A stretch of 64,000 nucleotides of DNA. It comes from an uncultured Candidatus Saccharibacteria bacterium. Its GTDB lineage: Bacteria; Patescibacteriota; Minisyncoccia; Phycocordibacterales; JAKFXT01. The number at the start of each line of letters is the position of its first letter. Positions within the stretch are counted from its first letter, which is position 1. The stretch covers positions 6,326 to 70,325 of the forward strand of contig CAZIPS010000002.1 of assembly GCA_964541455.1 (NCBI GenBank), read 5' to 3'. The notes under the pieces were generated by a model. The model made no database searches. It saw nothing but the letters and a program-made list of their open reading frames with translations, and was not told where the DNA came from. Position numbers and translations under genes: made by a program. Below are positions 1 through 64,000 of this stretch, one piece after another.

Positions 1-87
1 AAGGAAATACACAAAACGCTTGGCTTGGCGTGGGCCAATGCCGGGGAAATCGCGAAACTTTGAAGTGAGGGCATCAAGAGCGGACAT
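1..87 (-). CDS. recR: recombination protein RecR, N-terminal fragment (continues beyond the window start)
   Basis: Minus-strand ATG at 87 translates to MSALDALTSKFRDFPGIGPRQAKRFVYFL, matching the RecR N-terminal HhH 'LPGIGPK.A.R.A..LL' signature; the ORF runs off the window edge. Confidence 0.55.
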   Translation of the reverse strand, partial: MSALDALTSKFRDFPGIGPRQAKRFVYFL

Positions 88-104
88 GGCAGTGGAATAG
101 GTCT

Positions 105-1550
105 TTAGAATGATTCAACTGAAGTGTTTCCCGCTTCGTTAAAAGCACCGAAATCGTTTTTGTCGATAGAAAGGAAGGTGGTTTTCTTTTCATCATAATA
201 GAGATCTACTTTTCCCGTAGGGCCATTGCGATGCTTTTCTACGAGAATTTCGGCAATGTTTATTTTGTCAGAATCCTCTTTATACTTATCTTCACGATGG
301 ATAAACATCACCACATCAGCATCTTGTTCGATCGAACCTGAATCACGCAAGTCAGAAAGGCGAGGTTTCCCCCCACGTTGCTCAACGGCACGCGAGAGCT
401 GAGAAAGGGCGAGTACTGGCACATCGAGATCGCGTGCGAGATGTTTGAGGGAGCGAGAAAGTTCGGTTACTTGTTGCACCGCTGAATCGGAGTTTCTGGT
501 GTTAATAGGGGTCATGAGCTGAAGGTAATCAACGATAATAAGCCCAAGCCCGTTTTCTCTTTTCATGCGTCGTGCCACAGAGCGCATTTTAAGGATGTTG
601 TTTCCAGGTTGGTCATCGATGGTGATAGGCGCCTTGGAAAGTCGATCAAGTGAGTCACGGATACGATTAAAATCCTCGTCGAGTGAAATATTTCCAGTAC
701 GAAGGCTCCACGCATTCACTCGGGATTCTGCGGCGATCATACGATCAACGAGTTGCTCATTGCTCATTTCAAGAGAGAAGATACACACAGGATTTTTATG
801 CAAGGTTGCAGTTTGTCGAGCGATATCGAGAGCAAGCGCGGTTTTACCCATTGAAGGACGGGCGGCGAGAATGATGAGGTCTGATTTCTGTAGCCCTGCA
901 AGCATATTATCGAGGTCTTTGAACCCTGTTTTGATACCGCGTACTTCATTTTTGTTTTGATGCAGTTTTTCGATACGCTCCCATGCGTCTCCCAATACAT
1001 TTTTGAGTTCAATAAACTTTTTAGACCCGCCTGCATTATTAGTTAGTTCAAAAAGCTGATGTTCGGCTTTTTCAAGAAGCATTTCTACCTCTTCTCCCTC
1101 CTCATACCCCAAATCATTTATGCCTTCAGCAGCCTCAATCAACTTGCGCATCATGAACTTTTTATAAATGATGTCAGCGTAATACTTTATATTTGAAGCG
1201 GACGGCACACTGTTTACCAGATCAGTAAGATACGCAGCTCCACCTACCTGATCGAGATGCCCCTTTTCGCGAAGGCGAGAGGAAAGTGAGAGAAGATCGA
1301 TAGGATCGCTTTTGCTATAAAGCTCGAGCATTGCAGAGAAGATGAGGCGATGTTTTTCAGCGTAAAAACTTTCTGGAGAAATACTATCGATCACATCGAT
1401 CATTGCATCTGGACGAAGCATGATTGCTCCAAGGAGTGCACGTTCGGAATCAATGTTCTGTGGAGGTACTCGTAGGCGAGCCAAATCATAGCGTGTCTGT
1501 TTGTCTTCAAAGCTTTGTTTGAAGTTCTGTTTGTAGTGCTCTTTGGCCAT
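105..1550 (-). CDS. dnaB: replicative DNA helicase DnaB
   Basis: 481 aa; DnaB N-terminal domain (SERALLGAIML), Walker A GKTALALDIA, RecA-like C-terminal domain. Confidence 0.9.
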   Translation of the reverse strand: MAKEHYKQNFKQSFEDKQTRYDLARLRVPPQNIDSERALLGAIMLRPDAMIDVIDSISPESFYAEKHRLIFSAMLELYSKSDPIDLLSLSSRLREKGHLDQVGGAAYLTDLVNSVPSASNIKYYADIIYKKFMMRKLIEAAEGINDLGYEEGEEVEMLLEKAEHQLFELTNNAGGSKKFIELKNVLGDAWERIEKLHQNKNEVRGIKTGFKDLDNMLAGLQKSDLIILAARPSMGKTALALDIARQTATLHKNPVCIFSLEMSNEQLVDRMIAAESRVNAWSLRTGNISLDEDFNRIRDSLDRLSKAPITIDDQPGNNILKMRSVARRMKRENGLGLIIVDYLQLMTPINTRNSDSAVQQVTELSRSLKHLARDLDVPVLALSQLSRAVEQRGGKPRLSDLRDSGSIEQDADVVMFIHREDKYKEDSDKINIAEILVEKHRNGPTGKVDLYYDEKKTTFLSIDKNDFGAFNEAGNTSVESF

Positions 1551-1649
1551 TAGAAGTATTCTACCATGCTCTAAAAAGGGGGAGTGAAGGGGATTTAGGA
1601 GAGATTCGGGGAAAGACTGTGTATAAAGAGAGGGGTTCTGGGGAGGGTA

Positions 1650-1678
1650 TTGCTAAAAGTAGTTTTTTGTTATATAAT
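1650..1678 (+). promoter_or_regulatory. sigma70-like promoter TTGCTA-N17-TATAAT upstream of GC-rich cassette 1
   Basis: TTGCTA at 1650-1655, 17-nt spacer, TATAAT at 1673-1678; spacer contains AGTTTTTTG; 22/29 positions identical to the module at 19618-19646. Confidence 0.4.
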
Positions 1679-1736
1679 AAAGTTCGGTAAGTTTTTTCGA
1701 TTAATTTTTTTGGCCTATGGGCCGAGGAGGTATGGG

Positions 1737-2039
1737 ATGTACAATCCCGACAATGCCAATCCCGACAGGGATACGACCCCGATTGCTCACGTGGAGCGGC
1801 TGGGGGACATCATCCACAGCATGCTCGGGGCGAGGATTGTGTATCGCCCTTGGCAGCTCGCAGGACCTTCTGAGCAGAACGAAATCCTGCTGCAGAAGGC
1901 AGGCGAAATCTGCGTGGTCACCGTGAAAGCGGGAGATCGCCGGCAGGCTTTCGAGGTGAGCAACCTCGGGGCGCAGTTCCTGGCGCTGGTGAAGGTCCTG
2001 AGCCACCAGACCGGGTTCGAGTACCGCGAAGTATTCTGA
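1737..2039 (+). CDS. hypothetical protein, GC-rich cassette 1 (100 aa, MYNPDNANPDRDTTPIAHVERLGDIIHSML...)
   Basis: ATG at 1737 lies 6 nt after GAGGAGG (1724-1730); about 60% GC in a roughly 40% GC neighbourhood; stop lies 16 nt before a hairpin terminator; no family recognised. Confidence 0.55.
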   Translation: MYNPDNANPDRDTTPIAHVERLGDIIHSMLGARIVYRPWQLAGPSEQNEILLQKAGEICVVTVKAGDRRQAFEVSNLGAQFLALVKVLSHQTGFEYREVF

Positions 2040-2054
2040 GGCGGTACTCGGGCG

Positions 2055-2086
2055 AGCGTGCGCAGCGATGCGCACGCTTTTTTTAT
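2055..2086 (+). terminator. intrinsic terminator of cassette 1
   Basis: 9-bp GC stem AGCGTGCGC/GCGCACGCT with 6-nt loop, followed by TTTTTTTATTT; the T-run overlaps the cysS stop codon. Confidence 0.6.
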
Positions 2087-3459
2087 TTCTTACTAACTTT
2101 TACTCCGTCCGGAGTATCATCGATATGATAGCCAAGGTTTGCTATTTCGGTGCGAAGCATGTCAGAGCGGGCAAAGTCTTTCTTTTCGCGCGCCACCTCA
2201 CGTTCTTTGAGAAGGTTTTGTACGGCAATGGGGATTTCAATACTTTCTTCCTCTATTTTTTCATCAAGTCGTAATCCAAGCACTTCATCGAATTTTAAAA
2301 TAGTTGCTTTCTTGTCGGCATCAGTAATGTCTGATTTCAAGACTTCAAATATAAGCGCAAGCGCTTGCGGGGTTCCCAAGTCATCGTTAATGAAAGAAGT
2401 GAATTGGTTGAGGAAATTACTATCTACTTTTCCATCCTCTGGCATCTGCCATAGTGCACGAATAATATTTTTCCTAGCGATACCAGCTGCATTTACTGCC
2501 TCCCAGCTAAAATTCATTGGACTTCTATAGTGAGTGGTGAGTAGTAAGTAACGGTAGACAAGTGGGACATCTCCCTTTTGTACAAAATCTACTAGCGTAA
2601 TAAAGTTCTCACCACTTTTTGCCATTTTATCCTCACCAACGTTTAGATGGGCATTGTGAAGCCAGTAGTTTACATATTTTTTATCATTGGCTTTTTCTGA
2701 TTGGGCAATCTCGTTATTGTGATGTACTGGGATATGGTCGATGCCACCAGTATGAATATCGAATGGTTGTCCTAGGTATTTTTCACTCATAGCAGAACAC
2801 TCTATGTGCCACCCCGGAAACCCTTTACCCCACGGAGCATCATAGCCAAGTTCGGCATTAAATTTCCAAAGGGCGAAGTCGCGCGGGTTTTTCTTTTCAG
2901 CGTTTAGTCCAATACGAGAATGTTCATCATTAGTACTTACTGCACCACCAAGCTCACCGTATGAGGGGAAGCTTTGGGTGTCAAAATATACCCCATCGCT
3001 TGTTGTGTAGGTAGCACCTTTGTCCACTAGCTTTTGAATAAGTTCGATATCTTCTTTGATATGGTCACTTGCAAAAGGGAAGTGGTGAGGTGTCTCAATA
3101 TTTAGTTGTTGTAAGTCTTCCTTAAATTTTTCAAAATAAAAATTGGCTATTTCGCGCATGGCTTCAAGCGTCATGGGTTTACCTTCACGTTTTAGTGCAC
3201 GGGTCATTTTATCATCGCCATCATCCCCATCACTTGAAAGATGTCCTATATCAGTAACATTTATTACTTGAGTTACTTTGTAAGTGTTGAACTCAAGGGT
3301 ACGGCGAAGTATGTCAGCAAACACATAAGCCCTTAGGTTACCAATGTGGGCATAATTGTAGACGGTGGGGCCACAGTTATACATACGCACTTCACCTTCT
3401 TTTATGGGGACAAACTCCTCCTTTTGCTTGGTAAGGGTATTATAGAAAAAAAGCTTCAT
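2083..3459 (-). CDS. cysS: cysteinyl-tRNA synthetase
   Basis: 458 aa; class I HIGH motif (YAHIGNLRAY) and KMSKS (KMAKSGENF); CysRS-like fold throughout. Confidence 0.9.
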   Translation of the reverse strand: MKLFFYNTLTKQKEEFVPIKEGEVRMYNCGPTVYNYAHIGNLRAYVFADILRRTLEFNTYKVTQVINVTDIGHLSSDGDDGDDKMTRALKREGKPMTLEAMREIANFYFEKFKEDLQQLNIETPHHFPFASDHIKEDIELIQKLVDKGATYTTSDGVYFDTQSFPSYGELGGAVSTNDEHSRIGLNAEKKNPRDFALWKFNAELGYDAPWGKGFPGWHIECSAMSEKYLGQPFDIHTGGIDHIPVHHNNEIAQSEKANDKKYVNYWLHNAHLNVGEDKMAKSGENFITLVDFVQKGDVPLVYRYLLLTTHYRSPMNFSWEAVNAAGIARKNIIRALWQMPEDGKVDSNFLNQFTSFINDDLGTPQALALIFEVLKSDITDADKKATILKFDEVLGLRLDEKIEEESIEIPIAVQNLLKEREVAREKKDFARSDMLRTEIANLGYHIDDTPDGVKVSKK

Positions 3460-3496
3460 GCTCTAGAGTGTATCTTAAAACAGTAACCTTGCACAA

Positions 3497-4411
3497 CTAG
3501 AGCCAATTCTTGTGTTTAAAGTAGGTAAACATAAGAATAGTGATACCTATCATAATGCCGATAATCTCGAAAAATCCATACGGACTCCCCACAATAGGGG
3601 TGATGGTGGTATTCATACCAAACACTCCTGCGATTAAGGAAAGAGGGAGCATGATGAATGAGATAAGCGCTAAGACCCGCATAGTTTCGTTCTGTTTAGT
3701 TGAAAGGAGGGAGTCGTTTGTTGCACGAAGCTCATTTAAAGTGTCAGTATTTGCTTCAATAGCGCTCTGTACCCGCGAATAAGAGCCAAGGATAGCTTGT
3801 ATGTAGTAGTTAAAATCTTCGCCAAAAAATTTACGTACAGCAAGTTCAAGTGAGGCGAGCACTTCATCGTGTAGTGAGAGTGATTGCTTGAATTGCAAAA
3901 TTTCCCGCGCGACTTTGGAGAGTTCAAAGACCATCTGGCGTTCATTGCCTAAGAAAATACGGTTCTCAATAATCTTAAGGCGATCGGTGACATAGTCGAG
4001 TTCATGAGTGAGTGACTTATATAGTTTCTTGATCATGTGGAAGAAAATGAAGCCCGCATGGTCGCCTAAACTTTCTTTTTCGAGGATCGTGTTTACTTCA
4101 AATACTTTGCCGAATTTATGTAGGGCATCTATTGAGTCGTAGTGGGTAGTAATCAGAAAATTTTTACCAATGACAAAGTCGATCTCCTGATTTTGGTCAT
4201 CGCCATGGGAATGATGGAGGGCGGGGAAGTGGAGGATAAGGTAGATATAGTCTTTGTAGAGATCAACTTTTGGTTTGAGGCTCGGGGTCATAAGGTCTTC
4301 TGCGACGCGCGGATCAAGAGCATAGCGGCCCATGAGTGTACGCACCTCTTCAAGTGAAGGAGAGGTGAGGTCGATCCATGTTAAATCTTTATTTTTGTAC
4401 TCTTTAATCAT
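3497..4411 (-). CDS. corA: CorA-family magnesium/cobalt transporter
   Basis: 304 aa; C-terminal two TM helices with the GMN motif (VFGMNTT). Confidence 0.8.
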   Translation of the reverse strand: MIKEYKNKDLTWIDLTSPSLEEVRTLMGRYALDPRVAEDLMTPSLKPKVDLYKDYIYLILHFPALHHSHGDDQNQEIDFVIGKNFLITTHYDSIDALHKFGKVFEVNTILEKESLGDHAGFIFFHMIKKLYKSLTHELDYVTDRLKIIENRIFLGNERQMVFELSKVAREILQFKQSLSLHDEVLASLELAVRKFFGEDFNYYIQAILGSYSRVQSAIEANTDTLNELRATNDSLLSTKQNETMRVLALISFIMLPLSLIAGVFGMNTTITPIVGSPYGFFEIIGIMIGITILMFTYFKHKNWL

Positions 4412-4505
4412 CCGTGTAATGTAGTGTTCTACCCATTATATAGAAGGAGCTTCTTGTTGGTAAAGGGACTGTTCTGTATAATGCGCTATATCTTTTCTTT
4501 TTTTC

Positions 4506-5780
4506 ATGTCACCTAAAACTCATTTTAAATTATATGTGTTGCCGACCATTTTGGCCGGTCTTTTAATTGCCGGCACTTTTTCGCTCGGTGTGTATATCGG
4601 CAGTCGTCACAGTGTGAGTGTTACAGTGCCGAGTCTTACTACTTCAGATGGACAAAAGGTTGATATAGATGATTTTTGGAAGGCATGGAGGATCCTTAAT
4701 GAAAAGTTTGTGGGAGACAGTGTGCCCAAAGATCAGGACAAGGTCTATGGGGCTATTGCGGGACTCGCTGCTTCGTATAAGGACTCCTATACTGTGTTCT
4801 TTCCTCCTGTTGAAGCAAAGTCATTTAATGAACAGGTGAGTGGGGCGTTTGAAGGAGTGGGGATGGAGGTTGATATAAAAAATGGCGTACTTACGGTGAT
4901 TGCCCCTATTAAGGATGCTCCGGCTGATAAGGCAGGAATGCTTCCGGGGGATCATATTTTAAAGATTGATGGGAAGGTAACGCTTGGGATGGCAGTTGAA
5001 GATGCAGTTAGGCTTATCAAAGGTAAAAAGGGAACAACAGTAGTGTTGAATATTACACGTTCAGGCAAAAAAGATCCTTTCGATGTCTCGATTGTGCGCG
5101 ACAAAATTGATATCCCTTCTCTTAAAAGCGAGATGCGTAAAGATGGAACATATGTGATAAGTATCGCTACGTTTTCTGCACCATCATATATTCAGTTCCG
5201 CGAAGCGTTGCGTAAGTTTGTTGAAACAAAAAGTGACAGGCTTATCATTGATTTGCGCGGCAACCCTGGTGGATATCTTGAGGCGGCAGTTGATATTGCG
5301 AGTTGGTTCTTGCCACAAGGGGATGTAGTGGTGAGTGAGGATTTCGGGAAAAAGCACGATCCAATTTACCATCGAAGTACTGGGTACAACATTTTTAACG
5401 ATAAATTGAAACTCATCATTTTGATTAATGGTGGTTCTGCATCAGCTTCAGAAATCCTTTCAGGAGCGCTCCATGATCATGGCAAGGCACGGTTGTTGGG
5501 GGAGAAGAGTTTCGGAAAAGGGTCAGTGCAGGAGTTGGTGCCAATTACGAGCGACACGTCACTTAAGGTTACGATTGCTCGCTGGCTTACCCCAAATGGT
5601 ACTTCAATTTCACATCAAGGTATTGTGCCAGATATTGTAGTACCTATGACACTCGACGATTATAAGAACAAGGGGGATATCCAAATGGAAAAAGCAGCTG
5701 AAATACTGCGCCAAGAAACGGCTACCTCATCAACAGCCTATGTGTTGAACGCCCCGCAGTTCACAGTAACTTCCCATTAG
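4506..5780 (+). CDS. S41 C-terminal processing (tail-specific) peptidase with PDZ domain
   Basis: 424 aa; N-terminal TM anchor, PDZ (GMLPGDHILKIDGK), S41 catalytic region (IDLRGNPGGYL, GGSASASEI, K dyad). Confidence 0.85.
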   Translation: MSPKTHFKLYVLPTILAGLLIAGTFSLGVYIGSRHSVSVTVPSLTTSDGQKVDIDDFWKAWRILNEKFVGDSVPKDQDKVYGAIAGLAASYKDSYTVFFPPVEAKSFNEQVSGAFEGVGMEVDIKNGVLTVIAPIKDAPADKAGMLPGDHILKIDGKVTLGMAVEDAVRLIKGKKGTTVVLNITRSGKKDPFDVSIVRDKIDIPSLKSEMRKDGTYVISIATFSAPSYIQFREALRKFVETKSDRLIIDLRGNPGGYLEAAVDIASWFLPQGDVVVSEDFGKKHDPIYHRSTGYNIFNDKLKLIILINGGSASASEILSGALHDHGKARLLGEKSFGKGSVQELVPITSDTSLKVTIARWLTPNGTSISHQGIVPDIVVPMTLDDYKNKGDIQMEKAAEILRQETATSSTAYVLNAPQFTVTSH

Positions 5781-5846
5781 TGAGGCGTGACAGGACTACC
5801 TGAATAAGGTAGTATCCTCTTATTATTATCTTTACGTACATTCACT

Positions 5847-6290
5847 ATGAAAGTTGTATTTCTACAAGATGTTGCGCGTGTCGGACGTAAGTACGATGTA
5901 AAGGAAGTTTCTTCTGGCTATGCTTCAAATTTCTTGTTTCCTCGTAAGCTTGCGGTAGTAGCAAGCCCTGAAATGGTAGCAAAAGTTGAAGAAAAAAGAG
6001 CCAAGGAGCTCGATATGCGCAAAATGCAGGATGATCTTCTCATAAAGAGCCTCGAGGCGCTTAAGGAAGTAACGGTTACCTTAAAAGAGAAGGCTAATGA
6101 AGAGGGGCATTTATATGCAAAGATTCGCAATGAGGATGTCGTTGCAGCCCTTAAAGAGCAGACAGGCATTGAGTTACAGCCAGCCTTGCTCACAAACACA
6201 GATCCTCTTAAGGCAGTTGGTGAGTATGAGATGGAGGTGCTCGTTCAAGATAAAAAAGCGCATTTTAAAGTGGTTGTTGAAGCACTGTAG
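5847..6290 (+). CDS. rplI: 50S ribosomal protein L9
   Basis: 147 aa; MKVVFLQDVARVGRKYDVKEVSSGYASNFLFPRKLA is the L9 N-terminal signature. Confidence 0.9.
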   Translation: MKVVFLQDVARVGRKYDVKEVSSGYASNFLFPRKLAVVASPEMVAKVEEKRAKELDMRKMQDDLLIKSLEALKEVTVTLKEKANEEGHLYAKIRNEDVVAALKEQTGIELQPALLTNTDPLKAVGEYEMEVLVQDKKAHFKVVVEAL

Positions 6291-6311
6291 GAATAGACAA
6301 AAAAAATGTAA

Positions 6312-6345
6312 CAAAAACCCTCTGTGTACAGAGGGTTTTTGTTTT
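6312..6345. terminator. bidirectional intrinsic terminator between rplI and rpmA
   Basis: AAAACCCTCTGTGTACAGAGGGTTTTT palindrome with A-run before and T-run after. Confidence 0.6.
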
Positions 6346-6350
6346 AGAGC

Positions 6351-6623
6351 TTATTTTACGTGAGCTACTTTTTTGAGGATGGTTTTGCCGTCAAAGTGTG
6401 TCTTGCGAGTAGTGCCATAGGAAACAGTTCCTTCTTTGAGTGCATAAAGCGTATGGTCTTTTCCAATACCCACATTTAAGCCAGGAAGGATGCGTGTGCC
6501 ACGTTGGCGGATGATAATAGCACCAGCCTTTGCTTTTTCGCCAGCATAAAGTTTAGTACCCAAATACTGGGCGTTTGAGTCTGTCAGGTTTTTGGCGGAA
6601 CCTCCCGCTTTTCGTGTTGCCAT
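6351..6623 (-). CDS. rpmA: 50S ribosomal protein L27
   Basis: 90 aa; [22 protein letters not shown] matches the L27 N-terminal signature. Confidence 0.9.
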
Positions 6624-6700
6624 ACGTTAGTTTTGTAGTCGGCTAGGAGTGGTTTATAGTTATAAGAGGAATTAGGTAATTCCAGACCATCCCAGCAACA

Positions 6701-7177
6701 ATGGAGACAACTATAAAGGAAAGTAGGAAAAATAGCAAGGTACCCTTTGGGGAAAGTTTGCTTTTGACCAATAAGCCAAAAAATGGCTTAACAGCAGGCT
6801 TTTTGAGGGTTTCTGAGGAGGTGTATATCGCCCTTATTATCACCTTGGTGGCTTTTTTAGGGTTTGGCCTTGGGAGATTTTCGATGGTGCAAAAAAGCAG
6901 TAGTAAGACCCAAGTCAAGCTTATTCAGGGAGGGGGAGGGGAAGCAGCCCTTGTGGCAGATAAAGGTGTTTCTGTGGTGGATACGGGGACTACAGGAGGG
7001 GAGGTGTCCACTACTACGCTTAGCGCAACAGAAGTGGTGGCTTCAAAGCAGGGGACAAAATATCACTACACATGGTGCCCCGGGGCGTCTAAGATAAGCC
7101 CAAGTAACAAAATTTCTTTTACTTCTGAGGCTGCTGCGATTGTCGCAGGGTATACGAAAGCAAGTAACTGCAAATAA
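6701..7177 (+). CDS. membrane-anchored protein with C-terminal Ada-like Zn-binding-type Cys motif domain
   Basis: 158 aa; one TM helix; Gly/Thr-rich linker; C-terminal YHYTWCPG...NKISFTSEAAAIVAGYTKASNC resembles the Ada N-terminal metal-binding pattern (C-x3-C...F.S..EA..AG(F/Y)..C..C); the N-terminal start is uncertain. Confidence 0.5.
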   Translation: METTIKESRKNSKVPFGESLLLTNKPKNGLTAGFLRVSEEVYIALIITLVAFLGFGLGRFSMVQKSSSKTQVKLIQGGGGEAALVADKGVSVVDTGTTGGEVSTTTLSATEVVASKQGTKYHYTWCPGASKISPSNKISFTSEAAAIVAGYTKASNCK

Positions 7178-7202
7178 GTAGTACTTCATATATACTAAGC
7201 AC

Positions 7203-7802
7203 ATGATTGCACTTGATATAGAAGCAAGCGGAGTAGATTATCAGAAAAATTCGATTATTAGTATCGGAGCACTTGATACTGAACATCCTACCAATCGGTT
7301 TTATGGTGAATGTCGTGTCTGGGAAGGCTCGCATATTTCAGAGGATACTATGGAGTTTCTTCAGATGACTGAAGCACAGTTTCGTGATTCTACTAAACAA
7401 ACTGAAGCCGATCTTTTGCTTACTTTTCTTTCGTGGAGTGAAGGGGTGCGGGACAGAACGTTTTTAGGTCAGAATGTTTCTTTTGATCGAGATTATCTAA
7501 AGGCGGCATGTGATCGAATACATCATGAATGGAATTTTGCGCACCGCACTGTTGATACACATTCACTTTGTTACATGCACATGATTAAGCGAGGACTTAC
7601 TCCGCCTTTTAATGAAGAGCATCATCGTACCGCACTTAATCTCGATAGTATTCTTCTTTATTGTGGGATCCCAGAAGAACCACAGCCACATAATGCACTT
7701 ACCGGTGCACTATCTCACGCTGAAGTGGCACATCGGTTACTCTATGATAAGAAGTTTTTGCCTGAATTTGATCAATTTGAAATTCCTTGGCAGAAGGCGT
7801 AA
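7203..7802 (+). CDS. DEDDh-family 3'-5' exonuclease (DnaQ/oligoribonuclease-like)
   Basis: 199 aa; Exo I motif IALDIEASG, Exo III-like H...D (HNALTGALSHAEVAH). Confidence 0.7.
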   Translation: MIALDIEASGVDYQKNSIISIGALDTEHPTNRFYGECRVWEGSHISEDTMEFLQMTEAQFRDSTKQTEADLLLTFLSWSEGVRDRTFLGQNVSFDRDYLKAACDRIHHEWNFAHRTVDTHSLCYMHMIKRGLTPPFNEEHHRTALNLDSILLYCGIPEEPQPHNALTGALSHAEVAHRLLYDKKFLPEFDQFEIPWQKA

Positions 7803-7814
7803 GATGCTTTTTAT

Positions 7815-8027
7815 ATGGAACATAATGTAACCAAGAAATTATACCTCTCTGCTACTGACCGGAAGATTGCAGGAGTGTTTGGCGGTTTGGCGGCTTACTT
7901 TAATATTGATTCAACGATACTCCGCTTAGGTTTTCTCCTTGTGCTTGTGTGTACAGCATTTTTCCCCATGACTATCTTTTATCTACTTGCTTGGGCAGTG
8001 ATCCCAGAAGAGCCTATTCATAAGTAG
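7815..8027 (+). CDS. PspC-domain membrane protein
   Basis: 70 aa; LYLSATDRKIAGVFGGLAAYFNIDSTILRLGF matches the PspC domain, followed by a TM helix. Confidence 0.7.
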   Translation: MEHNVTKKLYLSATDRKIAGVFGGLAAYFNIDSTILRLGFLLVLVCTAFFPMTIFYLLAWAVIPEEPIHK

Positions 8028-8042
8028 GTAGTTTTGAATATT

Positions 8043-8070
8043 GTCGGGGTATAGTGTATCGGTAACACAC
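8043..8070 (+). repeat. 28-bp exact duplicate of the tRNA-Pro 5' end (-2 to +26) located 144 bp upstream of the gene
   Basis: GTCGGGGTATAGTGTATCGGTAACACAC is identical to 8185-8212; it diverges at the anticodon stem. Confidence 0.7.
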
Positions 8071-8186
8071 ATGATGGGGGTCGAGCAAGACACAATAAAG
8101 TAAACAGTTTTACTTTATTATGCTAGTGAGACAAATTTTCTCATATGGTTTACCATGAGAAAATTTCGGTTTTTTGGAGGCATCGT

Positions 8187-8258
8187 CGGGGTATAGTGTA
8201 TCGGTAACACACGTGCATGGGGTGCACGTAACGCTGGGTTCGACTCCCAGTACCCCGA
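8187..8258 (+). tRNA. tRNA-Pro (anticodon GGG)
   Basis: Manual fold: 7-bp acceptor CGGGGTA/TACCCCG (C1:G72, A73), D-arm GTGT/ACAC, anticodon stem CGTGC/GCACG with loop ATGGGGT (U33, GGG, G37), variable loop TAACG, T-arm CTGGG-TTCGACT-CCCAG; no encoded CCA. Confidence 0.8.
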
Positions 8259-8287
8259 CGATGGCCCTAAAAAACGTAACTAAAAAC

Positions 8288-8308
8288 TCCCAGTATCCCG
8301 ACAATGTT
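8288..8308 (+). repeat. 21-bp near-duplicate (2 mismatches) of the tRNA-Pro 3' end located 30 bp downstream of the gene
   Basis: ACTCCCAGTATCCCGACAATG versus the tRNA 3' ACTCCCAGTACCCCGACGATG. Confidence 0.6.
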
Positions 8309-8375
8309 TCCAACAGCTCACAAAAGTAAAAAGCCGGGGTTAGCCAGCTTTTTACTTTTGTGAGACGAGTTCTAT

Positions 8376-8864
8376 TTACATCCCCATGGTATTACCCATG
8401 TTGTTTGCCATCTTGCTATCCATGCTCATCATTTCTGAGCCATGCTTAGCAACAAGAAGAATACCACCAACAATAGCAAGATTCTTAAGTACGCTTACCC
8501 AGTCAACTTGGAAAGGAACGCCAGCTGGAGCAAGAACACTTGTGTGTACAAGTACGGTTGCAATCACTGTGAAGATAACGAGCATCCATGCACCAATGCG
8601 AGTTTTATATCCAACAAGAATAGAAAGCGCGCCACCAACTTCAAAAATAACGGCAAGTCCAGCCCATACCATACCAGGAAGCACATGGAGGGCTGTCCCT
8701 AGGTTAGCTGAAAGCTGACTAAAGCCAACGATTTTTTGCCAGCCGGCAAAAAGAAATACTATAGCAATAAAGACGCGAGCAATAACAGGAGCCCACATAT
8801 CTACTTTATTACTCCACATCTGCAACTTTTCCTTCATATAGATACAATAAAATTTACTATTCAA
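8376..8864 (-). CDS. DoxX-family membrane protein
   Basis: 162 aa; WAPVIARVFIAIVFLFAGWQKI and 4 TM helices typical of DoxX; the true start may be the internal Met at 8837; 14-bp-stem hairpin (8310-8349) downstream. Confidence 0.65.
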   Translation of the reverse strand: MNSKFYCIYMKEKLQMWSNKVDMWAPVIARVFIAIVFLFAGWQKIVGFSQLSANLGTALHVLPGMVWAGLAVIFEVGGALSILVGYKTRIGAWMLVIFTVIATVLVHTSVLAPAGVPFQVDWVSVLKNLAIVGGILLVAKHGSEMMSMDSKMANNMGNTMGM

Positions 8865-8992
8865 TAATGGAGCTATTATACTCTAAAATACGGTTTTTGG
8901 GGGGAGGGGAGTGGATAAGCAATAAAAGGCCACAGCACTGCTACTTTTGTCGGTAATGATTAGTTATAAGCATAGTATGTTTACAAGATGAG

Positions 8993-9397
8993 GTGGGTAT
9001 GTTTGAGCGTATACTGCTCTTAACGCGTTCTTTTGGGTTGGCAAAACCACTGGGTCTTGCGCTTGCGAGGTGGGGAGTTGATAGCCTTGTGTACATTAGC
9101 GACCCAGCACTCTTTGAACCCAGCATTCTTGAAACGGAGGATTTCACTACTATTATTGTCGGTAAAAGTTTTCAAGGGGACTGCGAGGATACGGCTAAAT
9201 GGGTTCGCCACATTCGTTCACAGTATGGGAACCCAATCATTGGGGTGAATGATGTACTTAGCGTGTTTGGTGACATGCGTTTGCTTCGGGTAGCGGGATG
9301 TAACTATCTTTCTCAAACCGCGGATCCCAACATGCAATTACGAGAAGTTCTGGACTTTGTTTGGGAGATTGAATCAAACCTTCCACTTCTGCGCTAG
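8993..9397 (+). CDS. hypothetical protein (possible degenerate receiver-like fold)
   Basis: 134 aa; alternating beta/alpha pattern (RILLLT, LVYISDP, TIIVGKS, IIGVND) but no phospho-acceptor Asp; no confident family. Confidence 0.45.
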   Translation: MGMFERILLLTRSFGLAKPLGLALARWGVDSLVYISDPALFEPSILETEDFTTIIVGKSFQGDCEDTAKWVRHIRSQYGNPIIGVNDVLSVFGDMRLLRVAGCNYLSQTADPNMQLREVLDFVWEIESNLPLLR

Positions 9398-9405
9398 CAT
9401 CTCTT

Positions 9406-9437
9406 ACCCCCGCCTTAGGCGGGGGTCGTCTTTTGTG
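9406..9437 (+). terminator. intrinsic terminator
   Basis: ACCCCCGCC-TTAG-GCGGGGGT stem-loop followed by CGTCTTTTGTG. Confidence 0.6.
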
Positions 9438-9464
9438 GGAACCTCTAATGGTATACTTTTCTTC

Positions 9465-9983
9465 ATGGCATATACAAAAAAGGTAGCAAAGAAGGGGCTA
9501 AAAGCTACAGGATATTGGCTCATGAAATCAGAGCCACATGAATACTCGTTTGAAGATTTAGAAAAGAGTAAAAACGGGGGGAGGTGGGATGGGGTACGGA
9601 ACTATCAGGCACGGAATTTCCTTCGGGATATGAAAATTGGCGATAAAGTCCTTTTTTACTACTCAAGCATAAAAATGCCCTTGATTGTGGGCACCGCCCT
9701 CATAAAAGGAGCTCCATACCCAGACCCCACACAGTTTGATAAAAAGAGCCCATATTATGACCCAAAAGCCACTAAGGAGCGTTTTATATGGGTTTCTAGG
9801 GATTTGGTACCTGTGGATAACTTTTTAAGCGCTAAGGAGGGTAGGGGAGTAACCCTTTCTGAACTCCGGACAAATAAGAAGCTTTCCGCTTTGAGGCTCC
9901 TAGCTCCTGGGAACCGGCTTTCGGTGATGCCGGTAAGCAAAGCCCACTATGAGGAGGTTTTGAGAATGGCCAAGGGCAAATAG
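9465..9983 (+). CDS. EVE (PUA-like) domain protein
   Basis: 172 aa from the internal Met; YWLMKSEPHEYSFEDL...WDGVRNYQARNFLRDMKIGDKVLFYYS is the EVE-domain signature; the upstream in-frame extension of the six-frame ORF has no homology. Confidence 0.75.
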   Translation: MAYTKKVAKKGLKATGYWLMKSEPHEYSFEDLEKSKNGGRWDGVRNYQARNFLRDMKIGDKVLFYYSSIKMPLIVGTALIKGAPYPDPTQFDKKSPYYDPKATKERFIWVSRDLVPVDNFLSAKEGRGVTLSELRTNKKLSALRLLAPGNRLSVMPVSKAHYEEVLRMAKGK

Positions 9984-10083
9984 CCCCCCCTCTTTTAGTT
10001 CGAACTCCTATCCAATAGTGGCCTTTAGGTGGATCGACTTGCCATATTTTTGATACTCCAGCTTAGTAAAAAAACGTGAAACC

Positions 10084-10106
10084 ATGGCTCTATAGAGCCA
10101 TTTTAT
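10084..10106 (+). terminator. putative intrinsic terminator
   Basis: ATGGCTC-TATA-GAGCCAT followed by TTTTAT. Confidence 0.4.
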
Positions 10107-10142
10107 ATCTATTGACACCCCCCTAAAATCCTTGTCTAACCA

Positions 10143-10171
10143 TTGACAAAATAAAGCAAAGGTGATACAAT
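10143..10171 (+). promoter_or_regulatory. consensus sigma70-like promoter TTGACA-N17-TACAAT
   Basis: TTGACA 10143-10148, 17-nt spacer, TACAAT 10166-10171; drives the downstream lytic transglycosylase gene. Confidence 0.45.
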
Positions 10172-10411
10172 AATAACAAATCAGAGTATACCTCTGGTTT
10201 TTCCGTTAAGGGCTGAACAACAGCAGTTATGGAAAAAGCTTAAGTCTTGAGGGCCTAGTGCCGCATCCTTGAGTACTCTTCTCGGAAATTACGAGCTAAT
10301 CATTGGCTTATTTTAGGAATAGCAACAGGAATCCTTCTTTTTATCTCAAATACTACCAACAACAGCGCCGAGGCTGCACTACAACCAGTAGTTGCTACAA
10401 CCTCAGCTAAG

Positions 10412-10825
10412 GTGGTAAACAAGGATAAAACCCCAGTACGTTTACAAAAAAGCAAAACAGAAGTAGTGACAACTGCTAGTAGCACAGAAGAAACAGTTCG
10501 TGCTTACTTTGAGGATATTCCTCAACTTATAGAGGTTGCTCGCTGTGAGTCCCGTTTTCGCCAAACCGATAAAGATGGAAGCATCTTCCGTGGTGAAATG
10601 AATAACAAGGACGTGGGGGTGATGCAGATCAATGAGTTCTATCACGCCGACACTGCTAAAAAACTTGGGTTTGATATCTATACGCTTTCAGGAAATATGG
10701 CCTATGCTCGTTATATCTACGAGAAACAAGGTATAGCTCCGTGGAGCTCATCATTCCCATGTTGGAATAAAAAAGTTTCGCAAATCGAAGCTTTAGGAAA
10801 CGTAGAGCTTGCGCTCAACAAATAA
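10412..10825 (+). CDS. SLT-domain lytic transglycosylase (lysozyme-like), secreted
   Basis: Catalytic E-S ... GVMQIN motif (ARCESRFRQ...GVMQINEFYH); the six-frame start is GTG at 10412, but an in-frame signal peptide (RKLRANHWLILGIATGILLFISNTTNNSAEAA) lies upstream back to a stop at 10256 with no ATG/GTG/TTG, so the true start is probably non-canonical or there is an indel. Confidence 0.7.
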   Translation: MVNKDKTPVRLQKSKTEVVTTASSTEETVRAYFEDIPQLIEVARCESRFRQTDKDGSIFRGEMNNKDVGVMQINEFYHADTAKKLGFDIYTLSGNMAYARYIYEKQGIAPWSSSFPCWNKKVSQIEALGNVELALNK

Positions 10826-10834
10826 CATAAAACA

Positions 10835-10867
10835 AAACCGCTAGAAAATTCTAGCGGTTTTGTTTTT
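10835..10867 (+). terminator. intrinsic terminator
   Basis: AAACCGCTAG-AAAATT-CTAGCGGTTT followed by a T-run. Confidence 0.65.
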
Positions 10868-11213
10868 GAGAGAAGAAGGTGCGGAAGAAAGTAGGTGTAT
10901 AGGTAGAGGTGGGGAGTGTCTAATCTTACAAGGAGCTTCCTATGGATAATGTTCGCACAATATATCTTTTGCGAAAATAGCACAGAGGGTGGAAGGCGCT
11001 GTTTGAGTTATCCACTTCCCCCTCGATTGGAATTTTTTTGGTTGAAGTTGGCTGTTTGTTTGGCTTGTAATTATTTATTTAGTGGTACATAGGTACCACT
11101 TCCCCAGACTTTGAGCCAAAAGTTTTAAGCGCTTTCGATCAGCTGTTAATATTAAAAATGAGTACTTTTATTTTTCCCAAAAACAGGGGAGTCTCTCCCC
11201 TACTCCTTTGTAA

Positions 11214-11247
11214 AGTATAAAAAACAGGCAAGCCATTCGGCTTGCCT
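11214..11247 (-). terminator. intrinsic terminator of cassette 2
   Basis: AGGCAAGCC-ATTC-GGCTTGCCT hairpin; on the minus strand it is followed by TTTTTTAT; a second weaker hairpin GGGGAG-TCT-CTCCCC lies at 11184-11198. Confidence 0.6.
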
Positions 11248-11269
11248 TGGTGTGCAGTGTGGCGCGCGT

Positions 11270-11647
11270 TCACCTTCTTGTGCGCGTGGAGCCGTACTCC
11301 ATGGTGTCTTTGAGTAGGTTCCAAAGCAGCTCTTCCGCCCTTTCCATTTCTGGAAGCGTCGGGGAATCGGCGAGAGCGGCACGGAGCGTCCTAATGAGTG
11401 CCATGATGATCTCACTTCTTTCGTTTAACGTGGCGTTCCTAGGGATCTTCCCTACACGCTCCAGTTGTTCCTCGAAGACTGCGAGGGAATCACTTTCACC
11501 ACGCAGAATGATTGAATACATGACGATAAGTCTGCGTGCGTCTCGGTTGTCAGCGGGGACAGTTGTGTGGCCATCCTTTTTCCGGTGTAGCCTGAAAAGG
11601 GCTCCGGTGATGGTCTTGGCATGCTCTATGGTCATGCTCATGGACAT
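11270..11647 (-). CDS. hypothetical protein, GC-rich cassette 2 (125 aa, MSMSMTIEHAKTITGALFRLHRKKDGH...)
   Basis: Minus-strand ATG at 11647 preceded by AGGAG (6-nt spacing); GC-rich; terminator 22 nt past the stop; contains an R-x4-H dipeptide pattern (RKKDGH) but no confident family. Confidence 0.55.
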   Translation of the reverse strand: MSMSMTIEHAKTITGALFRLHRKKDGHTTVPADNRDARRLIVMYSIILRGESDSLAVFEEQLERVGKIPRNATLNERSEIIMALIRTLRAALADSPTLPEMERAEELLWNLLKDTMEYGSTRTRR

Positions 11648-11711
11648 AACGAACTCCTACAGTAAAGTGGGCTGCAGCTTTTATAACACAAAATAAAGGA
11701 AAATGAAGGGG

Positions 11712-12035
11712 CTAGTTTTCTGGAATCTTTATAGTTGGGGGATCGATCGAAGTGGAACGGCCAGCTTTTATATCTTTGAGTGCTTGAATAAAAGGTGTCC
11801 AGATAAGGTCAATAAACACATCATTGTAAAGATAGACTGAAGGCTTTTTAAGGTAATGATCCCAAAGGTTAACTGTAAGCTCTTTAACGTAGCCGAAGTT
11901 GCTCTGACCAGTTGGTGAATCGACAATGCCTTTAAGGTTAATACCGAAGTAGCTAATCGAAAGCAGTGCAATAATTAAAAAAACCAAAAGACCAATTATT
12001 CCTTGGTTTTTGCGCGGAGTTGATACACTTTTCAT
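11712..12035 (-). CDS. hypothetical small membrane-anchored protein
   Basis: 107 aa; N-terminal TM helix (GIIGLLVFLIIALLSISYF). Confidence 0.45.
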   Translation of the reverse strand: MKSVSTPRKNQGIIGLLVFLIIALLSISYFGINLKGIVDSPTGQSNFGYVKELTVNLWDHYLKKPSVYLYNDVFIDLIWTPFIQALKDIKAGRSTSIDPPTIKIPEN

Positions 12036-12092
12036 ATTTGTATTTTATAGTAAAGCGCGACGCTTACCAAGACACTTCTCCACTAAATTGGG

Positions 12093-13412
12093 TTACAGAT
12101 AAAGCATGGGGTTAATGTATGCCTTGTAGTCGGCGACAGGTACTGTATATGTGCCCGCGCATACTTTACTTTTTAGGTTCACTACACGTACTCCTTGAGA
12201 AGCAAAAACACCAAAGTGTAAATGTGGTCCTGTAACATAGCCTGTCGCGCCTGAATAGCCGATAAGATCCCCAGTAGTTACTTGTTGGCCAGCAGTTGCC
12301 TTTATAAGTGAAAGGTGTGCATACACAGTTGAGAGTCCATTGTTGTGTTTTATAAATACCCATTTCCCGTACGAAGCTCCTGGGCACACAGTGTCAGTGT
12401 TTCCAGTGTCTACAACAGTGCCTGAAAGTGCAGCGTATACTGGGGTGCCAATTGAAGCTTTAAGGTCAATACCATTATGACCTTTCCCACTATAGGCTCC
12501 GGCATGTGCGCGGGCAAATTCAGTATCTCCAAAAAGTTGGGTAGTAACAAATTCACTTAAAGGTGAGTTTAGTATTTTTGAATTTGGAGCTGGGTAACTT
12601 GTTGGGTCAATAGCAAGCTTGAGCTGTGATTCATAATCGTCAAGTTCTTTTTGCAGAGCAAGTCGGCGTGATTCACTCGCCGCTACCATTTTCTTGTAGT
12701 TGGCTTCAGTATTTTTGGTTTGTTTCAAGAGCTCGTTAGTTTGTGCCTTGTTGGCTTCAACGATTTTCTTCTGATCGTTTAACTGTGCCCGCAAATAGAT
12801 AAGTTCTTTTTTCTTACTTTCAGTGTTTGCTTTGGTCGTAGTAAGATCTGCTTTTGCAGAAGCTAGGGTTTCAATTTGGGTTTTGATACCCCCCTGTAAT
12901 TCTGCTAACTGGTTTTCAGTATTCCACGCTTCCCCTACGTTTTTTTTGCGCAGCAAAATTTCTACAAAAGGACTTGTATCTCCTTCTTGTAGTCGAGTAA
13001 GTGATGCTTTAAGTCCGTCTCGCTGCACGGTGATAGCTTCTTCTTTGTTTAAAATTTCACCAGAAAGACTTTCAATTACAAGGGAGGCTGCGTCTATCTT
13101 GTTTTGCGTGAGGGCAACGTCCGAAGAAAGTTTCTTACGGGTTAACTCTAATACAGAAAGTGCACTCTGGAGGGTCTTGCCTTGAGTATTAGCTTTCTGC
13201 ATTTCAATTTGATACGTTTTTATGTCACGCTCAAGTTGAGCAATGTCTCTGTTTTTTGCATCAATCTTTGCACGCAAGTCATCAGCTGCCGTACTTGCTG
13301 GAGCGGTGTCACTTGTACTTTGTGCTAGGAGATATAGCGGGGTGAGAAAAAAAAGAAGCGCTACTGTGATAGGTGTAAGATGAGAAATTGTTTTTAGCGA
13401 AAAAAAACGCAT
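12093..13412 (-). CDS. M23-family murein endopeptidase with N-terminal coiled coil (EnvC/MepM-like)
   Basis: 439 aa; signal/TM, long Q/K/E-rich coiled coil, C-terminal LytM domain (GHNGIDLKASIGTPVYA, HLHFGV). Confidence 0.8.
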   Translation of the reverse strand: MRFFSLKTISHLTPITVALLFFLTPLYLLAQSTSDTAPASTAADDLRAKIDAKNRDIAQLERDIKTYQIEMQKANTQGKTLQSALSVLELTRKKLSSDVALTQNKIDAASLVIESLSGEILNKEEAITVQRDGLKASLTRLQEGDTSPFVEILLRKKNVGEAWNTENQLAELQGGIKTQIETLASAKADLTTTKANTESKKKELIYLRAQLNDQKKIVEANKAQTNELLKQTKNTEANYKKMVAASESRRLALQKELDDYESQLKLAIDPTSYPAPNSKILNSPLSEFVTTQLFGDTEFARAHAGAYSGKGHNGIDLKASIGTPVYAALSGTVVDTGNTDTVCPGASYGKWVFIKHNNGLSTVYAHLSLIKATAGQQVTTGDLIGYSGATGYVTGPHLHFGVFASQGVRVVNLKSKVCAGTYTVPVADYKAYINPMLYL

Positions 13413-13425
13413 AGAAACAATGTGA

Positions 13426-14832
13426 TTATGCTTTCGGACTAATAAGTGAGAGCGTACTTTTAATGCGAGTTAACGTTTCTTGTTTTCCTAAAATTTCACT
13501 TAAGGTGAACGGATCAGGAGACTTGTCGCGTCCTGAAAGGAGGAAACGTAGCGGCCAGAGCACCTCGGCCCGTCCAACTTCTGTTGCATAGTCCCAAAGA
13601 GCACCTTTAACAGCTTCTTTATTCCATGAAGTTTCTGAAAGTGGATCAAGAAGCACAATTACTTTTTGCAAATGTGTTGCGACAGTATCAAGTGTTATGG
13701 ACTCCCCCTTTTTTGCTTTTGGAATAAGCGCTTCAAGGGTAAAGGTGGGGGTCGCAAAAAAGTATGTAAAGTCACCACTTTCTGCAAGCTCGGCAACATC
13801 TTTTAGTGTGCTAATGCGTTCTTTGATATCAGAAAGTGCCTTGGTGAGGCGCTCATCACTCCATTGCGGGAGTGCTTTGAATTGCTCTGGAAGGAAAGAA
13901 AGGACCTGCTTTTTAAATTCTTGATCAGGCATTCTTTTGATATGTTCACGGTTGAACCAGAGAAGTTTTTCGAGGTCAAAAATAGCTCCTGATTTTTGAA
14001 TACGTTCAAGCGAGAAGGCTTCAATAAGTTCTTCGCGCGTAAAAATTTCTTGGGTAGTGCCGGGGTTCCACCCAAGAAGGGCAAGATAGTTAATAAAGGC
14101 ATCAGGCAATATTCCCATATTCTTATATTCTGAAACGGGGATAGAGCCATTACGCTTACTTAACTTAGAGCGGTCAGCGCCTAGGATAAAGGGGAAATGG
14201 CAGTAAGTGGGACGAGGAGCACCGAGCGCTTCTTGAATTAAAATTTGACGAGGAGTGTTGTAGATACCGTCTTCCCCGCGGATAATGTGTGTGATCCCCA
14301 TTTCAAAATCATCTATAACAACAGCAAGATGGTAGAGTGGCTCCTCGATGGTGCGTGCAATAACGAAGTCACCAAGTTCGGTCGTGTCGACACTAATGTC
14401 ACCACGAAGAAGGTCAGTAAAGGTAATTACTTTGTTAGGGTTTTTAAAGCGGATAACTCTTTTCTCGTTACTGACTACCTTTACCTCATCGTCATCTTCC
14501 TCCTCACTTCCCTCTCGTGCATTGATGACCGTGCTTTCTTCTGAGAAATAAGCTTTTCCTTCCGCAATGAGTTTTCCGATGTGTTTTTGATAAATAAGCG
14601 TGCGCTCAGATTGATGGTGTACTTCATTAAAGGTAAGTCCTAGCCACTCAAGCGTTTCAAAAATATTCTGCTCGTATTCTTTTTTTGAACGCGCCCTATC
14701 AGTGTCTTCCCAGCGAAGAATTACCTTCCCGTTATGTTTCTTGGCAAAAAGATAGTTGAGGAGTGCAGTTTTAGCGGTTCCTACATGTATGAGGCCGGTG
14801 GGGCTTGGAGGAAAACGTGTGATGATATTCAT
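13426..14832 (-). CDS. gltX: glutamyl-tRNA synthetase
   Basis: 468 aa; RFPPSPTGLIHVGTAKTALLNYLFAKK (HIGH-like), ILRWEDTD, KLSKRNG (KMSKS). Confidence 0.9.
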   Translation of the reverse strand: MNIITRFPPSPTGLIHVGTAKTALLNYLFAKKHNGKVILRWEDTDRARSKKEYEQNIFETLEWLGLTFNEVHHQSERTLIYQKHIGKLIAEGKAYFSEESTVINAREGSEEEDDDEVKVVSNEKRVIRFKNPNKVITFTDLLRGDISVDTTELGDFVIARTIEEPLYHLAVVIDDFEMGITHIIRGEDGIYNTPRQILIQEALGAPRPTYCHFPFILGADRSKLSKRNGSIPVSEYKNMGILPDAFINYLALLGWNPGTTQEIFTREELIEAFSLERIQKSGAIFDLEKLLWFNREHIKRMPDQEFKKQVLSFLPEQFKALPQWSDERLTKALSDIKERISTLKDVAELAESGDFTYFFATPTFTLEALIPKAKKGESITLDTVATHLQKVIVLLDPLSETSWNKEAVKGALWDYATEVGRAEVLWPLRFLLSGRDKSPDPFTLSEILGKQETLTRIKSTLSLISPKA

Positions 14833-14843
14833 AGCGGTAAAGG

Positions 14844-15971
14844 TTATGCTTCGTGTGACTGTCCGATGGCGAAGAGGACTTGGGCTATTTTAAATGCAGC
14901 ATCTCCCTTATGAAATGCTTTTGCTGCCTCGCTCATACTTCTCCGCTTTTCTTCATCTTGCATAAGGCGGTTAACCTCATAGAACAAAAGGTGCGGCGTT
15001 AAGTTTTTCTCTTCAACGGCAAGTGCTGCGTTGCTGCGCGCGTAGGCAAAAGCATTCTTTGTTTGATCATGACTTATTTCTTCTGAAATTGGAATAACGA
15101 TTGCAGGTATGCCCCAAGAAGCTATTTCAAAGAGGGACGAACCAGCGCGACTGATGACAAGACTTGCAACGCCAGCTGCCATGCGAAGCGCCATTTCATT
15201 TAAATAGCTGAACGGCTTGTAGTGAGCGATGTTTGGATTACCCTCAAGCACCACCTCAACCATCCCAGCTACTTCCTTGAAATTCTTTTCGCCGGTTTGG
15301 TGGATGATTTGATACTTTTCAAGTAATTGTGGAAGTGAGTCAATGAGTGCTTCGTTAATTTTTTGTGCACCTTGTGATCCGCCAAGCACTAGGATGGTAG
15401 GAAGTGTGGGATCAAGTTTAAGGAACTCATACGCCCCTTCTTTTATTGGATGCATGATACTTTCTCGAATGGGGAGCCCTGTCCATACCGCCTTCCCTTC
15501 TGGGAAGTAGCTCGCTGCCTCAGGATAGGAGACTGCAATACGATCTGCAAATTTTCCAGCCCAAGCATTCACTCTTCCAGGTTTTGAATCTGATTCATGA
15601 ATAACTACAGGAATACGTAATAGGCGTGCGGCGAGAAGAGCGGGGAAACTTCCGGCTCCCCCTTTGCCAAAGACCACGTCAGGATATATGGCAAATACAG
15701 AGTAAATTGCTTTGATCACTCCAATACCCGTTTTAAAAAGGTCAAAAAAGTTTGCGATTGAAAAGTAGCGACGCAGCTTTCCCACAGGAGCGTATACGTA
15801 GGTAATGTTGTTTTCAAAGAGTACCCGACTGTCGTAAGGAGTTGGACTCATAAAAAAGAGTTCAGGGGGCAGTGTATGCTCCCTTTTTGACATTTCTTGA
15901 ATTTCCTTGGCTACTGCAATAATGGGGTAAAAATGCCCTCCTGTTACGCCGCCTGCGAAAAGTATTTTCAT
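14844..15971 (-). CDS. murG: UDP-N-acetylglucosamine--N-acetylmuramyl-(pentapeptide) pyrophosphoryl-undecaprenol GlcNAc transferase MurG
   Basis: 375 aa; N-terminal GGVTGGHFYP G-loop and GT-B fold. Confidence 0.85.
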   Translation of the reverse strand: MKILFAGGVTGGHFYPIIAVAKEIQEMSKREHTLPPELFFMSPTPYDSRVLFENNITYVYAPVGKLRRYFSIANFFDLFKTGIGVIKAIYSVFAIYPDVVFGKGGAGSFPALLAARLLRIPVVIHESDSKPGRVNAWAGKFADRIAVSYPEAASYFPEGKAVWTGLPIRESIMHPIKEGAYEFLKLDPTLPTILVLGGSQGAQKINEALIDSLPQLLEKYQIIHQTGEKNFKEVAGMVEVVLEGNPNIAHYKPFSYLNEMALRMAAGVASLVISRAGSSLFEIASWGIPAIVIPISEEISHDQTKNAFAYARSNAALAVEEKNLTPHLLFYEVNRLMQDEEKRRSMSEAAKAFHKGDAAFKIAQVLFAIGQSHEA

Positions 15972-16058
15972 AAATAAGAAACTGTAGTTTATAGAAGGGA
16001 GGAATAGAGGGAAAGGAAAAAGGTCTTCCTACAGTTCTCCTAGTATAGCAAAAAAAGC

Positions 16059-17162
16059 CTATTTTTTCTCCCCATATCGGGAAATACTAAGGAGGATACC
16101 TGCCTCGGCCAAGGCGGTGAGAAGGGCTGTCCCCCCTTGGCTTACAAAGATAAGCGGTTTCCCCGTGAGGGGAAAGATTGCAAGCATCGAGGCAATATTT
16201 AGGAGGGATTGGGCCGATATTAGTACAACAATGCCAACACCCAGTAAAATGCCAAAAAGGTCAGGGGCGTGTATTGAAGTACGGATACCACGCAGGGTGA
16301 AGGCTACAAAAAGAAGTATAAGAAGTGAGGCGCCAACAAAGCCGAACTCCTCCCCTGTTACTGCAAAAATGGAGTCCCCTACTGGTTCAGGAAGATATTG
16401 GAATTTTTGTACGCTTTGGCCAAATCCTTTGCCCAAAAGTCCTCCTGAACCAATGGCAATCAAAGATTGGTTAACTTGGTACCCCGCTCCGCGAATATCT
16501 GCTTTTTCAAAACTGATAAATGTCATTATACGTTCCTTTACGTATGGGCGACTCATGATAAGGATTCCTCCGCCTAATATTCCTACGAGTATAATGGTAA
16601 AAATATAACGCCAGGGACATCCTGCCAAAAAGAGCATGATAAAGCCTGCAAGTCCCATAATAAAAAAATCAATAGTATCTGGTTGAAGCAAAAACACGGC
16701 TCCAGTGATTGCTGTAAGGACGATAAATGGGATCACCCCGAACTTAAGGACATGCTTCTCGTGTTTGATAGTTGAAAGCCATGTGGCGAGATAGATAACA
16801 AAGGCAAGTTTTAACAGCTCACCTGGCTGAAAAGAAACAGGACCAAATTCAAGCCATCGTGTGGCTCCGCCGTGTGTGACTCCAAAGTGAGGGATAAAGA
16901 CGAGAGAAGTTAAGATAAGGGCCCCAAAAAAAATATAAAAGGCATATTTACGCCAAACTTTGTAGGAAATAAAAGAAGTGATAAATAGCGCAATGCCTCC
17001 AAGACAGATGCCATACATGAACTGTTTAACAATAACTGCTCCAAATTGTGCGCCCTCTCTTGCTAAGAGTCCCATTGAAGCTGAAGAGAAGATAATGAAC
17101 CCAACAGTAGTCAGGATAATAAGAATGCCAAAAAGTAATTTGTCTGGTGCGTGTGTACGCAT
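16059..17162 (-). CDS. ftsW: FtsW/RodA/SpoVE-family peptidoglycan glycosyltransferase
   Basis: 367 aa; 10 TM helices; SEDS motifs (GSGGLLGKGFGQS, PEPVGDSIFAV). Confidence 0.85.
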   Translation of the reverse strand: MRTHAPDKLLFGILIILTTVGFIIFSSASMGLLAREGAQFGAVIVKQFMYGICLGGIALFITSFISYKVWRKYAFYIFFGALILTSLVFIPHFGVTHGGATRWLEFGPVSFQPGELLKLAFVIYLATWLSTIKHEKHVLKFGVIPFIVLTAITGAVFLLQPDTIDFFIMGLAGFIMLFLAGCPWRYIFTIILVGILGGGILIMSRPYVKERIMTFISFEKADIRGAGYQVNQSLIAIGSGGLLGKGFGQSVQKFQYLPEPVGDSIFAVTGEEFGFVGASLLILLFVAFTLRGIRTSIHAPDLFGILLGVGIVVLISAQSLLNIASMLAIFPLTGKPLIFVSQGGTALLTALAEAGILLSISRYGEKK

Positions 17163-17175
17163 ATGTATTAGAGCA

Positions 17176-18246
17176 TTAGCCGATTAGGGCAAGGGCCATG
17201 CCAAGCATGGCAAAAACAATACTTACCACCCAAAAACGCATCACTACTTTATAAGGTGGCCACCCAAGCGCCTCAAAATGATGGTGAATTGGTGCAACAA
17301 GGAATACTTTTTTACCTCTAAATTTCTTAGAAGCTACCTGTATAATATCTGAAAGTGTGGTCACAATAAGCGGCATTGCAATAACGGGAAGCACAATAAG
17401 TCCATGTCCTCCTCCTAGGCTATCCGTCATGAAAGCAACAATAGCAAGTGTTGTGGTAAGTCCCATCATGCCAGTTTCTGACATATAAAAGCGGGCTGGA
17501 GGAATATTAAACCAGAGGAATGCCAAAATACCTCCTACCACCACAGCGCAAAAAGCGGCTAAATCGATTTGTTGCTGATAGTAAGCAATACCAGCATAGG
17601 CTGCAAACATTGATGCAAAGATGCCTCCTGAGAGCCCATCAATGCCGTCAATAACGCCTCCTGAATAAATACCAAGCACTACAAGGACAAAAAGTGGGAT
17701 GAAATAGATGCCGATAAACCATGTTCCAATAACAGGAAGCCCAATGGTCGAAATATCCAATTTAAAATAAAACCAAAGGGCACAAAGTAAGCCAATAGTT
17801 CCCACAATGAGTAACCGTTTTTTAAGCGAAAGCCCTCCTGCAATATGTCCTCCCCCGCCTTTTACCTCTAAGTAGTCATCGATAAGTCCAAAGAGAGATC
17901 CTAATATAAGCACGGAAAGTGGGATCCAAGTTTGGTTACGGCTTAGAAAGTCTAGTTTACTAAAAGTATCTCCTCCTACGGTATGGGAAAGTAATGAAAG
18001 TAAAAGGGCGGTTAACCCAACTGATGCCCACACCACTACCCCACCCATCTTAGGGGTTCCAACCTCTTTGTGTTTATGGAGTTCATTAAAAATGGGCGTG
18101 GCGTTTCCAGCAAAATCTAATTTGCCTGCTTTCTTTTTCCACATTTCATGTTTGTAAAGGTAGTTGGTGATAAAAGGAGTAATGGAAACCCCAACGATGA
18201 AGGCAAGGGTGAACGGAAGGAAAAGTTTTACGATGTCTATTATCAT
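17176..18246 (-). CDS. mraY: phospho-N-acetylmuramoyl-pentapeptide transferase MraY
   Basis: 356 aa polytopic membrane protein with MraY conserved D/E-rich loops (IDDYLE, DGIDGL, PIHHHFE). Confidence 0.9.
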   Translation of the reverse strand: MIIDIVKLFLPFTLAFIVGVSITPFITNYLYKHEMWKKKAGKLDFAGNATPIFNELHKHKEVGTPKMGGVVVWASVGLTALLLSLLSHTVGGDTFSKLDFLSRNQTWIPLSVLILGSLFGLIDDYLEVKGGGGHIAGGLSLKKRLLIVGTIGLLCALWFYFKLDISTIGLPVIGTWFIGIYFIPLFVLVVLGIYSGGVIDGIDGLSGGIFASMFAAYAGIAYYQQQIDLAAFCAVVVGGILAFLWFNIPPARFYMSETGMMGLTTTLAIVAFMTDSLGGGHGLIVLPVIAMPLIVTTLSDIIQVASKKFRGKKVFLVAPIHHHFEALGWPPYKVVMRFWVVSIVFAMLGMALALIG

Positions 18247-18279
18247 ATTTTTAGTATAGCACGTGTGTGAGGACCCTTT

Positions 18280-18840
18280 TTAGTCAGCCATTGGTTCAGT
18301 AGGCGCCTCTTTTTTACTTGTTTCTTGCCGAGTTTCGAGATCTTTTTTCATAGTTTCATATTCTGGAAGCTCTTCAACCGAGGTTATGCCAAGGAATGCA
18401 AGAAGCTCGAAGGTGGGGCGATACTTCAAGCTTCGTTTGTCACTTTCGTGTTCAATACGCTCAACAAGGCCGCGCATCAAAAGGTTGCGTAATATGAAAT
18501 TAGAATTTACTCCGCGTATGTAATCGATTTCGCTACGTGAAATAGGGCCCAAGTAAAGCACGATAGAGAGTGTCTCAAGGCCAGCTCGTCCAAGGTCTTT
18601 GTGAAGTTCTTCCTTGATAAATTTTTCAATAAGAGGGGCAGCTTCTTTGTGCGTACCAAGCATGACTTCCCCATCTTTCCGCAGTAGCACAATACCCCGG
18701 TTTTCTAGTGATGTTTCAAGTGTTAAGAGCGCATCTTCTATTTGAGAAATGGGATGCTCCGTTATTTCCGAAAGCTTCTTGAGGCTTAAGGGTTCTCCTT
18801 TGAAAAAAAGTATTGATTCTATAAGTAAAGGTAGGGGCAT
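18280..18840 (-). CDS. scpB: segregation and condensation protein B
   Basis: 186 aa; winged-helix ScpB fold (LLIESILFFKGEPLSLKKLSEI). Confidence 0.8.
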   Translation of the reverse strand: MPLPLLIESILFFKGEPLSLKKLSEITEHPISQIEDALLTLETSLENRGIVLLRKDGEVMLGTHKEAAPLIEKFIKEELHKDLGRAGLETLSIVLYLGPISRSEIDYIRGVNSNFILRNLLMRGLVERIEHESDKRSLKYRPTFELLAFLGITSVEELPEYETMKKDLETRQETSKKEAPTEPMAD

Positions 18841-18842
18841 AA

Positions 18843-19571
18843 TTAAGAAATTCTAGGTATACCAACTTCGGCAGTTTCCATAGTAATGTCGCTAAAACGT
18901 TCTTCTTGAGTTACTGCTATAATACCTTGCTTTACTAACTCTAGCATAGCAAGAAACCCAACAATTACATGTACCTTTTCGGCTTTTTCTCCCCCCGCAA
19001 ACTGTTTAAATGAGGTCCGTAGATTGCTTTGGATACGTGTGACTAAGCGCTCTATCATCTCCTCAATACTCATCACTTTCTTAACAATTGCTTGGGGGAT
19101 ATGTTCTTTGAGAGGGATTGCAAGAAGTACATTTTTAATACTTTCGTAAAGTGATGTTGAGGAAATCGTGTCTTCAGGAGAAAATACGGAGTCAATAACT
19201 TTTTGTTCAGTCTTACTAAAGATAGGAGTTTTCCCATACATTGTTTTAACATGCAGGCTCAAGGCGCGAATCTTTTCAAGTGTTTTAAGACGCTCTTCGA
19301 GTGCAGCGATATCAACACTTTCTTCGGTGGTGAGTGAGAGGTTTGGAAGAAGGGATTTTGATTTGATAAGTAAGAGGGTTGAGGCAACAAGTACAAAGTG
19401 TGCGATGTGCGGTATCCCCTCTTCCTGCATTACTTTGACATGTTCAATGAAGTCGTCAGTGACGCTCGCAAGAGAAATATCGTTGATATGGAGTTTACGT
19501 TTCTCAATAAGGTCAAGGAGTAGATCAAGAGGCCCTTCAAATTGTGCAAGCTGTACTTTAAAGGCTTCCAT
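18843..19571 (-). CDS. scpA: segregation and condensation protein A
   Basis: About 243 aa from MEAFKVQLAQFEGPLDLLL (ScpA N-terminal signature); adjacent to scpB. Confidence 0.8.
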   Translation of the reverse strand: MEAFKVQLAQFEGPLDLLLDLIEKRKLHINDISLASVTDDFIEHVKVMQEEGIPHIAHFVLVASTLLLIKSKSLLPNLSLTTEESVDIAALEERLKTLEKIRALSLHVKTMYGKTPIFSKTEQKVIDSVFSPEDTISSTSLYESIKNVLLAIPLKEHIPQAIVKKVMSIEEMIERLVTRIQSNLRTSFKQFAGGEKAEKVHVIVGFLAMLELVKQGIIAVTQEERFSDITMETAEVGIPRIS

Positions 19572-19617
19572 AATGTATTCTACTATAACGGTTTTGGGCC
19601 GTTCGGGCAATCAGCGC

Positions 19618-19646
19618 TTGCTAAAATGGATTTTTTGTCCTATAGT
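19618..19646 (+). promoter_or_regulatory. sigma70-like promoter TTGCTA-N17-TATAGT upstream of GC-rich cassette 3
   Basis: TTGCTAAAA-TGG-ATTTTTTGT-CC-TATAGT; same module as 1650-1678; a GGCGCGA/TCGCGCC hairpin at 19672-19694 lies in the 5'UTR. Confidence 0.4.
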
Positions 19647-19714
19647 GAAATTTGCTGTAAATTTTGGAAGGCGCGACCAATAAAATTCGCGCCACCACGG
19701 AAAAGGAGGGCCGC

Positions 19715-19978
19715 ATGGCCGCTGAAAAGGGCTGTTGTTGGACGCAGGGCGACAATCGTTGTGTTACGCTCTGCGAGGATGGGCACTGCCCAGGGGGGGA
19801 CGTTTGCGTAACGTCCCAGAGGCACAACGTCAACCACGTCGTTGACTACCCCTACCAGATCCTCCAAAGGGTCATGGAAGAGGGGCGGCCGGGACAGAAG
19901 ACGAAACACAGGCATACTGGGACGGGCGACGGAGACCGTTCTGTCTGGCAGGTGGGCGTCCCTGAAGCTTCATCGTGA
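19715..19978 (+). CDS. hypothetical Cys-rich small protein, GC-rich cassette 3 (87 aa, MAAEKGCCWTQGDNRCVTLCEDGHCPGGDVCVT...)
   Basis: ATG at 19715 lies 5 nt after AAGGAGG; 7 Cys in the first 32 residues; no signal peptide; GC-rich; terminator directly after the stop. Confidence 0.5.
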   Translation: MAAEKGCCWTQGDNRCVTLCEDGHCPGGDVCVTSQRHNVNHVVDYPYQILQRVMEEGRPGQKTKHRHTGTGDGDRSVWQVGVPEASS

Positions 19979-19993
19979 ATGCCCTTCGGGCAA

Positions 19994-20022
19994 GGCTGCG
20001 TACCCCGCAGCCTTTTTTATTA
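19994..20022 (+). terminator. intrinsic terminator of cassette 3
   Basis: GGCTGCG-TACCC-CGCAGCC followed by TTTTTTATTATTT; the T-run abuts the aspS stop codon. Confidence 0.6.
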
Positions 20023-21345
20023 TTTACTAAGAAGCGTGTCGATACGATTAATGTCGCGTGGGAAAAGGGTGGCCTCTTTTACATTAGAGAGATTGAGGAA
20101 TTTTTGAGTGAGACGCTCGAGACCTATCGCTAGCCCCCCGTGTGGAGGCATACCCGTGTCAAAGGCTTGGAGATAGAAAGAAAATAGTTCTGGGTTAAGA
20201 TTTTTATTTTTTAAGCCTTCGAGCATAAGTTCCCTTGTATGGCGGCGCTGACCACCCGTAGTTATCTCAACTCCACGGAAGAGTAGATCAAAAGATTTTG
20301 AAAATCCCTTATCGTTTTCATCCTCGTAAGTATAGAAGGGGCGCTTAGTAATTGGGTAGTGCGTGATAAAGATAAAATCAGAATTATGGGTTTTCTTTGC
20401 CCACTCACAAAGCTGTCTTTCGTGTTCTGGCTCAAGGTCTGGTTCCCCTACTGCTTTGCCGCCGAATTCTTTTTCGATAAGTTCCTGTGCCTCGCGAAGC
20501 TTCATAGTGGGGATATGCGCTGGCACTACAGGAATTTCTGCCTTAAGTAGAGCGAACTCTTTTTCACATGTTTTATGAAGCTCTTCGGTGATCGCTATCA
20601 TAAGATCATTTTCAAGGCGCATGATATCAGTATGGTCTTTGATAAAGCCAAACTCTAAATCGAGAGAAGTGTACTCGTTTAGATGTCGTGAGGTTGCATG
20701 TTTTTCAGCGCGAAAGACGTTTCCAATAGTGTAGACACGCTCAAAGACACCGACCATGATTTGTTTATATAACTGTGGAGAGGTGGCAAGTCCTGCTTTA
20801 TGCCCAAAGTGGTCTATGTTATACACAGCACTTCCCCCTTCTGCATCCCCCCCAACAATTTTTGGACACTGAAATTCTGTAAATCCACGGCTGTCAAGGA
20901 AAGCATGAAATGCTTTAATAATGTGGCTTTGCACTTTAAATATTGCTCGGCTTCTTTCGCTACGAAGCGTGTAAGGTTGGTTATCAAGAAAAGTATCAAT
21001 GTTAAGTTCAGTATCTAACTCAAATGGGACCTCAGCGCTTGCAAGCACAGTGATGCTCGTGATTTCAAGTTCAATGTCGCCATTTTGAACCCCTTCTTTG
21101 ACCATTTTTAATGGACGCTTATTAACTTTCCCCTCAATTGTCACCACCCACTCTGGGCGGAGAGTCTCGGCCACTTTGTGGGCTTTTTCGTAGTTTGGGA
21201 GGACTACGCCTTGTACAAGCCCTGTGCTATCACGAATATCAAGGAAAATAAGCTTGCCGTGGTCACGCCTAATATGTATCCATCCGTTAATGGTAACGCC
21301 CTTCTCTATGTTTTGGGCCAGATCTTTAATGAGTGTTCTTTCCAT
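20020..21345 (-). CDS. aspS: aspartyl-tRNA synthetase, short type-2 (archaeal-like) form
   Basis: 441 aa; N-terminal OB anticodon-binding domain; class II motifs FRAEKHATSRHLNEY and the SPQLYKQ motif (AspRS QSPQ-type rather than AsnRS SGQL); no GAD insertion; AsnRS cannot be fully excluded. Confidence 0.7.
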   Translation of the reverse strand: MERTLIKDLAQNIEKGVTINGWIHIRRDHGKLIFLDIRDSTGLVQGVVLPNYEKAHKVAETLRPEWVVTIEGKVNKRPLKMVKEGVQNGDIELEITSITVLASAEVPFELDTELNIDTFLDNQPYTLRSERSRAIFKVQSHIIKAFHAFLDSRGFTEFQCPKIVGGDAEGGSAVYNIDHFGHKAGLATSPQLYKQIMVGVFERVYTIGNVFRAEKHATSRHLNEYTSLDLEFGFIKDHTDIMRLENDLMIAITEELHKTCEKEFALLKAEIPVVPAHIPTMKLREAQELIEKEFGGKAVGEPDLEPEHERQLCEWAKKTHNSDFIFITHYPITKRPFYTYEDENDKGFSKSFDLLFRGVEITTGGQRRHTRELMLEGLKNKNLNPELFSFYLQAFDTGMPPHGGLAIGLERLTQKFLNLSNVKEATLFPRDINRIDTLLSK

Positions 21346-21347
21346 AA

Positions 21348-22325
21348 TTACATTGTTATACCAACAAGTTCACGCACTTTCCTTATAGTGTTTTCAGCAT
21401 TACCTCTCGCACGCTCCCCTCCTTTTGCTAGTACCGAGGCGATGAGCGAAGGATCGTTTCGTATTTCTTCAAAGCGAACGCGAAGTGGTAAAAGCATATT
21501 TTTCATGTTCTCAAAAAGTATGTCTTTTGATTCCTTATAGCCAATACCCCCCTTAATGTAGCGCTCGCGCAGTTGTTCCAGATCGTTTTGACTAAAGAGC
21601 TTGTGGTAGGCAAAAACAAGGTCGGTGTCAGGGTTTTTTGCTTCCTCAACCCCTTTTGAATCGGTGGTAATCCCCATGACGGCTTTACGCAGTACTTCTT
21701 CTGTTGGAAAAAGTGGAATAATGTTTCCGTAGCTTTTACTCATCTTCTGTCCATCAATACCAGGAATAGTCTGCACGGCTTCATCAATAAGAGCTTCTGG
21801 CAGTGTGAACACTTCACCAAATGTATTATTGAACTTTTGAGCAGTATCTCGTGTTATCTCTATATGTTGTTTTTGGTCGGCCCCAACAGGAACGACGGAG
21901 GCTTGCTCAATCAATATGTCCGCTGCCATAAGTAGCGGGTAATTGAAGACTCCAACATTAATCTCCTTATTTTTTGCTTCCGCATCCTTAAAAGCATGTG
22001 CGCGCATTAAGTATGGCATTGTAGTTAAACAACTAAGTATCCACGATAATTCAGTTACTTCCGGAACATCCGATTGTTTATAGAGGGTTACTTTCTCTGG
22101 ATTAAGGCCGATTGCTAGATAGCCTGCAACCGTGTCTTTAATAATTTCTTGCATTTGTTCCTTGTTTTGGAGGGTGGTAAGTGCGTGGAGGTCTGCAACA
22201 AAAATGTTGCAATCATAGGTGTTTTGAAGGGTCAAAAATTGGCGCATGGCACCAAAATAATTTCCAATATGGAGGGTTCCGGTTGATTTAATCCCGGAAA
22301 CGAGGGTTTTTTTAGCTTCTGCCAT
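21348..22325 (-). CDS. trpS: tryptophanyl-tRNA synthetase
   Basis: 325 aa; HIGH-type motif (TGTLHIGNYFGA) and KMSKSYGN. Confidence 0.9.
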   Translation of the reverse strand: MAEAKKTLVSGIKSTGTLHIGNYFGAMRQFLTLQNTYDCNIFVADLHALTTLQNKEQMQEIIKDTVAGYLAIGLNPEKVTLYKQSDVPEVTELSWILSCLTTMPYLMRAHAFKDAEAKNKEINVGVFNYPLLMAADILIEQASVVPVGADQKQHIEITRDTAQKFNNTFGEVFTLPEALIDEAVQTIPGIDGQKMSKSYGNIIPLFPTEEVLRKAVMGITTDSKGVEEAKNPDTDLVFAYHKLFSQNDLEQLRERYIKGGIGYKESKDILFENMKNMLLPLRVRFEEIRNDPSLIASVLAKGGERARGNAENTIRKVRELVGITM

Positions 22326-22375
22326 AGGCGCTATACTAGCAGAAATAAGGGTTTTTTCAAAACAGCTCTGGCATC

Positions 22376-23095
22376 TTATTTTCTGTGTGGATTAAAAATG
22401 TCTTTTGGAAGGAGGTACATAAGAAGCATGAGGCATCCTGATAATACAGCAAGCACTAAGCCTAGTACGTTTTGTACACCATTTATAGAAATTTGGATAA
22501 GGAATCCTCCAGTACCTAAGAGAAATCCGACTGCACTAAGAATAAGAAGCTTAAAGCGATTATAGGGGTCATTAAGAAGTAGTGCCGCTTGGTAAAAAAT
22601 AACCCCCCAAAGATATCCATACATAAAATACACTAGAGCAACCCCCCAACGGACAATGGGGTTAGCTACCCATGTCATAACACCAAGGTCGTTTACGGTT
22701 GGGAGTCTAAAGTCCATAAAGAGAATAGCCGTGGTAATAATAGTTATGAGTCCGACAATAAACATACCCACCACTTCTTCTCTTTCACTAATGATTGAGC
22801 TCGCCATGAGACGAAGTAATCGGAACCCCACCATAAGTGCACAAAGGGTAAGAATGGTTGCGATAATATACGCATATGCAAAATAATGCATATTTGTAGC
22901 ATCAATAAAGTACGGTACAACAAAGCTAATGCAACGAAGGGAAATAAAAGTGAAAAAAATCCCGGCAGAGAGAATCGCTTCATTTTTTGTTTTGTGGTAC
23001 GAAGCAAAAAGATACCATGTAGCGCATATGAAGCAAAAACCAGTGAGAGCTGACCCAACAAGGCTAATAGGTGCGTTCAATAAATCTCCTATCAT
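22376..23095 (-). CDS. polytopic membrane protein (7TM-like), overlaps the histidine kinase gene by 4 nt
   Basis: 239 aa; about 7 predicted TM helices; composition resembles the N-terminal 7TM sensor region of the upstream kinase. Confidence 0.45.
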   Translation of the reverse strand: MIGDLLNAPISLVGSALTGFCFICATWYLFASYHKTKNEAILSAGIFFTFISLRCISFVVPYFIDATNMHYFAYAYIIATILTLCALMVGFRLLRLMASSIISEREEVVGMFIVGLITIITTAILFMDFRLPTVNDLGVMTWVANPIVRWGVALVYFMYGYLWGVIFYQAALLLNDPYNRFKLLILSAVGFLLGTGGFLIQISINGVQNVLGLVLAVLSGCLMLLMYLLPKDIFNPHRK

Positions 23096-24762
23096 ACAGT
23101 TTTAGCAAAATTAGTAACGGTGAGGGTGCGCGCGGCCTCGCTATCCTCTAAAAGTTCTACAAAAAACGTTGACCCCTTCCCCACTCCACCCGACTCAATC
23201 CACACTTCTCCTTTATGCCCCGCTACGATTTCCTTAACAACATAAAGGCCGAGTCCGGTACCAATAACATTTACTTTATTTGCATTTTTGGCACGAGAAA
23301 ACTTAGAGAAGAGTACAGGAATGGTTTCTTTATCAATACCGATACCAGTGTCGGCCACGGCGAGAATAATTTTCCTTTCAGCTCGCTTTTTTGTGAGACG
23401 GACAGAGATGCTCCCTTTGGGCGTATATTTTATAGCATTATCAATTAAATTGAGCACCACTTGGCGGATTTTGCTCAAATCAGCTTTTACAAAGTAAGGA
23501 GGTAGATGATCGGTACTAAAGGTGAGGGAGAGATGTGCATGTTCTGCTGAGGGCTTCTGTTCATCAACAACGCTTTTTACTACTTTTTCAAGATCAAGTG
23601 TTTCAAATTCGTACTTCATTCTTCCCTGCTCAATACGTGAGACATTAAGGAAGTCTTCCACCATAACCACAAGTGATTGGCAGGATTGAAACATTTTATC
23701 AACTGCTTCATGAATAGCGGGAGGAGTCTTGCCAAAGGAGCCGTCAAGAATAAGTGACGCATACCCTTTAATAGCAGTAAGGGGGCTGCGAAGTTGATGA
23801 GAGGCAATTGAAACGAACTCGGATTTTAATTGATCAAGTTCTTGTAGGCGGTTATTTGCTCGACTTAGGTCAGTGGCAAGCCTTTCAATTTCTTCACGCG
23901 ACTCAATTTCCTTACCCACACTTCGAATAAGGAAAATTCCTGAAATAATAGTAGCGATAAGTAGTCCTGAAGTAATAACCTGGTCTTCAAAGGTGGGTGA
24001 AACAAGTACTCGAGAAAAAAGTAGCCCCCAAATGGCAAAAGTGAAGAGTTCGGCAGAAATCACTTTTATATTGAAAAGATGATGACGTAGAATAGCGTAG
24101 GTAATGATAAGCGGATAGAGTGAAAAAAGAATAAGTGGGTATGGTGGAATATTGATATTAAATGTAAGGAGGAAGACACTTCCCCCCCCGATAAACCCAG
24201 CACTTGATGAAAAAAGTACATAGAGGAGGCGTGTCCTTTCTAGGTCTTTTTGTTTCAAAATGGTCAAAAGAAGTATCCATTCAGCAATAAGCACAATTGC
24301 GAAAAAGTAAACAGTGAAATATATGTAAAGTGGTCCTGCATCAGGGGCAAAAGCTAAAGGTGCCTTGGGGAACACATCAGCAACAAAAAGAGTACTCTTA
24401 CTTATAATAAGAAACGCAACGGCAAAGACAGAAAAGAGCACGGTGAGCATTTGATATTTTTTCGCTGTTTTTGTCAGGTGGACAATAAAGTAAAAATAAA
24501 AGATAGGAATCAAAATAGCGCCGATGTGGAGAATCCAATCGCTGTTAATGGCAGCAAGCTTACTTGGAGAAAGGAGCATCGAAAAATACCCAAAACTCCA
24601 AATAGCGGTAACCAGGTTTAAAAGCATCCACGCAATGTTTTCTCTTTTGTGTGGGTCATTGAAGAACACAAAGGCTCCCGAGCCTATAGCAACAAGCCCA
24701 CCTAAAAAAAGCGAAATATTAAAATAGTTTAATGATTCAAGCATGGATAGTAGTAATATCAA
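23092..24762 (-). CDS. sensor histidine kinase with N-terminal 7TM sensor region
   Basis: 556 aa; multi-TM N-terminus; HisKA (SIASHQLRSPLTAIKGY); HATPase_c (NLIDNAIKYT, DTGIGI, GTGLGLYVV); no response regulator in the window. Confidence 0.85.
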   Translation of the reverse strand: MILLLSMLESLNYFNISLFLGGLVAIGSGAFVFFNDPHKRENIAWMLLNLVTAIWSFGYFSMLLSPSKLAAINSDWILHIGAILIPIFYFYFIVHLTKTAKKYQMLTVLFSVFAVAFLIISKSTLFVADVFPKAPLAFAPDAGPLYIYFTVYFFAIVLIAEWILLLTILKQKDLERTRLLYVLFSSSAGFIGGGSVFLLTFNINIPPYPLILFSLYPLIITYAILRHHLFNIKVISAELFTFAIWGLLFSRVLVSPTFEDQVITSGLLIATIISGIFLIRSVGKEIESREEIERLATDLSRANNRLQELDQLKSEFVSIASHQLRSPLTAIKGYASLILDGSFGKTPPAIHEAVDKMFQSCQSLVVMVEDFLNVSRIEQGRMKYEFETLDLEKVVKSVVDEQKPSAEHAHLSLTFSTDHLPPYFVKADLSKIRQVVLNLIDNAIKYTPKGSISVRLTKKRAERKIILAVADTGIGIDKETIPVLFSKFSRAKNANKVNVIGTGLGLYVVKEIVAGHKGEVWIESGGVGKGSTFFVELLEDSEAARTLTVTNFAKTV

Positions 24763-26383
24763 GATAGCGGTTCCCTAATTCTGTAAAATGCTCTGTTGAG
24801 GCCATATGCCTTGCAAGTTCTTTCTGGCTGTTATAGGTAATATTTGTGCCATGATGGGGTTCAACATGGATATCTCCTTTGTATACCCTGTGTGTGAGCA
24901 TGGCTTGTTTGAAGGCGTTAAGTTTACCCTCAAGCGCATAGATAGCTGATTGTGGGGATGAGCAAGCAACGTGCGGGTTGGTGAGTCCGTGTACTTGCCA
25001 GCCCCTTGGAATATGAAGTGGGTTAATGTACCCGTGCCAATGAGAAAGTGCCATTCCTTTGGTAGTGATGTGTTTTAAGAAAGAATTTTCTTTATCTATA
25101 TGGTTAAGGATTGAGGCAATAATGGCATTACCTATACCATGAGCGAGCATGACACCAGTATCGAAAGATGGTTTATAGTCTTTAGTGAACGTAACTCCCT
25201 TTGGTGCTTGTAAATACATTGTTCCATTTTTAATACCAATTTTGACAACATCTTTTATCTTATCCATATTGGTTTTATTTGCCCCCGAGCGCTGACTTAG
25301 TATCCATACTTCGGGAACCTTAAGGGCAAACTTCCCTTCGGCGATTTCAACAGTAATATACATATCATTTCCCACGTAGAACAGATCGTCTTGAGGAGGT
25401 GTTCCACCAAGCACTTTTTCTATATCTGTATAAGGGATAAGTGGAGAAGGGGTGACAGGCATTTGGTCTGCCAAAAATCCATAGCTCATGCCTGTGCGAT
25501 GATCTAGGTGGAGTTGTCCTATCCATGTGTAAAATTTATTGCGAAAAGGGAGATCAGCAATTTTTTTCCCAGGGGGGTAAATTGAAAGTTTTTCAAAGAG
25601 CGGTCCGCTTTCTGCAAGATCAGCAATAATTGGTGCATGTACAGCGTCAGTTGAATCAAATTTTTCCTTAACAACGGTAAAATCTGAAAAGCGATATGGG
25701 CGGATAGGCGCTGCAATTTTTGGTAGTAGCCCATAGAGAAGGTCATGTTTAAAATCCCCTTCTCGCTTATAGAGCGGATGAGATGCATTAAAATTGTAGA
25801 CAATCCAATCTTTTTTGTCGACCACAATAACGATGTTGGTCATGTGATATGCAAAAAGGCGCATAGCAGTATCAAAATGAGTATAAAAATTACTTTCCTC
25901 TGTTATTTCTTTTGGTTTATCAAGGATAGTGATTACCGAGCTTAGACGAAAACTTGACGCAACATCAATGGGCATACGCCCCATACTACTTTCGCCAAGT
26001 GCAATAACGGAAACGCCAGGTTTTATGCGGTGCGTTTTTAAAATTCCCTTAAGTGTTTTTCGATCTATGTATACACGCTCGGTGCGTCCAAGTAAGCGCT
26101 CCAAAAGATAAATACCATTATTGGAGAGGCTTGCAAGAAGACGTTTAACACGCTTTTTTTGAGGCACTTTTTCAAGCGCTTCCTTGTAAGGAATAATACT
26201 TATTCCTATTTCTTTAAGGGTTTCTTCAAGTTTTTTTGCAAAGGTAAGTACTGGAGTACTAAGTGCGGCAAGATTCTCAACTGGATAGAAGGTAAGGGTA
26301 ACCCCTCTCGCCATTGAAAGAGGGTCTTTTTGAATATTTTCGGTCAGACCTAAAAGTGTATGTATTGCTTTTTCGCTGATCAT
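24737..26383 (-). CDS. hypothetical protein (548 aa), in an operon with the kinase and acyltransferase
   Basis: Long ORF with a 26-nt overlap onto the downstream kinase gene; no recognisable motifs. Confidence 0.45.
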   Translation of the reverse strand: MISEKAIHTLLGLTENIQKDPLSMARGVTLTFYPVENLAALSTPVLTFAKKLEETLKEIGISIIPYKEALEKVPQKKRVKRLLASLSNNGIYLLERLLGRTERVYIDRKTLKGILKTHRIKPGVSVIALGESSMGRMPIDVASSFRLSSVITILDKPKEITEESNFYTHFDTAMRLFAYHMTNIVIVVDKKDWIVYNFNASHPLYKREGDFKHDLLYGLLPKIAAPIRPYRFSDFTVVKEKFDSTDAVHAPIIADLAESGPLFEKLSIYPPGKKIADLPFRNKFYTWIGQLHLDHRTGMSYGFLADQMPVTPSPLIPYTDIEKVLGGTPPQDDLFYVGNDMYITVEIAEGKFALKVPEVWILSQRSGANKTNMDKIKDVVKIGIKNGTMYLQAPKGVTFTKDYKPSFDTGVMLAHGIGNAIIASILNHIDKENSFLKHITTKGMALSHWHGYINPLHIPRGWQVHGLTNPHVACSSPQSAIYALEGKLNAFKQAMLTHRVYKGDIHVEPHHGTNITYNSQKELARHMASTEHFTELGNRYLDITTIHA

Positions 26384-27060
26384 ACGTGGTGGAAAGTATG
26401 TAGAGATGTTCCCTCCATTATTATACGTGCTTTTTCACGATATGACTCTGCATCATCGCTTTCGCTGTGAATATTATATAGGGGAATATTGAAGACTACG
26501 GCAACATGACGCTTGCGAGTGAAAAAATCACGCAAGGTAATTTTGTAGGGTCCAGTAATGGTGACGTGAACAACAGGGGTATGTGTTGCTTCGGCTAGGT
26601 ATACTACTCCCCCATGTACTTCACCAAGTACTCCAGTTTTGGTAATACGTCCTTCGGGGAAAATGCACACGCTATTTTTCCCCTTAAGTAATTTGATGTG
26701 GTTAAAGAGAGATTCAGCATAACTTTTAAGCCCTGACTGTGCAGGGTAGGCTCCCCATGCCTTAAAAAAGAATCCCCCATAAAAATATTTACGCATTCCC
26801 TTTATGGAAGCAAGGTAATTTTTTCTTGATACGTAAAAGAGCGGACCAAAACGAGAAAAACATGGAAGTGCAGCTCGCACCAAGATGGGGTCAAGTTCGC
26901 TTACATGATTTGAAGCAAATATAACAGGAGCCTCAATACCTTTTAGATGCTCCAAACCAACAACATTGAAATGAATAAAAAAGTTAAGCACAAGGCGTGT
27001 CGGAAGCCAAGCGCACGATTGTAGTATCTTTGGAATATATCTAATAAAAAATTGACGCAT
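26380..27060 (-). CDS. plsC: 1-acyl-sn-glycerol-3-phosphate acyltransferase family protein (PlsC-like)
   Basis: 226 aa; acyltransferase motif I NHVSELD and motif III FPEGRITKTG. Confidence 0.8.
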   Translation of the reverse strand: MRQFFIRYIPKILQSCAWLPTRLVLNFFIHFNVVGLEHLKGIEAPVIFASNHVSELDPILVRAALPCFSRFGPLFYVSRKNYLASIKGMRKYFYGGFFFKAWGAYPAQSGLKSYAESLFNHIKLLKGKNSVCIFPEGRITKTGVLGEVHGGVVYLAEATHTPVVHVTITGPYKITLRDFFTRKRHVAVVFNIPLYNIHSESDDAESYREKARIIMEGTSLHTFHHV

Positions 27061-27078
27061 ATACTATGCAGGGTGTAT

Positions 27079-27564
27079 TTAGGAACGACCCGAAGTGAGA
27101 AAAAGCATGGCAAAACTTCCAAGTATCCAATAAAAAAGAATATGTGGGATTGCTTGGAACATAGAAATTATTTTTCCGTATTGTGTTAAGAAACTTGTTT
27201 CCATGTGTGGAGTAATTGCAAGAAGGAGAAAGCCTATAATTGAAAGCGCTAACAGTACCGCTTCAAACACCCTACGCATGGGGCTCCATGAAAATACTGT
27301 TGAAACAAGGCGACGAAAAATAAAAAATAGTAGTAAGGTGGTAATGAGGAAGATGATAAGTGCAATAGTATCGCTCTGTTTCTCATAGTGTAGTTTCTCC
27401 GTAATAAATGACTGAAATGGAGAAAGAAGTTCAAAGGTGTAGGCAGCAAAAAGTGCGAAGAAAAGACTTACTCCGGAACTTTTACCAAAATAAAGAAGCC
27501 AAGAGAAAAGTATGGCAAAGACAACTATCAAAGCAAGAATGTCAAAAGGCATACCAAAGAACAT
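27079..27564 (-). CDS. hypothetical membrane protein
   Basis: 161 aa; 5 predicted TM helices. Confidence 0.45.
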   Translation of the reverse strand: MFFGMPFDILALIVVFAILFSWLLYFGKSSGVSLFFALFAAYTFELLSPFQSFITEKLHYEKQSDTIALIIFLITTLLLFFIFRRLVSTVFSWSPMRRVFEAVLLALSIIGFLLLAITPHMETSFLTQYGKIISMFQAIPHILFYWILGSFAMLFLTSGRS

Positions 27565-27615
27565 ATATATAGACGATATGATTGATTAAAGTACTTCTAT
27601 TGTAATATAGGTTGC

Positions 27616-28704
27616 TTAAATTCCCTCATGTTTCAACTTCTCTACCAACTCGCGTGCTGATTTTGTGAGCTTTTGTGGCATGGCAATAGTGACTTTTATC
27701 AAAAGATCTCCTCGTTGTGATTTTGAAATAGGAACACCCTTCCCTTTAACCCGAAGAATTTCACCAAAGCTTATGCTTGAAGGCACGGTGACTTTAAGAG
27801 GGCCTTCAACTGAAGCAACGGTGTACTCGCCTCCAAGAAGGGCATCACTTAACTTTATCGAGAGTTCGGTAACAAGATTATTTCCTTCTCTGTAAAGTTT
27901 TGGGTGAGGTTTTACATGAATTTTTATGTAAAGATCTCCAGAGGCTCCTCCTTGAGCCGCCTCCCCTCTTCCTTGCATACGAATAACTTCTCCATTATCA
28001 ATGCCCGCTGGCACTTGTATTGAAAGTTCTTCTTGTTTGCGCAATACCCCCTCCCCATGACAGGTAGCACATTTTTCCTTTGGGATTTTCCCGCTACCAC
28101 GACACGTTGCACAAGCACGTACCACACTTACTTGTCCAAAGAATGAACGCTTTGTCTCGTGGATTTTTCCATTACCATTACATGTTTTACATGTTTGCAT
28201 GTCAGTTCCCTTTTTTGCTCCGGTGCCTGTACAGGTGTCACATGTGCCAAGTTTTGTGAGAAGTACTTTACGAGTAACCCCAAACACCGATTCCTCAAAG
28301 GTTAGTTCAAGATCAATTGAAATATCGCGCCCTCGTGGTTTACTTTCACGCCCTCCCCCAAACATGTCACCAAAAATGTCTCCAAGATCGCCGAAGTCGA
28401 AGTTTTGGAATCCTTGCCCTCCAGTAAAACCAGAAAAATCGAAATCACCAAAACCCTGTCCCCCAGCGCCTTGAGCGCCAGAGAAGGTTTGGCCATAGGT
28501 ATCATACTCGGCCCTTTTTTTATCATCAGAGAGTACACTATACGCTTCGCTAATCTCCTTAAACTTAGCATCGTCCCCACCCTTTTTGTCAGGATGGTAT
28601 TTATGCGCGAGTTTATGGAAGGCTTTCTTAACCTCGTCCTTGTTTGCTTTTTTGTCGACACCTAAAATATCGTAATAGTTTTTTGCCATATAGTGATTAT
28701 ACAC
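27616..28704 (-). CDS. dnaJ: chaperone DnaJ
   Basis: 362 aa; J domain (YYDILGV...HKYHPDK), G/F-rich linker, four CxxCxGxG zinc-finger repeats. Confidence 0.9.
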   Translation of the reverse strand: MYNHYMAKNYYDILGVDKKANKDEVKKAFHKLAHKYHPDKKGGDDAKFKEISEAYSVLSDDKKRAEYDTYGQTFSGAQGAGGQGFGDFDFSGFTGGQGFQNFDFGDLGDIFGDMFGGGRESKPRGRDISIDLELTFEESVFGVTRKVLLTKLGTCDTCTGTGAKKGTDMQTCKTCNGNGKIHETKRSFFGQVSVVRACATCRGSGKIPKEKCATCHGEGVLRKQEELSIQVPAGIDNGEVIRMQGRGEAAQGGASGDLYIKIHVKPHPKLYREGNNLVTELSIKLSDALLGGEYTVASVEGPLKVTVPSSISFGEILRVKGKGVPISKSQRGDLLIKVTIAMPQKLTKSARELVEKLKHEGI

Positions 28705-28763
28705 AAACTGATTCTTTAGTAAAAAACCCCTCTTTTTGTGATGAGGAGTTTTCCACTTTTGTT

Positions 28764-30629
28764 TTAGGCTGAAGCCTGACCTTCCCCACCTTCTTGTTTC
28801 GGTGTCTCTGTTTCTTGAGCTGGCGCTTCATTTTGTTTATAAAGGGCCTCACCTATTTTGGATAATTCTGAAGAGAGTGCTTCGGTTGCAGTTTTAAGCG
28901 TTGCTGCTTCTCCTTCCCGATGCTTTTTAACTTCAGCAATTTTTTCTTCAATAGAGGTTTTCAATTCAGGTGCCACCTTTTCGCTATTATCCTTTAGTGA
29001 TTTCTCAGCGGTATAGACTAATTGATCAGCGGTGTTGCGAAGTTCTGCAAGTTCTTTTTTGCGTTCATCTTCTGCACTGTATGCTTCAGCTTCTTTTCGC
29101 ATGCGCTCAATGTCAGCATCAGAAAGACTTGAACGAGCCTCGATGCGAATACTCTGCTCTTTGCCACTCGCCTTGTCTTTTGCCTTAACTTGCAAAATAC
29201 CATTAGCGTCAACATCAAAAGATACTTCTACTTGCGGCATGCCACGTGGTGCTGGAGGGATGCCGTCAAGGATGAATCTCCCCAAGCTTTTATTGTCGCT
29301 TGCCATTGGGCGTTCTCCTTGAGTGATATGAATTTCTACAGATGTTTGATTATCTGCGGCGGTAGAAAACACTTGTGAGCGAGAAGCAGGAATAGTAGTG
29401 TTCTTCTCAACGAGCTTAGTTGCAACACCTCCCATGGTTTCGATACCAAGTGAAAGAGGGATTACATCAAGAAGTAAAATATCCTTAACATCACCTTGCA
29501 AAATTCCAGCTTGAATAGCCGCGCCCGCTGCTACCACTTCATCAGGGTTGATGCTCTTGTTAGGTTCACGACCAAAAAGTTCCTTCACTGCTTTTTCAAT
29601 AGCAGGCATTCTTGTTTGTCCTCCTACAAGTACTACCTCATCAATTTCCCCTACTTTAAAAGGAGAAGCGTCGATAGCTCTTTTGGTAATAGTAATCGAG
29701 CGTTCAATGAATTCACGAGACAACTCTTCAAGTGTTGCACGAGAAAGTTTCATGAGGAGGTGCTTTGGGCCAGTAGCATCTGAAGTAATGAAGGGAATAT
29801 TTATTTCTGTTTCGTTCGTAGTTGAAAGCTCGTGCTTTGCTTTTTCAGCAGCTTCGTCAAGACGCTGTAGTGCAAGAGGGTCAGTTGAAACATCAATCCC
29901 GCTTTCTTTTTTATATTCATCAGCGATGTAGCGAATAATCTTTCGATCAATATCACGTCCACCAAGATGGCTATCTCCATCAGTTGATTTAACCTCAACA
30001 ACATCATCTCCTACTTCAAGAATAGAGATATCAAAGGTACCTCCACCAAAATCGAACACCGCTATTTTCTCGTTTTTCTTTTTGTTAAAGCCATATGCAA
30101 GGGCTGCGGCAGTAGGTTCATTAATAATGCGCTTTACCTCAAGGCCAGCAATTGCCCCAGCATCTTTTGTAGCTTGACGTTGTGCGTCATTGAAGTATGC
30201 AGGGACGGTGATGATCGCTTCTGTTATTTTTTCTCCCAGCTTACTTTCTGCATCAGCTTTTAATTTTGAAAGTATCATTGCAGAAATTGCTTCCGGAGAA
30301 TACCAATCAGTACCCATTTCGATTTTGACACCGCCATTGTCTGCCTTCTCTACTTTGTAGGCAACATTTTTTTTGTCGCTCTGCACGGCCTCTTCGTCAT
30401 ATGAGTGACCAATAAAGCGCTTAATACCATACACCGTATTAGTTGGGTTGGTAACGGCTTGGCGCTTAGCAAGTTGCCCCACAAGACGCTCGCCAGTCTT
30501 TGAAAGCGCAACAATTGAGGGCGTAGTTCGAGCCCCTTCAATATTTTCAATAATACGAGGTTCACCGTTTTCAACAATAGCCATTGCAGAGTTGGTGGTG
30601 CCAAGATCAATACCTAAAATTTTTGCCAT
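28764..30629 (-). CDS. dnaK: chaperone DnaK (Hsp70)
   Basis: 621 aa; [27 protein letters not shown] and other Hsp70 signatures. Confidence 0.95.
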
Positions 30630-30657
30630 AGTATGTATGAATAAGTGAATAATGTTT

Positions 30658-31257
30658 CTATACTAATTTTCCAACAACAACACGTGCTCCGCGGAGTACC
30701 TTGTCGTGAAGCATGTACCCTCTCTGTAGCACGGCAAGTACTTTATTGTCATCTGCTGCACTTTTAACTTCTTCGGTACGTACCGCCTCATGAAGTGTGG
30801 GGTCAAAGGGTTGCTCTAAAGGATCAATCACACTCACTCCGCGCTGTTTTAAGACATCAAGCAACATTGTGTATATGTACTCAATTCCCATTCTCCAAGC
30901 GCTATCAACTTTCCCCCACACTTCTTTATTACCCATTGCACTATCAAAACTTTGCAATACGGGGATCAAGTCCTCAATAAGGCTTGCTGTAGCAAATTTT
31001 GAAAGGGACGCACGATCCTCATCAAAACTTTTCTTAGCATTAACAAAATCAGCCTTACTTCTTTGCCACCCTGAAAGGTACTCCATTTTTTCTCCCTCAA
31101 GGAGCTTAATTTTTTCACGAAGCTTCTTAAGTATGGTTTTTGTATCTACAGATTCATCCTCAAGAATGAATTCATCCTGGGAGGCAGAAGTATTATCGAA
31201 CTTGTTATTCGTTTCGTCAAGGACTACGTCTTCTTCATGGTCATGTGTGTGTTTCAT
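30658..31257 (-). CDS. grpE: nucleotide exchange factor GrpE
   Basis: 199 aa; acidic N-terminus, coiled coil, C-terminal beta domain; immediately upstream of dnaK. Confidence 0.8.
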
Positions 31258-31336
31258 ATAGTGTGAAGATGAGCATTACAAATAAAGTGTCTTTCCGTAG
31301 GCAAGGACACGGTCTCTTTGGCAGAGATTGAGGAGA

Positions 31337-31744
31337 TTAACGCTTAGACCACTGTGGAGCCTTGCGAGCTTTCTTGAGCCCGAATTTCTTGCGTTCTTTA
31401 CGGCGTGGGTCACGCTTTAGAAAACCAGCCTGTTTTAGCTCTTTACGGAGTGTTTCGTCAAATGAGGTTAAGGCACGTGCAATGCCGTGGCGGATAGCAT
31501 CGGCTTGAGCGCGGATGCCACCACCCACTACTTTTGCTGAAACTTCAAACTGCTTAGGATGTTCCCCCTGAGTAAGTGGGCTAAGGACTGCGGCCTGCTG
31601 ATCTGCAATGACAAAGTATTCGTTAAGTCCCTTACCGTTCACCACTACCCCCTGCTTAGTGCTTTCGGTAATGCGCACACGCGCCACAGCACTTTTGCGA
31701 CGTCCAATACCTTCTGTATATGTTCCTGTAGTTTTTGTAGCCAT
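31337..31744 (-). CDS. rpsI: 30S ribosomal protein S9
   Basis: 135 aa; GRRKSAVARV and C-terminal ...KKARKAPQWSKR. Confidence 0.9.
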   Translation of the reverse strand: MATKTTGTYTEGIGRRKSAVARVRITESTKQGVVVNGKGLNEYFVIADQQAAVLSPLTQGEHPKQFEVSAKVVGGGIRAQADAIRHGIARALTSFDETLRKELKQAGFLKRDPRRKERKKFGLKKARKAPQWSKR

Positions 31745-31746
31745 AG

Positions 31747-32115
31747 TTATTCGCTGATTGAAAGATTAAGAAGCATAGTATCACGATGCTTGTTTTTTGG
31801 AAGCATACGAGAAACGGCGTGCTTAATGACTTCGCCAAACCCCTTGGTTTCGGCGACACGTTTTGCAGTCAGTTGGGTAATACCTCCTGGGTATCCTGAA
31901 TAACGTGTATGAAGTATTCCTTCAAGTCGAGTTTGGGTAGCATTGAGCTTACTTGCGTTGGTGATAACCACCTTTGCAGTTGGGGCGTGGTGGCGACGGA
32001 AAGCTGGGCTATCTTTACCCATGAGAAGTGTTGCTACCTCTGTTGCAAGGCGGCCAAGCTTTTTTCCTGTAGCATCAATAGTGTGAGTTTTTTCCATATA
32101 ATTATACGAATTCAA
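31747..32115 (-). CDS. rplM: 50S ribosomal protein L13
   Basis: 122 aa; MEKTHTIDATGKKLGRLATEVA. Confidence 0.9.
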   Translation of the reverse strand: MNSYNYMEKTHTIDATGKKLGRLATEVATLLMGKDSPAFRRHHAPTAKVVITNASKLNATQTRLEGILHTRYSGYPGGITQLTAKRVAETKGFGEVIKHAVSRMLPKNKHRDTMLLNLSISE

Positions 32116-32455
32116 TTACCGCCTGTTTGCTTCCATCCTTAATACGAGGTGAAAGTTTGGTGATACGGGTATATCCTCCTGCACGTGATTCATAACGTGG
32201 AGCAAGTGTTTTAAAAATCTTTTCAACACTACTTCGTCCAGATCCGAGGCGTGAAAGTACGAGACGGCGTGAGGCAACGGTATCATTTTTGCCCTTAGTC
32301 ACAAGTTTCTCAACAAATGGGCGTAGTTCTTTAGCCTTAGCTTCAGAAGTGGTAATTTTTTCGCGAAGAATGAGAGAGCGCGCTAAAGAGCGAATAAGGG
32401 CGGTGCGACCCTTATCAACCAATCCAAACGCTCGACCTTTTTTGTGATGACGCAT
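32102..32455 (-). CDS. rplQ: 50S ribosomal protein L17
   Basis: 117 aa; MRHHKKGRAFGLVDKGRTALIRSLARSLI. Confidence 0.9.
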   Translation of the reverse strand: MRHHKKGRAFGLVDKGRTALIRSLARSLILREKITTSEAKAKELRPFVEKLVTKGKNDTVASRRLVLSRLGSGRSSVEKIFKTLAPRYESRAGGYTRITKLSPRIKDGSKQAVIEFV

Positions 32456-32464
32456 ATGTGTAGA

Positions 32465-33421
32465 TTATTTAAGTGTTATACCAAAGCCTGCAAGCATCTT
32501 TTTGATCTCCTGCATACCCTTACTGCCTAGTCCATCGATATCAAGAATATCCTCTTCTTTCTTGCGAGCAAGGCCGCCTAGGGTGCGAATATTGGCGGTC
32601 GTGAGCGCGTTAATAGTGCGAGGTGAAAGCTCAAGTGTCTCAATACGAGTTTTGAGCATATCGGGATCTACCGCACTTTCCTTTTCGGCGTGCATAGTAA
32701 CTGGCTCACTGTGGTGAAGTGAAAGATCTTCCTCCTTGAAGCCGATGATAGCCTTAAGTTGATTGATCATGATTTCAATTGACTTCTCAAGCGCCTCGTG
32801 TGGAGTGATGATGCCATCAGTTTCAATAAAGATTTTCAAGCGATTGAAGTCAGTACGATTTCCTACACGCATGTTTTCAACCTCATAGTTTACACGACGG
32901 ATAGGGGTAAATGAGGCGTCAAGGGCAATAGTACCAATGTCCACTTTATCTTTTTGGAGGTTTTCCTTAGATACGTAGCCCATCCCTTTCTCAACACGGA
33001 ATTCAGCCTTAAAAGAAACTTTGCCTGTAACGTTAGCGATAACCTGATCTTTGTTGATGATCTCCACTTGGCCAGGAGCAACAATGTCTTTTGCGGTTAC
33101 CTCCTTAGGACCCTTAACATCAATTGTGAGGGTTTGTGGCTCGTCGGTAAGCATCTTTATGCGTACGCGCTTTAAATTAAGGAGGATAGTAATAACATCT
33201 TCCTTAACACCCTCGAGAGTTGAAAACTCATGACTAACCCCATCAATTTTTACATGAGTAATTGAGGCTCCAGGGAGGCTTGAGAGGATAATGCGGCGAA
33301 GTGAGTTTCCGAGCGTGTGCCCATAGCCAGGGTAAAGACCATCAATTTCGTAGCTACCGCTTAGCTCGGTTTCCTCCACTACCTTTGGTTTTGAAGGAAG
33401 AATGACGTTAAAATCTGACAT
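32465..33421 (-). CDS. rpoA: DNA-directed RNA polymerase subunit alpha
   Basis: 318 aa; N-terminal dimerisation domain (LYPGYGHTLGNSLRRILLSSLPGA) and C-terminal HhH domain. Confidence 0.9.
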   Translation of the reverse strand: MSDFNVILPSKPKVVEETELSGSYEIDGLYPGYGHTLGNSLRRIILSSLPGASITHVKIDGVSHEFSTLEGVKEDVITILLNLKRVRIKMLTDEPQTLTIDVKGPKEVTAKDIVAPGQVEIINKDQVIANVTGKVSFKAEFRVEKGMGYVSKENLQKDKVDIGTIALDASFTPIRRVNYEVENMRVGNRTDFNRLKIFIETDGIITPHEALEKSIEIMINQLKAIIGFKEEDLSLHHSEPVTMHAEKESAVDPDMLKTRIETLELSPRTINALTTANIRTLGGLARKKEEDILDIDGLGSKGMQEIKKMLAGFGITLK

Positions 33422-33494
33422 ATTTTTTTACTATTTAAACAATTGCTAATTTTACAATAATTTTAAACAAAAGGCAATTCCTTACCCCAAACGA

Positions 33495-34103
33495 TTATCG
33501 ACTATAAAACTCAAGCACTGGTACCAAGTCGTAAGCGAGCTCACTTCTTGTATACACCGGCACACCTACTACTTTTCCTTCGGCCTTTTCAGCGTTAAAG
33601 GAAATCCATGAAGGAGTAGTGTGATCTTTCAACTTCTCCTTTAGGTCAGCAAAAAGTACGCTGTTACGGCTTCCCTCACGCACCGTAATGACATCATTTG
33701 CCCCAACAACTGCAGAAGGGATAGTGAGTTTGCGGCCGTTTACTACAATGTGACCGTGGGAAACGAGCTGACGTGCCTTGCGGCGGGTGTGTGCGAGTCC
33801 CATGCGGTACACCGCATTATCAAGACGGCTTTCGAGTGAGCGGTAAAGTGTTTCAGCAGGATTCGTACTCTTCCCTTCCATCGCTTTGGTAATGTAGTTC
33901 TTAAACTGCTTTTCGGTGATACCGTAGGTAAAACGAACCTTTTGTTTTTCGATAAACTGTTTGGCATAGTCACTCTTTGGAGGGCGTCGCTTCCCAGCTC
34001 CTTCAGTGCGGGCAAGTGAAAGTTGAAACTTCTGTGTTTGAAGTTGTTCAAAAACAGATGATCCAAGGCGCTTACCGATTTTATACTTTGGTCCGATTTT
34101 CAT
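33495..34103 (-). CDS. rpsD: 30S ribosomal protein S4
   Basis: 202 aa; MKIGPKYKIGKRLG; S4 RNA-binding domain. Confidence 0.9.
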   Translation of the reverse strand: MKIGPKYKIGKRLGSSVFEQLQTQKFQLSLARTEGAGKRRPPKSDYAKQFIEKQKVRFTYGITEKQFKNYITKAMEGKSTNPAETLYRSLESRLDNAVYRMGLAHTRRKARQLVSHGHIVVNGRKLTIPSAVVGANDVITVREGSRNSVLFADLKEKLKDHTTPSWISFNAEKAEGKVVGVPVYTRSELAYDLVPVLEFYSR

Positions 34104-34115
34104 AGTGGTAATAAA

Positions 34116-34550
34116 TTAAATACGACGTGGCTTAGGTGGTTTTGGTCCATTGTGTGGCACAGGAGTAATATCTTTGATTGAAAGGAGTCCTATGCCCTTA
34201 CCTGAAAAAGCGCGGATTGCAGACTCGCGTCCTGCTCCTACTCCCTTTACCACAACATCAACTTCTCGTACGCCAATAGCAGTTGCTTTTTCACCGATAA
34301 GTTCTCCTACCTTTGCAGCTGCAAAAGGAGTTCCCTTTTTAGCCCCAGCAAACCCTAGTGAACCACTTGATGATGAACAGATAGCATTACCACTTTTGTC
34401 TGTTAGGAGTACACGAGTATTGTTGTAGGTTGAAGCAACATAAAGAATCCCAGTATCGATCTTCTTTTTTGCGGCACGCGCCAAAGACTTTGCCCGGAGT
34501 CCCTGGTCAACTTCACCACCACTTTTGCTTGCTACTCGTTTTTTACCCAT
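34116..34550 (-). CDS. rpsK: 30S ribosomal protein S11
   Basis: 144 aa; GILYVASTYNNTRVLLTD. Confidence 0.9.
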   Translation of the reverse strand: MGKKRVASKSGGEVDQGLRAKSLARAAKKKIDTGILYVASTYNNTRVLLTDKSGNAICSSSSGSLGFAGAKKGTPFAAAKVGELIGEKATAIGVREVDVVVKGVGAGRESAIRAFSGKGIGLLSIKDITPVPHNGPKPPKPRRI

Positions 34551-34578
34551 ATGAGTTTAAATCTGTTTAATATAAGGT

Positions 34579-34962
34579 TTATGTCTTTGATTCCTTGCGA
34601 CGGCCACTTCCCATGGTCTTTCTAACGTTTCCTCGTACTGTTCGTGAGTTTGTTTTAGTACGTTGTCCTCTGCTTGGTAAGTGTTTTGCGTGACGGCTCC
34701 CTCGGTAGGTCTTAATATCCTTGAGGCGCTTTATGTTTGCTTGAATAATACGCTTTAGGTCACCTTCAATCTTGTAATCTCTTTCAATAATGGTACGAAT
34801 AGCCTGTTCCTCATGCTCTTTAAGCTCTTTTGGCTTGACGTCAATTGAAACTTTTGCCTCCTTAAGTATCTTTCGAGCACTGGTTGTTCCAATACCATAA
34901 AGGGCGGTAAGGGCGTACTCCATGCGCTTATTTTCTGGAAGAGTGATACCAAGGATTCTCAT
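34579..34962 (-). CDS. rpsM: 30S ribosomal protein S13
   Basis: 127 aa; MRILGITLPENKRMEYALTALYGIG. Confidence 0.9.
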   Translation of the reverse strand: MRILGITLPENKRMEYALTALYGIGTTSARKILKEAKVSIDVKPKELKEHEEQAIRTIIERDYKIEGDLKRIIQANIKRLKDIKTYRGSRHAKHLPSRGQRTKTNSRTVRGNVRKTMGSGRRKESKT

Positions 34963-34994
34963 AGTGTTAAAAAATATTGAAAATTATTCCACTG

Positions 34995-35108
34995 TTAGCC
35001 CTGACGCTGTTTGTGTCGTGGATCAGCACAAATAACATGCACACGTCCCTTGCGGCGTACCATTTTACACTTAGTGCAAATCTTTTTTACTGAAGCTCGG
35101 ATTTTCAT
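34995..35108 (-). CDS. rpmJ: 50S ribosomal protein L36
   Basis: 37 aa, below the ORF-track cutoff; hand translation gives [37 protein letters not shown], the C-x2-C...C...H zinc ribbon of L36. Confidence 0.8.
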
Positions 35109-35113
35109 TGCGA

Positions 35114-35341
35114 TTATAAGCGCCGTACGATTTTGCCTTTTGAGAGGTTGTATGGATCAATTTCAACTTCAACCGTGTCTCCAACAAGCACGCGGATACG
35201 GTGTAGTCTCATTCTCCCACCAAGGTAGCCAAGCATGGTTCCCCCGCTTTCTCCTTGTAATTCAATTCGAAAGAGTGTGTTGGGCAAGGCCTCGGTAACG
35301 GTGCCTATTTTCTTTTCCTTACTCTCTTTTTCGTTGCTCAT
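35114..35341 (-). CDS. infA: translation initiation factor IF-1
   Basis: S1-like OB fold ([60 protein letters not shown]); start set at the internal Met. Confidence 0.85.
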
Positions 35342-35546
35342 TTGGCTTTTACGGAACAATGCCCCATAGAATAACAAAAAAGCTTTTGAGCGTCAACTAA
35401 AAACGCTTAACAAAGCCATTTGTTTCAGACTGGATGTGCTTATTACGGTAGCACGCTTCCCAAAGTTAAGTCAAACGGGGCAAAAAATAGAGGCTTTTTA
35501 ATGGGTAATGGTCAATAAATGGCTTAAAATAAGGTTTTTTTCATCC

Positions 35547-36992
35547 TTATTTTAAAAGGGATCCGCTATTCACAATTTCGATTTTTGAGCTGTCCTCGGG
35601 GAGACTTGATTTCCAGGCTGGCCTGATTGAAACCTCGGCTTTTTCTATCCCAGCATAATTTTTGAAAATTTCGTTTACTTTGCTTTGTGGGACTCCAGCG
35701 AGATCTTTAACAAGTTTCTCGTTGTCATAAAGCCAGGTAATGGTGGTGGTCCCCTGAAGGGTGAAGGGAAGGTTCCCACTATTCCAAGGAGCCGTTTCAA
35801 GGCTATCTGGTGAAAATGAGAGATTCTGCAGATTTATACTTGTGACAGGGTCCCCGTTGTAGTCCGGAATATTGTTCTTAGCTAGAAAGGTTGCAAGCTC
35901 ATCTTTTTTGAACAAAATTCCGTGCATGCTCCCCTTAATTGAGATATCAGTGTCATCGGGCTTTGAAAGCATAGTGTAGGTAATGTATACCGCATTGTCA
36001 TAGAGTATGAACCCAGCAGGAACTTGTTCTTTGGCCTTTGAGAGAAGCTTGGCCTTAAGGGTAGCCTTAAGTTCAGTCTGCCCTGCTTCAAGGTCGCTTT
36101 GAGAAGCGGTTTTAATGGTTCCTTTCATACCTCCTGTCATGGGAGTTTTTGATCGGCCAAAAATAGTGTTAAAACGAGGATCACCTTTAAAGCCTGGAAT
36201 GGTAAAATCCGAAAGTGGAATATTGTAGTCTTCGCCAGCTGAATAAGCACTCACTGTCACCTCAACACTCCCTGGCGTACTTCCCTTTTGCGCAGGGACA
36301 ACAACAGAATTATCAATGCGGAAGATGAGATTGTCATCAGTTTCCAATCGAGTATTTTTTACTAAGGCTTGAGACTTGCTTGTTTTGTTAAAAATAACTA
36401 CCGATCCCGTAGCGCGCCGTTCAACCGTTTTTTCGCCAGTTGAGGGAATAGTTTTGTCCCCTGTTTCCTCGAGGGATAAAACATTAAATGCAAGGTCTCC
36501 TGGTTGAGGATTCTTTTTTGCTGCGTAGGTTGCCTTAATACCTATATCTTTAGTTTTTGGGGTAATAGTAATAACTGCGCCAACATGAAGGAACAAATAG
36601 AGAAAGTACACAAGTGCAATTGCTACTGCAAAGCCGCCTATTGAAGCAATACGTGTAATCTTTTTCGAATAAGTACTAACACTTTCGGTTGATGGAATGC
36701 GGGGATTTTTAAAAGAAGTGTACTCACTTTCTTTTCTTACCTCTTTCAAAGGTGGAGGAGTCTCTTCACTTTTTTGGAAATTTTTTGTCTCGGAGGGGTA
36801 TGAGGTATATGTAAGTTCTGTTTTGATACGTGGTGTGTCAGCGCTAAGCGGTTTTGGGGGTACAGGGGCAGGTTCTACCTTCTTTAGTGAGGTCGGTGGG
36901 AGGCGATTTCCTCGACTTGGCAGGTTGATGTCGCGTACAGTACGCTTCGGGTTTGGGGGAACTATGTCTTCAATTAGTTTTTTTCTTAGCAT
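35547..36992 (-). CDS. hypothetical bitopic membrane protein with Pro/Lys-rich cytoplasmic N-terminus and large extracytoplasmic domain
   Basis: Start probably MLRKK at 36992; TM helix IASIGGFAVAIALVYFLYLFL; no family recognised. Confidence 0.4.
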   Translation of the reverse strand: MLRKKLIEDIVPPNPKRTVRDINLPSRGNRLPPTSLKKVEPAPVPPKPLSADTPRIKTELTYTSYPSETKNFQKSEETPPPLKEVRKESEYTSFKNPRIPSTESVSTYSKKITRIASIGGFAVAIALVYFLYLFLHVGAVITITPKTKDIGIKATYAAKKNPQPGDLAFNVLSLEETGDKTIPSTGEKTVERRATGSVVIFNKTSKSQALVKNTRLETDDNLIFRIDNSVVVPAQKGSTPGSVEVTVSAYSAGEDYNIPLSDFTIPGFKGDPRFNTIFGRSKTPMTGGMKGTIKTASQSDLEAGQTELKATLKAKLLSKAKEQVPAGFILYDNAVYITYTMLSKPDDTDISIKGSMHGILFKKDELATFLAKNNIPDYNGDPVTSINLQNLSFSPDSLETAPWNSGNLPFTLQGTTTITWLYDNEKLVKDLAGVPQSKVNEIFKNYAGIEKAEVSIRPAWKSSLPEDSSKIEIVNSGSLLK

Positions 36993-37011
36993 AGGGAATG
37001 AAGGTGTTTTT

Positions 37012-38241
37012 TTACGCTTTATTTTCTGGGTACATTTCAGGGAGGGCTTCTTTCGCTGCCGCTGCAAAGCTAGCACTTATAGCTAGGATTGTATCAAACC
37101 GAATATCAAGACTGAAGCTCACAGAATCAGCTAAAAGAGCTGTGTCAACTAAGCTGACGCGAAATCCATTTGGTACAAGGGTTTGGCTTGCAAAGCCGTG
37201 GGCGGCGCTGATTTCTGAAAAAATATCCTTAAGATCGGTATCAACGAGGAGATACAAATCAGGTGGTACCGAAGTTTCTTCGGTGAGACTAATGAGCGAG
37301 CGTTCCAGGTACGCCAACCATTCGGCTTGTGCTTCTTTGATAAATGGTTCAAGTTTTGCCCGCTCTGGTTCAGCAAGCTTTTTATCATGATATAGTCCGA
37401 GTCGCGCAAGGGCGTCTTCGTTGGTAGTTCCCATTTTTTGTGCTATGTAGCGCACTAAAGAATATTTCCCATAAGGGAAAGATACTGTTTCAAGTAGTGT
37501 ATGGTTGCGCACAAGCGATACTTCGGATATTTCACTTCCAATAGTCATAAAAAGAAAATCAGCTTCTGCGTCAACGCGGTTGCGTAGGGCAATAAAAGCA
37601 GCAAGAGAAAGTGGCTCAACCGACACGTGGGCAGGGGTAAACTTTCTTACTGTTGAAACAAGACTTTGTATGATGACTGGGTCAATAGAGGTTCGGAAGG
37701 CTGACACAGTGACGTCAGTACTTGTTTTCCCGTAAGGATTGCTTACGTGGTATCCATTTATTTTTATATCAATAATGCGTTCATGCACGGTTGCACCATT
37801 CTCTCCCACGAGCTCAATTTCGTGTGCTGGGAGGGTATTTTTTTTCTCAACTTTAAGGAGTGAATCAATAAAATGAGGTGAAATTGAGAACTCTTTCTCA
37901 CTTTTATGATGAATGAGGGTGGTATGGGAGAGGTAGTATGGAGCAGCCAAAATGCAATACACTTCGTCGGCCGCGAGGAGCATATCTTTAGAATTTGTTT
38001 TGTCTAATATGCGTGCAATATGATCAAGTACTTGCTCCAAGGATGAAAGCGCGGTGGTAAGTGTGTCCTTTTGATCACCATCACTTATGTTCTGCTCACC
38101 AAGTACGGTGTAGAGAATATAGGGTTTGCCATCACGCATTTCAACCACCGCTCCACGAGAGTTACCTCTCCCGATATCAAGATACAGTACAAGTTTAAGT
38201 GGCACTGTCTTTGGTAAGTGCAAAAAAGAAAAAAGACCCAT
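37012..38241 (-). CDS. hypothetical protein, possibly actin-fold ATPase (FtsA/PilM-like)
   Basis: 409 aa; N-terminal LVLYLDIGRGNSRGAVVEM resembles the phosphate-1 loop of actin-like ATPases; weak. Confidence 0.35.
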   Translation of the reverse strand: MGLFSFLHLPKTVPLKLVLYLDIGRGNSRGAVVEMRDGKPYILYTVLGEQNISDGDQKDTLTTALSSLEQVLDHIARILDKTNSKDMLLAADEVYCILAAPYYLSHTTLIHHKSEKEFSISPHFIDSLLKVEKKNTLPAHEIELVGENGATVHERIIDIKINGYHVSNPYGKTSTDVTVSAFRTSIDPVIIQSLVSTVRKFTPAHVSVEPLSLAAFIALRNRVDAEADFLFMTIGSEISEVSLVRNHTLLETVSFPYGKYSLVRYIAQKMGTTNEDALARLGLYHDKKLAEPERAKLEPFIKEAQAEWLAYLERSLISLTEETSVPPDLYLLVDTDLKDIFSEISAAHGFASQTLVPNGFRVSLVDTALLADSVSFSLDIRFDTILAISASFAAAAKEALPEMYPENKA

Positions 38242-38314
38242 GTGTGAATTATAACAGAGGAAGCTTCGAGCTTGTAGCTTTTAGCTGTTAGTAGAATAAA
38301 AAGATGGTGGTTTA

Positions 38315-40069
38315 CTATTTCAACACGGCTTTGATTCTTCTTACGCCAGCCGACACAGCTTCTTCCTTTTGAATACTAAAATTTCCTAAATCTTTGGTGT
38401 TTGTTACGTGAGGGCCGCCACAAAATTCTAAACTAAAGTCACCTATTTTATAGACACGAACCGTGTCGCCATATTTTTCTTCAAATAGACCAATTGCCCC
38501 CCTTGTTTCAGCCTCTTCTTTTGGGAGGTCTTCAAAGGTAACAGGAAGTCCAGCCTTAATCTGTTCATTTACCAACACCTCAACCGCCTTTTTTTGCTCG
38601 TCAGTCATTTTCTCAGGGTGGGCAAAGTCAAAACGAAGACGTTCTGTGGTGATATTGCTCCCCTTTTGGGCAACATGCTCGCCTAAAATTGTTTTGAGGG
38701 CCTTATGGAGTAAGTGTGTTGCCGTGTGATACTTCACAGACATTTCTGATGTATCAGCGAGTCCTCCCTTAAACTTTTTTTCAGCTCCGACTCGAGAAAG
38801 GGCTTGGTGTTTTTGCATCTCTTCCTTAAAACTTTCTTCATCAACTACCACTCCCCTTTCAGTTGCGAGCTCTTTGGTCATTTCAAAAGGAAATCCGTAA
38901 GTAGAAAAGAGTTTAAAAGCCTCTTTTCCAGTAATTTTACCTGTTGAAAGTTTTGTGAACTCTTTCATGCCTTCTGTGAGTGTTTTTCGAAAACGCTTTT
39001 CTTCTTCAAGGATTTCTTCTCTAATACTGTTACTTTGAGTTTCAAGGTTGGGATATACTTCTTTGTATTTTTGTACTACAGGTTCGACAAGGTGTGCTAT
39101 ATCCCCTTCTTTAAATTTAAGAATGTCAGCGTAGCGAATGGCGCGACGTAATAATCGACGCAAGATGTAACCCTGGTCGGTGTTACTTGGATGCACTCCG
39201 TCCGCAATAAGGAAGACACTGGTGCGAATATGGTCAGCAACAATACGAATAGCCTTAACATCATGCTCTAGTGCAAAGTCTTCAATCTTTTGGATAAGGG
39301 GTTCAAAGATATCAGTGTCGTAGGCGGTTTTTTTTCGTTGCATAACGGCAGTGATACGTTCTAGTCCCGCTCCGGTGTCTACGTTTTGTTGTGTTAGTTT
39401 TCCAACCACCTGCCCTGCTTCCTTTTTGTATTCCATGAACACGTCATTCCATATCTCAATAACATCTTCTCGTTTCATGGCGGCAAGAAAGTCTTCTTTG
39501 TTGAGGTCTCCCAGACCTTTTTCTGTCATGTCATAAAACATTTCAGTATCTGGTCCACATGGCCCATTGTCCCCTGGGCTCCACCAATTATCCTCCGCCG
39601 GAAGAAAATAAATGCGAGATTCTGGAATGCCAAGTGACTTCCAGACAGCGGGAGCCTCTTCATCTCTTGGGGCATTTTGGTCCCCCTCAAAAACGGTGAC
39701 ATACAATTTTTGTGGATTTAGACCCAACCCCTCTTCTTTTGAAGTGAGAAACTCAAAACTCCAGGTTATAGCCTCTTTTTTGAAATAATCACCAAGTGAC
39801 CAATTTCCCATCATTTCAAAAAATGAAAAATGGCGGTTGTCTCCAATGTCCTCAAGATCACCAGTGCGGACACATTTTTGGACATTAGCTAAGCGAGTGC
39901 CTTGTGGGTGTTTAGCCCCTAAAAGGTAGGGTACTAAGGGTTGCATGCCAGCTGTGTTAAAAAGGACCGAGGGGTCATTTTCCGGTACAAGGGAGGCCGA
40001 AGGCACAATGGCATGCCCTCTTTTTTCAAAGAAGGTAAGGAATCGCCTACGAATTTCGTTTGAAAGCAT
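38315..40069 (-). CDS. alaS: alanyl-tRNA synthetase, short form lacking the C-terminal C-Ala domain
   Basis: 584 aa; AlaRS N-terminal catalytic signature (RRRFLTFFEKRGHAIVPSASLVPENDPSVLFNTAGM) and editing-domain HxxxH...CxxxH (HTATHLLH ... CGGPH). Confidence 0.85.
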   Translation of the reverse strand: MLSNEIRRRFLTFFEKRGHAIVPSASLVPENDPSVLFNTAGMQPLVPYLLGAKHPQGTRLANVQKCVRTGDLEDIGDNRHFSFFEMMGNWSLGDYFKKEAITWSFEFLTSKEEGLGLNPQKLYVTVFEGDQNAPRDEEAPAVWKSLGIPESRIYFLPAEDNWWSPGDNGPCGPDTEMFYDMTEKGLGDLNKEDFLAAMKREDVIEIWNDVFMEYKKEAGQVVGKLTQQNVDTGAGLERITAVMQRKKTAYDTDIFEPLIQKIEDFALEHDVKAIRIVADHIRTSVFLIADGVHPSNTDQGYILRRLLRRAIRYADILKFKEGDIAHLVEPVVQKYKEVYPNLETQSNSIREEILEEEKRFRKTLTEGMKEFTKLSTGKITGKEAFKLFSTYGFPFEMTKELATERGVVVDEESFKEEMQKHQALSRVGAEKKFKGGLADTSEMSVKYHTATHLLHKALKTILGEHVAQKGSNITTERLRFDFAHPEKMTDEQKKAVEVLVNEQIKAGLPVTFEDLPKEEAETRGAIGLFEEKYGDTVRVYKIGDFSLEFCGGPHVTNTKDLGNFSIQKEEAVSAGVRRIKAVLK

Positions 40070-40092
40070 AATAGAAAGAGTGTACCACAGGC

Positions 40093-40656
40093 TTACTTTG
40101 GGAGAAATGTCTCCTTGGCAAGGAGTAGTACCTCTTCGTGTTTAACGACCAAGGGGTACGTTGCGCCCAGTTTTTCCCTTATAACCTCAAAGACTTCATC
40201 ATGGAACCAGGTGTATTGAGTCGGATCTTTAATTTGAATTTTTGCAGGGTTTTCAAGGGCACTTTGGAGATTGTGTATTTTGTCAGCTGAAGCAATAATT
40301 GCGGCGTCGTTTCCCGCCGCTTTTAACTTGGCTATGTAGAGCTCTTTGCGCTCCCTCCAAGAAGAGAGATGTTTGTCTTTTTTAAGAAGCTCAGTCACTG
40401 TTTCAACAAGCATTGCAACACGCTTTCCTAAATGCTCTTCGATTTTATGAAGAGGGTAATCGGTATCTTCAAGAATGTCATGAAGAAGTGCTGCGGCAAT
40501 AACTTCTTCGTCATCATGATGGCTTCCGACAAGACTTGCTACAGAGTACAAATGACTAACGTATGGGAGTGGATACTCATACGCCGCGCGATAGATACCA
40601 TCATGTGCGGCAGTAGCTATTTTTATGGCTTTTTCGATAAGAGGGGTGTAGGTCAT
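40093..40656 (-). CDS. HD-domain phosphohydrolase
   Basis: 187 aa; H...HD (AALLHDILEDT) metal-binding motif; 1-nt overlap with the upstream UDG gene. Confidence 0.7.
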   Translation of the reverse strand: MTYTPLIEKAIKIATAAHDGIYRAAYEYPLPYVSHLYSVASLVGSHHDDEEVIAAALLHDILEDTDYPLHKIEEHLGKRVAMLVETVTELLKKDKHLSSWRERKELYIAKLKAAGNDAAIIASADKIHNLQSALENPAKIQIKDPTQYTWFHDEVFEVIREKLGATYPLVVKHEEVLLLAKETFLPK

Positions 40657-41270
40657 TATGAAGCGAGGAATTCTTTGAGGACGGCAAAATCAGTTTTTAA
40701 CGTATCTTTAGTCTTATTGTTATACACGGCAACTGCTGGATGGTAAAGTGGCACAATGGTTATTTCTCCATAGTTCGTTTTTGCTTTAAATGTCTTCCCA
40801 TGTAGTTCGCTGATGGGGCCTAAGTCTTTAAAGAGACTAAACCGCTCCATAATGTACTTCATGGAATAGCGACCAAGCGTTGCTAAAACCTTGGGTTCAA
40901 TAATGTTTATTTGTCTATCAAGGAAGGGGCCATATGCAGTTATCTCCTCCGGTGTTGGGTCGCGATTAAGAGGAGGTCTATCTTTCGCTATATTGGTTAC
41001 ATACACACTTTCTCGCGGTAGGTTTATGGAGGCGAGGAGTTCATCGAGAATCTTACCGGAGGCACCACAAAAAGGTTTCCCAGTAAGTGCTTCGTTTTTT
41101 CCAGGAGCTTCACCGATAAACATAATTGAAGCATTGAGATCACCTTCCCCTATGACTGGACAGGCGTTATGTTTAGTTCGTTCAGCATAAAGTGGGGATG
41201 TTGTCAGTGCAAAAACTTCGTCTCGAAGTTCAGTCATAAGTACTTGTTTTTGCTTATTACGAGGCGCCAT
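40656..41270 (-). CDS. uracil-DNA glycosylase, family 4
   Basis: 204 aa; motif A GEAPGKNE, Fe-S Cys ligands, motif B (LYHPAV). Confidence 0.85.
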   Translation of the reverse strand: MAPRNKQKQVLMTELRDEVFALTTSPLYAERTKHNACPVIGEGDLNASIMFIGEAPGKNEALTGKPFCGASGKILDELLASINLPRESVYVTNIAKDRPPLNRDPTPEEITAYGPFLDRQINIIEPKVLATLGRYSMKYIMERFSLFKDLGPISELHGKTFKAKTNYGEITIVPLYHPAVAVYNNKTKDTLKTDFAVLKEFLAS

Positions 41271-41273
41271 TAA

Positions 41274-41305
41274 AAGTAGTATAGCAAAATATAAAACCCG
41301 TCTTC
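41274..41305 (-). terminator. intrinsic terminator of cassette 4
   Basis: AACCCGTC-TTCAC-GACGGGTT hairpin followed (minus strand) by TTTTATATTTTGC. Confidence 0.55.
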
Positions 41306-41341
41306 ACGACGGGTTCCCTGCGGGGCAGGCAGCCTTGGCGC

Positions 41342-41509
41342 TTAGCTGGCGCGGGTATGCCTTTTCTGGTAGCCACCGTGAGGGGCAGGCAGCCCCCCTG
41401 GCGGCGGGTCGCGCGCCTTTGGCGCGGGCGTGGATTCAAACAGAAATACTGGCCCAGAGAATGCTACGTTAAGTACTGTCTCGATGAGGCAGTACATGAG
41501 ATGTTTCAT
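41342..41509 (-). CDS. hypothetical small protein, GC-rich cassette 4 (55 aa, MKHLMYCLIETVLNVAFSGPVFLFESTPAPKARDPPPGGLPAPHGGYQKRHTRAS)
   Basis: Below the ORF-track size cutoff; found by hand: minus-strand ATG at 41509 lies 7 nt after AGGAGG; hydrophobic N-terminal half, Pro/Gly-rich basic C-terminus; terminator 37 nt after the stop; contains the direct repeat GGGGCAGGCAGCC twice. Confidence 0.4.
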   Translation of the reverse strand: MKHLMYCLIETVLNVAFSGPVFLFESTPAPKARDPPPGGLPAPHGGYQKRHTRAS

Positions 41510-41544
41510 GGTCGCTGCCTCCTCTTGTTTGCAAAACTAAAAAA

Positions 41545-41573
41545 ATAGTAGCAAAAAACTAGTTCTTTTACAA
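41545..41573 (-). promoter_or_regulatory. sigma70-like promoter TTGTAA-N17-TACTAT (minus strand) upstream of cassette 4
   Basis: Minus-strand TTGTAA-AAGAACTAGTTTTTTGC-TACTAT; spacer again carries AGTTTTTTG; the -35 overlaps the ogt stop codon. Confidence 0.35.
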
Positions 41574-41846
41574 CTTTATGTGCACCCCTTCGGCTTTAAG
41601 AAGCGCTCTCTTTTTTTCTGTTCCTCCACGGTTATACTCTCCTATCTTTCCATCACTTCGTATAACACGATGACACGGCACAGTGGGGTCGTAATTGTTT
41701 TTCATAATAGTTCCCACAGCCCGCGAGGCTCTGGGGTTTCCTGCTTGTTTGGCAACTTCCCCATAGCTCATAGTTTCCCCTTTTGGAATAGCACGTACCA
41801 CTTTTCTCACTCGTTCTGCAAACAGTGTTGTGGACGATGTTCGCAT
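41568..41846 (-). CDS. ogt: methylated-DNA--protein-cysteine methyltransferase (Ogt/MGMT) DNA-binding/catalytic domain
   Basis: 92 aa; active-site PCHRV and the YGEVA...G.P.A.RAVG helix-turn-helix. Confidence 0.8.
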   Translation of the reverse strand: MRTSSTTLFAERVRKVVRAIPKGETMSYGEVAKQAGNPRASRAVGTIMKNNYDPTVPCHRVIRSDGKIGEYNRGGTEKKRALLKAEGVHIKL

Positions 41847-41851
41847 ATTAA

Positions 41852-42628
41852 TTATTTTTTGCGAAGCTTTGCATCAGCTAAGGCAGCCTCTTTTCGATAA
41901 GCACAATATTGGCAGGTATCTGCTGGTTTTGGGAGAGTTTCCTCAAGGAGGCATTTTTTTATAGCAACAAGTGTTTCTGGGATCCACGAAGGATCGCCTT
42001 TATATGGAAGAAGGACGACGTCAAATTCAAGTTTTCCATCGAAAGCCTCCCTATCTTGTTTACCATTTACATACACAAAGTAGCCAGTGTCTGAAACTTT
42101 AAAACCATTTTGGCGGAAAAGCCATTGGTATACTTCCATTTGACGCTTGTAGCCGATTTGCCAGTCAGCATCAAGAGTGATTTCAGCTTCGGCATCAGCC
42201 TTACTGGTGGCCTTGTAGTCAGCGATAATAAGTTCTCCCTCGGGGTTCACCCATACATCATCAATTCCTCCACGAATAAGGAGGTTGAGTGCTTTGTCTG
42301 TGTATTTAATCCCATTTCGTAGTGCGTCCCTCCATTCATCCATACGCTCGTCTTGAAATGGGACTGCGTCTAGCCCGTAGCTCTTCAAAAGGGGGTGCTT
42401 ACTCTGGGCTTTGCGGTGAATATCGAACTCTTTTTTTAGCAAAGCGTCAACGGCATTGTTGAGAGTGAAAGGAAAAGAATCAGGCCGTCCGATGCCGAGC
42501 CTGCGATCGAGATAAAAGCAGCGAGGACACTCGAGGAATAAATCTATTTTACTTCGTGAAAGTTCAAAGGGTTCTTTGCTTTGCGGGTTAAATATTTTGT
42601 ATGTTTTGACTTTATAGAGAAATGCCAT
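41852..42628 (-). CDS. Cas4-like/RecB-family PD-(D/E)xK nuclease with a 4-Cys cluster
   Basis: 258 aa; N-terminal C-x2-C (LECPRC), central D...E.K (IIADYKATS), C-terminal C-x2-C (TCQYC): the Cas4/DUF83 arrangement; no cas genes nearby. Confidence 0.6.
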   Translation of the reverse strand: MAFLYKVKTYKIFNPQSKEPFELSRSKIDLFLECPRCFYLDRRLGIGRPDSFPFTLNNAVDALLKKEFDIHRKAQSKHPLLKSYGLDAVPFQDERMDEWRDALRNGIKYTDKALNLLIRGGIDDVWVNPEGELIIADYKATSKADAEAEITLDADWQIGYKRQMEVYQWLFRQNGFKVSDTGYFVYVNGKQDREAFDGKLEFDVVLLPYKGDPSWIPETLVAIKKCLLEETLPKPADTCQYCAYRKEAALADAKLRKK

Positions 42629-42666
42629 ATTAAAAGAAAGGAAAAGTTCAGTAGTATTCGTTTGTA

Positions 42667-43179
42667 TTATTCGGCTGCTTCTTTTCGCATTTGTTCCTCA
42701 ACTCCCCAAAGGGTCGAGAAAATAAACAATGCAAGAATAGTAGTAACGATAGCAATCGTGAAGTAACCAAAGGCAACAGCGATACCAATACCATTTGCTA
42801 CCCACAACCCTGCGGCTGTAGTTACTCCAATGATTCGGTCATTGTGGTAGATAATAATACCTCCACAAAGGAATCCTATACCCATAACAATTCCCGCCGC
42901 CATACGCATCGGGTCAAAATTGGTAAACCCAATAAATTCTTTTGTAGCTAAAAGCGAAATAAGAACTAAAAGACATGATCCAAGCGAAACAAAAGCATAG
43001 GTACGCATACCCGCCATTTTATGAGCAAGCGTACGTTCGGTACCAATAACTGCCCCTAACCCAACTGCTAAAAGCAGCTTAATGATAAGTGGGAGATTAA
43101 AAGTGAGATATAGCGCTACTGGTTCTGGAATAGTCATAGTCTTAGAGTGTATTTTGACAGAGAACTTTTCCTTCTTCAA
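42667..43179 (-). CDS. mgtC: MgtC/SapB-family membrane protein
   Basis: 170 aa; GAVIGTERTLAHKMAGMRTY motif and 4 TM helices. Confidence 0.7.
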   Translation of the reverse strand: MKKEKFSVKIHSKTMTIPEPVALYLTFNLPLIIKLLLAVGLGAVIGTERTLAHKMAGMRTYAFVSLGSCLLVLISLLATKEFIGFTNFDPMRMAAGIVMGIGFLCGGIIIYHNDRIIGVTTAAGLWVANGIGIAVAFGYFTIAIVTTILALFIFSTLWGVEEQMRKEAAE

Positions 43180-43984
43180 GTACTTTGTTCATTTTTGTGT
43201 CTGACATGCCAAGCTTCTGCATGGCTTCACGGTTTTCGTCAATTGTTTTGCAAAGCACGACACCGCTTGTAAGAAGATTAAGTTTCTCCTGTTTAGAAAG
43301 AGTCGTAAGGCAAGTAATAGGATGAATACCAGTTTGTTCAATAAGGTCTTGTAGATTTCCAAAACGAGGGTATGTCCAACTTAAGACTTTAAGCCCCTTG
43401 CAGTTCGCGTACTGTACTGCTTGTTTTGTAAATTTGGTGTTCGTGATAAGCCAACCCTCATCAATAGGGCGACCTCCACGCTCGGCGCGATACTTCTTAA
43501 TATCCTCGATACGAGAATTGACATAGAGTGCTACTTTTACATCTGACTTAATACCAAGTTGGTTGTGAAATTTTACTTCGCCTAAAATAGACTTTTGGTC
43601 ATTTTCTGCGACAAGATCTACTTCGTGCTCAACGCATGATCCTTGCAGCATCACTCCAGTCTCAACTTTAAAACCTTTCGCTTTAAAAATTTCACCAATA
43701 AAATCTTCAAAAGGAAAACCAGAAGGACCAAGCTCCATGACGGCACGTTTAAGTGAGTAACGCATAGCGGCAGGTTTCTCAATCGTACGTAAATACTCGT
43801 AAGCTTTTTTATAGATAAGTCCGGTGGGCATGCCGGGCTTGATTTCGCTTTTAATTTCTCTAGTTACAGCGTTAATTGCCTTATCTGTCGCTCCAGAACG
43901 GTGGAGTGAGTGAATAAGTTTGCTTATATCGAAAGCTTCAAGCTCACCATTTTCTTTAAGTATGAGAAGCGGTTTTTTAGACAT
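43142..43984 (-). CDS. ATP-cone domain fused to Mrr-like restriction-endonuclease-fold domain
   Basis: 280 aa; N-terminal ATP-cone (LILKENGELEAFDISKLIHSLHRSGA); C-terminal PD-(D/E)xK (EVDLVAEND...GEVKFHNQ). Confidence 0.6.
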   Translation of the reverse strand: MSKKPLLILKENGELEAFDISKLIHSLHRSGATDKAINAVTREIKSEIKPGMPTGLIYKKAYEYLRTIEKPAAMRYSLKRAVMELGPSGFPFEDFIGEIFKAKGFKVETGVMLQGSCVEHEVDLVAENDQKSILGEVKFHNQLGIKSDVKVALYVNSRIEDIKKYRAERGGRPIDEGWLITNTKFTKQAVQYANCKGLKVLSWTYPRFGNLQDLIEQTGIHPITCLTTLSKQEKLNLLTSGVVLCKTIDENREAMQKLGMSDTKMNKVLEEGKVLCQNTL

Positions 43985-44168
43985 GTTGTATAGTATACCA
44001 CCACTACTCGTGAATTTGGTCGGTTATAAAAATATAGTGCCCAAAGCCATACAACCGGCCTCGGGCACTGTCGCAGAGGTACTACATCGCTTCCATCGCT
44101 AGACGGATCTCCTCTCCTTTCTTAAAGAGTGATGGGAGTGCCACTTTAATATAAGAAAATACTTTTGT

Positions 44169-45254
44169 CTAGTGAGGTTTTGGTGTGTCAATAATGGCTC
44201 CACCAAGACATACTGTGTCTTTATAGAAAACAATTGACTGTCCAAGTGGAGCAAGAAGTGGGTCTTTAAACATTATTTCATTTTTACTAGGATAGAGCGT
44301 GGCCTCGTGGTATTCACCGTGATAGCGAATTTGGGCGGTCACAGATACACTTTCCTGTTCACGACTTCTGAACAAAAGGTTGGCTATAGTGTAACGCGAA
44401 GTACTATGTACTACTGTTTCTGGGTCATTAGAAACGGTAATAGTGTTTTGTGAAATATTTTTTTGTACAACATAATAAGGAGCATCACTGGCCGTCTTTC
44501 GGGTAATTGTAAAGCCATGTCGCTCTCCTATGGTATAAAGTAGTGCTCCTTCATGTTGGCCAATAACTTCACCTGTCTCGTTAAGCACATTCCCTTTTTT
44601 TGTTTCTATAAAATGCTTAAGGAAGCTTTTCATATCCACATTACTAATAAAGCAAAGTCCTTGGCTATCCTTTTTCTTTGCAGTCATAAGTCCAGTATTT
44701 TCTGCAATAGTGCGCACTTCTGTTTTGTGCAAACATCCAACGGGGAAAAGCACATGAGCTAAAATATCCTGACTTAGTGTCCAAAGAAAATAGCTTTGAT
44801 CTTTGCTTTTATCGGGGCTCCTATGTAGTTCATAGGTACCCGTTTTTTTGTTTAAAATACTTTGTGCATAGTGTCCGGTAGCGACATAGTCCGCACCTTC
44901 GTTTCTTGCCCAATTGTAAAACGCACCAAACTTTACTTCTTTATTGCAAAATACATCTGGATTAGGCGTTCTTCCCTTTTTGTATTCTGATAGAAGATAA
45001 TCTATAACTCCTTCTTTGTATTCTTTTTCAAGATCGAGTGTTCTAAATGGAATATTAAGTTGTGCTGCGATGCGCATGGCGTCCAGTCTGTCCTCCCTCC
45101 AGGTGCACGGCACAAAGTCTGGTTGCCATACTTTTATAAATACTCCGACAACGTGGTATCCGGCTTTCTTAAGTAGATACGCTGAAACAGAGCTATCGAC
45201 TCCACCTGATAGCCCTACGTAGACTGTTTTCCCGTTTCCCTGCTCCCTTTGCAT
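44169..45254 (-). CDS. mnmA: tRNA-specific 2-thiouridylase MnmA
   Basis: 361 aa; PP-loop SGGVDSSV; catalytic Cys residues; full MnmA fold. Confidence 0.9.
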   Translation of the reverse strand: MQREQGNGKTVYVGLSGGVDSSVSAYLLKKAGYHVVGVFIKVWQPDFVPCTWREDRLDAMRIAAQLNIPFRTLDLEKEYKEGVIDYLLSEYKKGRTPNPDVFCNKEVKFGAFYNWARNEGADYVATGHYAQSILNKKTGTYELHRSPDKSKDQSYFLWTLSQDILAHVLFPVGCLHKTEVRTIAENTGLMTAKKKDSQGLCFISNVDMKSFLKHFIETKKGNVLNETGEVIGQHEGALLYTIGERHGFTITRKTASDAPYYVVQKNISQNTITVSNDPETVVHSTSRYTIANLLFRSREQESVSVTAQIRYHGEYHEATLYPSKNEIMFKDPLLAPLGQSIVFYKDTVCLGGAIIDTPKPH

Positions 45255-45271
45255 ATGCGGGGCATATTACC

Positions 45272-46264
45272 CTATTTTGTGGCGTTGAGGTAGCGGTGTT
45301 TGTTAGCAACATGTTCTTCAAACGTAGTGGCGTAGTAAAAAGTACCTCCGCGGCTAGTGAGATAGTAAAGATACTTTGTAGGCTTAGCCGAAAGGGCAGC
45401 TCGAATTGACTCAAGGCCGGGGTTTGCAATTGGTGTTGGAGGAAGCCCCTTATATTTATAAGTGTTGTAGGGCGAAGAAGTTGCAAGGTCCACTGATGAG
45501 AGTTCGTAAGTGTTTTTGTTGAGTGCGTAATCAAGTGAAGAATCAACTTGGAGCGGCATACCAATTGCAATACGTTTCCAAAGAATACTTGCGACGTTAA
45601 CACGGTTTTCGAAGTTCTGAGCTTCTCGTTCAAGGATTGAGGCCATAATAACCACGTCACTCATACTTTTCCCAAAATTTTTGATTTCTCGATCAAGCGG
45701 TTGCTCCTTATCCTTAAATGTATCGTGCATAGTTTGTACAACCTCTTTTGCATCGGCAGACTGCAAAAAGAAATAAGTATCTGGAAATAGATACCCCTCA
45801 AAAGGAGTGCCAAGCGCAATAAACTGCTGCTCATTACACAACGGCAGGTTTTTAGCACAAAGATTAGCGAGCTCTTTAACGGTGAGCCCTTCAGGGAAGG
45901 TTACACGAATAGAAGTAAGCTCGTGGTCTCCCTTGGCAAGCCGTACACCCACCTTAAGCAAATTTTCCTTATGATTGAAAAGATACCCTCCGGCAATAAC
46001 ACCATTTTCACCAGATAGTTTAACTACAATTGCAAACAGTGTTGTCGAACGAATGATGTGCCGTGTTTTAAGAAGATTCCCCGCCGCAACAACAGTACTA
46101 TCCTTTGGGATAACAACCATATCATTTTCTGGAAAATTTGAAGGAGCCGAAAGAAATATGCCATAGAGGACAAAACTCAAAAAAAGAACAACGCAAATGA
46201 AACGAGCCACCTTTTTTGGTATGGCAAGATAAAAGCGGATGATAAGCTGCTTTGGTTTATGCAT
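45272..46264 (-). CDS. mltG: endolytic murein transglycosylase MltG (YceG family)
   Basis: 330 aa; N-terminal TM; YceG signatures (FPEGLTVKE, YNTYKYKGLPPTPIANPG). Confidence 0.8.
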   Translation of the reverse strand: MHKPKQLIIRFYLAIPKKVARFICVVLFLSFVLYGIFLSAPSNFPENDMVVIPKDSTVVAAGNLLKTRHIIRSTTLFAIVVKLSGENGVIAGGYLFNHKENLLKVGVRLAKGDHELTSIRVTFPEGLTVKELANLCAKNLPLCNEQQFIALGTPFEGYLFPDTYFFLQSADAKEVVQTMHDTFKDKEQPLDREIKNFGKSMSDVVIMASILEREAQNFENRVNVASILWKRIAIGMPLQVDSSLDYALNKNTYELSSVDLATSSPYNTYKYKGLPPTPIANPGLESIRAALSAKPTKYLYYLTSRGGTFYYATTFEEHVANKHRYLNATK

Positions 46265-46267
46265 AGA

Positions 46268-47527
46268 TTAGTGTGGGAGATTAGTTGGAGCATCTCCCTT
46301 GCGTGAGGTCACACGATTTATCATCGGTGTTTGAAGTGTTGAACCAATAGGGTGGAAAATGGTCGCTAATTCTTCAGTGTTTAGGATAAAAGTATGTTCC
46401 TTGTGTGGGTTGTAAAAGAACATACGACGTCTGTAGGCATCGACCGCATGGTGCTTAATTTTATCTTTTCTAAAATCGTTAAAATCTTGCCAAGGAAAGT
46501 CAAATGGATCTGCTACATGATCTGGCTTAAACCCATTTAAGTTGTTTGAACCATACTGGCTCATAAGTGTTAAAAGGCTTGCGATACGGCCACCGTTAAA
46601 CTTGTCTGGCTCGCCAAAATAGATGAGACGAATACCTACATCAAATGCAGGTTTTGAGGTGCTTCTTTCAATGGCAGCAAAAAGATCAGCCTCTCCTTTG
46701 GTTGGAATCCTTTCAAATTCAGTGGCATGCTCACCCGCACCTTTTTTAGTAAGTAATTTTTCACGTAATTCCTTTATTACCTCTTTACCCTCTTCTTCAA
46801 GTGTTGTCTCGCCAAACCAGGTGCCGTGTTTATGCTTTTTCTTATGAGCGGTAAACACTATTTGATACCATGCAAACTCACCCTTTTGTAAGGTGCTAAA
46901 ATATTCAAGCACATGACTGAAGGGGTCAACTTTGTACTCTTCTTTGGGGTCTTTATCTAGCCCATAGTCAACATACGTTTTGATTGGGTATGGATCGGCT
47001 TTTGTGAGGATAAAGTTATTGCTCCATACTGAAAATTTCTTTTTATTATAGTGAGGCATCATGTCGGTATAGTCCCCCACTTCATTTATTTCGATGTTTG
47101 GGTACTGTCCATAAAGTTGAGCTTCAATAAGATTCTTAAAGGAGGCGCGTGTCCAAAAGAAAAAGTGGATATTACCTTCAAAAGAAGCGATCTCAATAGA
47201 GTACCAAGGGCGCATTTTGCCCTGAATGTACTTTGCATACCAATTTCCTTCCCCCCCTGTTTGGCGGAGGTTGGTAAGCACGAGTTCCATAGCAAGCGGT
47301 GATTTGTACACTTCAGGGGGGAATTTCAACTCAAGCAGTACATACTTTTGCTTTAAAATAAATTCTGAACGAATATACTCAATCCAGACATTCCATAGTA
47401 CGAATGCAAGTGTAAGCGGAAGCCATACTGGGGCAAGTATAAAAAGATAGTGTACAAGAAGTAAAAACCAGTGACTGTAAAACACACTGAAAAGTGGTGC
47501 CCAAAAATCAGTCGAAGACATATGCAC
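46268..47527 (-). CDS. hypothetical membrane protein (2 N-terminal TM helices plus large soluble domain)
   Basis: 419 aa; no recognisable motifs. Confidence 0.4.
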   Translation of the reverse strand: MHMSSTDFWAPLFSVFYSHWFLLLVHYLFILAPVWLPLTLAFVLWNVWIEYIRSEFILKQKYVLLELKFPPEVYKSPLAMELVLTNLRQTGGEGNWYAKYIQGKMRPWYSIEIASFEGNIHFFFWTRASFKNLIEAQLYGQYPNIEINEVGDYTDMMPHYNKKKFSVWSNNFILTKADPYPIKTYVDYGLDKDPKEEYKVDPFSHVLEYFSTLQKGEFAWYQIVFTAHKKKHKHGTWFGETTLEEEGKEVIKELREKLLTKKGAGEHATEFERIPTKGEADLFAAIERSTSKPAFDVGIRLIYFGEPDKFNGGRIASLLTLMSQYGSNNLNGFKPDHVADPFDFPWQDFNDFRKDKIKHHAVDAYRRRMFFYNPHKEHTFILNTEELATIFHPIGSTLQTPMINRVTSRKGDAPTNLPH

Positions 47528-47613
47528 TATTGTATCTTAAGAATCACTAAGTTGTACATTTTGAAACACACTATGCAAACAAAAACCCCAGTGAGTAGAC
47601 TGAGGTTTTTGTG

Positions 47614-48645
47614 TTAAGCGATTGCGTACTTACCTTCTTTATTTTTCTTGAAAAACTTTGGATTTTGAAGGTTTACTGAAATTGTATTTTCTTTAACATA
47701 ACGCTCCTTCAACACTTTTTCGATAATTTCTTGCTTTGTAAGAGGACCATGCTTCTTAATGATCTCACGGATAACGTCTTTGACTACACCTGAAGCGTAT
47801 CCCCACTCTGTGAGGGCGTAGAGGCCACGTCCGACAAGTACAAAACGTTTGTCTTTGATGAGTTCGTTGTGGCATGTGGCAACATGAGCTTCGCGATCGA
47901 AAAGTTCTTGGATAGCCTTAGCTACTTCCGTAAAGTGCATAGGAGATCCATGGCGGCGGATAGCAAGATATGCAAAATCACGCATACCCTTTGCTTTAAT
48001 ATTTGCTGAATGTGCAACTCCCCACTCGCCAAGTGGATTACGATTTATTTTCTTCGAAAGAGAGAGCCAACGCTTTGCGAGCTCCTTGTCCTTATACTCC
48101 TCAGAAACCTCCTTGAGCTCATTAAGAAAAGCGTCAATCATTTCAGCTTCAGGGATGAGTGCATCATCCTCGAGTGACTCATAGAGTTTCTTAAGTGAGT
48201 TCTCTATTTTGTTAGCCAGTACATCATCAGTAAACCAGCGGTGATGGAAATGTTCATCCTCTTTGCGCTTTTTGAAGGCGTCTCCTAGTACAAGTAAAAA
48301 GTGGATGCAGTTTTGAGTACCTAGATCATCGCTAATTGCTTTGAGAAAATGTGCTTCTGAAACAATGGTGCCAAGCTCCTTCATGGCACGCTTTAGGTCG
48401 GTAAGTGCCTCAACTTCCTTGGTGTAAGCGCTTGATTTGCGAATAACTCCAAAAGAATAGTTTTCAATCTGGCGGACACGTTCACGGGTGATTTTGTAGG
48501 TCTTACCAATACTTTCAAGAGTCATGTGTTCAGGAGTTTTACCTAGGCCGTAACGGTTGGTGATGACATCCCGTGCACGTAGAGGAAGCGCCCCAAGGAG
48601 GCGCTTAACAACTTGCTTTGGCTTAAAATTGAGTGTGACCTTCAT
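47614..48645 (-). CDS. sigma-70 region-4-like HTH protein with long C-terminal extension
   Basis: 343 aa; N-terminal MTLESIGKTYKITRERVRQIE is a sigma70 region 4.2 HTH, but no region 2; the remaining 270 aa are unassigned. Confidence 0.5.
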   Translation of the reverse strand: MKVTLNFKPKQVVKRLLGALPLRARDVITNRYGLGKTPEHMTLESIGKTYKITRERVRQIENYSFGVIRKSSAYTKEVEALTDLKRAMKELGTIVSEAHFLKAISDDLGTQNCIHFLLVLGDAFKKRKEDEHFHHRWFTDDVLANKIENSLKKLYESLEDDALIPEAEMIDAFLNELKEVSEEYKDKELAKRWLSLSKKINRNPLGEWGVAHSANIKAKGMRDFAYLAIRRHGSPMHFTEVAKAIQELFDREAHVATCHNELIKDKRFVLVGRGLYALTEWGYASGVVKDVIREIIKKHGPLTKQEIIEKVLKERYVKENTISVNLQNPKFFKKNKEGKYAIA

Positions 48646-48852
48646 ATGCGCGTTGTGTTGTATTTGTATGTTTTAGCACTTAGTTACTAAGAAGTCAAGT
48701 ACCCCCTGTGGAAGGCTTTTTTTACCCCTTTTTTATGAGGTCAATCCAAGGGTCATGGAGGGTAAGTACCAATACCCATGCAGGAAACATGACAATACCC
48801 CCCAAAACAAAAATAGTGAATCGTACTGTTTTCCCCAATAACTCCATAGATA

Positions 48853-51750
48853 TTACAAAAGGATATTAAGCACTTTTCCCGGAATGTAAATAACACGCCT
48901 TATGTCCCCCACCAACCATTTAGCAATGAGGGGCTCCTTGTGGACGCTTTGAAGGACTTCTTCCTCTGTAGCAGAAGGTGAGACGCTAATTACGCCACGG
49001 TGTTTGCCCCCTATCGAAACACTTAGGGCTACTGTTTCGCTTTTAAGTTTCCTCTCACTCCACTTTGGCCATTTTTCTTTGTGAATTGATCCCTTGTTCC
49101 CTAATTCATGCCAGAGTTCTTCGGTTACATGTGGTGCAAATGGGGCAAGCAGGCGCAACAACACTTGGTACTCCTCCTTAGAAGGGGGTGTTTTTTCAAA
49201 GGCATTAAGCAAGATCATGAGTTGGCTAATCGCCGTATTCATTTTGAGCTGTTCAATGTCCAAAGACACTTTCTTGATAGTTTTCTCAACCTCCAAAGTA
49301 TGCACTTTTGGTACTCTTTTACCCTTTTTTTCAATTACTACCCGGTCGAGAAGTCCGTACACTCTTTCAATAAAGCGACGTGACCCTGCCATACTATCGC
49401 TATCCCAAGCAATCGGTTGGTCAAAGGGGCCCATAAACATTTCAAAGAGGCGTAAGGTGTCAGCTCCAAGTTTCTCCACTATGGTATCCGGGTTTACGAC
49501 ATTACCTTTTGATTTTGACATTTTTACACCACCTTCAGCCAAAATAAGTCCATGGCTTGTTCTCTTTTTATAGGGCTCCTTGCTTGGTACTAGTTTTAAA
49601 TCAAAAAGTACTTTTTGCCAGAAACGAGAATAGAGCAAATGAAGCGTAGTGTGCTCCATCCCTCCGTTGTACCAATCAACTGGAGTAAAATATTTTAGTG
49701 CTTTTTTGCTTGCAAATTCTTTTTTGTTTTTAGGGTCTGCATAACGAAGAAAGTACCATGATGAGCCTGCCCATTGTGGCATGGTGTCAGTTTCTCTTTT
49801 TGCCTTACCTTTACAGGTAGGGCACTTGGTTACTACCCACTTCTCCATAAGGGCTAAGGGGGACTCACCATTGGCAGTTGGCTGGTATGTTTTAACTTTT
49901 GGAAGGGTAACCGGTAAGTCTTTTTCTGGTACGGGAACTATCCCACACTTTGGGCAATGAATAATTGGGATGGGTTCGCCCCAATAGCGTTGTCGACTGA
50001 AAATCCAGTCCCGGAGTTTAAAAGATGTTTTCTTTTCTCCTCCCACCGCTTTCGTTATTTCTTTTTTTGCTTCTTCACTTGTAAGACCTGTGAAAGGACC
50101 TGAATTCACCAGTATACCGTCATCAGTGTATACGTTGTAGTCTTTATTCCAGCGATTAAGCCAATCATTAAGTTCTGCATGTACTACTTTGGGATAGACA
50201 ATCTCTTCCTTACTAAACCACGCACAGTCGTAAGCAGCCTCTTCTTCAGCAGTTCTTTTCGCTTGTGTTTCATCAACAAGATCAAACATAACTGCCTGAG
50301 TGAAAGCGACACGATTCTGGTCTTTATGAGCGGCAAAATATTCTGCACGCACTTGCCCCCCTAGAACTTTTACAAACTTAAGATTTGTATACCCAGTTTC
50401 TTCAGCAACTTCACGCTTAGCAGCAGCTATAACATCTTCCCCAGCTTCTATTCCACCCATAGGAAAAGTAATCCATGGCTGTGTCTTCCATTTTAAAACG
50501 AGGAACTTATTTGTAGCAGGGTTTCGGACAATACAGTGAACATTTTGACGCTCAACACTTTTCTTCCCTTCACGGGGTGGGTTTTTTTCATCAATCCGAT
50601 TAGGTACTATTACTTCTTTGATCGATAGATTGTGTGCTCTGGCAAAAGCATGATCACGCTCATCGTGTGCGGGTACTGCCATAATTGCTCCTGTCCCATA
50701 GTGTGCTAGTACATAGTCTGCGACGAAGACAGGAATCATCTCTTTTGTGCCTGGGTTAATAGCAAAAACACCTTCAAGCTTAATACCTGTTTTTTCGCGC
50801 TCTTCGGCAATTCTTTCGAAGTCTTCTTTAAGAAGTGCTTCTTTTTGGTAAACGTCGAGCGCTTGAGAATTCGTAATATGTGTTTTGAGTGTTTTTACAA
50901 GTGGGTGCTCTGGAGCAATCACCACGTATGTAGCACCAAAAAGGGTGTCAGGGCGTGTAGTAAATACTTCTAACTTTCCAACCTCTTCATGTGCTGAAGT
51001 AGTAAGTTCAAAAGTAAGGAGTGCCCCTTCACTTTTCCCTATCCAGTTACGCTGTTGGATCTTTATCTTCTCAAGATAGTCCACAGTATCAAGGTCCTTA
51101 TCAAGTCGTTCTGCGTACTTGGTAATTGCAAGCATCCATTGTTCACGTTCACGCTTTTCGGTAACAGTGCCACAGCGCTCACATTTTCCGTCGATCACTT
51201 CTTCGTTCGCTAGTCCCACTTTGTCTTTCGGACACCAGTTAACTACCGTACGTGCTTTGTAGGCTAACCCCTTTTTATAGAGCTGTAAAAAAATCCATTG
51301 TGTCCACTTGTAATACTGTGGGTCGGTGGTATCTACTTCCCTATCCCAATCAAAAGAAAAGCCGAGTCGCTGCAGTTGTGCTCTAAAGTTTTTAATATTT
51401 TTTTGAGTTTGAATAGCTGGGTGTGTGCCAGTTTTAATAGCATAATTTTCTGCAGGAAGGCCAAAAGCGTCCCAGCCAATAGGAAAAAGCACATTATACC
51501 CTTCACCACGACGTTTACGCGCCACTATATCCATAGCCGTATTACTGCGAATATGTCCTACATGAAGGCCATCACCCGAAGGGTACGGGAATTCTATGAG
51601 CCCATAGAATTTTTTTGTTTTTGAGGGAAAGAGTGCCTTGCCAGCCTTTTCTTTTTTCCACACTGCCTGCCATTTCTTCTCGATCTTCTTATGATTGTAT
51701 GCGCGTGCCATATAACTCTTCATGTTACTGAAAGAGTCACTAAAATGCAA
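48853..51750 (-). CDS. leuS: leucyl-tRNA synthetase with reduced CP1 editing domain and an inserted Nudix hydrolase domain
   Basis: 965 aa; HVGH (HIGH), VKMSKSKGN, LeuRS-specific PIGWDAFGLPAE; TTRPDT editing start but only about 90 aa before GTGAIMAVPAHDERD; then a roughly 130-aa insertion carrying the Nudix box GGIEAGEDVIAAAKREVAEETGY. Confidence 0.85.
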   Translation of the reverse strand: MHFSDSFSNMKSYMARAYNHKKIEKKWQAVWKKEKAGKALFPSKTKKFYGLIEFPYPSGDGLHVGHIRSNTAMDIVARKRRGEGYNVLFPIGWDAFGLPAENYAIKTGTHPAIQTQKNIKNFRAQLQRLGFSFDWDREVDTTDPQYYKWTQWIFLQLYKKGLAYKARTVVNWCPKDKVGLANEEVIDGKCERCGTVTEKREREQWMLAITKYAERLDKDLDTVDYLEKIKIQQRNWIGKSEGALLTFELTTSAHEEVGKLEVFTTRPDTLFGATYVVIAPEHPLVKTLKTHITNSQALDVYQKEALLKEDFERIAEEREKTGIKLEGVFAINPGTKEMIPVFVADYVLAHYGTGAIMAVPAHDERDHAFARAHNLSIKEVIVPNRIDEKNPPREGKKSVERQNVHCIVRNPATNKFLVLKWKTQPWITFPMGGIEAGEDVIAAAKREVAEETGYTNLKFVKVLGGQVRAEYFAAHKDQNRVAFTQAVMFDLVDETQAKRTAEEEAAYDCAWFSKEEIVYPKVVHAELNDWLNRWNKDYNVYTDDGILVNSGPFTGLTSEEAKKEITKAVGGEKKTSFKLRDWIFSRQRYWGEPIPIIHCPKCGIVPVPEKDLPVTLPKVKTYQPTANGESPLALMEKWVVTKCPTCKGKAKRETDTMPQWAGSSWYFLRYADPKNKKEFASKKALKYFTPVDWYNGGMEHTTLHLLYSRFWQKVLFDLKLVPSKEPYKKRTSHGLILAEGGVKMSKSKGNVVNPDTIVEKLGADTLRLFEMFMGPFDQPIAWDSDSMAGSRRFIERVYGLLDRVVIEKKGKRVPKVHTLEVEKTIKKVSLDIEQLKMNTAISQLMILLNAFEKTPPSKEEYQVLLRLLAPFAPHVTEELWHELGNKGSIHKEKWPKWSERKLKSETVALSVSIGGKHRGVISVSPSATEEEVLQSVHKEPLIAKWLVGDIRRVIYIPGKVLNILL

Positions 51751-51779
51751 AATCCCGCCAGCAATGGCGGGGATTTCTA

Positions 51780-52751
51780 TTACTTTACAAGTGGCGTTGT
51801 AGTTTTTTGGTATGGTTTGTAAAGCTCCGGATCAATAATTCTATCGTAACAAGTTACTCCAGCAGGGTGCTCCCAATTTCCGATTGTTCCACCCACAATC
51901 GAAACAGGTTGAGTTTCCCAGTTAGTTTCCTTGTATGTTTTTGAAGCCTTATTGAAAGTTGCACAAAGTTTAAACGAGTTCTGTCCAGTAGCTTCATACC
52001 CATAAGGCTTAAGTGTTTGCGGATCGTTGAGTGAAACATTTATGTAGCTTAAGGTGTCTCGAAGGTCTGATAATTTCGGCGGTAACTGTGACTTTGCTTG
52101 CCAATAACTAATTATTTTCTCCTGAATATACATAAGGTCTTGCACTTTTTGCTGATCAAATGCAACTAATCTCGCTGATTGAGGTGAGCCAGCAATGAGA
52201 AAACCTCCTAGTATACTTCCAACAACGATAACAATTGAAGTTAATCCGAATAAACGACTTAAGCGCATATTTTCAATGAAGGCCCCTTTCAAATCAAGGA
52301 TGTAGTAGTAGAGGGTAAAACCAGCGAGTATTAAAATGGCGAGCACTTTTAGAAGAAAACGCATGGTAATTTCGCCATTAAGAAATGTATTTATGAGTGC
52401 AATAAGGTCACCAATAATTAAGGCTCCAGCCAAAAAAAGTGTCAATAACAAGAGCCACTTACGAATGCCAACGTCTTTGCGGTTAGGGGTTAGACGCAAC
52501 TCTTTATTTTGATAGTACGAAAAACCTAAAAGTGTTGGGAAGAGTACTATAATCATTGCAAGCGAAAAGCGAACAGCCCCTGAATAGGGGTCTCCATAGA
52601 ATTGACTATTGGAAAGTGGGTCTGGAAAGGTGTAATTAATGTAGGTAAAAAGAAGTGAAAGTAAACTACCAATCGAGGTATACAAAGAAAAAATAATTGC
52701 AAGATATACAAAGAAGTCTTTGGCGGTTGTTTTATTAGTGTTTGGTTCCAT
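51780..52751 (-). CDS. hypothetical polytopic membrane protein
   Basis: 323 aa; 6-7 TM helices plus C-terminal soluble domain. Confidence 0.4.
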   Translation of the reverse strand: MEPNTNKTTAKDFFVYLAIIFSLYTSIGSLLSLLFTYINYTFPDPLSNSQFYGDPYSGAVRFSLAMIIVLFPTLLGFSYYQNKELRLTPNRKDVGIRKWLLLLTLFLAGALIIGDLIALINTFLNGEITMRFLLKVLAILILAGFTLYYYILDLKGAFIENMRLSRLFGLTSIVIVVGSILGGFLIAGSPQSARLVAFDQQKVQDLMYIQEKIISYWQAKSQLPPKLSDLRDTLSYINVSLNDPQTLKPYGYEATGQNSFKLCATFNKASKTYKETNWETQPVSIVGGTIGNWEHPAGVTCYDRIIDPELYKPYQKTTTPLVK

Positions 52752-52796
52752 ATGTTAGGTGCTGTTAATAAAGTTTGTGCTTATAAGTATAGCAGA

Positions 52797-53465
52797 TTAT
52801 TTTGGAGGGAAACCTAAATAGGTAAGATAGCCCAATTTCTGCAGAATGGGGTAGTAAAAAACACCAGCGATCTTCCATACTACAGCTTGCAGCGCAAGCC
52901 CAATGAGTACTACGGGATAACGAATATAAAAAGGAGCCTTCCTTTGACTTGAGGAAAAGCGCTGTTGAGTAAGCATATAGGCAAGCATAGGAAAGACGGC
53001 GTACACAAACATTACAAAGAGTGAGACGATAAACCCAGGGCCAAAAAGCATGAAGAAAAATTTTGCATGCTGCTCAAAAATCAAGCCATAGGCACCACAA
53101 AGTAACAAAATTTCTTTTTTTGAATAGTGGTATCGTTTTAGGATTGTGTACCACACCAGAACAAAAAGACCGTACCAGAAAAAACCAAGTATAAGGTCAA
53201 CAGTTGGGTACGGACTTAGGAGTGCCCGCTCTTTAAGTGGGAGTTTCAGACTACTCCAAATAGCAAATACTTCAGTAAGAAGTCCAAAGAAAAGCCCACC
53301 CCCAATAAAAGCAACAGGGAGAGAAAAGCGATTTAAAAAGTTTGTAAGTCTTTCCCTAAAGGCGTAGGTAACGAGCGCCATAGGGAGGATGAAGGTCATT
53401 TGGTTCCCTAGCGATACACCTATAAGGAGAGTAGTTACAATCCAAAAAAATATTTTTTTAAGCAT
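52797..53465 (-). CDS. hypothetical polytopic membrane protein
   Basis: 222 aa; 6 TM helices. Confidence 0.4.
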   Translation of the reverse strand: MLKKIFFWIVTTLLIGVSLGNQMTFILPMALVTYAFRERLTNFLNRFSLPVAFIGGGLFFGLLTEVFAIWSSLKLPLKERALLSPYPTVDLILGFFWYGLFVLVWYTILKRYHYSKKEILLLCGAYGLIFEQHAKFFFMLFGPGFIVSLFVMFVYAVFPMLAYMLTQQRFSSSQRKAPFYIRYPVVLIGLALQAVVWKIAGVFYYPILQKLGYLTYLGFPPK

Positions 53466-54187
53466 TATTTTTTATAGGTTACTATATGCGGGTAAAATTC
53501 ACCCTCATTGATATACACAAGATTTTTATCTTGTGCTACTTTCCCAGTAGGATTTTGCTCTAGAATGAAAGTAGCGGGGTCAGAGTTCTCAAAACCTTGA
53601 CTCTCGTAGTAAACCCGTAAGCTATCCTTAGCAAAAGCACTGCTAATGTGAATGAATGTTTTCGGATCCGCACCTTTTATAATTTGGTTGTTGAAGTAAA
53701 CATTATTCTTATCTCGTGCAAAGATCTTACTAACTGTGCCATTGTAAGGAATATCATATTTGAAACTAGCTGGATCAGCCCCTTCAATTTGAATGTATTT
53801 AGTTTGATTGTTGACTTGGGTCTTGTAGTAGACCCCATTTGTATCTTTAATAATGGTATAGAGTGATTCATCTGCGGGAACATCCTTTGCATCAGCATAT
53901 GCTTTGACAAGAATAGTGACACCACTTGATTTTAAGGTTTTCAAGGGAGCCCCATCTTTATCAACGATTTCATAGGTGGGGGGTATCGCCTCTTCTTTAG
54001 CGAGCTGTTCCCTCTTTTCAGCTTCCAATTGCGCGTCCTGTGCTTCTTTAGCCTCCCTATTTTTCTGGAATTCCTTTTTATCAGCTTCCCATTTTAACTT
54101 GTCGTGAATCATCAAACCTATGTTAAAGAGCAGTATAAAAAAGAAAAAGTAACCAGCCCACCTAATCCCCCTTTTGAATTTTTCCAT
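53465..54187 (-). CDS. DKNYY-repeat secreted/anchored protein
   Basis: 240 aa; N-terminal TM; repeated DKNNVYF/DKNLVYI ... GADP.TF units typical of the DKNYY family. Confidence 0.55.
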   Translation of the reverse strand: MEKFKRGIRWAGYFFFFILLFNIGLMIHDKLKWEADKKEFQKNREAKEAQDAQLEAEKREQLAKEEAIPPTYEIVDKDGAPLKTLKSSGVTILVKAYADAKDVPADESLYTIIKDTNGVYYKTQVNNQTKYIQIEGADPASFKYDIPYNGTVSKIFARDKNNVYFNNQIIKGADPKTFIHISSAFAKDSLRVYYESQGFENSDPATFILEQNPTGKVAQDKNLVYINEGEFYPHIVTYKK

Positions 54188-54197
54188 ATAAGTTTTA

Positions 54198-55034
54198 TTA
54201 AATTTTTTCTATCCGTATATCCTTAATATGAACTGTATTATTTGTTTCGATATCTCGGTTGCGGTACATTCCAATTTTCATATAGTGTTGTACTGCATTA
54301 ACCATGTTTGGTCCAGTGGTTGATACTACGGGCTTGGTACTTCCATCAAAGTAAACATTCACCTCACCATTATCTTTTTGAGACCATTTCACTACCATTC
54401 TAATTGTATGCCATACTTCACGGGTAAAGGGAATAAGGCCTCGAGGGATTATGCCTTCTTTACTTCCATCTATGCCTGTTGAGATAGAAATCATATCTTT
54501 ACCATCTAGGTTCCCATAACCAACAAGAATTGGTGAACTGTAGCTTGGGAAATTGTCCCATGATTCCCCCTTACTAGTATCGGGTTGCACATGCCAATCA
54601 GCAAATAGCCACCATCTGTTCTGAGGTGCATCTGAGGGAAAATCCTTTGGGATGCGGAACTTCCAGGAGTATTGAACTGTATCCCCTTCTTGGTAAGGGA
54701 AATCTATAGCAAGTTCTGCGCGAATACCTTTATTTTTAATTGGCTGACCCTTAAAAATTGAAAGTGAAAGATAGTTTCCGGAACTATCTGTTGAAGTTGC
54801 AATGTTTTTAATTGTCGGTATTTCTATTTTTGTATAGTCAAAAAGGTCGGGACTTACTGCGTAGCGGATATATTCTAATTCAAGCGCGCGCAGTGACCCT
54901 TCTTCGGTAGGCACCGTCTGGTCTGGAGTACTATTATCTTTGGTTATATTCCTGCCTTTAAAAAAAGCAAATGAAAGTACTACCAAGCCAGCAAGGAGAG
55001 CTAGTAGAAGGAATCTCTTAAAAGGGCGGATCAT
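54198..55034 (-). CDS. secreted concanavalin-like/polysaccharide-lyase-like protein
   Basis: 278 aa; signal peptide; beta-rich with W/Y/H pattern (WHTIRMVVKW, YMKIGMYRN) reminiscent of the PF14099-type lyase fold; weak. Confidence 0.4.
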   Translation of the reverse strand: MIRPFKRFLLLALLAGLVVLSFAFFKGRNITKDNSTPDQTVPTEEGSLRALELEYIRYAVSPDLFDYTKIEIPTIKNIATSTDSSGNYLSLSIFKGQPIKNKGIRAELAIDFPYQEGDTVQYSWKFRIPKDFPSDAPQNRWWLFADWHVQPDTSKGESWDNFPSYSSPILVGYGNLDGKDMISISTGIDGSKEGIIPRGLIPFTREVWHTIRMVVKWSQKDNGEVNVYFDGSTKPVVSTTGPNMVNAVQHYMKIGMYRNRDIETNNTVHIKDIRIEKI

Positions 55035-55046
55035 AGGTAAATATGT

Positions 55047-56144
55047 TTATATTTTAAATTCTATAACATCTCCATCTTTTACAATATATTCCTTTCCTTC
55101 AGTGCGAAGTATGCCCTTAGCCTTGGCTTCGGCGTAGGAACCAGCAGAAAGTAATTTGTCCCACTCTATAACTTCTGCGCGTATAAACTTTTCTTTAAAG
55201 TCGTTGTGTATAGCCGTTCCTGCAATAGGAGCAGTACTTCCTTTTTTTATTGTCCACGCTCGTGTCTCGTCTTCTCCTGTCGTGAAGTAGGTCATGAGAT
55301 TAAGGAGGGTGTAGCTCTTTTGTATAAGCTCATCGATACCGTCATTTTTATCATTAAGTTCTCCCTTAAACATTTCTTTCTCTTCGGGAGAAAAATCTTT
55401 GAGATCTTCTTGGATCTTGGCATCTATGACCACATATTCTGAGTGTTCAGCTTCTATGTAGTCGGTGAGCTGCTTAAAGCGTGCTAGGTCTGTCTCATCA
55501 AGATTTTTGGCTCCAGACTTCTTATTGAGTCCATAAATAATTGGCTTCTTAGAAAGAAGGTTCAATTGCTTTACGAAGGGGATCTCTTTTTCGGTTAGTT
55601 CGACTAATCGTGCGCTTTTCCCTGCATTAAGCGTCACTTTAATTCGCTGCAGCGCCCCCTCTTCAGTAATCGCGTCTTTATCCCCCTTTTTCACTTCTCG
55701 CACAAGGTTGCCTAGGCGTTTAGTAACAGTCTCAAGGTCAGCAAGAATAAGTTCAGTATTTATGATCTCTATATCGCGAATAGGATCTACTCCACCCTCA
55801 ACATGGATAACATTACTATCTTCGAAAATGCGCACCATGTGGAGTATGGCATCCGTCTCACGGATATTGGCTAGAAACTTATTTCCAAGTCCCTCGCCAG
55901 TCGAAGCTCCTTTTACAAGTCCTGCAATATCTACGAACTCAATAACTGCAGGAATAGTTTTCTTAGAATGTGAAAAGTTAGTTAACTTCTGTAGTCGCTC
56001 ATCGGGTACGGCAACAATGCCCACTGACGGATCAATGGTACAGAAGGGGTAGTTTTCTGCTGGCACTGACTTTTTAGTGAGTGCATTAAAAAGTGTGGAT
56101 TTCCCCACATTTGGTAGCCCCACAATTCCAATAGATAGTGACAT
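55047..56144 (-). CDS. ychF: ribosome-binding ATPase YchF
   Basis: 365 aa; G1 GLPNVGKST, YchF-specific NYPFCTIDP, C-terminal TGS domain. Confidence 0.9.
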   Translation of the reverse strand: MSLSIGIVGLPNVGKSTLFNALTKKSVPAENYPFCTIDPSVGIVAVPDERLQKLTNFSHSKKTIPAVIEFVDIAGLVKGASTGEGLGNKFLANIRETDAILHMVRIFEDSNVIHVEGGVDPIRDIEIINTELILADLETVTKRLGNLVREVKKGDKDAITEEGALQRIKVTLNAGKSARLVELTEKEIPFVKQLNLLSKKPIIYGLNKKSGAKNLDETDLARFKQLTDYIEAEHSEYVVIDAKIQEDLKDFSPEEKEMFKGELNDKNDGIDELIQKSYTLLNLMTYFTTGEDETRAWTIKKGSTAPIAGTAIHNDFKEKFIRAEVIEWDKLLSAGSYAEAKAKGILRTEGKEYIVKDGDVIEFKI

Positions 56145-56938
56145 TCGGCTATAATTATCTAATAATGACGAAAAAGCAAGAATATCTCTTATTTCTACTG
56201 TGGCCGTTTATCATTCTTGGCGTAAGTCTATTTCTTAAACCGGTTTTTTTTGAAACTATTTTTCTTTTCTATATTTTGCCAGCACTTTTTCTTTCATGGA
56301 AACTTCCTGGGCAAATAGTAAAAACTGCGCAATTGGCATTCGTTGGCTCCTTATTAGGGCTTATTTTCGATTATTCAGCGGAGGTTACTGCTACCTGGGT
56401 TTTCCCTCAAACGTATTTTTCATTTAAATTACTTGGTGTAACACCTATTGAAGTCCCACTTTGGTTTTTCTTTTGGACATATCTTGTAATTATGTTTTAT
56501 GAGTATTTCCTGGAACAAGATAAGAAGCGTGAAAAAATAGCATCATCGGCCAAAACCCTGTTATGGGTGGGCCTGGTAATCTATCTAACCTTTTACTTTC
56601 TAATTACGGTTTGGCGCATGCCGTTCGCTGTACCTTATACTTATCTCACCTTCGGTGTTTTGTACGCTTTTATCCCACTCGTATTAATGCTCTATTTTTA
56701 TCCTAAACTAAGAGCAAAGTTTTTAATTGTTATTGCTTACTTTTTCCTACATTCACTTGTCTACGAAATAGTTGGTCTCAGGTATGGTAGTTGGAGTTTT
56801 CCTGCCACAAGTCAATTTGTTGGTTGGATTCAATTATTTTCATTTAAATTTCCCTTTGAAGAGTTCTTTTTTTGGATAACAGTTGCTTCGGCAGGGATTC
56901 TTGCTTGGTATGAATTCTTTGACGACGATAGAAAGTAG
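56138..56938 (+). CDS. membrane protein with tandem lycopene-cyclase (CrtYcd-like) domains
   Basis: 266 aa; two repeats each with the PxE(E) motif (TPIEVPLWFFFW and FPFEEFFFW) and a TM pattern typical of CrtYcd. Confidence 0.55.
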   Translation: MTFGYNYLIMTKKQEYLLFLLWPFIILGVSLFLKPVFFETIFLFYILPALFLSWKLPGQIVKTAQLAFVGSLLGLIFDYSAEVTATWVFPQTYFSFKLLGVTPIEVPLWFFFWTYLVIMFYEYFLEQDKKREKIASSAKTLLWVGLVIYLTFYFLITVWRMPFAVPYTYLTFGVLYAFIPLVLMLYFYPKLRAKFLIVIAYFFLHSLVYEIVGLRYGSWSFPATSQFVGWIQLFSFKFPFEEFFFWITVASAGILAWYEFFDDDRK

Positions 56939-56941
56939 TTT

Positions 56942-56969
56942 ATAAAAAAACACCCCGCTTGCGCGGGGT
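56942..56969 (-). terminator. intrinsic terminator of cassette 5
   Basis: CCCCGC-TTGC-GCGGGG hairpin; on the minus strand it is followed by TTTTTTTATA. Confidence 0.55.
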
Positions 56970-56985
56970 AAGCGGGGGTGGCGGA

Positions 56986-57618
56986 TCAGCGTGGTGGCGC
57001 CAGAACAAGCCTGAGGAAATCCTCCATGGTATCGGCGATGAGGCAGCCCATCGCCTCAAGCTGCTCCTTGCTTGGAAAACCGCCGAGGCCGAACTGGGGT
57101 TGCCATTCGCACCCGACGATCACCTTGGGAGGAGGTTCGTCTTCGTTGTCCCGCAAGTTTTCCTTCCGAGCAAGCGCCGTCACGATGTGCAAAAAGTCAT
57201 CAGGGTTGGGCCGAAGGTGGTACTTGCCGGGGTTTTCGAAGTAGTGTGCTGTAAACCAGAAGAGAAAAGTATGGGAGAGTGCCAAGGAGAGCCGCACATT
57301 GCCTGCGTCCTCGATGTCCTTGCGCGGGTCATCATGAAGGAAAAAACTTCCCCGCTCGAGGCCAACGTCCACCACCCCCTTGAACCCAGACAGGGCCCGC
57401 AGGGCGTGATACTGCCATGGGACATGCGTTGGGTCATTGAGAGCATTGATCGGCCCACAAAGGGCCACGCTTCCAAATGCCGCCATGGCATGACTCGAAA
57501 CTAGGTCGAGCTCTTGATGCCTCCAGCGGTAGTGGCCAGTGAGATTGAGGCTCTGCCAGAACTTTTGTACAGCAGCAGCCTTTTCTTGCAACTCTTGCAA
57601 TTCTCCGGGAGCGAACAT
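56986..57618 (-). CDS. hypothetical protein, GC-rich cassette 5 (210 aa, MFAPGELQELQEKAAAVQKFWQSL...)
   Basis: Minus-strand ATG at 57618 preceded by AAGGAA; spans the whole 60%-GC island; terminator 17 nt after the stop; overlapping ORFs in other frames lack translation signals; no family recognised. Confidence 0.55.
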   Translation of the reverse strand: MFAPGELQELQEKAAAVQKFWQSLNLTGHYRWRHQELDLVSSHAMAAFGSVALCGPINALNDPTHVPWQYHALRALSGFKGVVDVGLERGSFFLHDDPRKDIEDAGNVRLSLALSHTFLFWFTAHYFENPGKYHLRPNPDDFLHIVTALARKENLRDNEDEPPPKVIVGCEWQPQFGLGGFPSKEQLEAMGCLIADTMEDFLRLVLAPPR

Positions 57619-57705
57619 CGCTAGTTTCCTTTCATGGGGTCATGGGGGTAATGGGGTACTAAAAGCGAGTTTCACAATAACACGCACTTTAATTTTATCA
57701 AAAAG

Positions 57706-58293
57706 TTAGATCCCTTTTTTAGCAAGCTTTGCAACCGTATCCCCTGCTTTAGTTCTTCCCTCGGGGGTAAGTTTTTTGATGTTTCCGATATAGGTTACGC
57801 GAGTAGGCCAGATGCCTGAAAACCAAAACACACCTTTGCGTATGTCGTGAGTAAAGTCCCCCATGAAAAGGCGGTCGAGTAATGGCGGATTATCCATAGT
57901 AACAATGATTCGCCCTGTACGACCCTTAAGTAATTTATCCCAAAGTCCAAGTAGGCTCCCCTTTCGCATACGAAAAGCAAATCCTGGAAGAAACATGCGA
58001 TCAAGAAGTCCTTTGAGAAGGGCGGGCATTGTGCTCCACCAATTGGGGTAGACCACTGTGATATGGTTTGCCCATTTAAAATCATTTTGTAACTGCAGTA
58101 GATCAGGTTCGAGTGCTTGGATTTCTTTATAACCTTTGTGAAGAATGGGGTCAAACTGGAGTTCACCGATGTTTACCCTTTTTACTTCATGACCCGCCTC
58201 CCTTGCTGCTTCTTCATACCGTGTCGCCAAGTAGCCGCACATAGTGTCCCAGTTACTGTGCCCGAGCAGCACCAAAATTTTTTTCTTTTGCAT
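57706..58293 (-). CDS. flavodoxin-fold NAD(P)H-dependent oxidoreductase (NQO1/MdaB-like)
   Basis: 195 aa; KILVLLGHSN...ITVVYPNWWSTMPALLKGLLDRMF typical of Flavodoxin_2. Confidence 0.7.
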   Translation of the reverse strand: MQKKKILVLLGHSNWDTMCGYLATRYEEAAREAGHEVKRVNIGELQFDPILHKGYKEIQALEPDLLQLQNDFKWANHITVVYPNWWSTMPALLKGLLDRMFLPGFAFRMRKGSLLGLWDKLLKGRTGRIIVTMDNPPLLDRLFMGDFTHDIRKGVFWFSGIWPTRVTYIGNIKKLTPEGRTKAGDTVAKLAKKGI

Positions 58294-58294
58294 G

Positions 58295-58522
58295 TTACTT
58301 TTGCATTAAAGAACTCAACTGCCCTTTGTATTCTTGGAGTACACTCATAACAGCCTGCATCTGTGGAGTACCTTGCTTCATTTTGGCTTCTACTTTTTTT
58401 CCAATTTCTGTAAAAAGTTCAGGATGCTGCTCTACTATATTTAAAATTTGTTCCTGCTGCGCTTCAGGAACTCCTTTCAGTTTACTTTTTATAAGACTGC
58501 GCATTAAGAAATTTTTTAGCAT
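58295..58522 (-). CDS. hypothetical small protein
   Basis: 75 aa; helical and charged; 1-nt gap to the oxidoreductase gene suggests co-transcription. Confidence 0.35.
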   Translation of the reverse strand: MLKNFLMRSLIKSKLKGVPEAQQEQILNIVEQHPELFTEIGKKVEAKMKQGTPQMQAVMSVLQEYKGQLSSLMQK

Positions 58523-58706
58523 GTGTGTATGTTAGCATCCCGTCTACTCCCGCACAATTTAGGAGAAGGTCGTAGTTATTAACAGGTGACTTTTCAAAAT
58601 GGATAAAATCTATTATACTCTACTTACAAGCTAAACTAGGTCGGAAAAATAGTTAGCTCGAAGTGTGTCTGTAACAAAAGGCTATCGAACTTTTGTAATA
58701 GACCGG

Positions 58707-58745
58707 CAAAAACCCGAAAGAAATATCTTTCGGGTTTTTGCTTTT
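58707..58745. terminator. bidirectional intrinsic terminator
   Basis: AAAAACCCGAAAGA-AATA-TCTTTCGGGTTTTTGCTTTT: 9-bp perfect stem flanked by an A-run and a T-run. Confidence 0.6.
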
Positions 58746-58781
58746 AAAATCAAAAAGGAGATAAGGCAGTAAATGCAAAAT

Positions 58782-58810
58782 TTGACTTTATATAATAAGT
58801 AAGTTATAAT
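58782..58810 (+). promoter_or_regulatory. consensus sigma70 promoter TTGACT-N17-TATAAT upstream of cassette 6
   Basis: TTGACT 58782-58787, 17-nt spacer, TATAAT 58805-58810; about 29 nt upstream of the cassette 6 ATG. Confidence 0.5.
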
Positions 58811-58839
58811 TATCCTCAGGCAATTTCAGGAGATTTTTT

Positions 58840-59055
58840 ATGGACTTTTGTCCAGCATGCGGTGGGCTTCTCAAGGAGACCCACCTCTCAGGAAACCTCT
58901 ACGGGTTTTCTCGGCGTGATGCATACAAGTGCAATGACTGCAGCCTTGTCTTGGCACGCGCTAACGGCGGGGCGGTACACTCGGTCACCCCCATCGCACC
59001 AAATGCGGTGGTGATCGAGGGGTACAAGTTGGGGCTCCGTCTCCCACAGGTTTAG
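58840..59055 (+). CDS. hypothetical zinc-ribbon small protein, GC-rich cassette 6 (71 aa)
   Basis: ATG at 58840 lies 7 nt after AGGAG; CPACGG ... CNDC (C-x2-C-x23-C-x2-C) zinc-ribbon pattern; GC-rich; terminator 6 nt after the stop. Confidence 0.55.
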   Translation: MDFCPACGGLLKETHLSGNLYGFSRRDAYKCNDCSLVLARANGGAVHSVTPIAPNAVVIEGYKLGLRLPQV

Positions 59056-59061
59056 TATCAC

Positions 59062-59094
59062 CCCGGGTCGGAAGACCCGGGTGTTTCTTTTTAT
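59062..59094 (+). terminator. intrinsic terminator of cassette 6
   Basis: CCCGGGTC-GGAA-GACCCGGG followed by TGTTTCTTTTTAT; overlaps the atpC stop codon. Confidence 0.6.
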
Positions 59095-59324
59095 ACGAGT
59101 ACCAGAACGCTTTCTTTTGATACTTCAAGCACTCCTTTATTAATTGGAAATGTTTCATTTCCCCCTACCCCACGTACAGTCACTACCCCACTGCGTAAAG
59201 CAGAAACTAAAGGTATATGGTTTTTGAGAATAGTCATTTCTCCTTCACTCCCTGGAAGCGTGACTGAAGTAACTTCGCCATGGAAGAGGACGTCACTAAC
59301 TGAAGCAATGGTGAGAGTGAACAT
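59091..59324 (-). CDS. atpC: F0F1 ATP synthase subunit epsilon (short form)
   Basis: 77 aa; N-terminal beta-sandwich (LTIASVSDVLFHGEVTSVTLPGSEGEMTILKNHIPL); last gene of the atp operon. Confidence 0.8.
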   Translation of the reverse strand: MFTLTIASVSDVLFHGEVTSVTLPGSEGEMTILKNHIPLVSALRSGVVTVRGVGGNETFPINKGVLEVSKESVLVLV

Positions 59325-59329
59325 ATTGA

Positions 59330-61656
<2,327 letters not shown>

Positions 61657-61661
61657 ATGTT

Positions 61662-63209
61662 TTATCGTGCACTAAAGAAGGCACTTAGCGCTTCTTTGAG
61701 TTTCTGTTCGGTGTCCTCGCTAATTTCTCTTGTTGTTTTGATAGTTTCAAATAATGTAGGGACACTATTTTCAAGATGAAGTAAAAGTCGCTCTTCAGTG
61801 TCTTTGACCGAAGAAACCTCAATTTTGTCGAAGTAGCCGTTCACTCCGGCATAAATAATCACTACCTGCTTTTCAAATGAAAGCGGTACTCCCTTTCCTT
61901 GTGTGAGCACTTCAGAGAGTCTGCGTCCCTTCTCAAGACGCTCTTTGGTAACTGGATCTAGGTCTTGTGAGAATTGCATAAACGCTTCGAGTTCGCGGAA
62001 TTGAGCAAGTTCTAGGCGGATTTTAGCTGCAACTTTTTTCATCGCTTTTGTTTGAGCGGCACTTCCCACACGAGACACTGAAATACCAACGTTGATGGCA
62101 GGTTTAGTCCCTTTGTTGAAAAGATCAGCCTCAAGGTAAATCTGGCCATCAGTAATTGAAATCACGTTAGTAGGAATATACCCTGACACATCGTTTTCTT
62201 GAGTTTCGATGATAGGAAGCGCAGTAAGTGATCCTCCTTTAAGTTTTGGAGAAAGTTTTGCAGCACGTTCCAAAAGGCGTGAGTGAAGATAAAAAATGTC
62301 ACCTGGATACGCTTCACGTCCCGGTGGACGACGGAGCAAAAGTGAAAGCTGACGGTAAGCAACAGCCTGCTTTGAAAGATCGTCATAAATCACAAGGGCG
62401 TCTTTCCCTTGTTCCATAAAGTACTCACCAAGTGCCGCTCCTGCATAGGGGGCCAAAAATTGAAGCGCCGCAGGGTCACTTGCTCCTGCTGAAACAACGA
62501 TAGTGTAGGCAAGCGCACCCTTTGTTTTAAGCTGATGCACAATACGTGCTGTCTTTGACTCCTTTTGACCGATAGCAACATAGATACACATTGGGCGCGT
62601 TGCCTCTGGCTCATGTAACTGATTAAGGATAGTATCAATTGCTACCGTTGTTTTTCCGATTCCGCGGTCACCGATAATAAGTTCACGTTGTCCGCGTCCG
62701 ATAGGAATCATGGCGTCAATTGCTTTGATACCTGTATGAAGTGGGGTATCTACACTTGCGCGGTCAATCACCCCATACGCCTCGCGTTCAATAGGGTAAA
62801 AAGCACTTTCTTTAATAGCGCCTAGTCCATCAAGAGGAACACCAAGTGGGTTTACTACACGACCTAGGAAATGTTCGCCCACAGGAAGCGAAAGTACTTT
62901 TTTGAGACGCTTTACACGCATACCCTCAACGACGCGCGTTGAGTCACCCAAAAGAATCGCACGCACAAGCCCCTCTTCAAGGTTAAGTACAAGTCCATAG
63001 AGTGGATCATGTTGTTCCATGCTTTCCTCAAGACTTTTACCATCGTGAGTAATGAACTCGATCATTTCTGACATCATTGCCTTACCAAGCCCCTCTATTT
63101 CAACCACACCATCACCAATAGCGCGTACCACCCCGACCTCTTCTGTTGTAGGAAGGTGTGCATAGTGTTCGAGCTCCTTCTTTATCTTTTCAATCAGATG
63201 TTCGTTCAT
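61662..63209 (-). CDS. atpA: F0F1 ATP synthase subunit alpha
   Basis: 515 aa; Walker A GDRGIGKT; alpha-subunit signature. Confidence 0.95.
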
Positions 63210-63601
63210 ATGTTGTGTTGTGTTAGTAGGGTTTTATAAAGTGTGAGAAGGGATTGTTTGTAGCTCTCATCAATACGCAGGTCTTTGGTTTCTAATTGGT
63301 ACCCGCCAATAAGTGATGCGTCGAGTACGTGCGCAATTGAGGAAGGGTTGTGGTGAGGAAAATATTTTTCGATAATCTGTTTTGCCCTCTCACTTGAAAT
63401 TGGCTTGGCAGTTTTAAGTAAAAGATAGTCTCGTTTCTTTTTTTGCGCTGTCTCAAGGGATTTTAAAATTTTGGGAAAAAGACGCATGAGATGTTTCTTT
63501 TGAAGGAGCGCCCGCAGGTGCTCGATTAAGATATCGATTTCTTCAGTATTTTTGTTCCTTCCCAATTCAAGAAGTGCTTCAGCGTATAGTTCTGCTTTCA
63601 T
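63206..63601 (-). CDS. atpH: F0F1 ATP synthase subunit delta (OSCP)
   Basis: Start set at [14 protein letters not shown] (delta N-terminal signature), giving a 1-nt gap to atpF; the longer six-frame ORF (to 63706) would overlap atpF by 104 nt. Confidence 0.7.
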
Positions 63602-63602
63602 G

Positions 63603-63992
63603 TTATGCTTCCTTGCGAAGAATTTTCTCGGCACCAAGTATGGCGAGTTTTGCAATATGCGCCTCAGTTTCTTTAAGTGCTTCTGCCTTAATCCGCTCAC
63701 CCTCAAGCGCTGCTTCTTTTAGAAGTGTTGCCTTTATATTTTCAGCTTCAAGAGCCGCCTTTTCTTTAAGGTGTGTTGCTGAACTAAGGGCGTTTGACAA
63801 TGCTTTGTCAGCTTTTTGTGCACTTTCTTTTAATAGCTGCGCACCTTCTGTTTCGGCCATCGTAAGTCTCTCTTTTGCTTCTTCTGCATCGCTTACCCCC
63901 TTAGCAATCAACCTACGACGCTCGTCGAGAAGCGTAAGAAGTGGCGTGTAGAGAAAACGCTTGAGTAAAAATAGCAAGATAAGAAAGTTCAC
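63603..63992 (-). CDS. atpF: F0F1 ATP synthase subunit b
   Basis: 129 aa; N-terminal TM helix then long charged helix (AEEAKERL...AEALKETEAHIAKL); gene order b-delta-alpha-gamma-beta-epsilon. Confidence 0.7.
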   Translation of the reverse strand: MNFLILLFLLKRFLYTPLLTLLDERRRLIAKGVSDAEEAKERLTMAETEGAQLLKESAQKADKALSNALSSATHLKEKAALEAENIKATLLKEAALEGERIKAEALKETEAHIAKLAILGAEKILRKEA

Positions 63993-64000
63993 TATTTGTA

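What the first reader, a model, noticed from the sequence alone, without database searches (positions are those of the whole stretch)
19596..20022. Cassette 3: Cys-rich 87-aa protein with structured 5'UTR, sharing a promoter module with cassette 1
Promoter TTGCTAAAA-TGG-ATTTTTTGT-CC-TATAGT is 22/29 identical to cassette 1's TTGCTAAAA-GTA-GTTTTTTGT-TA-TATAAT. A 7-bp GC hairpin (GGCGCGA...TCGCGCC, 19672-19694) sits between the promoter and the SD. The ORF has 7 cysteines in its first 32 residues (CCW...C...C....C.....C) and no signal peptide, suggesting a cytoplasmic metal-binding or redox peptide. An acidic/Gly-rich tail follows.
Basis: seen in the sequence. Interest (0 to 1): 0.65.

Follow-up and report, generated by a model that had tools for sequence, protein, structure and literature searches.

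The report
Strain-variable small cysteine-rich protein gene
A real, self-contained gene for an 87-residue cysteine-rich protein of unknown family sits between two housekeeping genes of an uncultured Patescibacteria (CPR) bacterium. Nearly identical strains carry very different versions of it behind the same control region, and public gene callers put it on the wrong strand.

Summary
Window 19618-20020 (+) is a complete transcription unit: a sigma-70-like promoter, a 7-bp GC hairpin, a Shine-Dalgarno site (AAGGAGG), an 87-aa ORF and an intrinsic terminator. It has 60% GC in a 42% GC genome. Two details need correcting: there are 6 cysteines, not 7, and the hairpin lies at 19670-19693.

It is a translated gene, not a structured RNA.
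- Strains 97-99.6% identical in the flanking genes carry a second allele (94 aa).
- Its first ~38 residues keep all six Cys.
- That stretch differs mostly at third codon positions (5/1/16; pS 0.65, pN 0.09).
- The middle of the protein is hypervariable (33% identity), and a C-terminal WQxGVPE motif is kept.

Two strains 99.6-99.7% identical in aspS, scpA and scpB differ by a swap of this ORF. A species at ~75% nucleotide identity has the same promoter, 5'UTR hairpin and terminator layout with a barely recognisable 85-aa orthologue.

No protein or RNA family matches. Public pipelines call the antisense strand or call nothing.

The promoter resemblance to cassette 1 (22/29) is the most extreme of 903 promoter pairs in the window. 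Its T-rich spacer is not conserved in the related species.

Metal binding is plausible (3-4 Cys conserved across all versions) but untested. Function is unknown. The best reading is a highly expressed small metal-binding protein whose variable segment evolves under diversifying or balancing selection and is exchanged by recombination.

The parts
19582..19610 (-). Divergent promoter-like site of scpA (TTGCCC-17-TATAGT), back to back with the cassette promoter
   Evidence: The sequence block is conserved in the 75%-identity species (alignment A1).
19618..19646 (+). Cassette promoter: -35 TTGCTA (19618-23), 17-nt T-rich spacer, -10 TATAGT (19641-46)
   Evidence: It is conserved in all strains, and the -35 and -10 are conserved in L010.
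19653..19714 (+). 5'UTR (start inferred about 7 nt after the -10) with a stem-loop at 19665-19697 (core stem 19670-19676 / 19687-19693) and SD AAGGAGG at 19703-19709
   Evidence: The stem is kept in all variants, with one G-C to G-U change. The loop differs in L022 and L010. The left flank is 121/125 identical in strains and 104/125 in the 75%-identity species.
19715..19828 (+). Codons 1-38: conserved Cys-rich N-terminal domain (CC-x7-C-x3-C-x4-CPGG-x2-C, then VTSQRHN)
   Evidence: Allele A versus allele B: 78% aa identity, all 6 Cys kept, pS 0.65, pN 0.09. Differences by codon position are 5/1/16.
19829..19936 (+). Codons 39-74: hypervariable middle segment
   Evidence: 33% aa identity between alleles, with indels. 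All four within-allele amino-acid polymorphisms fall here (sequences). Several metagenome contigs break here.
19937..19978 (+). Codons 75-87 plus the stop: conserved C-terminal motif RSxWQxGVPE
   Evidence: R75, S76, W78, Q79, P83 and E84 are invariant in all five sequences, including the distant orthologue.
19980..20019 (+). 3' end: small hairpin TGCCC-TTC-GGGCA (19980-19992), then an intrinsic terminator stem-loop (19992-20014) and T-run. It abuts the stop codon of aspS (20020-20022, minus strand).
   Evidence: The layout is conserved in allele B and in L010.

Best explanation
Window 19618-20020 is an independently transcribed, translated gene for a small (85-94 aa) cytoplasmic protein of a previously undescribed, lineage-restricted family.

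Expression signals, read from the sequence (expression level is inferred, not shown):
- A strong sigma-70-type promoter.
- A 5' stem-loop, most likely an mRNA-stabilising cap.
- A near-consensus SD site and a strong terminator.

The protein has three parts:
- An N-terminal Cys6 domain under strong purifying selection. The most likely role is a structural metal (Zn or Fe-S) site, because 3-4 Cys plus a His are conserved even in the distant orthologue. This is inferred and untested.
- A hypervariable middle segment.
- A short conserved C-terminal motif.

The coding part behaves as an exchangeable allele:
- Deeply diverged versions sit behind an almost invariant promoter and 5'UTR in strains that are otherwise 97-99.6% identical.
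- They are swapped by homologous recombination, with breakpoints in the 3' end of aspS and near the SD site.
- The pattern fits diversifying or balancing selection on a strain-specific interaction mediated by the variable segment. The partner is unknown; it could be phage, host or sibling cells.
For: Transcription unit:
- Promoter and terminator; sequence.

Coding in the SD-defined frame:
- GC1/2/3 are 0.62/0.49/0.69.
- Allele A versus allele B in codons 4-38 shows differences of 5/1/16 by codon position. pN/pS is 0.15 in this frame, against 0.29-4.3 in the other five frames.
- dN/dS is about 0.06 for the N-terminal 36 aligned codons, with all six Cys kept.
- The sense ORF is intact in all five sequence versions (85-96 aa). 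The antisense ORF is not conserved.

Not an RNA gene:
- No Rfam, tRNA or tmRNA match.
- The folding z-score of the CDS is -0.6.

Orthology with the 85-aa ORF at the same site in a species at ~75% nucleotide identity:
- The Smith-Waterman score beats 4993 of 5000 shuffles, and the global score beats 4998 of 5000.
- It is the top-scoring frame pair.
- Invariant residues are C7, C16, C25-P-G and RSxWQ..PE.

Allele exchange:
- L022 (allele A) and L023 (allele B) differ at only a handful of sites in scpA, scpB and the first ~1080 nt of aspS (about 99.6-99.7% identical). They are unalignable in the ORF, with raised divergence in the last ~250 nt of aspS.
- The 3' third of aspS is a mosaic among strains.
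- Flank pS is 0.03-0.2, against 0.65-0.87 in the ORF.

Control region more conserved than the genome average:
- 104/125 against ~74-76% elsewhere.
Against: - There is no expression data (RNA or peptide) for this organism.
- Metal binding rests only on Cys/His conservation. There is no CxxC knuckle and no match to any metal-binding family. The AlphaFold single-sequence model is poor (pLDDT 57.5).
- Positive selection in the middle segment cannot be shown, because synonymous sites are saturated. It could simply be an unconstrained linker.
- The antisense frame that shares wobble positions also shows a lowish pN/pS (0.29), so the strand call leans on the promoter, SD, terminator and ORF integrity.
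- Only three sequence lineages are available.
- The persistent GC-richness (GC3 0.69 against 0.38 for native genes) is not explained by this model.
Confidence: 0.55

Rival explanations
1. A precursor of a secreted or modified peptide (RiPP-, bacteriocin- or pheromone-like 'pherotype' locus). The conserved N-terminal part would be recognised by a maturation or export machinery encoded elsewhere. The variable part would give strain specificity.
For: - It is a small ORF with one conserved and one hypervariable part.
- Deeply diverged alleles sit in near-identical backgrounds and are exchanged by recombination. That is the pattern known (from my own knowledge) for comC, agrD and blp-type loci.
- The expression signals are strong.
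Against: - There is no signal peptide or double-glycine-type leader (by inspection).
- The conserved part, not the variable part, is the Cys-rich one.
- The immediate neighbours are scpA and aspS, with no maturase, transporter or receptor next to it.
- No RiPP or bacteriocin family is matched.
- At 87-94 aa it is long for such precursors.
Confidence: 0.12
2. A recently acquired foreign gene (a moron-like insertion from a GC-rich donor or mobile element) that is neutral or only transiently useful. Its variability would reflect independent acquisitions.
For: - GC is 0.60 and GC3 is 0.69, against 0.42 and 0.38 for native genes.
- It has its own promoter and terminator.
- It is oriented against the surrounding gene array.
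- The window holds five further GC-rich stand-alone units.
- Cassette 1's synonymous divergence is lower than that of its flanks, which suggests a history decoupled from the chromosome.
Against: - A homologous ORF with the same promoter, hairpin and terminator layout occupies the same site in a species at ~75% nucleotide identity. The unit is therefore old.
- The promoter and 5'UTR are AT-rich and more conserved than the genome average.
- The N-terminal domain is under strong purifying selection.
- There are no phage, plasmid or defence family hits and no viral relatives.
- There are no integrase genes or repeats at the borders.
Confidence: 0.15
3. The functional product is an RNA: a structured non-coding RNA, or an antisense or insulator transcript acting on read-through from aspS into scpA. 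The ORF would be a by-product of GC-richness.
For: - GC-rich islands in AT-rich genomes are often RNA genes.
- ORFs are open in several frames, as expected at 60% GC.
- The whole transcript folds somewhat better than shuffles (z -2.2 in the window, -4.3 in L010).
- aspS has no T-run terminator of its own.
Against: - There is no Rfam match even at E<=10.
- The CDS alone has z -0.6.
- The interior is unalignable between species, whereas the protein-level signal, ORF length and SD position are kept.
- The third-codon-position excess and conservation of six Cys codons between alleles are not expected for an RNA gene.
Confidence: 0.05
4. The gene is the antisense ORF (window 19640-19915, minus strand, 91 aa), as called by automatic annotation of public assemblies.
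For: - A gene is called on that strand in L001, L016 and L022/L024.
- The antisense frame sharing wobble positions has pN/pS 0.29.
Against: - There is no SD site before its ATG, and no promoter or terminator in that orientation.
- The antisense ORF is broken or much shorter in allele B (at most 64 aa), and no gene is called there in L023.
- GC by codon position is less coding-like (0.70/0.42/0.57).
Confidence: 0.03

Closest known systems
Phage 'morons' (autonomous promoter-gene-terminator modules with deviant base composition; concept from lambdoid phage genomics, recalled from my own knowledge)
   Same: A single small gene has its own sigma-70-like promoter and intrinsic terminator. It is inserted between two genes of a co-directional array, and its base composition is clearly different from the neighbours.
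   Different: It sits between chromosomal housekeeping genes (scpA, aspS), not in a prophage. There are no phage-family or viral matches. It is present at the same site in all strains and in a species at ~75% nucleotide identity, so it is not a presence/absence insertion.
Polymorphic peptide loci with 'pherotypes' or allotypes (e.g. comC, agrD, blp bacteriocin peptides; my own knowledge)
   Same: It is a small ORF with deeply diverged alleles in otherwise nearly identical genomes. The flanks are conserved, and the alleles move by homologous recombination.
   Different: There is no leader or signal sequence, and no linked processing, export or receptor genes. The product is 85-94 aa with a conserved Cys-rich domain.
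Bacterial metallothioneins (SmtA/BmtA) and other small Cys/His-rich metal-binding proteins
   Same: It is small, lacks a signal peptide, and has 6 Cys and 5 His in 87 aa. There is a local C-x-DGH-x-x-GG resemblance to SmtA (recalled from memory, not tested).
   Different: There is no significant match to any Pfam or NCBIfam metal-binding family or to any PDB sequence. There are no CxxC or CxC knuckles. Half of the protein is hypervariable, which is not a metallothionein trait.
Follistatin-N / EGF-like disulfide hairpin (C-x3-C-x4-CPG-x3-C-V)
   Same: Allele A residues 15-33 mimic this spacing, with a weak phmmer match to follistatin chains (E 0.25).
   Different: The match is not significant and disappears with the family profile. 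The spacing is not kept in the L010 orthologue. That is a eukaryotic extracellular domain, whereas no secretion signal is present here.

Membership tests
Rfam RNA families / tRNA / tmRNA | Match to a curated covariance model or an ARAGORN model | tested here: not met
   The only hit at gathering threshold in the whole window is tRNA-Pro at 8187-8258. In 19450-20150 at E<=10 there are only chance-level hits of 17 bits.
Phage moron | Single gene flanked by its own promoter and factor-independent terminator | tested here: met
   Promoter at 19618-19646 and terminator at 19992-20014.
Phage moron | Base composition deviating from the neighbouring genes | tested here: met
   GC is 0.60 against 0.40-0.44. 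GC3 is 0.69 against 0.377 +/- 0.058 for long ORFs.
Phage moron | Located inside a phage or prophage genome, and present or absent among related genomes | tested here: not met
   The neighbours are scpA/scpB/mraY and aspS/trpS. There are no PHROGs hits or viral relatives. The site is occupied in every strain and in the ~75%-identity species.
Bacterial metallothionein / small metal-binding protein families (Pfam, NCBIfam) | Significant match to the family profile | tested here: not met
   No such family is matched at E<=1 for any of the five family members.
Bacterial metallothionein / small metal-binding protein families (Pfam, NCBIfam) | Stoichiometric metal binding through conserved Cys/His | not testable with these tools
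   Only the conservation of C7, C16, C25 (and probably C31) and a His across all versions is seen.
Zinc ribbon / C4 zinc finger | Two CxxC (or CPxC) knuckles | tested here: not met
   The sequence has CC-x7-C-x3-C-x4-C-x5-C and no CxxC. There is no zinc-ribbon Pfam hit, unlike the 71-aa ORF at 58840.
RiPP precursor | Short precursor with a conserved recognition part and a hypervariable core | tested here: inconclusive
   The N-terminus is conserved and the middle is hypervariable. However, the Cys-rich part is the conserved one, and the C-terminus is conserved too.
RiPP precursor | Adjacent maturation enzyme, protease or transporter genes | tested here: not met
   The flanking genes are housekeeping genes on the other strand. 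The rest of the genome was not examined.
Pherotype-type peptide locus (comC/agrD-like) | Deeply diverged alleles in near-identical genomic backgrounds | tested here: met
   L022 versus L023: the flanks are about 99.6-99.7% identical and the ORF is unalignable. ORF pS is 0.65-0.87, against 0.03-0.2 in the flanks.
Pherotype-type peptide locus (comC/agrD-like) | Export leader and a linked, co-varying receptor or processing gene | tested here: not met
   No leader is seen (by inspection). The flanking genes are conserved housekeeping genes.
Diversity-generating retroelement target | Template repeat nearby and adenine-specific substitutions in the variable region | tested here: not met
   There is no second copy of the cassette DNA in the 64-kb window and no paralogue. 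Substitutions between the alleles involve all four bases. No search for a reverse transcriptase gene was run.
Integron gene cassette | Promoterless ORF with an attC site next to an integrase and attI | tested here: not met
   The unit has its own promoter. There is no shared recombination-site-like repeat at the borders of the six GC-rich units beyond short chance matches. No dedicated integrase search was run.

The most novel reading that the evidence does not exclude
The locus is one of a set of GC-rich, stand-alone, strongly signalled small genes in this Patescibacteria lineage whose histories are decoupled from the chromosome. They sit at fixed sites and are refreshed by recombination. Cassette 3 would be a balanced 'allotype' gene: a conserved metal-binding anchor domain presenting a hypervariable specificity segment that mediates strain-specific recognition of a host, phage or sibling cell. 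That would be a new class of small variable effector in episymbiotic bacteria, so far invisible because gene callers read the wrong strand.
Probability: 0.15. Interest if true: 0.8.

Novelty: new variant of a known kind. Interest (0 to 1): 0.5.

Why it matters
CPR/Patescibacteria genomes are small and full of unannotated small genes, and how these episymbionts interact with hosts and phages is largely unknown.

- This locus is a clear case of a translated orphan small protein. It has a constrained Cys-rich domain, a hypervariable segment, and alleles that recombine between near-identical strains. That is the population signature of genes involved in antagonistic or recognition interactions.
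- It exposes an annotation blind spot. Because the ORF is GC-rich in an AT-rich genome, automatic pipelines call the antisense strand or nothing. The family is therefore absent from protein databases, and 'no homologue' results are unreliable for this class.
- The persistent GC-richness of six such units in one 64-kb window is unexplained and could be studied at genome scale.

Tried and rejected
- **Known RNA gene:** I suspected RNase P, tmRNA, 6S or another known RNA because of the GC island. Rfam at gathering and at E<=10, and ARAGORN, gave nothing. The CDS folds no better than shuffles.
- **Protein homologues of the 87-aa product:**
  - The word-indexed search found none.
  - The full HMMER scan of 1.84 billion representatives gave only a repetitive 1617-aa chance hit.
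  - Pfam, NCBIfam, PHROGs and PADLOC gave nothing.
  - PDB by sequence gave only a weak follistatin-like match at E 0.25, which vanished with the profile.
- **Structure:** The AlphaFold2 single-sequence model has pLDDT 57.5, and the Foldseek matches are meaningless.
- **Metagenome scan:** The conserved 5'UTR 20-mer gave one unrelated proteobacterial chance hit, L018.
- **Viral-contig scans:** The protein, the 210-aa neighbour cassette and the family alignment found no relatives.
- **More distant relatives:** Moraniibacteriota and Paceibacterota loci (L012-L015) have no GC-rich unit after aspS.
- **DGR, integron and paralogue hypotheses:** No repeat, paralogue or adenine bias was found.
- **Literature:** Two full-text searches found nothing relevant.
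- **What did work:** The exact look-up of the sense protein found no record. Listing the 90% clusters of the flanking ScpA and AspRS proteins and fetching their contigs gave the second allele.

Full report
**1. What is in the sequence**

The finding lies in the 448-nt spacer (19572-20019) between two minus-strand housekeeping genes:
- scpA (18843-19571).
- A non-discriminating AspRS gene (20020-21345). Public contigs confirm the Pfam families of both gene products.

On the + strand the spacer holds a complete transcription unit:
- A -35 TTGCTA (19618) and a -10 TATAGT (19641).
- A stem-loop, GGCGCGA-N10-TCGCGCC (19670-19693), extended by UGG/CCA.
- SD AAGGAGG (19703-19709), with the ATG 5 nt later (19715).
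- An 87-codon ORF ending at TGA 19976-78.
- A small hairpin, then a 9-bp terminator stem (19992-20014) with a T-run that abuts the aspS stop codon.

A second promoter-like site points the other way towards scpA (19610-19582).

GC content is 0.60 here, against about 0.42 around it.

There are six cysteines, not seven. The hairpin coordinates are off by one or two bases.

**2. RNA gene or protein gene**

A GC-rich island in an AT-rich genome suggested a structured RNA first. That idea failed:
- Rfam finds only a tRNA-Pro elsewhere in the window, and nothing credible here even at E<=10.
- ARAGORN finds no tmRNA.
- The whole transcript folds slightly better than shuffles (z -2.2). The coding part alone does not (z -0.6).

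An ORF alone means little at 60% GC, and several frames on both strands are open. The GC by codon position (0.62/0.49/0.69) is coding-like.

The decisive evidence came from other strains.

**3. Relatives**

The sense protein is absent from the large protein collections. One reason is that public pipelines call a gene on the antisense strand (L001, L016, L022/L024) or call none (L023).

I reached related DNA through the flanking genes:
- A genome scan with AspRS gave a MAG (contig CAYLPX010000001.1, labelled Candidatus Saccharibacteria). It is ~74-76% identical in nucleotides, and its AspRS is 89% identical.
- The 90% clusters of ScpA and AspRS gave six further strain contigs, plus a second stretch of one of them.

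In the ~75%-identity species (L010):
- The spacer has the same architecture.
- The block from the scpA start to the end of the hairpin is 104/125 identical. That is better than the genome average.
- The interior is unalignable, and the terminator layout is kept.
- An 85-aa ORF follows an AGGAGG site at the same place.
- Its similarity to the window protein is weak but real: BLASTP E 0.003; Smith-Waterman beaten by 7 of 5000 shuffles; global score beaten by 2 of 5000; best of all frame pairs.
- C7, G12, C16, C25-P26-G27 and R75-S76-x-W78-Q79...P83-E84 are invariant.

More distant Patescibacteria have no such unit after aspS.

**4. Two alleles in one population**

Strains 94-99% identical to the window in the flanking genes (pS 0.03-0.2) carry one of two versions:
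- Allele A: the window's version. L022 carries it with 5 SNPs.
- Allele B: 94 aa, carried by L019, L021 and L023.

The promoter and 5'UTR are nearly identical in both (121/125).

Allele B reads MEKSCCWTQGNDSCVALCEEGRCPGGEVCVTSQRHN..., which keeps all six Cys.

Selection by region:

| Region | aa identity A vs B | pS | pN |
|---|---|---|---|
| Codons 1-38 (36 aligned) | 78% | 0.65 | 0.09 |
| Codons 39-74 | 33%, with indels | 0.87 | 0.53 |
| Codons 75-87 | 67% | 0.57 | 0.18 |

- In 35 ungapped codons of the N-terminal domain, the 22 differences fall 5/1/16 on codon positions 1/2/3.
- pN/pS is 0.15 in the SD-defined frame, against 0.29-4.3 in the other five frames.
- All four within-allele amino-acid polymorphisms lie in the middle segment.
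- The sense ORF is intact in all five versions, whereas the antisense ORF is not.

This shows that the ORF is translated and that its N-terminal domain is functionally constrained.

**5. Allele exchange**

- L022 (allele A) and L023 (allele B) differ at only a handful of sites across scpA, scpB and the first ~1080 nt of aspS, about 99.6-99.7% identical.
- They diverge from the last ~250 nt of aspS through the ORF up to the SD site.
- Both alleles occur within the tight L019/L021/L022/L023 clade. L020 has allele A on a background 99.2-99.4% identical over scpA, scpB and mraY to the allele-B strains L021 and L023.
- The 3' third of aspS is a mosaic. L025 equals L022 in its first 500 nt and equals the window in its last 326 nt.
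- Several metagenome contigs end inside the hypervariable segment. One (L002) joins 52 nt of unrelated sequence to allele A at 19849/19850.

Synonymous divergence between the alleles is saturated, while the flanks differ by a few percent. The alleles are therefore old lineages moved by homologous recombination, not products of recent fast protein evolution alone.

There is no DGR-like template copy, adenine bias or paralogue.

**6. The promoter claim**

- The 22/29 match with cassette 1 (1650-1678) is the top pair among 903 pairs of promoter-like sites in the window. The mean is 12.2 and the next best is 19.
- The motif occurs nowhere else in the 64 kb.
- In the related species the two promoters match at 18/29 by my hand count, and the T-run spacer is not kept.
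- The durable shared features are TTGCyAAA at the -35, a TGT, and TATAnT.

I read this as a common strong-promoter subtype rather than a transferred module.

The 5' hairpin stem is invariant apart from one G-C to G-U change, while its loop varies. That fits a structural mRNA 5' cap, but invariant pairs do not prove structure.

**7. Context**

The window holds at least five more small, GC-rich, stand-alone units, each with its own promoter-like site and terminator:

| Unit | Coordinates (strand) | ORF |
|---|---|---|
| c1 | 1650-2080 (+) | 100 aa |
| c2 | 11225-11700 (-) | 125 aa |
| c41k | 41290-41570 (-) | 55 aa |
| c210 | 56940-57700 (-) | 210 aa |
| c71 | 58780-59090 (+) | 71 aa, CxxC...CxxC |

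- Their GC3 is 0.62-0.77, against 0.377 +/- 0.058 for long ORFs. The long-ORF set includes ribosomal and ATP-synthase genes.
- None matches a family, apart from weak sub-threshold zinc-ribbon hits for the 71-aa ORF.
- Cassette 1 is syntenic in the related species at 83% aa identity, with dN/dS 0.13. Its pS (0.44) is lower than that of its flanks (0.75-0.79).
- Cassettes 1 and 3 thus both have histories decoupled from their flanks, in opposite directions.
- Nearly all genes from 12 to 64 kb lie on the minus strand. Three of the six units lie on the + strand.

**8. Interpretation**

Shown:
- An autonomous, translated gene.
- A constrained Cys6 N-terminal domain, a hypervariable middle and a conserved C-terminal motif.
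- Recombinational exchange of old alleles behind a conserved control region.

Inferred:
- High expression.
- A cytoplasmic location.
- Metal binding by the conserved Cys/His.
- Diversifying or balancing selection on a strain-specific interaction.

Not explained:
- The function.
- The long-term GC-richness.

The closest analogies are phage morons (for architecture) and pherotype-type peptide loci (for population pattern). The defining features of both are only partly met, and no metal-binding or RiPP family is matched.

I rate it a new variant of a known kind: a polymorphic small Cys-rich protein gene. Interest is moderate. A minority reading, that it belongs to a new class of recombining small variable effectors in CPR bacteria, would be considerably more interesting.

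Noticed in passing
window 1650-2080 (+): Cassette 1 is a promoter, a GGCC-TATG-GGCC hairpin, a GAGGAGG site, a 100-aa GC-rich orphan ORF (1737-2039) and a terminator. It is syntenic between dnaB and cysS in the ~75%-identity species (83% aa, dN/dS about 0.13). Its synonymous divergence (pS 0.44) is much lower than that of its flanks (0.75-0.79). Its CDS folds better than shuffles (z about -3).
   Followed up: partly
window 11225-11700 (-), 41290-41570 (-), 56940-57700 (-), 58780-59090 (+): Four more GC-rich stand-alone units have their own promoter-like sites and terminators, with ORFs of 125, 55, 210 and 71 aa (the last with CxxC...CxxC). GC3 is 0.62-0.67, against 0.38 for native genes. No family hits were found. 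The 210-aa protein has only a 97% strain variant in 5.8 billion proteins.
   Followed up: partly
window 41300-41420 (-): The 55-aa unit contains a direct repeat GGGGCAGGCAGCC (twice) in a stretch reaching 71% GC, and folds better than shuffles (z -2.9). It could be a small RNA rather than a protein gene. Rfam gives only chance-level hits.
   Followed up: partly
L001 3675-3950, L016 384-659, L022 2655-2951 (= window 19640-19915, minus strand): Public assemblies annotate an ORF on the antisense strand of the cassette (91 or 98 aa), or annotate nothing (L023). The sense protein is therefore missing from protein databases.
   Followed up: yes
L002 3173-3224 (junction at window 19849/19850): A JGI contig joins 52 nt of unrelated sequence, with an in-frame TGA, to the 3' half of allele A and then ends. 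It could be a third allele, an insertion or an assembly tip.
   Followed up: partly
window 20020-20350 (aspS 3' third) and loci L022, L023, L025, L002: The 3' end of aspS next to the cassette is a recombination mosaic among strains. L025 equals L022 in its first 500 nt and equals the window in its last 326 nt.
   Followed up: partly
window 19992-20022: aspS (minus strand) has no T-run terminator of its own. Its stop codon abuts the cassette's terminator hairpin, which on the minus strand is preceded by an A-run. Read-through from aspS towards scpA, antisense to the cassette, is possible.
   Followed up: no
window 12000-64000: There is extreme strand bias: almost every ORF of 130 aa or more lies on the minus strand. 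Three of the six GC-rich units point the other way.
   Followed up: no
window 19647-19670: The region around the inferred transcription start, AAATTT-GCTGT-AAATTT, holds two palindromic hexamers. It is almost invariant between strains and species and could be an operator.
   Followed up: no
window 19980-20011 and 41316-41340: The cassette 3 terminator region (CAAGGCTGCGTACCCCGCAG) and the 3' region of the 55-aa unit (CAAGGCTGCCTGCCCCGCAG) share 18 of 20 bases. This may be chance.
   Followed up: no

Follow-up and report, generated by a model that had tools for sequence, protein, structure and literature searches.

We identified a 297-nt island between an ogt-like gene and a family-4 UDG gene in a 64-kb window (the whole stretch of DNA analysed here, 64,000 nucleotides) of a Parcubacteria/Paceibacteria-type genome. 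By comparison with related loci, the ogt/UDG junction is a hypervariable slot and the island a lineage-restricted insertion within it, and the arrangement of expression signals supports its description as a self-contained minus-strand transcription unit. The explanation that we favour, at a confidence just short of even, is that the island is a moron-like autonomous orphan cassette in this slot, probably specifying a peptide with a short helix and a disordered tail, under weak constraint and with a predicted buried RBS. Judged from homologue searches and strain variants, the 55-aa protein is not conserved in its written form; its ORF is a fast-changing orphan and not an established small-protein gene. 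The features discussed below are listed in Table 1.

Table 1. Features of the ogt/UDG slot and its flanking genes, with positions in the window.
Feature	Position	Strand	Remarks
ogt-like gene	41568-41846	minus	Pfam DNA_binding_1
-35-like hexamer TTGTAA	41573-41568	minus	overlaps the ogt stop codon; aligned hexamer of the sister species is TTGTCA
Extended -10 TGCTACTAT (TGnTAnnnT type)	41545-41553	minus	TACTAT at 41550-41545
Inferred 5' leader, about 29 nt	41510-41538	minus	includes the conserved AGTTTTGCAAACAA and AGGAGG
AGGAGG (SD)	41523-41518	minus	ATG at 41509-41507
Predicted 5' stem-loop	41483-41524	minus	GAGGAGGCAG (41524-41515) pairs with CUGCCUCAUC (41492-41483)
55-codon ORF MKHLMYCLIETVLNVAFSGPVFLFESTPAPKARDPPPGGLPAPHGGYQKRHTRAS	41342-41509	minus	open frame; without homologues; atypical codon statistics
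GC-rich body, 74% GC	41318-41432	minus	imperfect tandem duplication, CCCGCGCCA...GGCUGCCUGCCCC twice, spacings 60 nt and 73 nt
G6 run	41393-41398	minus	G8 in strain L013, shifts frame
13-bp direct repeat, copy 1, GGGGCAGGCAGCC	41382-41394	plus	RNA strand GGCUGCCUGCCCC, contains GCUGCCU
13-bp direct repeat, copy 2	41322-41334	plus	exact repeat of copy 1
Intrinsic terminator	41282-41317	minus	stem GGAACCCGUC/GACGGGUUUU, loop GUGAA, then U-rich tail
UDG's own extended -10 TGCTATACT	41278-41286 (part 41268-41286)	minus	UDG ATG 7 nt later; leaderless-type start
Family-4 UDG gene	40656-41270	minus	PF03167

The genes neighbouring the island are Mrr, MgtC, PD-(D/E)XK, ogt, UDG, HD and AlaRS, and the contigs with an identical UDG, from several independent assemblies, all carry the same island. 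The order Mrr - ogt - UDG - AlaRS is retained in relatives with 72-73% UDG identity, and it is the ogt/UDG junction that varies. Specifically, the two genes overlap by 4 nt in L006 and are separated by 34 nt in L012, neither of which has the island, and in L009-L011 the junction is occupied by a PCMT-type methyltransferase gene. The island is an insertion, since ogt and UDG are neighbours in relatives at about 73% UDG identity. No counterpart was found at 80 genome loci around more distant UDG homologues, the best of which share 67% identity. As in a moron, the insertion between genes that are adjacent in relatives goes together with a deviant composition, the island holding the most GC-rich 80-nt stretch of the window (75% versus a mean of 42.8% over the 64 kb). 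A direct-repeat pair bordering the island (41271-41289 and 41538-41556) was considered as target-site duplications, an idea that was rejected, since the two copies are the two extended -10 promoters.

The island does not lie in a phage or prophage genome: it has no relatives in phage and viral collections, and there are no phage genes nearby. Blastn against phages and plasmids returned chance matches of 28-37 nt only, and viral collections scanned for the repeat pair, for the leader plus SD or for the peptide gave no match. Two other cassette ORFs of the window are likewise without viral relatives. A metagenome scan with the conserved 3' flank recovered one identical copy and four chance matches in AT-rich contigs.

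The slot was compared with that of a sister species (L098, L099 and L014) whose UDG is 75% identical to that of the window and whose gene order is the same (Mrr-MgtC-PD-(D/E)XK-ogt-slot-UDG-HD_4-AlaRS). Between homologous flanks, the slot measures 654 nt in L098 versus 297 nt in the window, and its payload there is a 146-aa orphan ORF. A homology search with this ORF finds itself only, and it matches nothing in Pfam, PHROGs or NCBIfam. Periodicity of a coding type is seen over its first 270 nt, and GC is evenly high over its last 170 nt. In the sister slot the 3' part is GC-rich throughout, with a predicted fold of z = -3.4. That high GC is maintained in both slots is a hint that some interior feature is under selection, one for which the cassette explanation does not account.

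As a baseline for the two species, coding genes share 65-78% DNA identity, and one intergenic spacer, at 23%, cannot be aligned. Two blocks of the slot do align. The first comprises promoter, leader, SD and ATG (E = 0.003): about the first 19 nt of the leader, TTTTTTAGTTTYGYAMACA, are kept at 17/19 positions, and AGGAGGCA is identical (8/8) and followed by CCATGA. The second comprises the terminator and the UDG extended -10 (E = 9e-6). The interiors have no residual homology by blastn, tblastx or Smith-Waterman alignment against dinucleotide shuffles, where the observed score fell below those of the shuffles. Given that the signals align and the interiors do not, the starts of transcription and translation have been kept longer than the sequence that they drive. 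From this pattern, the payload of the slot would have undergone either extremely fast evolution or exchange.

The signals themselves had largely been read correctly in an earlier note on this DNA. The promoter TTGTAA-N17-TACTAT is present as claimed at 41573-41545, with a 17-nt spacer between -35 and -10, and matches the sigma-70 consensus at only 8/12 positions, for which reason it was left off the promoter scanner's list. The extended -10 TG form also precedes many other genes in the window. Transcription would start near 41538. AGGAGG and the ATG at 41509 are both present, with a spacer of 8 nt (CAGCGACC) and not 7. The hairpin terminator was confirmed as a 10-pair stem (41317-41293) followed by TTTTATATTTT, and the extended -10 of UDG, which is kept in the sister species, marks the 3' boundary of the inserted unit. 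The unit thus has a promoter and a terminator of its own, recognized as sequence motifs only, and both are kept in the sister species. This conservation, together with the absence of the island in distant relatives, supports the separate minus-strand transcription unit that had been proposed. A spacer element, AGTTTTTTG, said to be common to this cassette and to cassettes 1 and 3, did not hold up: it occurs 5 times versus 2.7 expected, 14/100 shuffles reach 5, and it is present in the cassette at 1661 and missing upstream of the cassette at 19715.

From these signals we propose the following course of expression. RNA polymerase would initiate at the promoter with the extended -10, the -35 of which overlaps the end of ogt at its stop codon, and would produce an RNA of about 250 nt, ending at the intrinsic terminator 23 nt before UDG. 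A second promoter, that of UDG itself, would then re-express this gene as an mRNA of leaderless type, with the terminator uncoupling it from the upstream operon. On the cassette RNA, the first ~37 codons of the SD-led ORF would encode an N-terminal hydrophobic or amphipathic helix, the only coding part common to the known strains, and would run into a 3' block that is GC-rich, tandemly duplicated and predicted to fold strongly, in which the frame is not maintained. The SD and AUG would be held in the predicted 5' hairpin, and the repeats would supply two more anti-SD heptamers, GCUGCCU. Given the predicted burial of the SD and AUG and the extra anti-SD copies, low or conditional translation would be expected.

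A short ORF, alternative GC-rich hairpins and a terminator just upstream of UDG might also be taken for a cis-acting leader or attenuator of UDG, consisting of a leader peptide and a terminator. We rejected this reading, which is highly improbable, on the conserved extended -10 that lies between the terminator and the UDG ATG. Also, relatives express UDG directly behind ogt without such an element, the sister species has a 146-aa ORF at the same position, and the terminator stem lies outside the repeated segments.

Variation among close strains, sampled through identical ogt genes on 13 contigs, amounts to only three haplotypes: that of the window, found most often, a variant of it with A41505G (K2R), and that of strain L013. 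Between L013 and the window, divergence is 4-7% in the genes for Mrr, MgtC and PD-(D/E)XK, where the substitutions fall almost all at third codon positions (44/44 in Mrr), 1.4% in ogt and about 2.7% in UDG. Its island has 6 substitutions (2.0%) and two 2-nt indels in 297 nt, evenly distributed along the unit, a rate close to that of third-position changes in the neighbouring ogt (2/93) and UDG (7/205). Specifically, A41546C turns the -10 from TACTAT into TACTCT, the leader has one substitution and one 2-nt deletion, the ORF has K2R and one synonymous change, and one substitution lies between the UDG promoter and ATG. The second indel, a GG insertion in the G6 run, shifts the frame after codon 37, so that the last 18 residues are replaced by a different 51-residue tail that runs through the terminator into the start of UDG. 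ORF length among close relatives is 55, 88 and 146 aa. The frameshift after codon 37 implies that the C-terminal third of the 55-aa product is without protein-level constraint.

The earlier note had found the 55-aa ORF by hand and reported otherwise only out-of-frame ORFs of 60 and 63 aa, which is correct; we estimate the chance of a 55-codon open frame after an ATG at such composition at roughly 0.2. The reference for codon usage was the long genes of the genome, with GC of 0.54/0.37/0.37 by codon position and log-odds of 0.31 +/- 0.06 per codon (minimum 0.19). The whole ORF has GC of 0.62/0.50/0.62 and a codon score of -0.12 per codon, lower than that of every host gene. The first 27 codons (0.48/0.30/0.52) score 0.04, and the last 29 (0.76/0.69/0.72, without periodicity) score -0.26. 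The GC3 excess of other GC-rich cassette ORFs in the window is 0.62-0.77.

HMMER with the 55-aa product against 1.84 billion representative proteins gave a single match, an artefact to a repetitive Pro-rich ORF, and a six-frame concatenate of the island against 5.8 billion proteins found no homologue in any frame. There was no match in Pfam, PHROGs or NCBIfam, the toxin families of Pfam and NCBIfam included. No gene on record has the exact 55-aa product, and the full ORF was called by no pipeline; one partial ORF with the same ATG was called at a contig end (L111). With no homologues and a frame broken in L013, the ORF does not belong to a conserved small-protein family. The separate transcription unit that had been proposed stands, and a real, selected 55-aa product is not established, given the L013 frameshift, the flat GC, the low codon score and the lack of homologues.

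Several of these observations would also be expected if the island were a decaying remnant, in which the slot once contained a larger foreign gene resembling the sister species' 146-aa ORF. In this lineage, deletion, tandem duplication and slippage in the G-run would have removed and scrambled its interior, leaving promoter, SD, ATG and terminator around a sequence without useful coding content, and the 55-codon frame would be incidental. A slot of 297 nt where L098 has 654 nt between homologous flanks fits such a history, as do the internal imperfect duplication, the indel polymorphism including a frameshift, a substitution rate near that of neighbouring silent sites, the weakened -10 of L013 (TACTCT), a codon score under every host gene and the absence of homologues in any frame. 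However, the 5' signals (leader 17/19, AGGAGGCA 8/8) are better kept than most coding sequence, which is unexpected for junk. A block of 75% GC should erode in unconstrained DNA of a genome of 43% GC, and the interiors hold no residual similarity to document descent from the 146-aa gene. On balance, we regard decay as possible but doubtful.

The 13-bp direct repeat described earlier is exact, and its copies begin at 41322 and 41382 where 41321 and 41383 had been given. It extends to 19 nt at 89% identity with copies 60 nt apart, and a second repeat pair, TGGCGCGGG, has copies 73 nt apart. TRF reports no tandem array in the island, the duplication being too imperfect and seen only by repeat search. 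In the whole window, the 13-bp repeat has 4 matches with at most 2 mismatches versus 0.78 expected, a number that 0/100 shuffles reach.

The full transcript (about 254 nt) has a predicted fold of z = -3.5, with 0/200 shuffles as stable, and the 150-nt segment 41291-41440, covering the GC-rich body and the terminator, has z = -2.4. The 99-nt segment with the 5' hairpin, folded alone, is no more stable than shuffles (z = -0.9). In the predicted 5' stem-loop, the arm that would pair with the SD, CUGCCUCAUC, falls within codons 6-9, and an inner hairpin, CAUGA (41510-41506) with UCAUG (41499-41495), would enclose the start codon. The GCUGCCU in both direct-repeat copies is the exact complement of AGGCAGC, which spans SD and spacer. 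Altogether, three 7-nt sites are perfectly complementary to the SD region (P ~0.002 in shuffles), and one duplication accounts for two of these as its copies. The sister species is also predicted to pair its SD (AAGGAGGC with GCCUUCUU), but has no perfect anti-SD sites. Three polymorphisms of L013 and L003 lie in predicted helices; each of them permits pairing (3/3) and none is compensatory: A41505G adds a G-C pair to the predicted inner hairpin, C41385T in repeat copy 1 of L013 turns a predicted G-C pair into G-U, and the longer G-run of L013 falls in a predicted stem arm.

Such folding raises the alternative that the ~250-nt RNA is itself the product, a small regulatory or structural RNA composed of the 5' stem-loop, the terminator and, between them, a GC-rich body in which the C-rich motif GGCUGCCUGCCCC occurs twice, the ORF being incidental. 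The z-scores of the full transcript and the 150-nt segment, the highest GC of the window, the 3' half without codon periodicity, the three pairing-compatible helix changes (G-C to G-U, longer G-run and A-to-G) and the similarly GC-rich 3' part of the sister slot, at z = -3.4, speak for it. Nevertheless, we consider it unlikely. No Rfam family matches even at E = 1: at E <= 1 over 40900-41950 the sole match is a chance snoRNA outside the island, and at the gathering threshold the whole window yields tRNA-Pro only. ARAGORN finds no tmRNA. A covariance model of the GC-rich body, run against the window, the sister slot and 48 related loci, finds itself only, and the variants seen include no true compensatory change. 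The element is absent at ~73% UDG identity, and since relatives are without it, it is not a housekeeping RNA. This reading also leaves unexplained a perfect SD-N8-ATG that is kept in the sister species. A longer structured RNA, which the earlier note had named as what would overturn its ORF, was not shown, there being no Rfam match and no structural analogue in relatives.

For the putative peptide, AF2 on the single sequence predicts a helix at residues 2-18 and disorder in the rest (mean pLDDT 65), and the maximum of Kyte-Doolittle hydropathy over 19 residues is 1.55, where the usual transmembrane threshold is 1.6. The hydrophobic N-terminal helix reported earlier is therefore retained as a predicted helix of borderline hydropathy. 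An ORF of less than 60 aa with such a helix and a basic tail, a predicted sequestration of SD and AUG with extra anti-SD copies, and a stand-alone unit in a variable intergenic slot are together reminiscent of a type I toxin-like module, in which a small membrane-active peptide has its RBS locked in structure and is controlled by an antisense RNA. The plus strand has one candidate antisense -10, TGCTACGTT at 41462-41470, the only one found. However, this motif is no more frequent than expected by chance (about 1 per kb per strand), and the scanner finds no plus-strand promoter or terminator in the island. The hydropathy stays under the transmembrane threshold, no Pfam or NCBIfam toxin family matches, and the ORF of the sister slot, at 146 aa, is not toxin-like. 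We therefore judge a toxin module very unlikely.

An observation made in passing, and more notable than the island itself, is the division of the window into core genes without an SD and GC-rich orphan ORFs led by one. Among 44 conserved genes in the window, 0/44 have even a 4-mer SD core at -20 to -4; this set includes S13, S11, S4, RpoA, L17, S9 and GrpE. Instead, a TAnnnT box ends 4-10 nt before the ATG in 20/44, versus 12.3 +/- 2.9 in shuffles, and the position of these boxes indicates leaderless-type starts in core genes. An SD core lies upstream of all GC-rich orphan ORFs (6/6, three with (G)AGGAGG; Fisher p = 6e-8 versus 0/44 core genes). In the relatives L006, L012 and L098, SD cores precede 4/4 orphan ORFs (L006 orf81, L012 orf104 and orf106, and L098 orphan146) and 1/15 of the other listed genes (the UDG of L012).

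Tsurumaki et al. (2022; PMC9297842) report a detectable 16S anti-SD motif for only 48% of Parcubacteria. The 16S rRNA gene of the genome lies outside the window, and AGGAGG is a putative SD here. The recurrence of SD motifs on leadered orphan ORFs across the clade suggests that the SD may be used; AGGAGG by itself is not proof of translation here. Set against the core genes, the motif marks the cassette as part of a distinct and probably foreign gene class. We speculate that SD-led, GC-rich orphan cassettes could form a separately controlled translation class, perhaps of type I toxin-like peptides or of effectors gained from the bacterial host or a mobile element, with the cassette described here (cassette 4 of the earlier note) specifying a toxin-like peptide locked by its own anti-SD repeats, a proposal that we hold to be quite unlikely. 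If the dichotomy were genome-wide, it would allow foreign or accessory genes of Parcubacteria to be recognized by a simple sequence marker and would help to test whether these ribosomes still use SD pairing.

Taken alone, the island matters little. It is an orphan unit, unannotated and restricted to its species, for which no cellular role can be inferred. Its interest lies in the setting: in a reduced CPR genome, a junction between DNA-repair genes appears as a hotspot at which payloads would swap behind a conserved promoter, leader, SD and ATG.

Among known systems, three invite comparison. Phage morons are autonomous promoter-gene-terminator units lying between genes that are adjacent in related genomes, a concept said to go back to Juhala, Hendrix and colleagues in 2000. 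Like them, the island has promoter and terminator motifs of its own, is absent between the same genes in relatives, departs in composition (75% versus 43% GC) and carries an SD foreign to the surrounding genes. Unlike them, it is part of a bacterial (CPR) chromosome and has neither phage genes in its vicinity nor matches in phage or viral collections, and its payload is very short and changes even from strain to strain. Type I toxin genes such as hok, tisB, ibs, fst and bsrG share with the island a small ORF with a hydrophobic N terminus and a charged tail, a structured mRNA with a predicted buried SD and AUG, and an orphan, fast-evolving, intergenic nature that is easily missed by annotation. 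The island differs from them in its borderline hydropathy, its lack of homology to the toxin families of Pfam and NCBIfam, the 146-aa ORF in the sister slot and the fact that no antitoxin RNA was found. Finally, as in orphan or de novo small ORFs, the product has no homologues in billions of proteins, is short with a predicted disordered tail, and shows atypical codons and variable length. The expression signals of the island, in contrast, are older and better kept than the ORF that they drive, and the island is far GC-richer than the host genome, so that a foreign origin is favoured over de novo birth from local DNA.

In many genes of the window the ATG is preceded by a TGnTAnnnT motif, the extended -10 form (TGGTATACT and TGCTATACT are examples), whose end lies 4-10 nt from the start codon. 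Of 44 genes, 20 show this arrangement (shuffled controls, 12.3 +/- 2.9), and so close a spacing implies that many mRNAs of the window would be leaderless or near-leaderless. A motif of the same host type, TGCTACGTT, lies in the GC-rich island at 41462-41470 (+), on the strand opposite the island ORF. RNA from this candidate promoter would be antisense to the start codon, the Shine-Dalgarno (SD) motif and the leader of the ORF; the motif may nevertheless be a chance occurrence, given that its frequency is about 1 per kb per strand.

The junction between the ogt-like gene and the UDG gene, where the island lies, is a hotspot among relatives, and its contents differ between loci (Table). MgtC, PD-(D/E)XK and HD_4 are likewise restricted to two of the lineages compared, those of the window and of L098. 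Divergence between the window (40600-43774) and L013, the nearest diverged strain, is highly unequal between genes: Mrr, MgtC and PD-(D/E)XK are 93-96% identical, with changes nearly all at third codon positions (44/44 in Mrr), and ogt is 98.6% identical. This pattern suggests strong purifying selection and, in the region of ogt, the island and UDG, either recombination or a sweep not long ago.

Features of the window and of the ogt|UDG junction in related loci (L006 and L009-L012, relatives; L014, L098 and L099, sister species)
Feature	Locus	Coordinates	Strand	Remark
GC-rich cassette	window	1650-2075	+	opposite strand to surrounding genes
GC-rich cassette	window	19640-20018	+	opposite strand to surrounding genes
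Orphan ORF with SD core	window	1737-2039	+	
Orphan ORF with SD core	window	11270-11647	-	
Orphan ORF with SD core	window	19715-19978	+	
Orphan ORF with SD core	window	41342-41509	-	island ORF
Orphan ORF with SD core	window	56986-57618	-	
Orphan ORF with SD core	window	58840-59055	+	
Unassigned ORF	window	35547-37076	-	adjoins ribosomal-protein cluster
Unassigned ORF	window	37012-38241	-	adjoins ribosomal-protein cluster
Extended -10	window	41278-41286		before UDG
Extended -10	window	40070-40092		before AlaRS
Extended -10	window	upstream of 43984, 21345, 18246		
ogt|UDG junction	L006	2235-3112		empty
ogt|UDG junction	L012	2215-3076		empty
ogt|UDG junction	L009	1630-3106		PCMT-type methyltransferase (likewise L010, L011)
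ogt|UDG junction	L098	2048-3577		146-aa orphan (likewise L099, L014)
ogt|UDG junction	window			GC-rich island

Each of the two other GC-rich cassettes contains a perfect SD, a GC3-rich ORF (100 or 87 aa) and, identified by eye, a GC-rich hairpin with a T-run after it. Neither ORF matched Pfam, PHROGs or NCBIfam, and a search for viral relatives, which covered the 100-aa ORF, found none. A 20-nt stretch near 19991-20010 resembles the island's direct-repeat copy at 41322-41334 (90% identity, E = 0.9). Two large ORFs, at 35547-37076 (509 aa) and 37012-38241 (409 aa), had no Pfam match at E <= 1e-5. The 71-aa GC-rich ORF at 58840-59055 has a weak match, below the Pfam cutoff, to an IS1595 transposase zinc-ribbon domain (E = 0.0023), and may be a mobile-element remnant.

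The region from -20 to -4 lacks an SD core in all 44 conserved window genes, those for ribosomal proteins and RpoA included, but contains one in each of the six orphan ORFs that are GC-rich (53-60% GC; Fisher p = 6e-8). In the relatives' loci L006, L012 and L098, an SD core precedes 4/4 orphan ORFs as against 1/15 other listed genes, the exception being the UDG of L012. The split suggests that translation signals fall into two classes, or else that the orphans are of foreign origin. Loss of the anti-SD, the complementary sequence in 16S rRNA, has been reported in about half of Parcubacteria (PMC9297842), and the combination of SD-less conserved genes and SD-led orphans fits that report.

Follow-up and report, generated by a model that had tools for sequence, protein, structure and literature searches.

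Described accessory genes and the orf210 locus

It is already known that patescibacterial genomes are rich in hypothetical proteins and in HGT islands (PMC12455944). Like ORFan accessory genes or 'genomic islets', including Patescibacteria HGT islands (PMC12455944), orf210, a 210-aa ORF in the 64-kb stretch of DNA analyzed here (the window), has an atypical composition and codon usage and sharp edges, and it likewise occupies a variable spot, lacks homologues and is under weaker constraint than its neighbors. Unlike such islets, it is a single gene without a recombinase, a tRNA, flanking repeats or a nameable donor, and the locus also departs from recent transfer followed by amelioration, as a sister cassette in the window is GC-rich across a species split. 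orf210 is a new family-less protein of a familiar kind, the laterally acquired orphan accessory gene, and taken alone it adds one hypothetical protein to a phylum that has a great many.

Flavodoxin_2 (PF02525) oxidoreductases are also found in operons with an ancillary partner, as in KefF-KefC and the MdaB/NQO type. orf210 resembles such partners in that it directly follows a Flavodoxin_2 gene of its own strand, with no terminator between the two. In contrast to KefC and the known partners, it shows no similarity to them, is not a membrane protein and is absent where relatives keep the Flavodoxin_2 gene. The locus can also be set beside the hypervariable immunity proteins of the SUKH/SMI1_KNR4 type, with which the orf210 product shares being small, apparently soluble and strain-restricted and having a mosaic allele with a hyperdivergent segment. 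Its C-terminal '...ADTMEDFLRLVL' helix presumably recalls SUKH C-termini. Unlike SUKH proteins, it has no match in Pfam, PADLOC or PHROGs, the C-terminal part included (E<=10), and no toxin gene is adjacent. As in integron cassettes, one promoter-proximal ORF is followed by a short GC-rich palindrome, and many integron cassette ORFs are orphans as well. However, attC architecture, an array and a nearby intI are all missing, and each unit here appears with its own promoter-like hexamers and Rho-independent terminator.

Direct reading of the sequence confirmed the ORF, its strand and length, the Shine-Dalgarno (SD) spacing and the hairpin terminator given in a preliminary description of this DNA (Table 1). 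The hairpin is TACCCCGC-GCAA-GCGGGGTG (positions 56970-56951), an 8-bp stem with six GC pairs and a 4-nt loop, which is followed by T7. The island that it closes (56942-57640) is 56.8% GC, compared with 56.7% for orf210 alone and 42.8% for the whole window, and GC reaches 0.63 in 200-nt windows within it; the island reported earlier is real, its GC content being slightly under the "about 60%" given at the time. Its edges are sharp, with the SD at one end and the terminator at the other. The term "cassette", used in the same description, fits loosely for a self-contained unit and does not hold in the integron sense, neither attC nor an array being present.

The 87-nt spacer between flavodoxin_2 and orf210 is 40% GC. 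Besides the hexamers listed in Table 1, an extended -10-like motif, TGATAAAAT, also occurs in this spacer as a consensus match only, and the count of promoter-like sites in the orf210 region is not above that in shuffles. Judged from the hexamers, orf210 possibly has its own promoter. The 17-nt insert in the leader is present in the window and in allele L004 and absent in alleles L001-L003. No terminator-like site was found in the 87-nt spacer, so that read-through from flavodoxin_2 is possible, and orf210 may be co-transcribed with the oxidoreductase gene and orf75, which the preliminary description had held to be probable.

Table 1. Features of the orf210 locus (positions in the 64-kb window)
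Feature	Position	Strand	Description
ychF GTPase gene	55047..56144	-	conserved; anchors the variable spot on its downstream side
257-aa multi-pass membrane protein gene	56165..56938	+	convergent to orf210; native composition
Intrinsic terminator of orf210	56944..56970	-	hairpin and T7, read directly
orf210 CDS	56986..57618	-	210 aa, ATG start; from ORF list and sequence
Hypervariable mosaic patch	57130..57237	-	codons 128-163; second allele class differs at 33/108 nt, in frame
Shine-Dalgarno-like AAGGAA	57626..57631	-	7 nt ahead of the orf210 ATG, read directly
17-nt indel polymorphism	57641..57657	-	5' leader of orf210; flanked by CCCCAT direct repeats
Promoter-like TTGATA-16 nt-TATTGT	57674..57701	-	putative, in the spacer; TG ahead of the -10; consensus match only
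Flavodoxin_2/NAD(P)H oxidoreductase-type gene	57706..58293	-	upstream of orf210; PF02525 E=6.6e-29
orf75	58295..58522	-	conserved 75-aa ORF preceding flavodoxin_2; 27-48% identity, many Paceibacteria loci beside ychF

Reading frame, relatives and structure of orf210

When the island was dinucleotide-shuffled, 2% of the shuffled sequences had an open frame of at least 217 codons (p ~0.02). The length of orf210 is therefore only mildly unusual for its composition, and the coding case rests on the substitution pattern. In the orf210 frame, pN/pS was 0.23, 0.31 and 0.10 against three alleles, compared with 0.5-1.9 in most other frames. Of all six frames, that of orf210 came out lowest in pN/pS with alleles L001 and L002, and with L004, which differs by 8 substitutions only, one antisense frame came close (0.19). 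The antisense values were 0.89-1.00 in frame 0, 0.19-0.54 in frame 1 and ~1.5-1.8 in frame 2, none of them below the orf210 frame. The 31 variable sites of orf210 are distributed over codon positions 3, 1 and 2 as 17, 9 and 5 (binomial p=0.011). GC1/2/3 averages 0.53/0.36/0.37 in host genes and is 0.65/0.40/0.65 in orf210, the latter being the profile of a normal gene of a GC-richer genome.

It had been proposed that this GC-rich DNA opens long ORFs in several frames and that translation signals accompany orf210 only. Both points held: an antisense ORF of 181 aa is present, plus ORFs of 103, 88 and 60 aa, and none of these other-frame ORFs has an SD. The antisense and other-frame ORFs of the island gave no family match either. 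The lowest pN/pS, the excess of third-position changes and the frame kept through a divergent allele segment all speak for orf210 as the real gene, and nothing favored translation of a different frame. From these comparisons, we conclude that orf210 is a genuine protein-coding gene translated in this frame. The folding energy of its mRNA is ordinary relative to shuffles (z=-0.98) and Rfam had no match in the island at the gathering threshold or at E<=5, on which grounds a structured non-coding RNA was rejected.

Among 5.8 billion clusters, orf210 matches only its own 90% cluster, whose 5 members are 94-99% identical over their shared length, and a filter-only HMMER pass with phmmer over 1.84 billion representative proteins returned that cluster alone. 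No family was matched in Pfam, NCBIfam, PHROGs or PADLOC, and Pfam gave nothing for the whole protein at E<=1 or E<=10 or for its N- and C-terminal halves at E<=10. Sequence and profile searches of the PDB were equally empty. No orf210 match was found by tblastn and distant blastn in phages and plasmids, or by DNA and translated searches in viral and metagenome contigs, and phmmer detected no paralogue among the six-frame ORFs of the window and 80 related loci. The protein had been described as one of unknown family; searches of Pfam, NCBIfam, PHROGs, PADLOC, the PDB and the protein clusters for a confident match to a common enzyme family native to this lineage found none, in keeping with that description. 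orf210 is a clean true orphan, with no relative outside its own cluster among the 1.84 billion representatives, yet population data show coding and selection.

The product has a mass of 23.7 kDa and a pI of 5.6, both computed from the sequence. Neither a hydrophobic segment of transmembrane length nor a signal peptide was found in it, and the protein is predicted to be soluble, cytoplasmic and mostly helical. AlphaFold2 reached a pLDDT of 37.0 with the 5-sequence alignment and 38.7 with the single sequence, and Foldseek of the single-sequence model against the PDB gave a best E of 3.1 at a probability of 0.03. A pLDDT of 37-39 makes fold comparisons of orf210 meaningless, and the AlphaFold and Foldseek route suggested in the preliminary description yielded nothing, with all Foldseek probabilities at or below 0.03. 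A product that is spurious or does not fold would likewise leave AlphaFold2 without a confident fold. With this reservation, the models suggest an N-terminal helical part (~1-127), a helix and an acidic, proline-rich linker (128-165) and a small C-terminal beta-alpha-beta-alpha part (166-206).

Several specific assignments were rejected. orf210 itself is not a Flavodoxin_2/NAD(P)H:quinone oxidoreductase, as it matches neither PF02525 nor FMN_red and only the upstream gene does. An 'LHDD' motif had raised the HD-domain phosphohydrolases, in which the H...HD...D metal ligands are invariant; His95 is Arg in four alleles (L001, L002, L003 and L099), Pfam gave no match, and the Foldseek match to SAMHD1 has a probability of 0.03 on an unusable model. 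A known anti-phage defense or phage family was discarded with 0 families matched in PADLOC-DB and 0 in PHROGs. A SUKH/SMI1_KNR4 (PF09346) immunity protein was likewise dismissed, given no Pfam match at E<=10 for the whole protein or residues 134-210 and no toxin-like neighbor.

The variable site and the alleles of orf210

The window contains housekeeping genes for DnaB, CysS, ScpA, an Asp/Asn-tRNA synthetase, uracil-DNA glycosylase, YchF and ATP synthase subunits. Compared with MAG proteins labeled Paceibacterota, Nomurabacteria, Taylorbacteria or 'Saccharibacteria' (Patescibacteria/CPR), the YchF of the window reaches no more than 69% identity. This places the source among the Paceibacteria-type CPR bacteria, in a species absent from the representative genomes that were searched. 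The recurrent gene order in relatives is atpD-atpC-orf75-flavodoxin_2-ychF, in which the flavodoxin_2 homologues beside orf75 and ychF are 43-55% identical to that of the window. The window flavodoxin_2 gene has a native composition (GC3 0.44) and scores 57 bits with NCBIfam NF007280, under the cut-off of that model. The convergent 257-aa membrane protein has a weak match to the lycopene-cyclase domain TIGR03462 (E=0.018).

The gap between flavodoxin_2 and ychF spans 140-1700 bp in seven related loci (L025, L036, L038, L042, L044, L045 and L051), and its content is unrelated. Short GC-rich non-coding segments with terminators occupy it in L036 and L042, small ORFs in L025 and L051, and genes for a collagen-repeat secreted protein and a membrane protein in L044; no shared sequence was found when the variable gaps of relatives were compared with each other. 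orf210 is absent from the relatives that keep the orf75-flavodoxin_2 pair, as is the gene of the 257-aa membrane protein, the nearest relatives compared at the syntenic site having only 58-64% YchF identity. This absence indicates that the operon ancestrally lacked orf210, which is an add-on at a site that varies. Around orf210, the search for flanking repeats or a target-site duplication returned short repeats at chance level only, no longer inverted repeat flanks the gene, and no recombinase domain was found in the Pfam listings of the neighbors within ~5 kb. An integron cassette was rejected, since attC (a 57-141 bp imperfect palindrome with RYYYAAC/GTTRRRY cores) is not found at the 3' end of orf210. 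Membership in an integron array was rejected too: the flanks are ychF, the membrane protein gene, flavodoxin_2 and the atp operon, and the listed neighbors include no recombinase.

For the comparison of alleles, we used 12 contigs with the same synteny from independent assemblies (JGI, ENA, Logan and NCBI). Every sampled contig of the species carries orf210 in this synteny, and no empty site was found among the same-species contigs. By these comparisons orf210 appears to be confined to one species-level lineage of Patescibacteria. Its pN/pS is 0.10-0.31, compared with 0.05-0.07 for flavodoxin_2, which argues for purifying selection that is weaker than on this neighbor. The pS of orf210 (0.04-0.09) is below that of flavodoxin_2 (0.13), from which no conclusion is drawn because divergence is patchy along the region. 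Assemblies often break within or beside orf210, as is expected where strains differ.

The divergence of the second allele class is concentrated in the patch of codons 128-163 (Table 1), where pS is 0.545 and pN 0.238 (pN/pS 0.44), compared with a pS of 0.07-0.14 and a pN of 0.014-0.023 in the remainder of orf210. Allele L099 (run DRR685535) combines the divergent patch with an intact 210-aa ORF. Allele L003 has the same patch, as a ~100-nt stretch that is ~35% different from the window, and a 1-nt deletion leading to a 165-aa product, next to an intact flavodoxin_2 gene; this frameshift suggests that the gene is dispensable, or else it is an assembly error. The weaker constraint, the allele classes and the one frameshifted allele together indicate that orf210 is accessory and probably dispensable.

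The old divergence of the patch against the low pS outside it indicates that the patch evolved separately and was brought in by recombination. The patch is kept in frame and under some constraint. In the low-confidence models, it would span residues 139-151, predicted to be a helix, and the linker rich in acidic residues and proline (152-165). Such an old segment, hyperdivergent and in frame, is a candidate surface for interactions, and the organism is one that relies on contact with other cells for its way of life. We also considered the patch as the variable region of a DGR. Of its 33 substitutions, 16 involve A, and no second (template) copy of the patch was found within the window. As the changes show no adenine specificity and the window has no template copy, a DGR is not supported, and the patch was rejected as a DGR target.

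Origin of orf210 and alternative explanations

The GC3 of orf210 (0.65) differs from that of the host (0.37 +/- 0.04) by >6 SD, and its protein is low in Ile and Lys and high in Ala, Pro, His and Trp. Both the composition at each of the codon positions and the usage of amino acids suggest that the donor had a GC content of roughly 57-60%. orf210 was probably acquired laterally from an unsampled donor; with no donor or homologue found, it is the composition that argues for lateral transfer. The gene combines the marks of a laterally acquired orphan, namely its composition, its absence from the syntenic site in relatives at 58-64% YchF identity and its lack of homologues.

On balance, we think it fairly likely that orf210 is a genuine, lineage-restricted orphan accessory gene of foreign composition, probably of lateral origin, at a spot that is variable in Paceibacteria. 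According to this explanation, orf210 would have been transferred laterally into the interval that separates ychF from the native orf75-flavodoxin_2 pair. It would form a compact unit in which an AT-rich leader with promoter-like hexamers leads to a moderate SD, the ORF and the hairpin/T7 terminator, and it could also receive read-through from flavodoxin_2. At least two allele classes exist, differing by an old in-frame mosaic segment placed exactly over the linker region.

The same DNA could be explained without a functional orf210, as decaying or non-coding foreign DNA or an RNA gene that stays open since GC-rich DNA has few stops. The 2% of shuffles with a frame this long would agree with this, as would the lack of homologues and of a confident fold, the one truncated allele and the coexistence of the 181-aa antisense ORF. 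We nevertheless hold it to be quite unlikely: the excess of synonymous changes is specific to the orf210 frame, a patch with a pS of 0.55 stays in frame with a pN/pS of 0.44, the pattern GC1>GC2<GC3 is gene-like, the SD is correctly spaced, Rfam has no match and the folding energy is ordinary. That the real gene lies in a different frame or on the opposite strand is extremely unlikely. The 181-aa ORF does exist (56959-57504, plus strand), but it starts with TTG within the terminator hairpin and has no SD, no antisense frame beats the orf210 frame in pN/pS, and no family match was obtained for the antisense or other-frame ORFs.

If orf210 is instead the third cistron of an orf75-flavodoxin_2-orf210 operon, its product could be a partner of the oxidoreductase, as a substrate-presenting, regulatory or docking subunit (cf. 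KefF for KefC). The three genes are on the same strand and stay together in every contig of the species, the 87-nt gap has no terminator-like site and the first strong terminator comes after orf210. This arrangement has to be weighed against the many relatives that keep orf75-flavodoxin_2 without orf210, the foreign composition of orf210 beside a native flavodoxin_2, the promoter-like hexamers in the spacer, the difference in constraint (pN/pS 0.10-0.31 and 0.05-0.07) and the allele that is frameshifted while its flavodoxin_2 is intact, and we regard an operon partner, although it is the main alternative, as improbable. A mobile cassette of a defined system, either an integron cassette or a target of the DGRs that are common in CPR bacteria, is very unlikely, even if the unit is compact, with one ORF and a hairpin, several such units lie in the window and a local hypervariable segment exists. 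The units are scattered among housekeeping genes and not in an array, what follows the ORF is an ordinary terminator hairpin of 8 bp and not attC, and no recombinase domain occurs in the neighbors within ~5 kb. In addition, the patch changes involve A in 16 of 33 cases with no template in the window, and the islands share no sequence.

Returning to orf210 as a laterally acquired accessory gene, its role is a matter of guesswork. It is conceivable, if rather doubtful, that the protein acts by binding a partner, the interaction being antagonistic or strain-specific and of the immunity, anti-defense or host-interaction type, with residues 128-163 as the contact surface, and that it is not an enzyme of the upstream redox unit; PADLOC, PHROGs and Pfam gave no match for such a function.

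Four further GC-rich single-ORF orphan cassettes are located in the same 64-kb window. The GC-rich units, separated by 2-37 kb, are dispersed among housekeeping genes, and no sequence is common to the five islands save a promoter-like block of islands I1 and I2. This collective pattern of GC-rich single-gene cassettes in a reduced genome is more intriguing than orf210 alone, and a common origin or purpose of the units, if there is one, could make them a guide to the ways in which ultra-small symbionts gain and keep genes. As a far-reaching and unlikely extension, orf210 may found a new family in which residues 128-163 are an interaction surface under balancing or diversifying selection, and may form with the other cassettes an effector-like class that is kept GC-rich by selection or repeated exchange, e.g. 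for the host or the viruses of the episymbiont. One of the cassettes, I1, is conserved between species and changes unusually slowly at synonymous sites.

The ORF of island I1 (100 aa, 1737-2039) is also an orphan, and it is found at the same DnaB-CysS site in the sister genome GCA_964385825.1 with ~75% nucleotide identity. The two proteins are 83% identical, 33 of the 50 nucleotide differences fall at third positions, and the window copy has a GC3 of 0.77, compared with 0.69 for that of the sister genome. The I1 ORF has been GC-rich since before the species split, and high GC in the cassettes therefore need not mean recent transfer. GC-rich cassettes of this lineage can thus be old and hold their composition, for which synonymous-site constraint or later exchange between lineages could be the cause. 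Among codons for identical residues, 27% differ between the two copies of the I1 ORF, compared with 50% in DnaB and CysS.

The flavodoxin_2-ychF gap in relatives

The gap between flavodoxin_2 and ychF, which holds orf210 (the GC-rich 210-aa orphan gene) in the window, differs in content among relatives. At two loci, L036 (7378-7610) and L042 (9794-10000), it is filled with roughly 200 nt of GC-rich sequence that ends in a hairpin/T-run terminator. Neither gap contains an ATG-start ORF of at least 50 aa or gave an Rfam match at the gathering threshold, and no similarity was found between the two or between either of them and the window. These GC-rich gaps could be small RNA genes. At a third locus, L044 (8315-10000), from a relative with 38.5% GC, the same spot has an insert of 50% GC with two genes, one for a 288-aa protein whose N-terminus resembles a signal peptide and whose sequence includes collagen-like GPAGP repeats, the other for a 180-aa membrane protein. 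This insert adds to the evidence for a hot spot of foreign genes between flavodoxin_2 and ychF.

Strain variation at orf210 and its convergent neighbor

The leader of orf210 is polymorphic among strains, as a 17-nt segment lying between CCCCAT direct repeats is deleted in three of the contigs that carry orf210 alleles (L001-L003). Numerous independent assemblies stop within orf210 or no more than about 120 nt away (the ends of L097 and L098, the start of L100, and L005-L012), which is consistent with strain-level heterogeneity breaking the assembly graphs there. The membrane protein gene convergent with orf210 is unusually conserved among strains, with about 1% nucleotide divergence versus 3.5% for flavodoxin_2. 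Its start region overlaps that of the divergent ychF, and the gene is missing beside ychF in relatives. The product has a weak match in two parts, below the cut-off, to the lycopene-cyclase domain (TIGR03462, E=0.018).

The other GC-rich cassettes and islands

The window has four GC-rich islands or cassettes besides that of orf210, designated I1, I2, I3 and I5, whose features are listed together with those around orf210.

Features of the orf210 surroundings and of the other GC-rich cassettes and islands in the window
Feature	Position	Strand	Description
I1 cassette	1650-2082	+	GC-rich; promoter, SD, orphan ORF, terminator
I1 promoter	1650-1678	+	TTGCTA-17-TATAAT; promoter-like hexamers
I1 ORF	1737-2039	+	100 aa, orphan; GC3 0.77; SD GAGGAGG
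I1 terminator	~2055-2082	+	hairpin/T-run
I2 cassette	19618-20018	+	GC-rich; promoter, SD, ORF, terminator
I2 promoter		+	TTGCTA-17-TATAGT; promoter-like hexamers
I2 ORF	19715-19978	+	87 aa, Cys-rich, MAAEKGCCWTQGDNRCVTLCEDGHCPGG...; SD AAGGAGG
I2 terminator	~19992-20018	+	
I3 island	41290-41560	-	GC-rich; peak 78% GC in 50-nt windows
I3 candidate ORF	41342-41509	-	55 aa; AGGAGG present
I3 terminator	~41296-41316	-	
Membrane protein gene	56165-56938	+	257 aa, multi-pass; native composition; convergent with orf210
orf210 leader indel	57641-57657		17-nt polymorphism between CCCCAT direct repeats
I5 cassette	58782-59090	+	GC-rich; opposite strand to atp/orf75 genes
I5 promoter		+	TTGACT-17-TATAAT; 11/12 match
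I5 ORF	58840-59055	+	71 aa, zinc-ribbon-like, CxxC...CxxC; SD AGGAG
I5 terminator	59062-59081	+	

Homologues of the I1 ORF are confined to this lineage (94% and 83% identity). In the sister genome GCA_964385825.1, at about 75% nucleotide identity, the ORF lies at the same DnaB-CysS site (L094 10001-10303, corresponding to 1737-2039 of the window) and is still GC-rich (GC3 0.69). Between the two genomes, 27% of the codons for identical residues have changed in the I1 ORF versus 50% in DnaB and CysS, so that its synonymous change is roughly half of theirs. The cause of this slow change could be constraint at the synonymous positions or exchange at a later time.

The promoter blocks of I1 and I2 are about 73% identical across 48 nt, and the I2 ORF had no match in a Pfam search. 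Island I3, for which neither Rfam nor Pfam gave a match, contains the direct repeat GGGGCAGGCAGCC; it is possibly protein-coding, through the 55-aa ORF, or possibly an RNA. For the I5 ORF, the protein collection holds identical copies only.

Follow-up and report, generated by a model that had tools for sequence, protein, structure and literature searches.

The gene described here, orf71 (58840-59055, plus strand, of the 64,000-nucleotide stretch that was analysed, hereafter the window), is probably a genuine and natural single-gene unit that was acquired laterally and occupies a slot of variable content, with the end of the atp operon on one side and the following conserved gene on the other. 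It comprises 71 codons followed by a TAG stop codon (59053-59055) and specifies the protein MDFCPACGGLLKETHLSGNLYGFSRRDAYKCNDCSLVLARANGGAVHSVTPIAPNAVVIEGYKLGLRLPQV, within which the peptides ETHLSGNLYGFSR and ANGGAVHSVTPIAPNAVVIEGYK are found. Upstream of it lies a sigma-70-type promoter (58782-58810, plus strand) consisting of TTGACT (58782-58787), a 17-nt spacer, and TATAAT (58805-58810). A preliminary description of this DNA had called the promoter a perfect consensus; with 11/12 matches, it is a near-consensus one. Going by its position, transcription would start near 58817-58818, leaving a 5' UTR of about 22 nt. The Shine-Dalgarno (SD) sequence AGGAG (58828-58832, plus strand) stands 7 nt before the ATG codon at 58840, as had been reported. 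Six nucleotides separate the stop codon from the stem of an intrinsic terminator (59062-59092, plus strand), in which an 8-bp stem (59062-59081; seven G-C pairs) with a 4-nt loop is followed by the U-rich tail TGTTTCTTTT. The TAA stop codon of atpC is located on the minus strand at 59091-59093 and is the complement of the T's at 59091-59092 of the terminator tail. The 8-bp GC hairpin had been thought to overlap this stop codon; the hairpin is present, but it is the U-tract that overlaps the codon. The terminator carries no U-tract on the minus strand and is therefore unidirectional. Together, the promoter, SD sequence, ORF, and terminator have the make-up of a self-sufficient monocistronic unit.

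The flanks of orf71 are formed by the atp operon on one side and by a gene for a 75-aa protein (p75), a flavodoxin-like gene, and ychF on the other. The distance from the start of p75 (58522) to the ATG codon of orf71 is 317 nt, in agreement with the long intergenic region of about 320 bp noted earlier, and the full atpC-p75 spacer measures 568 nt. At both borders of the cassette, the GC content changes in sharp steps. On the p75 side of the promoter lies a candidate bidirectional intrinsic terminator, also recognized in the preliminary description, that forms a perfect palindromic hairpin from two 16-nt arms (58706-58721, GCAAAAACCCGAAAGA; 58726-58741, TCTTTCGGGTTTTTGC). The arms are 100% complementary and separated by four loop nucleotides; an A-run precedes the hairpin, a T-run follows it, and the structure is predicted to insulate the cassette on its upstream side. 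No canonical minus-strand terminator is present between atpC and 58741, and atp transcripts therefore probably continue across the cassette, antisense to it, and likely end at the 58741-58706 terminator.

The composition of orf71 (GC 0.58; GC at third codon positions, GC3, 0.67) deviates from that of the genome (0.43; window 42.8%) and from the GC3 of 0.31-0.44 in native genes. An SD-type motif was seen upstream of 0/51 long native ORFs, as opposed to the strong SD sequence of orf71. A -10-like hexamer ends 4-14 nt before the start codon in 30 of these 51 ORFs, compared with a background of 21%. Since these hexamers are located so close to the start codons, the native genes give the impression of being leaderless, which makes a leader with an SD sequence, as in orf71, an exception in this genome. 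The view that its signals are unlike the native ones, and that the gene as a whole has a non-native look, thus holds for base composition as well as for the SD sequence. To judge from these sequence properties, orf71 was most likely gained by lateral transfer. The AT-richness of the promoter and UTR resembles that of the host, so that arrival of the gene together with its own signals is no more than a possibility. Neither an integrase, mobility genes, an element boundary, nor convincing direct or inverted flanking repeats were found near the cassette; two AT-rich 15-nt stretches at 58783 and 59084 agree at 10/15 positions, which is probably chance. Searches of phage, plasmid, and IMG/VR collections yielded neither a match to orf71 nor a donor lineage.

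Promoter matches of at least 11/12 occur twice in the window when both strands are counted, as compared with 2.1 +/- 1.5 in shuffled sequences. The 11/12 promoter of orf71 alone is within chance expectation. The ordered succession of a promoter (at least 10/12), an SD sequence, and an ATG codon is found only three times in 128 kb of strand, and two of the three are GC-rich cassettes. Likewise, the pattern CxxC-x(10-35)-CxxC is present only three times in the six reading frames of the window, the other two occurrences being those of the DnaJ zinc finger. The ordered arrangement of promoter, SD sequence, ATG codon, ORF, and terminator is rare.

Sequence features support orf71 as a real coding gene, among them the correct distance between SD sequence and ATG codon. 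An open frame of 71 codons is not itself improbable in sequence of 58% GC, and the antisense frames of orf71 are also open, over 42-57 codons. The GC content by codon position is 0.61 (GC1), 0.46 (GC2), and 0.67 (GC3), with a first-position G content of 0.36, a profile such as real genes have. The mirror antisense frame has the same codon-position periodicity, and the strand assignment therefore rests on the promoter, SD sequence, and terminator. The 71-aa zinc-ribbon ORF of the preliminary description was recovered with its cysteines at residues 4, 7, 31, and 34. C4 zinc ribbons, which have a rubredoxin-like knuckle fold, contain two CxxC knuckles, often of the CPxCG type, that are roughly 15-30 residues apart. 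A beta-hairpin or three-stranded fold joins the two knuckles, whose four cysteines bind one Zn(II). In orf71 the first knuckle, CPAC (58849-58860, plus strand; residues 4-7), is of the CPxCG type and the second is CNDC (58930-58941, plus strand; residues 31-34), with a spacer of 23 residues. Upon shuffling of the residues, an arrangement CxxC-x15-30-CxxC was obtained with p = 7.4e-4. The N-terminus, MDFCPACGGLL, is a typical zinc-ribbon opening. It is proposed on these grounds that the first 40 or so residues of the product form a four-cysteine zinc ribbon, CPAC-x23-CNDC. A single-sequence AlphaFold model was of low confidence (mean pLDDT 50.7; below 50 for residues 42-71) and showed the knuckles flanked by beta-strands (residues 10-14, 28-31, and 37-39), with residues 42-71, the last 30 or so of the protein, as a presumably disordered tail.

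The family search that had been suggested, for transcription-factor-like, anti-sigma, and defence-related Zn ribbons, was carried out with the Pfam, NCBIfam, PHROGs, and PADLOC profiles. None of them matched orf71 above threshold, so that the assignment to the zinc-ribbon class stands without a family match. The best Pfam match was Zn_ribbon_IS1595 (PF12760; E = 0.0023; residues 4-35), at 18.3 bits against a gathering cutoff of 25.4; no curated C4 zinc-ribbon profile gave a significant match. PF02150 aligned with residues 1-11 only and scored 13 bits, the cutoff being 25.2; PF13453, PF02150, PF14803, and PF09723 all had E values of at least 0.1. The NCBIfam TFS4 model gave E = 0.19, no PADLOC anti-phage defence model matched at E <= 1, and PHROGs contained no match for orf71 or its neighbours. 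With Foldseek, the model was most similar to Zn ribbons from the N-termini of RPB9, TFS4, and C11, to Nudix, and to the small Zn-finger protein ZifS, all with E about 1, and the top PDB matches were likewise not significant.

Several known proteins resemble the product of orf71 in part, free-standing C4 zinc-ribbon mini-proteins among them. Its opening follows the pattern MxFCPxCGxxL of the N-terminal ribbon of archaeal/eukaryotic RPB9, TFS, TFS4, and RNAP subunit M (PDB 7oqy_Y, 3qt1_I), and the second CxxC follows after about 20-25 residues, as in the Zn ribbons of RPB9/TFS and of ZifS of Thermus thermophilus (PDB 8yoz). These ribbons were its top sequence and fold matches, none of them significant, and the predicted strands flank the knuckles. 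Unlike TFS and RPB9, the protein has no C-terminal ribbon with an acidic hairpin, its last 30 residues being predicted to be disordered. Membership of the TFS/RPB9/RNAP subunit M group was rejected because the four cysteines leave no second ribbon and the PF02150 match is below threshold. Zn_ribbon_IS1595, the N-terminal zinc ribbon of a transposase, is matched at residues 4-35 only below threshold, and a transposase domain, inverted repeats, and an IS context are all absent. A ZAS-type anti-sigma factor was also discarded, the H-x3-C-x2-C motif being absent (His at 15 and 47; Cys at 4, 7, 31, and 34). The same applies to a C2H2 zinc finger of the form C-x2-4-C-x12-H-x3-5-H: C31-x2-C34-x12-H47 is present without a second His after it. 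Weak PDB matches to designed C2H2 arrays reached E = 0.005 when summed over repeats and had only CPxCG and YKCxxC in common with orf71. In the literature on leaderless and SD usage in CPR bacteria and on ZifS, nothing directly relevant was found.

No homologue of orf71 was detected among about 15 billion predicted proteins. A word-indexed search of 5.8e9 clusters, combined with a full HMMER search of 1.84e9 representatives, returned only the orf71 protein itself. Two weak protein matches (P0009 and P0010) were judged spurious because they are Cys-free repeat proteins. The search with the AtpC protein found only its own cluster, and a metagenome scan with AtpC gave only distant relatives (35-55%) among the matches listed. 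A contig scan with AtpD identified a Patescibacteria/CPR genome near Paceibacteria, Nomurabacteria, and Yonathbacteria, with a best AtpD identity of 78%, and all of these relatives lack the element. In none of 80 related atpD loci was the element matched by tblastn, blastn, or nhmmer. A syntenic homologue of native GC content, which had been named as the observation that would speak against a foreign origin, was thus not encountered in these loci, nor was one at any other GC content.

The order atpC...p75-flavodoxin-like(-ychF) is kept in only three relatives (L010, L011, and L015). Their atpC-p75 slots are about 510-520 nt in length and contain three different, mutually unrelated ORFs on the atp strand, while the 568-nt slot of the window holds orf71 on the strand opposite to atp. 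By this comparison, the atpC-p75 slot is a hot spot of turnover. Between flavodoxin and ychF, the gap measures 208-234 nt in two of these relatives (L010 and L015) versus 1561 nt in the window, where the extra DNA contains orf210 and the gene of a 266-aa membrane protein.

The exact 71-aa protein is encoded, at an unchanged position, by six contigs, which come from several independent metagenome assemblies of a Patescibacteria species (Logan DRR685535; ENA ERZ724528, ERZ724549, and ERZ28655916; JGI 3300045348). Three of the contigs are 100% identical to the window and two are strain variants with 96.4% and 97.1% identity. Within the ORF only two substitutions are available from these strain alleles; both are in one variant (L003), at third codon positions, and are synonymous, in support of a coding function. 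The 216 nt of orf71 therefore carry 0 and 2 differences in strains in which neighbouring genes differ by up to 3-5%. The neighbouring gene orf210 is fast-evolving, with substitutions among strains at all codon positions, and the contigs with variant orf210 alleles (L100-L102) all end at window positions 58533-58569, short of the cassette. Because independent assemblies share the position of the cassette and show ordinary strain polymorphism, the cassette is natural and neither an assembly artefact nor an engineered insert.

Folding calculations bring in another reading of the locus, which we regard as rather unlikely: the product could be, in the main or in addition, a structured and strongly transcribed convergent RNA of about 275 nt, antisense to the 3' UTR of atp read-through, that acts by transcriptional interference or by forming an RNA duplex, the ORF being incidental or the RNA having two functions. 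GC-rich islands in AT-rich genomes are often structured RNAs. Compared with dinucleotide shuffles, folding of the orf71 sequence on the plus strand gave z = -5.1 for the transcript and z = -3.5 for the ORF, as against -1.8 on the minus strand. The structure also exceeds that of synonymous-codon permutations (z = -2.65), the observed energy being reached in 1/150. The main contributor is a predicted 16-bp interrupted hairpin in the 3' half of orf71 (58980-59019, plus strand; CUCGGUCACC...AUCGCA / UGCGGU GGUGAUCGAG), and further helices are placed at 58890-58911 and 58943-58973. The three substitutions that L003 carries in the transcript either lie at unpaired positions or turn a pair into G-U. 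The lack of a homologue of the protein fits an RNA product as well, and so does the probable overlap with the atp transcript, for which no canonical minus-strand terminator precedes 58741. Against such a product, Rfam contains no family matching the element body (58817-59060) even at E <= 10, and orf210, of the same GC class, shows no excess structure (z about 0). Moreover, the codon periodicity, the placement of the SD sequence and the ATG codon, and the CPxCG...CxxC pattern (p about 7e-4) would be left unexplained by RNA only. The known RNA genes considered (RNase P RNA, tmRNA, SRP RNA, and 6S RNA) were rejected, as there was no Rfam match, at gathering or at E-value thresholds, over any of the GC-rich islands; Rfam and ARAGORN together found one tRNA-Pro only in the whole window. 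On the basis of the folding models, the orf71 transcript is probably a coding mRNA with selected secondary structure, which probably serves stability.

Somewhat less likely still is that a foreign GC-rich fragment has remained as a neutral relic in a tolerant slot, with an ORF and signals that are fortuitous or decaying and have no function. Such a history would agree with the restriction of this ORFan to one species, with the turnover of slot content between relatives, with a promoter that is within chance expectation, and with the fast evolution of the neighbouring ORFan orf210 at all codon positions. It is contradicted by a promoter, SD sequence, ATG codon, ORF, and terminator that are all intact and in the correct order and spacing, by the scarcity of differences among strains (0 and two synonymous ones per 216 nt versus up to 3-5% in neighbouring genes), and by the non-random arrangement of the cysteines. 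CPR genomes are small and streamlined, and persistence of dead DNA in them is not expected. That the near-consensus "textbook" signals and the sharp GC steps at the cassette borders betray a chimeric assembly, a contaminant, or an insert of engineered or synthetic origin is extremely improbable and effectively refuted, as both junctions reappear in independent assemblies that were made in different projects and with different assemblers and as variants of 96-97% identity display natural polymorphism in and around the cassette.

With orf71 taken as a genuine, laterally acquired gene, the following course of events can be envisaged. The strong sigma-70-type promoter would fire toward the 3' end of atpC and give rise to a leadered mRNA of about 275 nt that has a consensus SD sequence and is unusually GC-rich and folded. 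This mRNA would end near 59090, where its own intrinsic terminator meets the stop codon of atpC. Its product, an orphan zinc-ribbon protein of 71 residues, would probably bind a larger partner via the ribbon, as other free-standing zinc-ribbon mini-proteins do and as suggested by the fold class, with the tail, predicted to be disordered, as an effector or contact segment. The likeliest partner would be nucleic acid or the transcription or translation machinery. The protein probably has a binding or regulatory role. A functional connection with the truncated AtpC protein of 77 aa was considered and dismissed, since relatives that are devoid of orf71 generally have short epsilon subunits (78-85 aa) too. 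Read-through from atp to 58741-58706 would be fully antisense to the orf71 mRNA. As the transcripts would overlap in this way, convergent transcription could couple both units, and the orf71 promoter could modulate, or be modulated by, atp transcription.

In phage genomes, single extra genes of this type are known as morons. A moron such as gene 15 of HK97 has its own promoter and terminator, deviates in GC content, and is an extra gene with respect to related genomes (PMC3594210). Similarly, orf71 appears as a single gene with a sigma-70-type promoter on one side and an intrinsic terminator on the other, both its own; a GC content of 0.58 and a GC3 of 0.67 set it apart from its neighbours, with their GC3 of 0.31-0.44; and it is extra in a conserved gene order, being absent from 80 related loci. 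Unlike a moron, it is located outside a phage or prophage, with chromosomal flanks and no PHROGs matches nearby. It is moron-like on four counts but is not a moron, the phage or prophage context being the one that fails. The locus also resembles "excludon"-type convergent units in that the strong orf71 promoter is aimed at the 3' end of an operon and the transcripts would overlap by about 350 nt, an overlap derived from terminator positions only. It differs from them in that the antisense partner here also carries a well-formed coding gene.

Orphan genes for small zinc-ribbon proteins are common and usually uncharacterised. What makes orf71 noteworthy is its context, namely textbook signals and a GC3 that is 25-35 points above that of the host, in a genome that is apparently leaderless and SD-free. 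Little is understood of horizontal acquisition and of host interaction in this lineage, and cassettes like that of orf71 offer clean and easily recognised markers of recent gene gain. They may also be handy test cases for the translation of SD-led versus leaderless mRNAs in CPR bacteria. Binding of the orf71 protein to RNA polymerase, the ribosome, or ATP synthase, if it occurs, would make the protein a core-machine regulator specific to this lineage.

At least four GC-rich cassettes are present in the window (1650-2080, 19618-20020, 56951-57701, and 58782-59092). The third of these contains orf210 (56986-57618, minus strand), which is GC-rich, has its own SD sequence and terminator, and is species-restricted. 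The cassettes share a high GC content, a preceding SD sequence, and a promoter and terminator at their bounds, and some have unusually structured mRNA; those for which homologues were searched (orf71 and orf210) are species-specific ORFans. It is a tentative and at present doubtful idea that orf71 belongs to a group of moron-like chromosomal cassettes that lie dispersed among the housekeeping genes of this CPR genome. The proteins of the GC-rich cassettes show no similarity to one another in blastp, and a clade-wide link between SD sequences and high GC3 was not significant in the 80 related loci (7/24 versus 152/808). Should such a set exist, it could represent a distinct way in which CPR bacteria gain genes, with a GC-richer host or the viruses of that host as one conceivable source, or alternatively a separately translated regulon in an otherwise leaderless, SD-free genome. 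The structured cassette mRNAs might carry an RNA-level function of their own. One similar cassette was also seen in another locus, L070.

Among the 51 long native ORFs of the whole window, none is preceded by a Shine-Dalgarno motif, while in 30 of them a -10-like hexamer (TATAAT, TATACT, or TAGAAT) ends 4-14 nt 5' of the start codon, against a background of 21 %. Together, these two figures suggest, at the level of sequence, that leaderless mRNAs are the main mode in this species.

The second GC-rich ORFan near the 71-aa zinc-ribbon ORFan orf71, called orf210, has signals of its own. The gene (56986-57618, minus strand; GC 0.57) lies within a unit spanning 56951-57701, with a promoter-like site at 57701-57674 (-), the Shine-Dalgarno-like sequence AAAGGAAA on the same strand, and a terminator at 56970-56951 (-). 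It is restricted to the species and evolves fast between strains, substitutions being found at all codon positions. Relative to L010 and L015, two related loci with the same gene order from atpC to ychF, orf210 and a gene for a 266-aa membrane protein have been inserted in the gap between the flavodoxin-like gene and ychF.

In the spacer on the upstream side of the orf71 cassette, 153 nt (58574-58726) are 100 % identical across strain variants despite differing flanks. The region 58574-58750 contains a weak promoter-like site (58591-58619, +; 9/12), and the stretch 58626-58750 is predicted to fold (z = -7.9) into three hairpins, the last of which is the bidirectional terminator. A match to the Rfam family His_leader in this region was below threshold (E = 0.011). 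The plus strand of this region could give rise to a small RNA, or it could serve as a regulatory leader. Three contigs with variant orf210 alleles (L100, L101, and L102) represent further strain variants, with an identity of 95-98 %. Their ends lie no more than 40 nt apart (58533-58569), just upstream of the gene for the 75-aa protein p75 and bordering the spacer that contains orf71. The coinciding ends could reflect strain-level variability of this slot or simply low coverage.

A GC-rich cassette resembling that of orf71 is located at 1650-2085 (+), where it is flanked by dnaB and cysS. It consists of a promoter (TTGCTA-17-TATAAT, +), the Shine-Dalgarno sequence GAGGAGG (+), an ORF of 100 aa that matches no family (1737-2039, +; GC3 0.77-0.78), and a terminator of 11 bp (2054-2079). 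The RNA of this cassette shows an extreme degree of structure, with z = -5.9 to -8 relative to dinucleotide shuffles and -2.4 relative to synonymous shuffles. The cassette is also contained in other assemblies. A further GC-rich cassette, flanked by scpA and aspS, is present at 19618-20020 (+). Its promoter (TTGCTA-17-TATAGT, +) closely resembles in sequence that of the cassette at 1650-2085, and is followed by AAGGAGG as Shine-Dalgarno sequence (+), an 87-aa ORF rich in Cys/His (19715-19978, +), and a terminator near 19991-20018; a search for a family match to this cassette returned none. The unit at 11226-11650 (-), with a moderately GC-rich ORF of 125 aa (11270-11647, -; GC3 0.62) and a 9-bp terminator 3' of it (11247-11226, -), may belong to the same class.

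A comparable unit was seen in another low-GC Patescibacteria genome (L070; 6993-7238, -), some 1.6 kb from its atpD. It carries TTGACT...TACTCT, the Shine-Dalgarno sequence CAGGAG, a GC-rich ORF of 81 aa (GC 0.58, compared with a median GC3 of 0.36 for the locus), and a terminator hairpin, all on the minus strand. The layout is comparable to that of orf71, but the sequences are unrelated.

An island of 74 % GC (41281-41490), flanked by uracil-DNA-glycosylase-like and MGMT-like genes, lacks a convincing ORF. It contains GGGGCAGGCAGCC twice and has a folding z of -3.1; a search of Rfam gave no match, and the island is a candidate structured RNA outside the Rfam families.

The ATP synthase epsilon subunit (59091-59324, -) is short: its 77 aa comprise the beta-sandwich domain alone (PF02823), without the C-terminal helical inhibitory domain. 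The 15 nearest related loci that were inspected mostly have a similarly short ORF, of 78-85 aa, immediately downstream of atpD.
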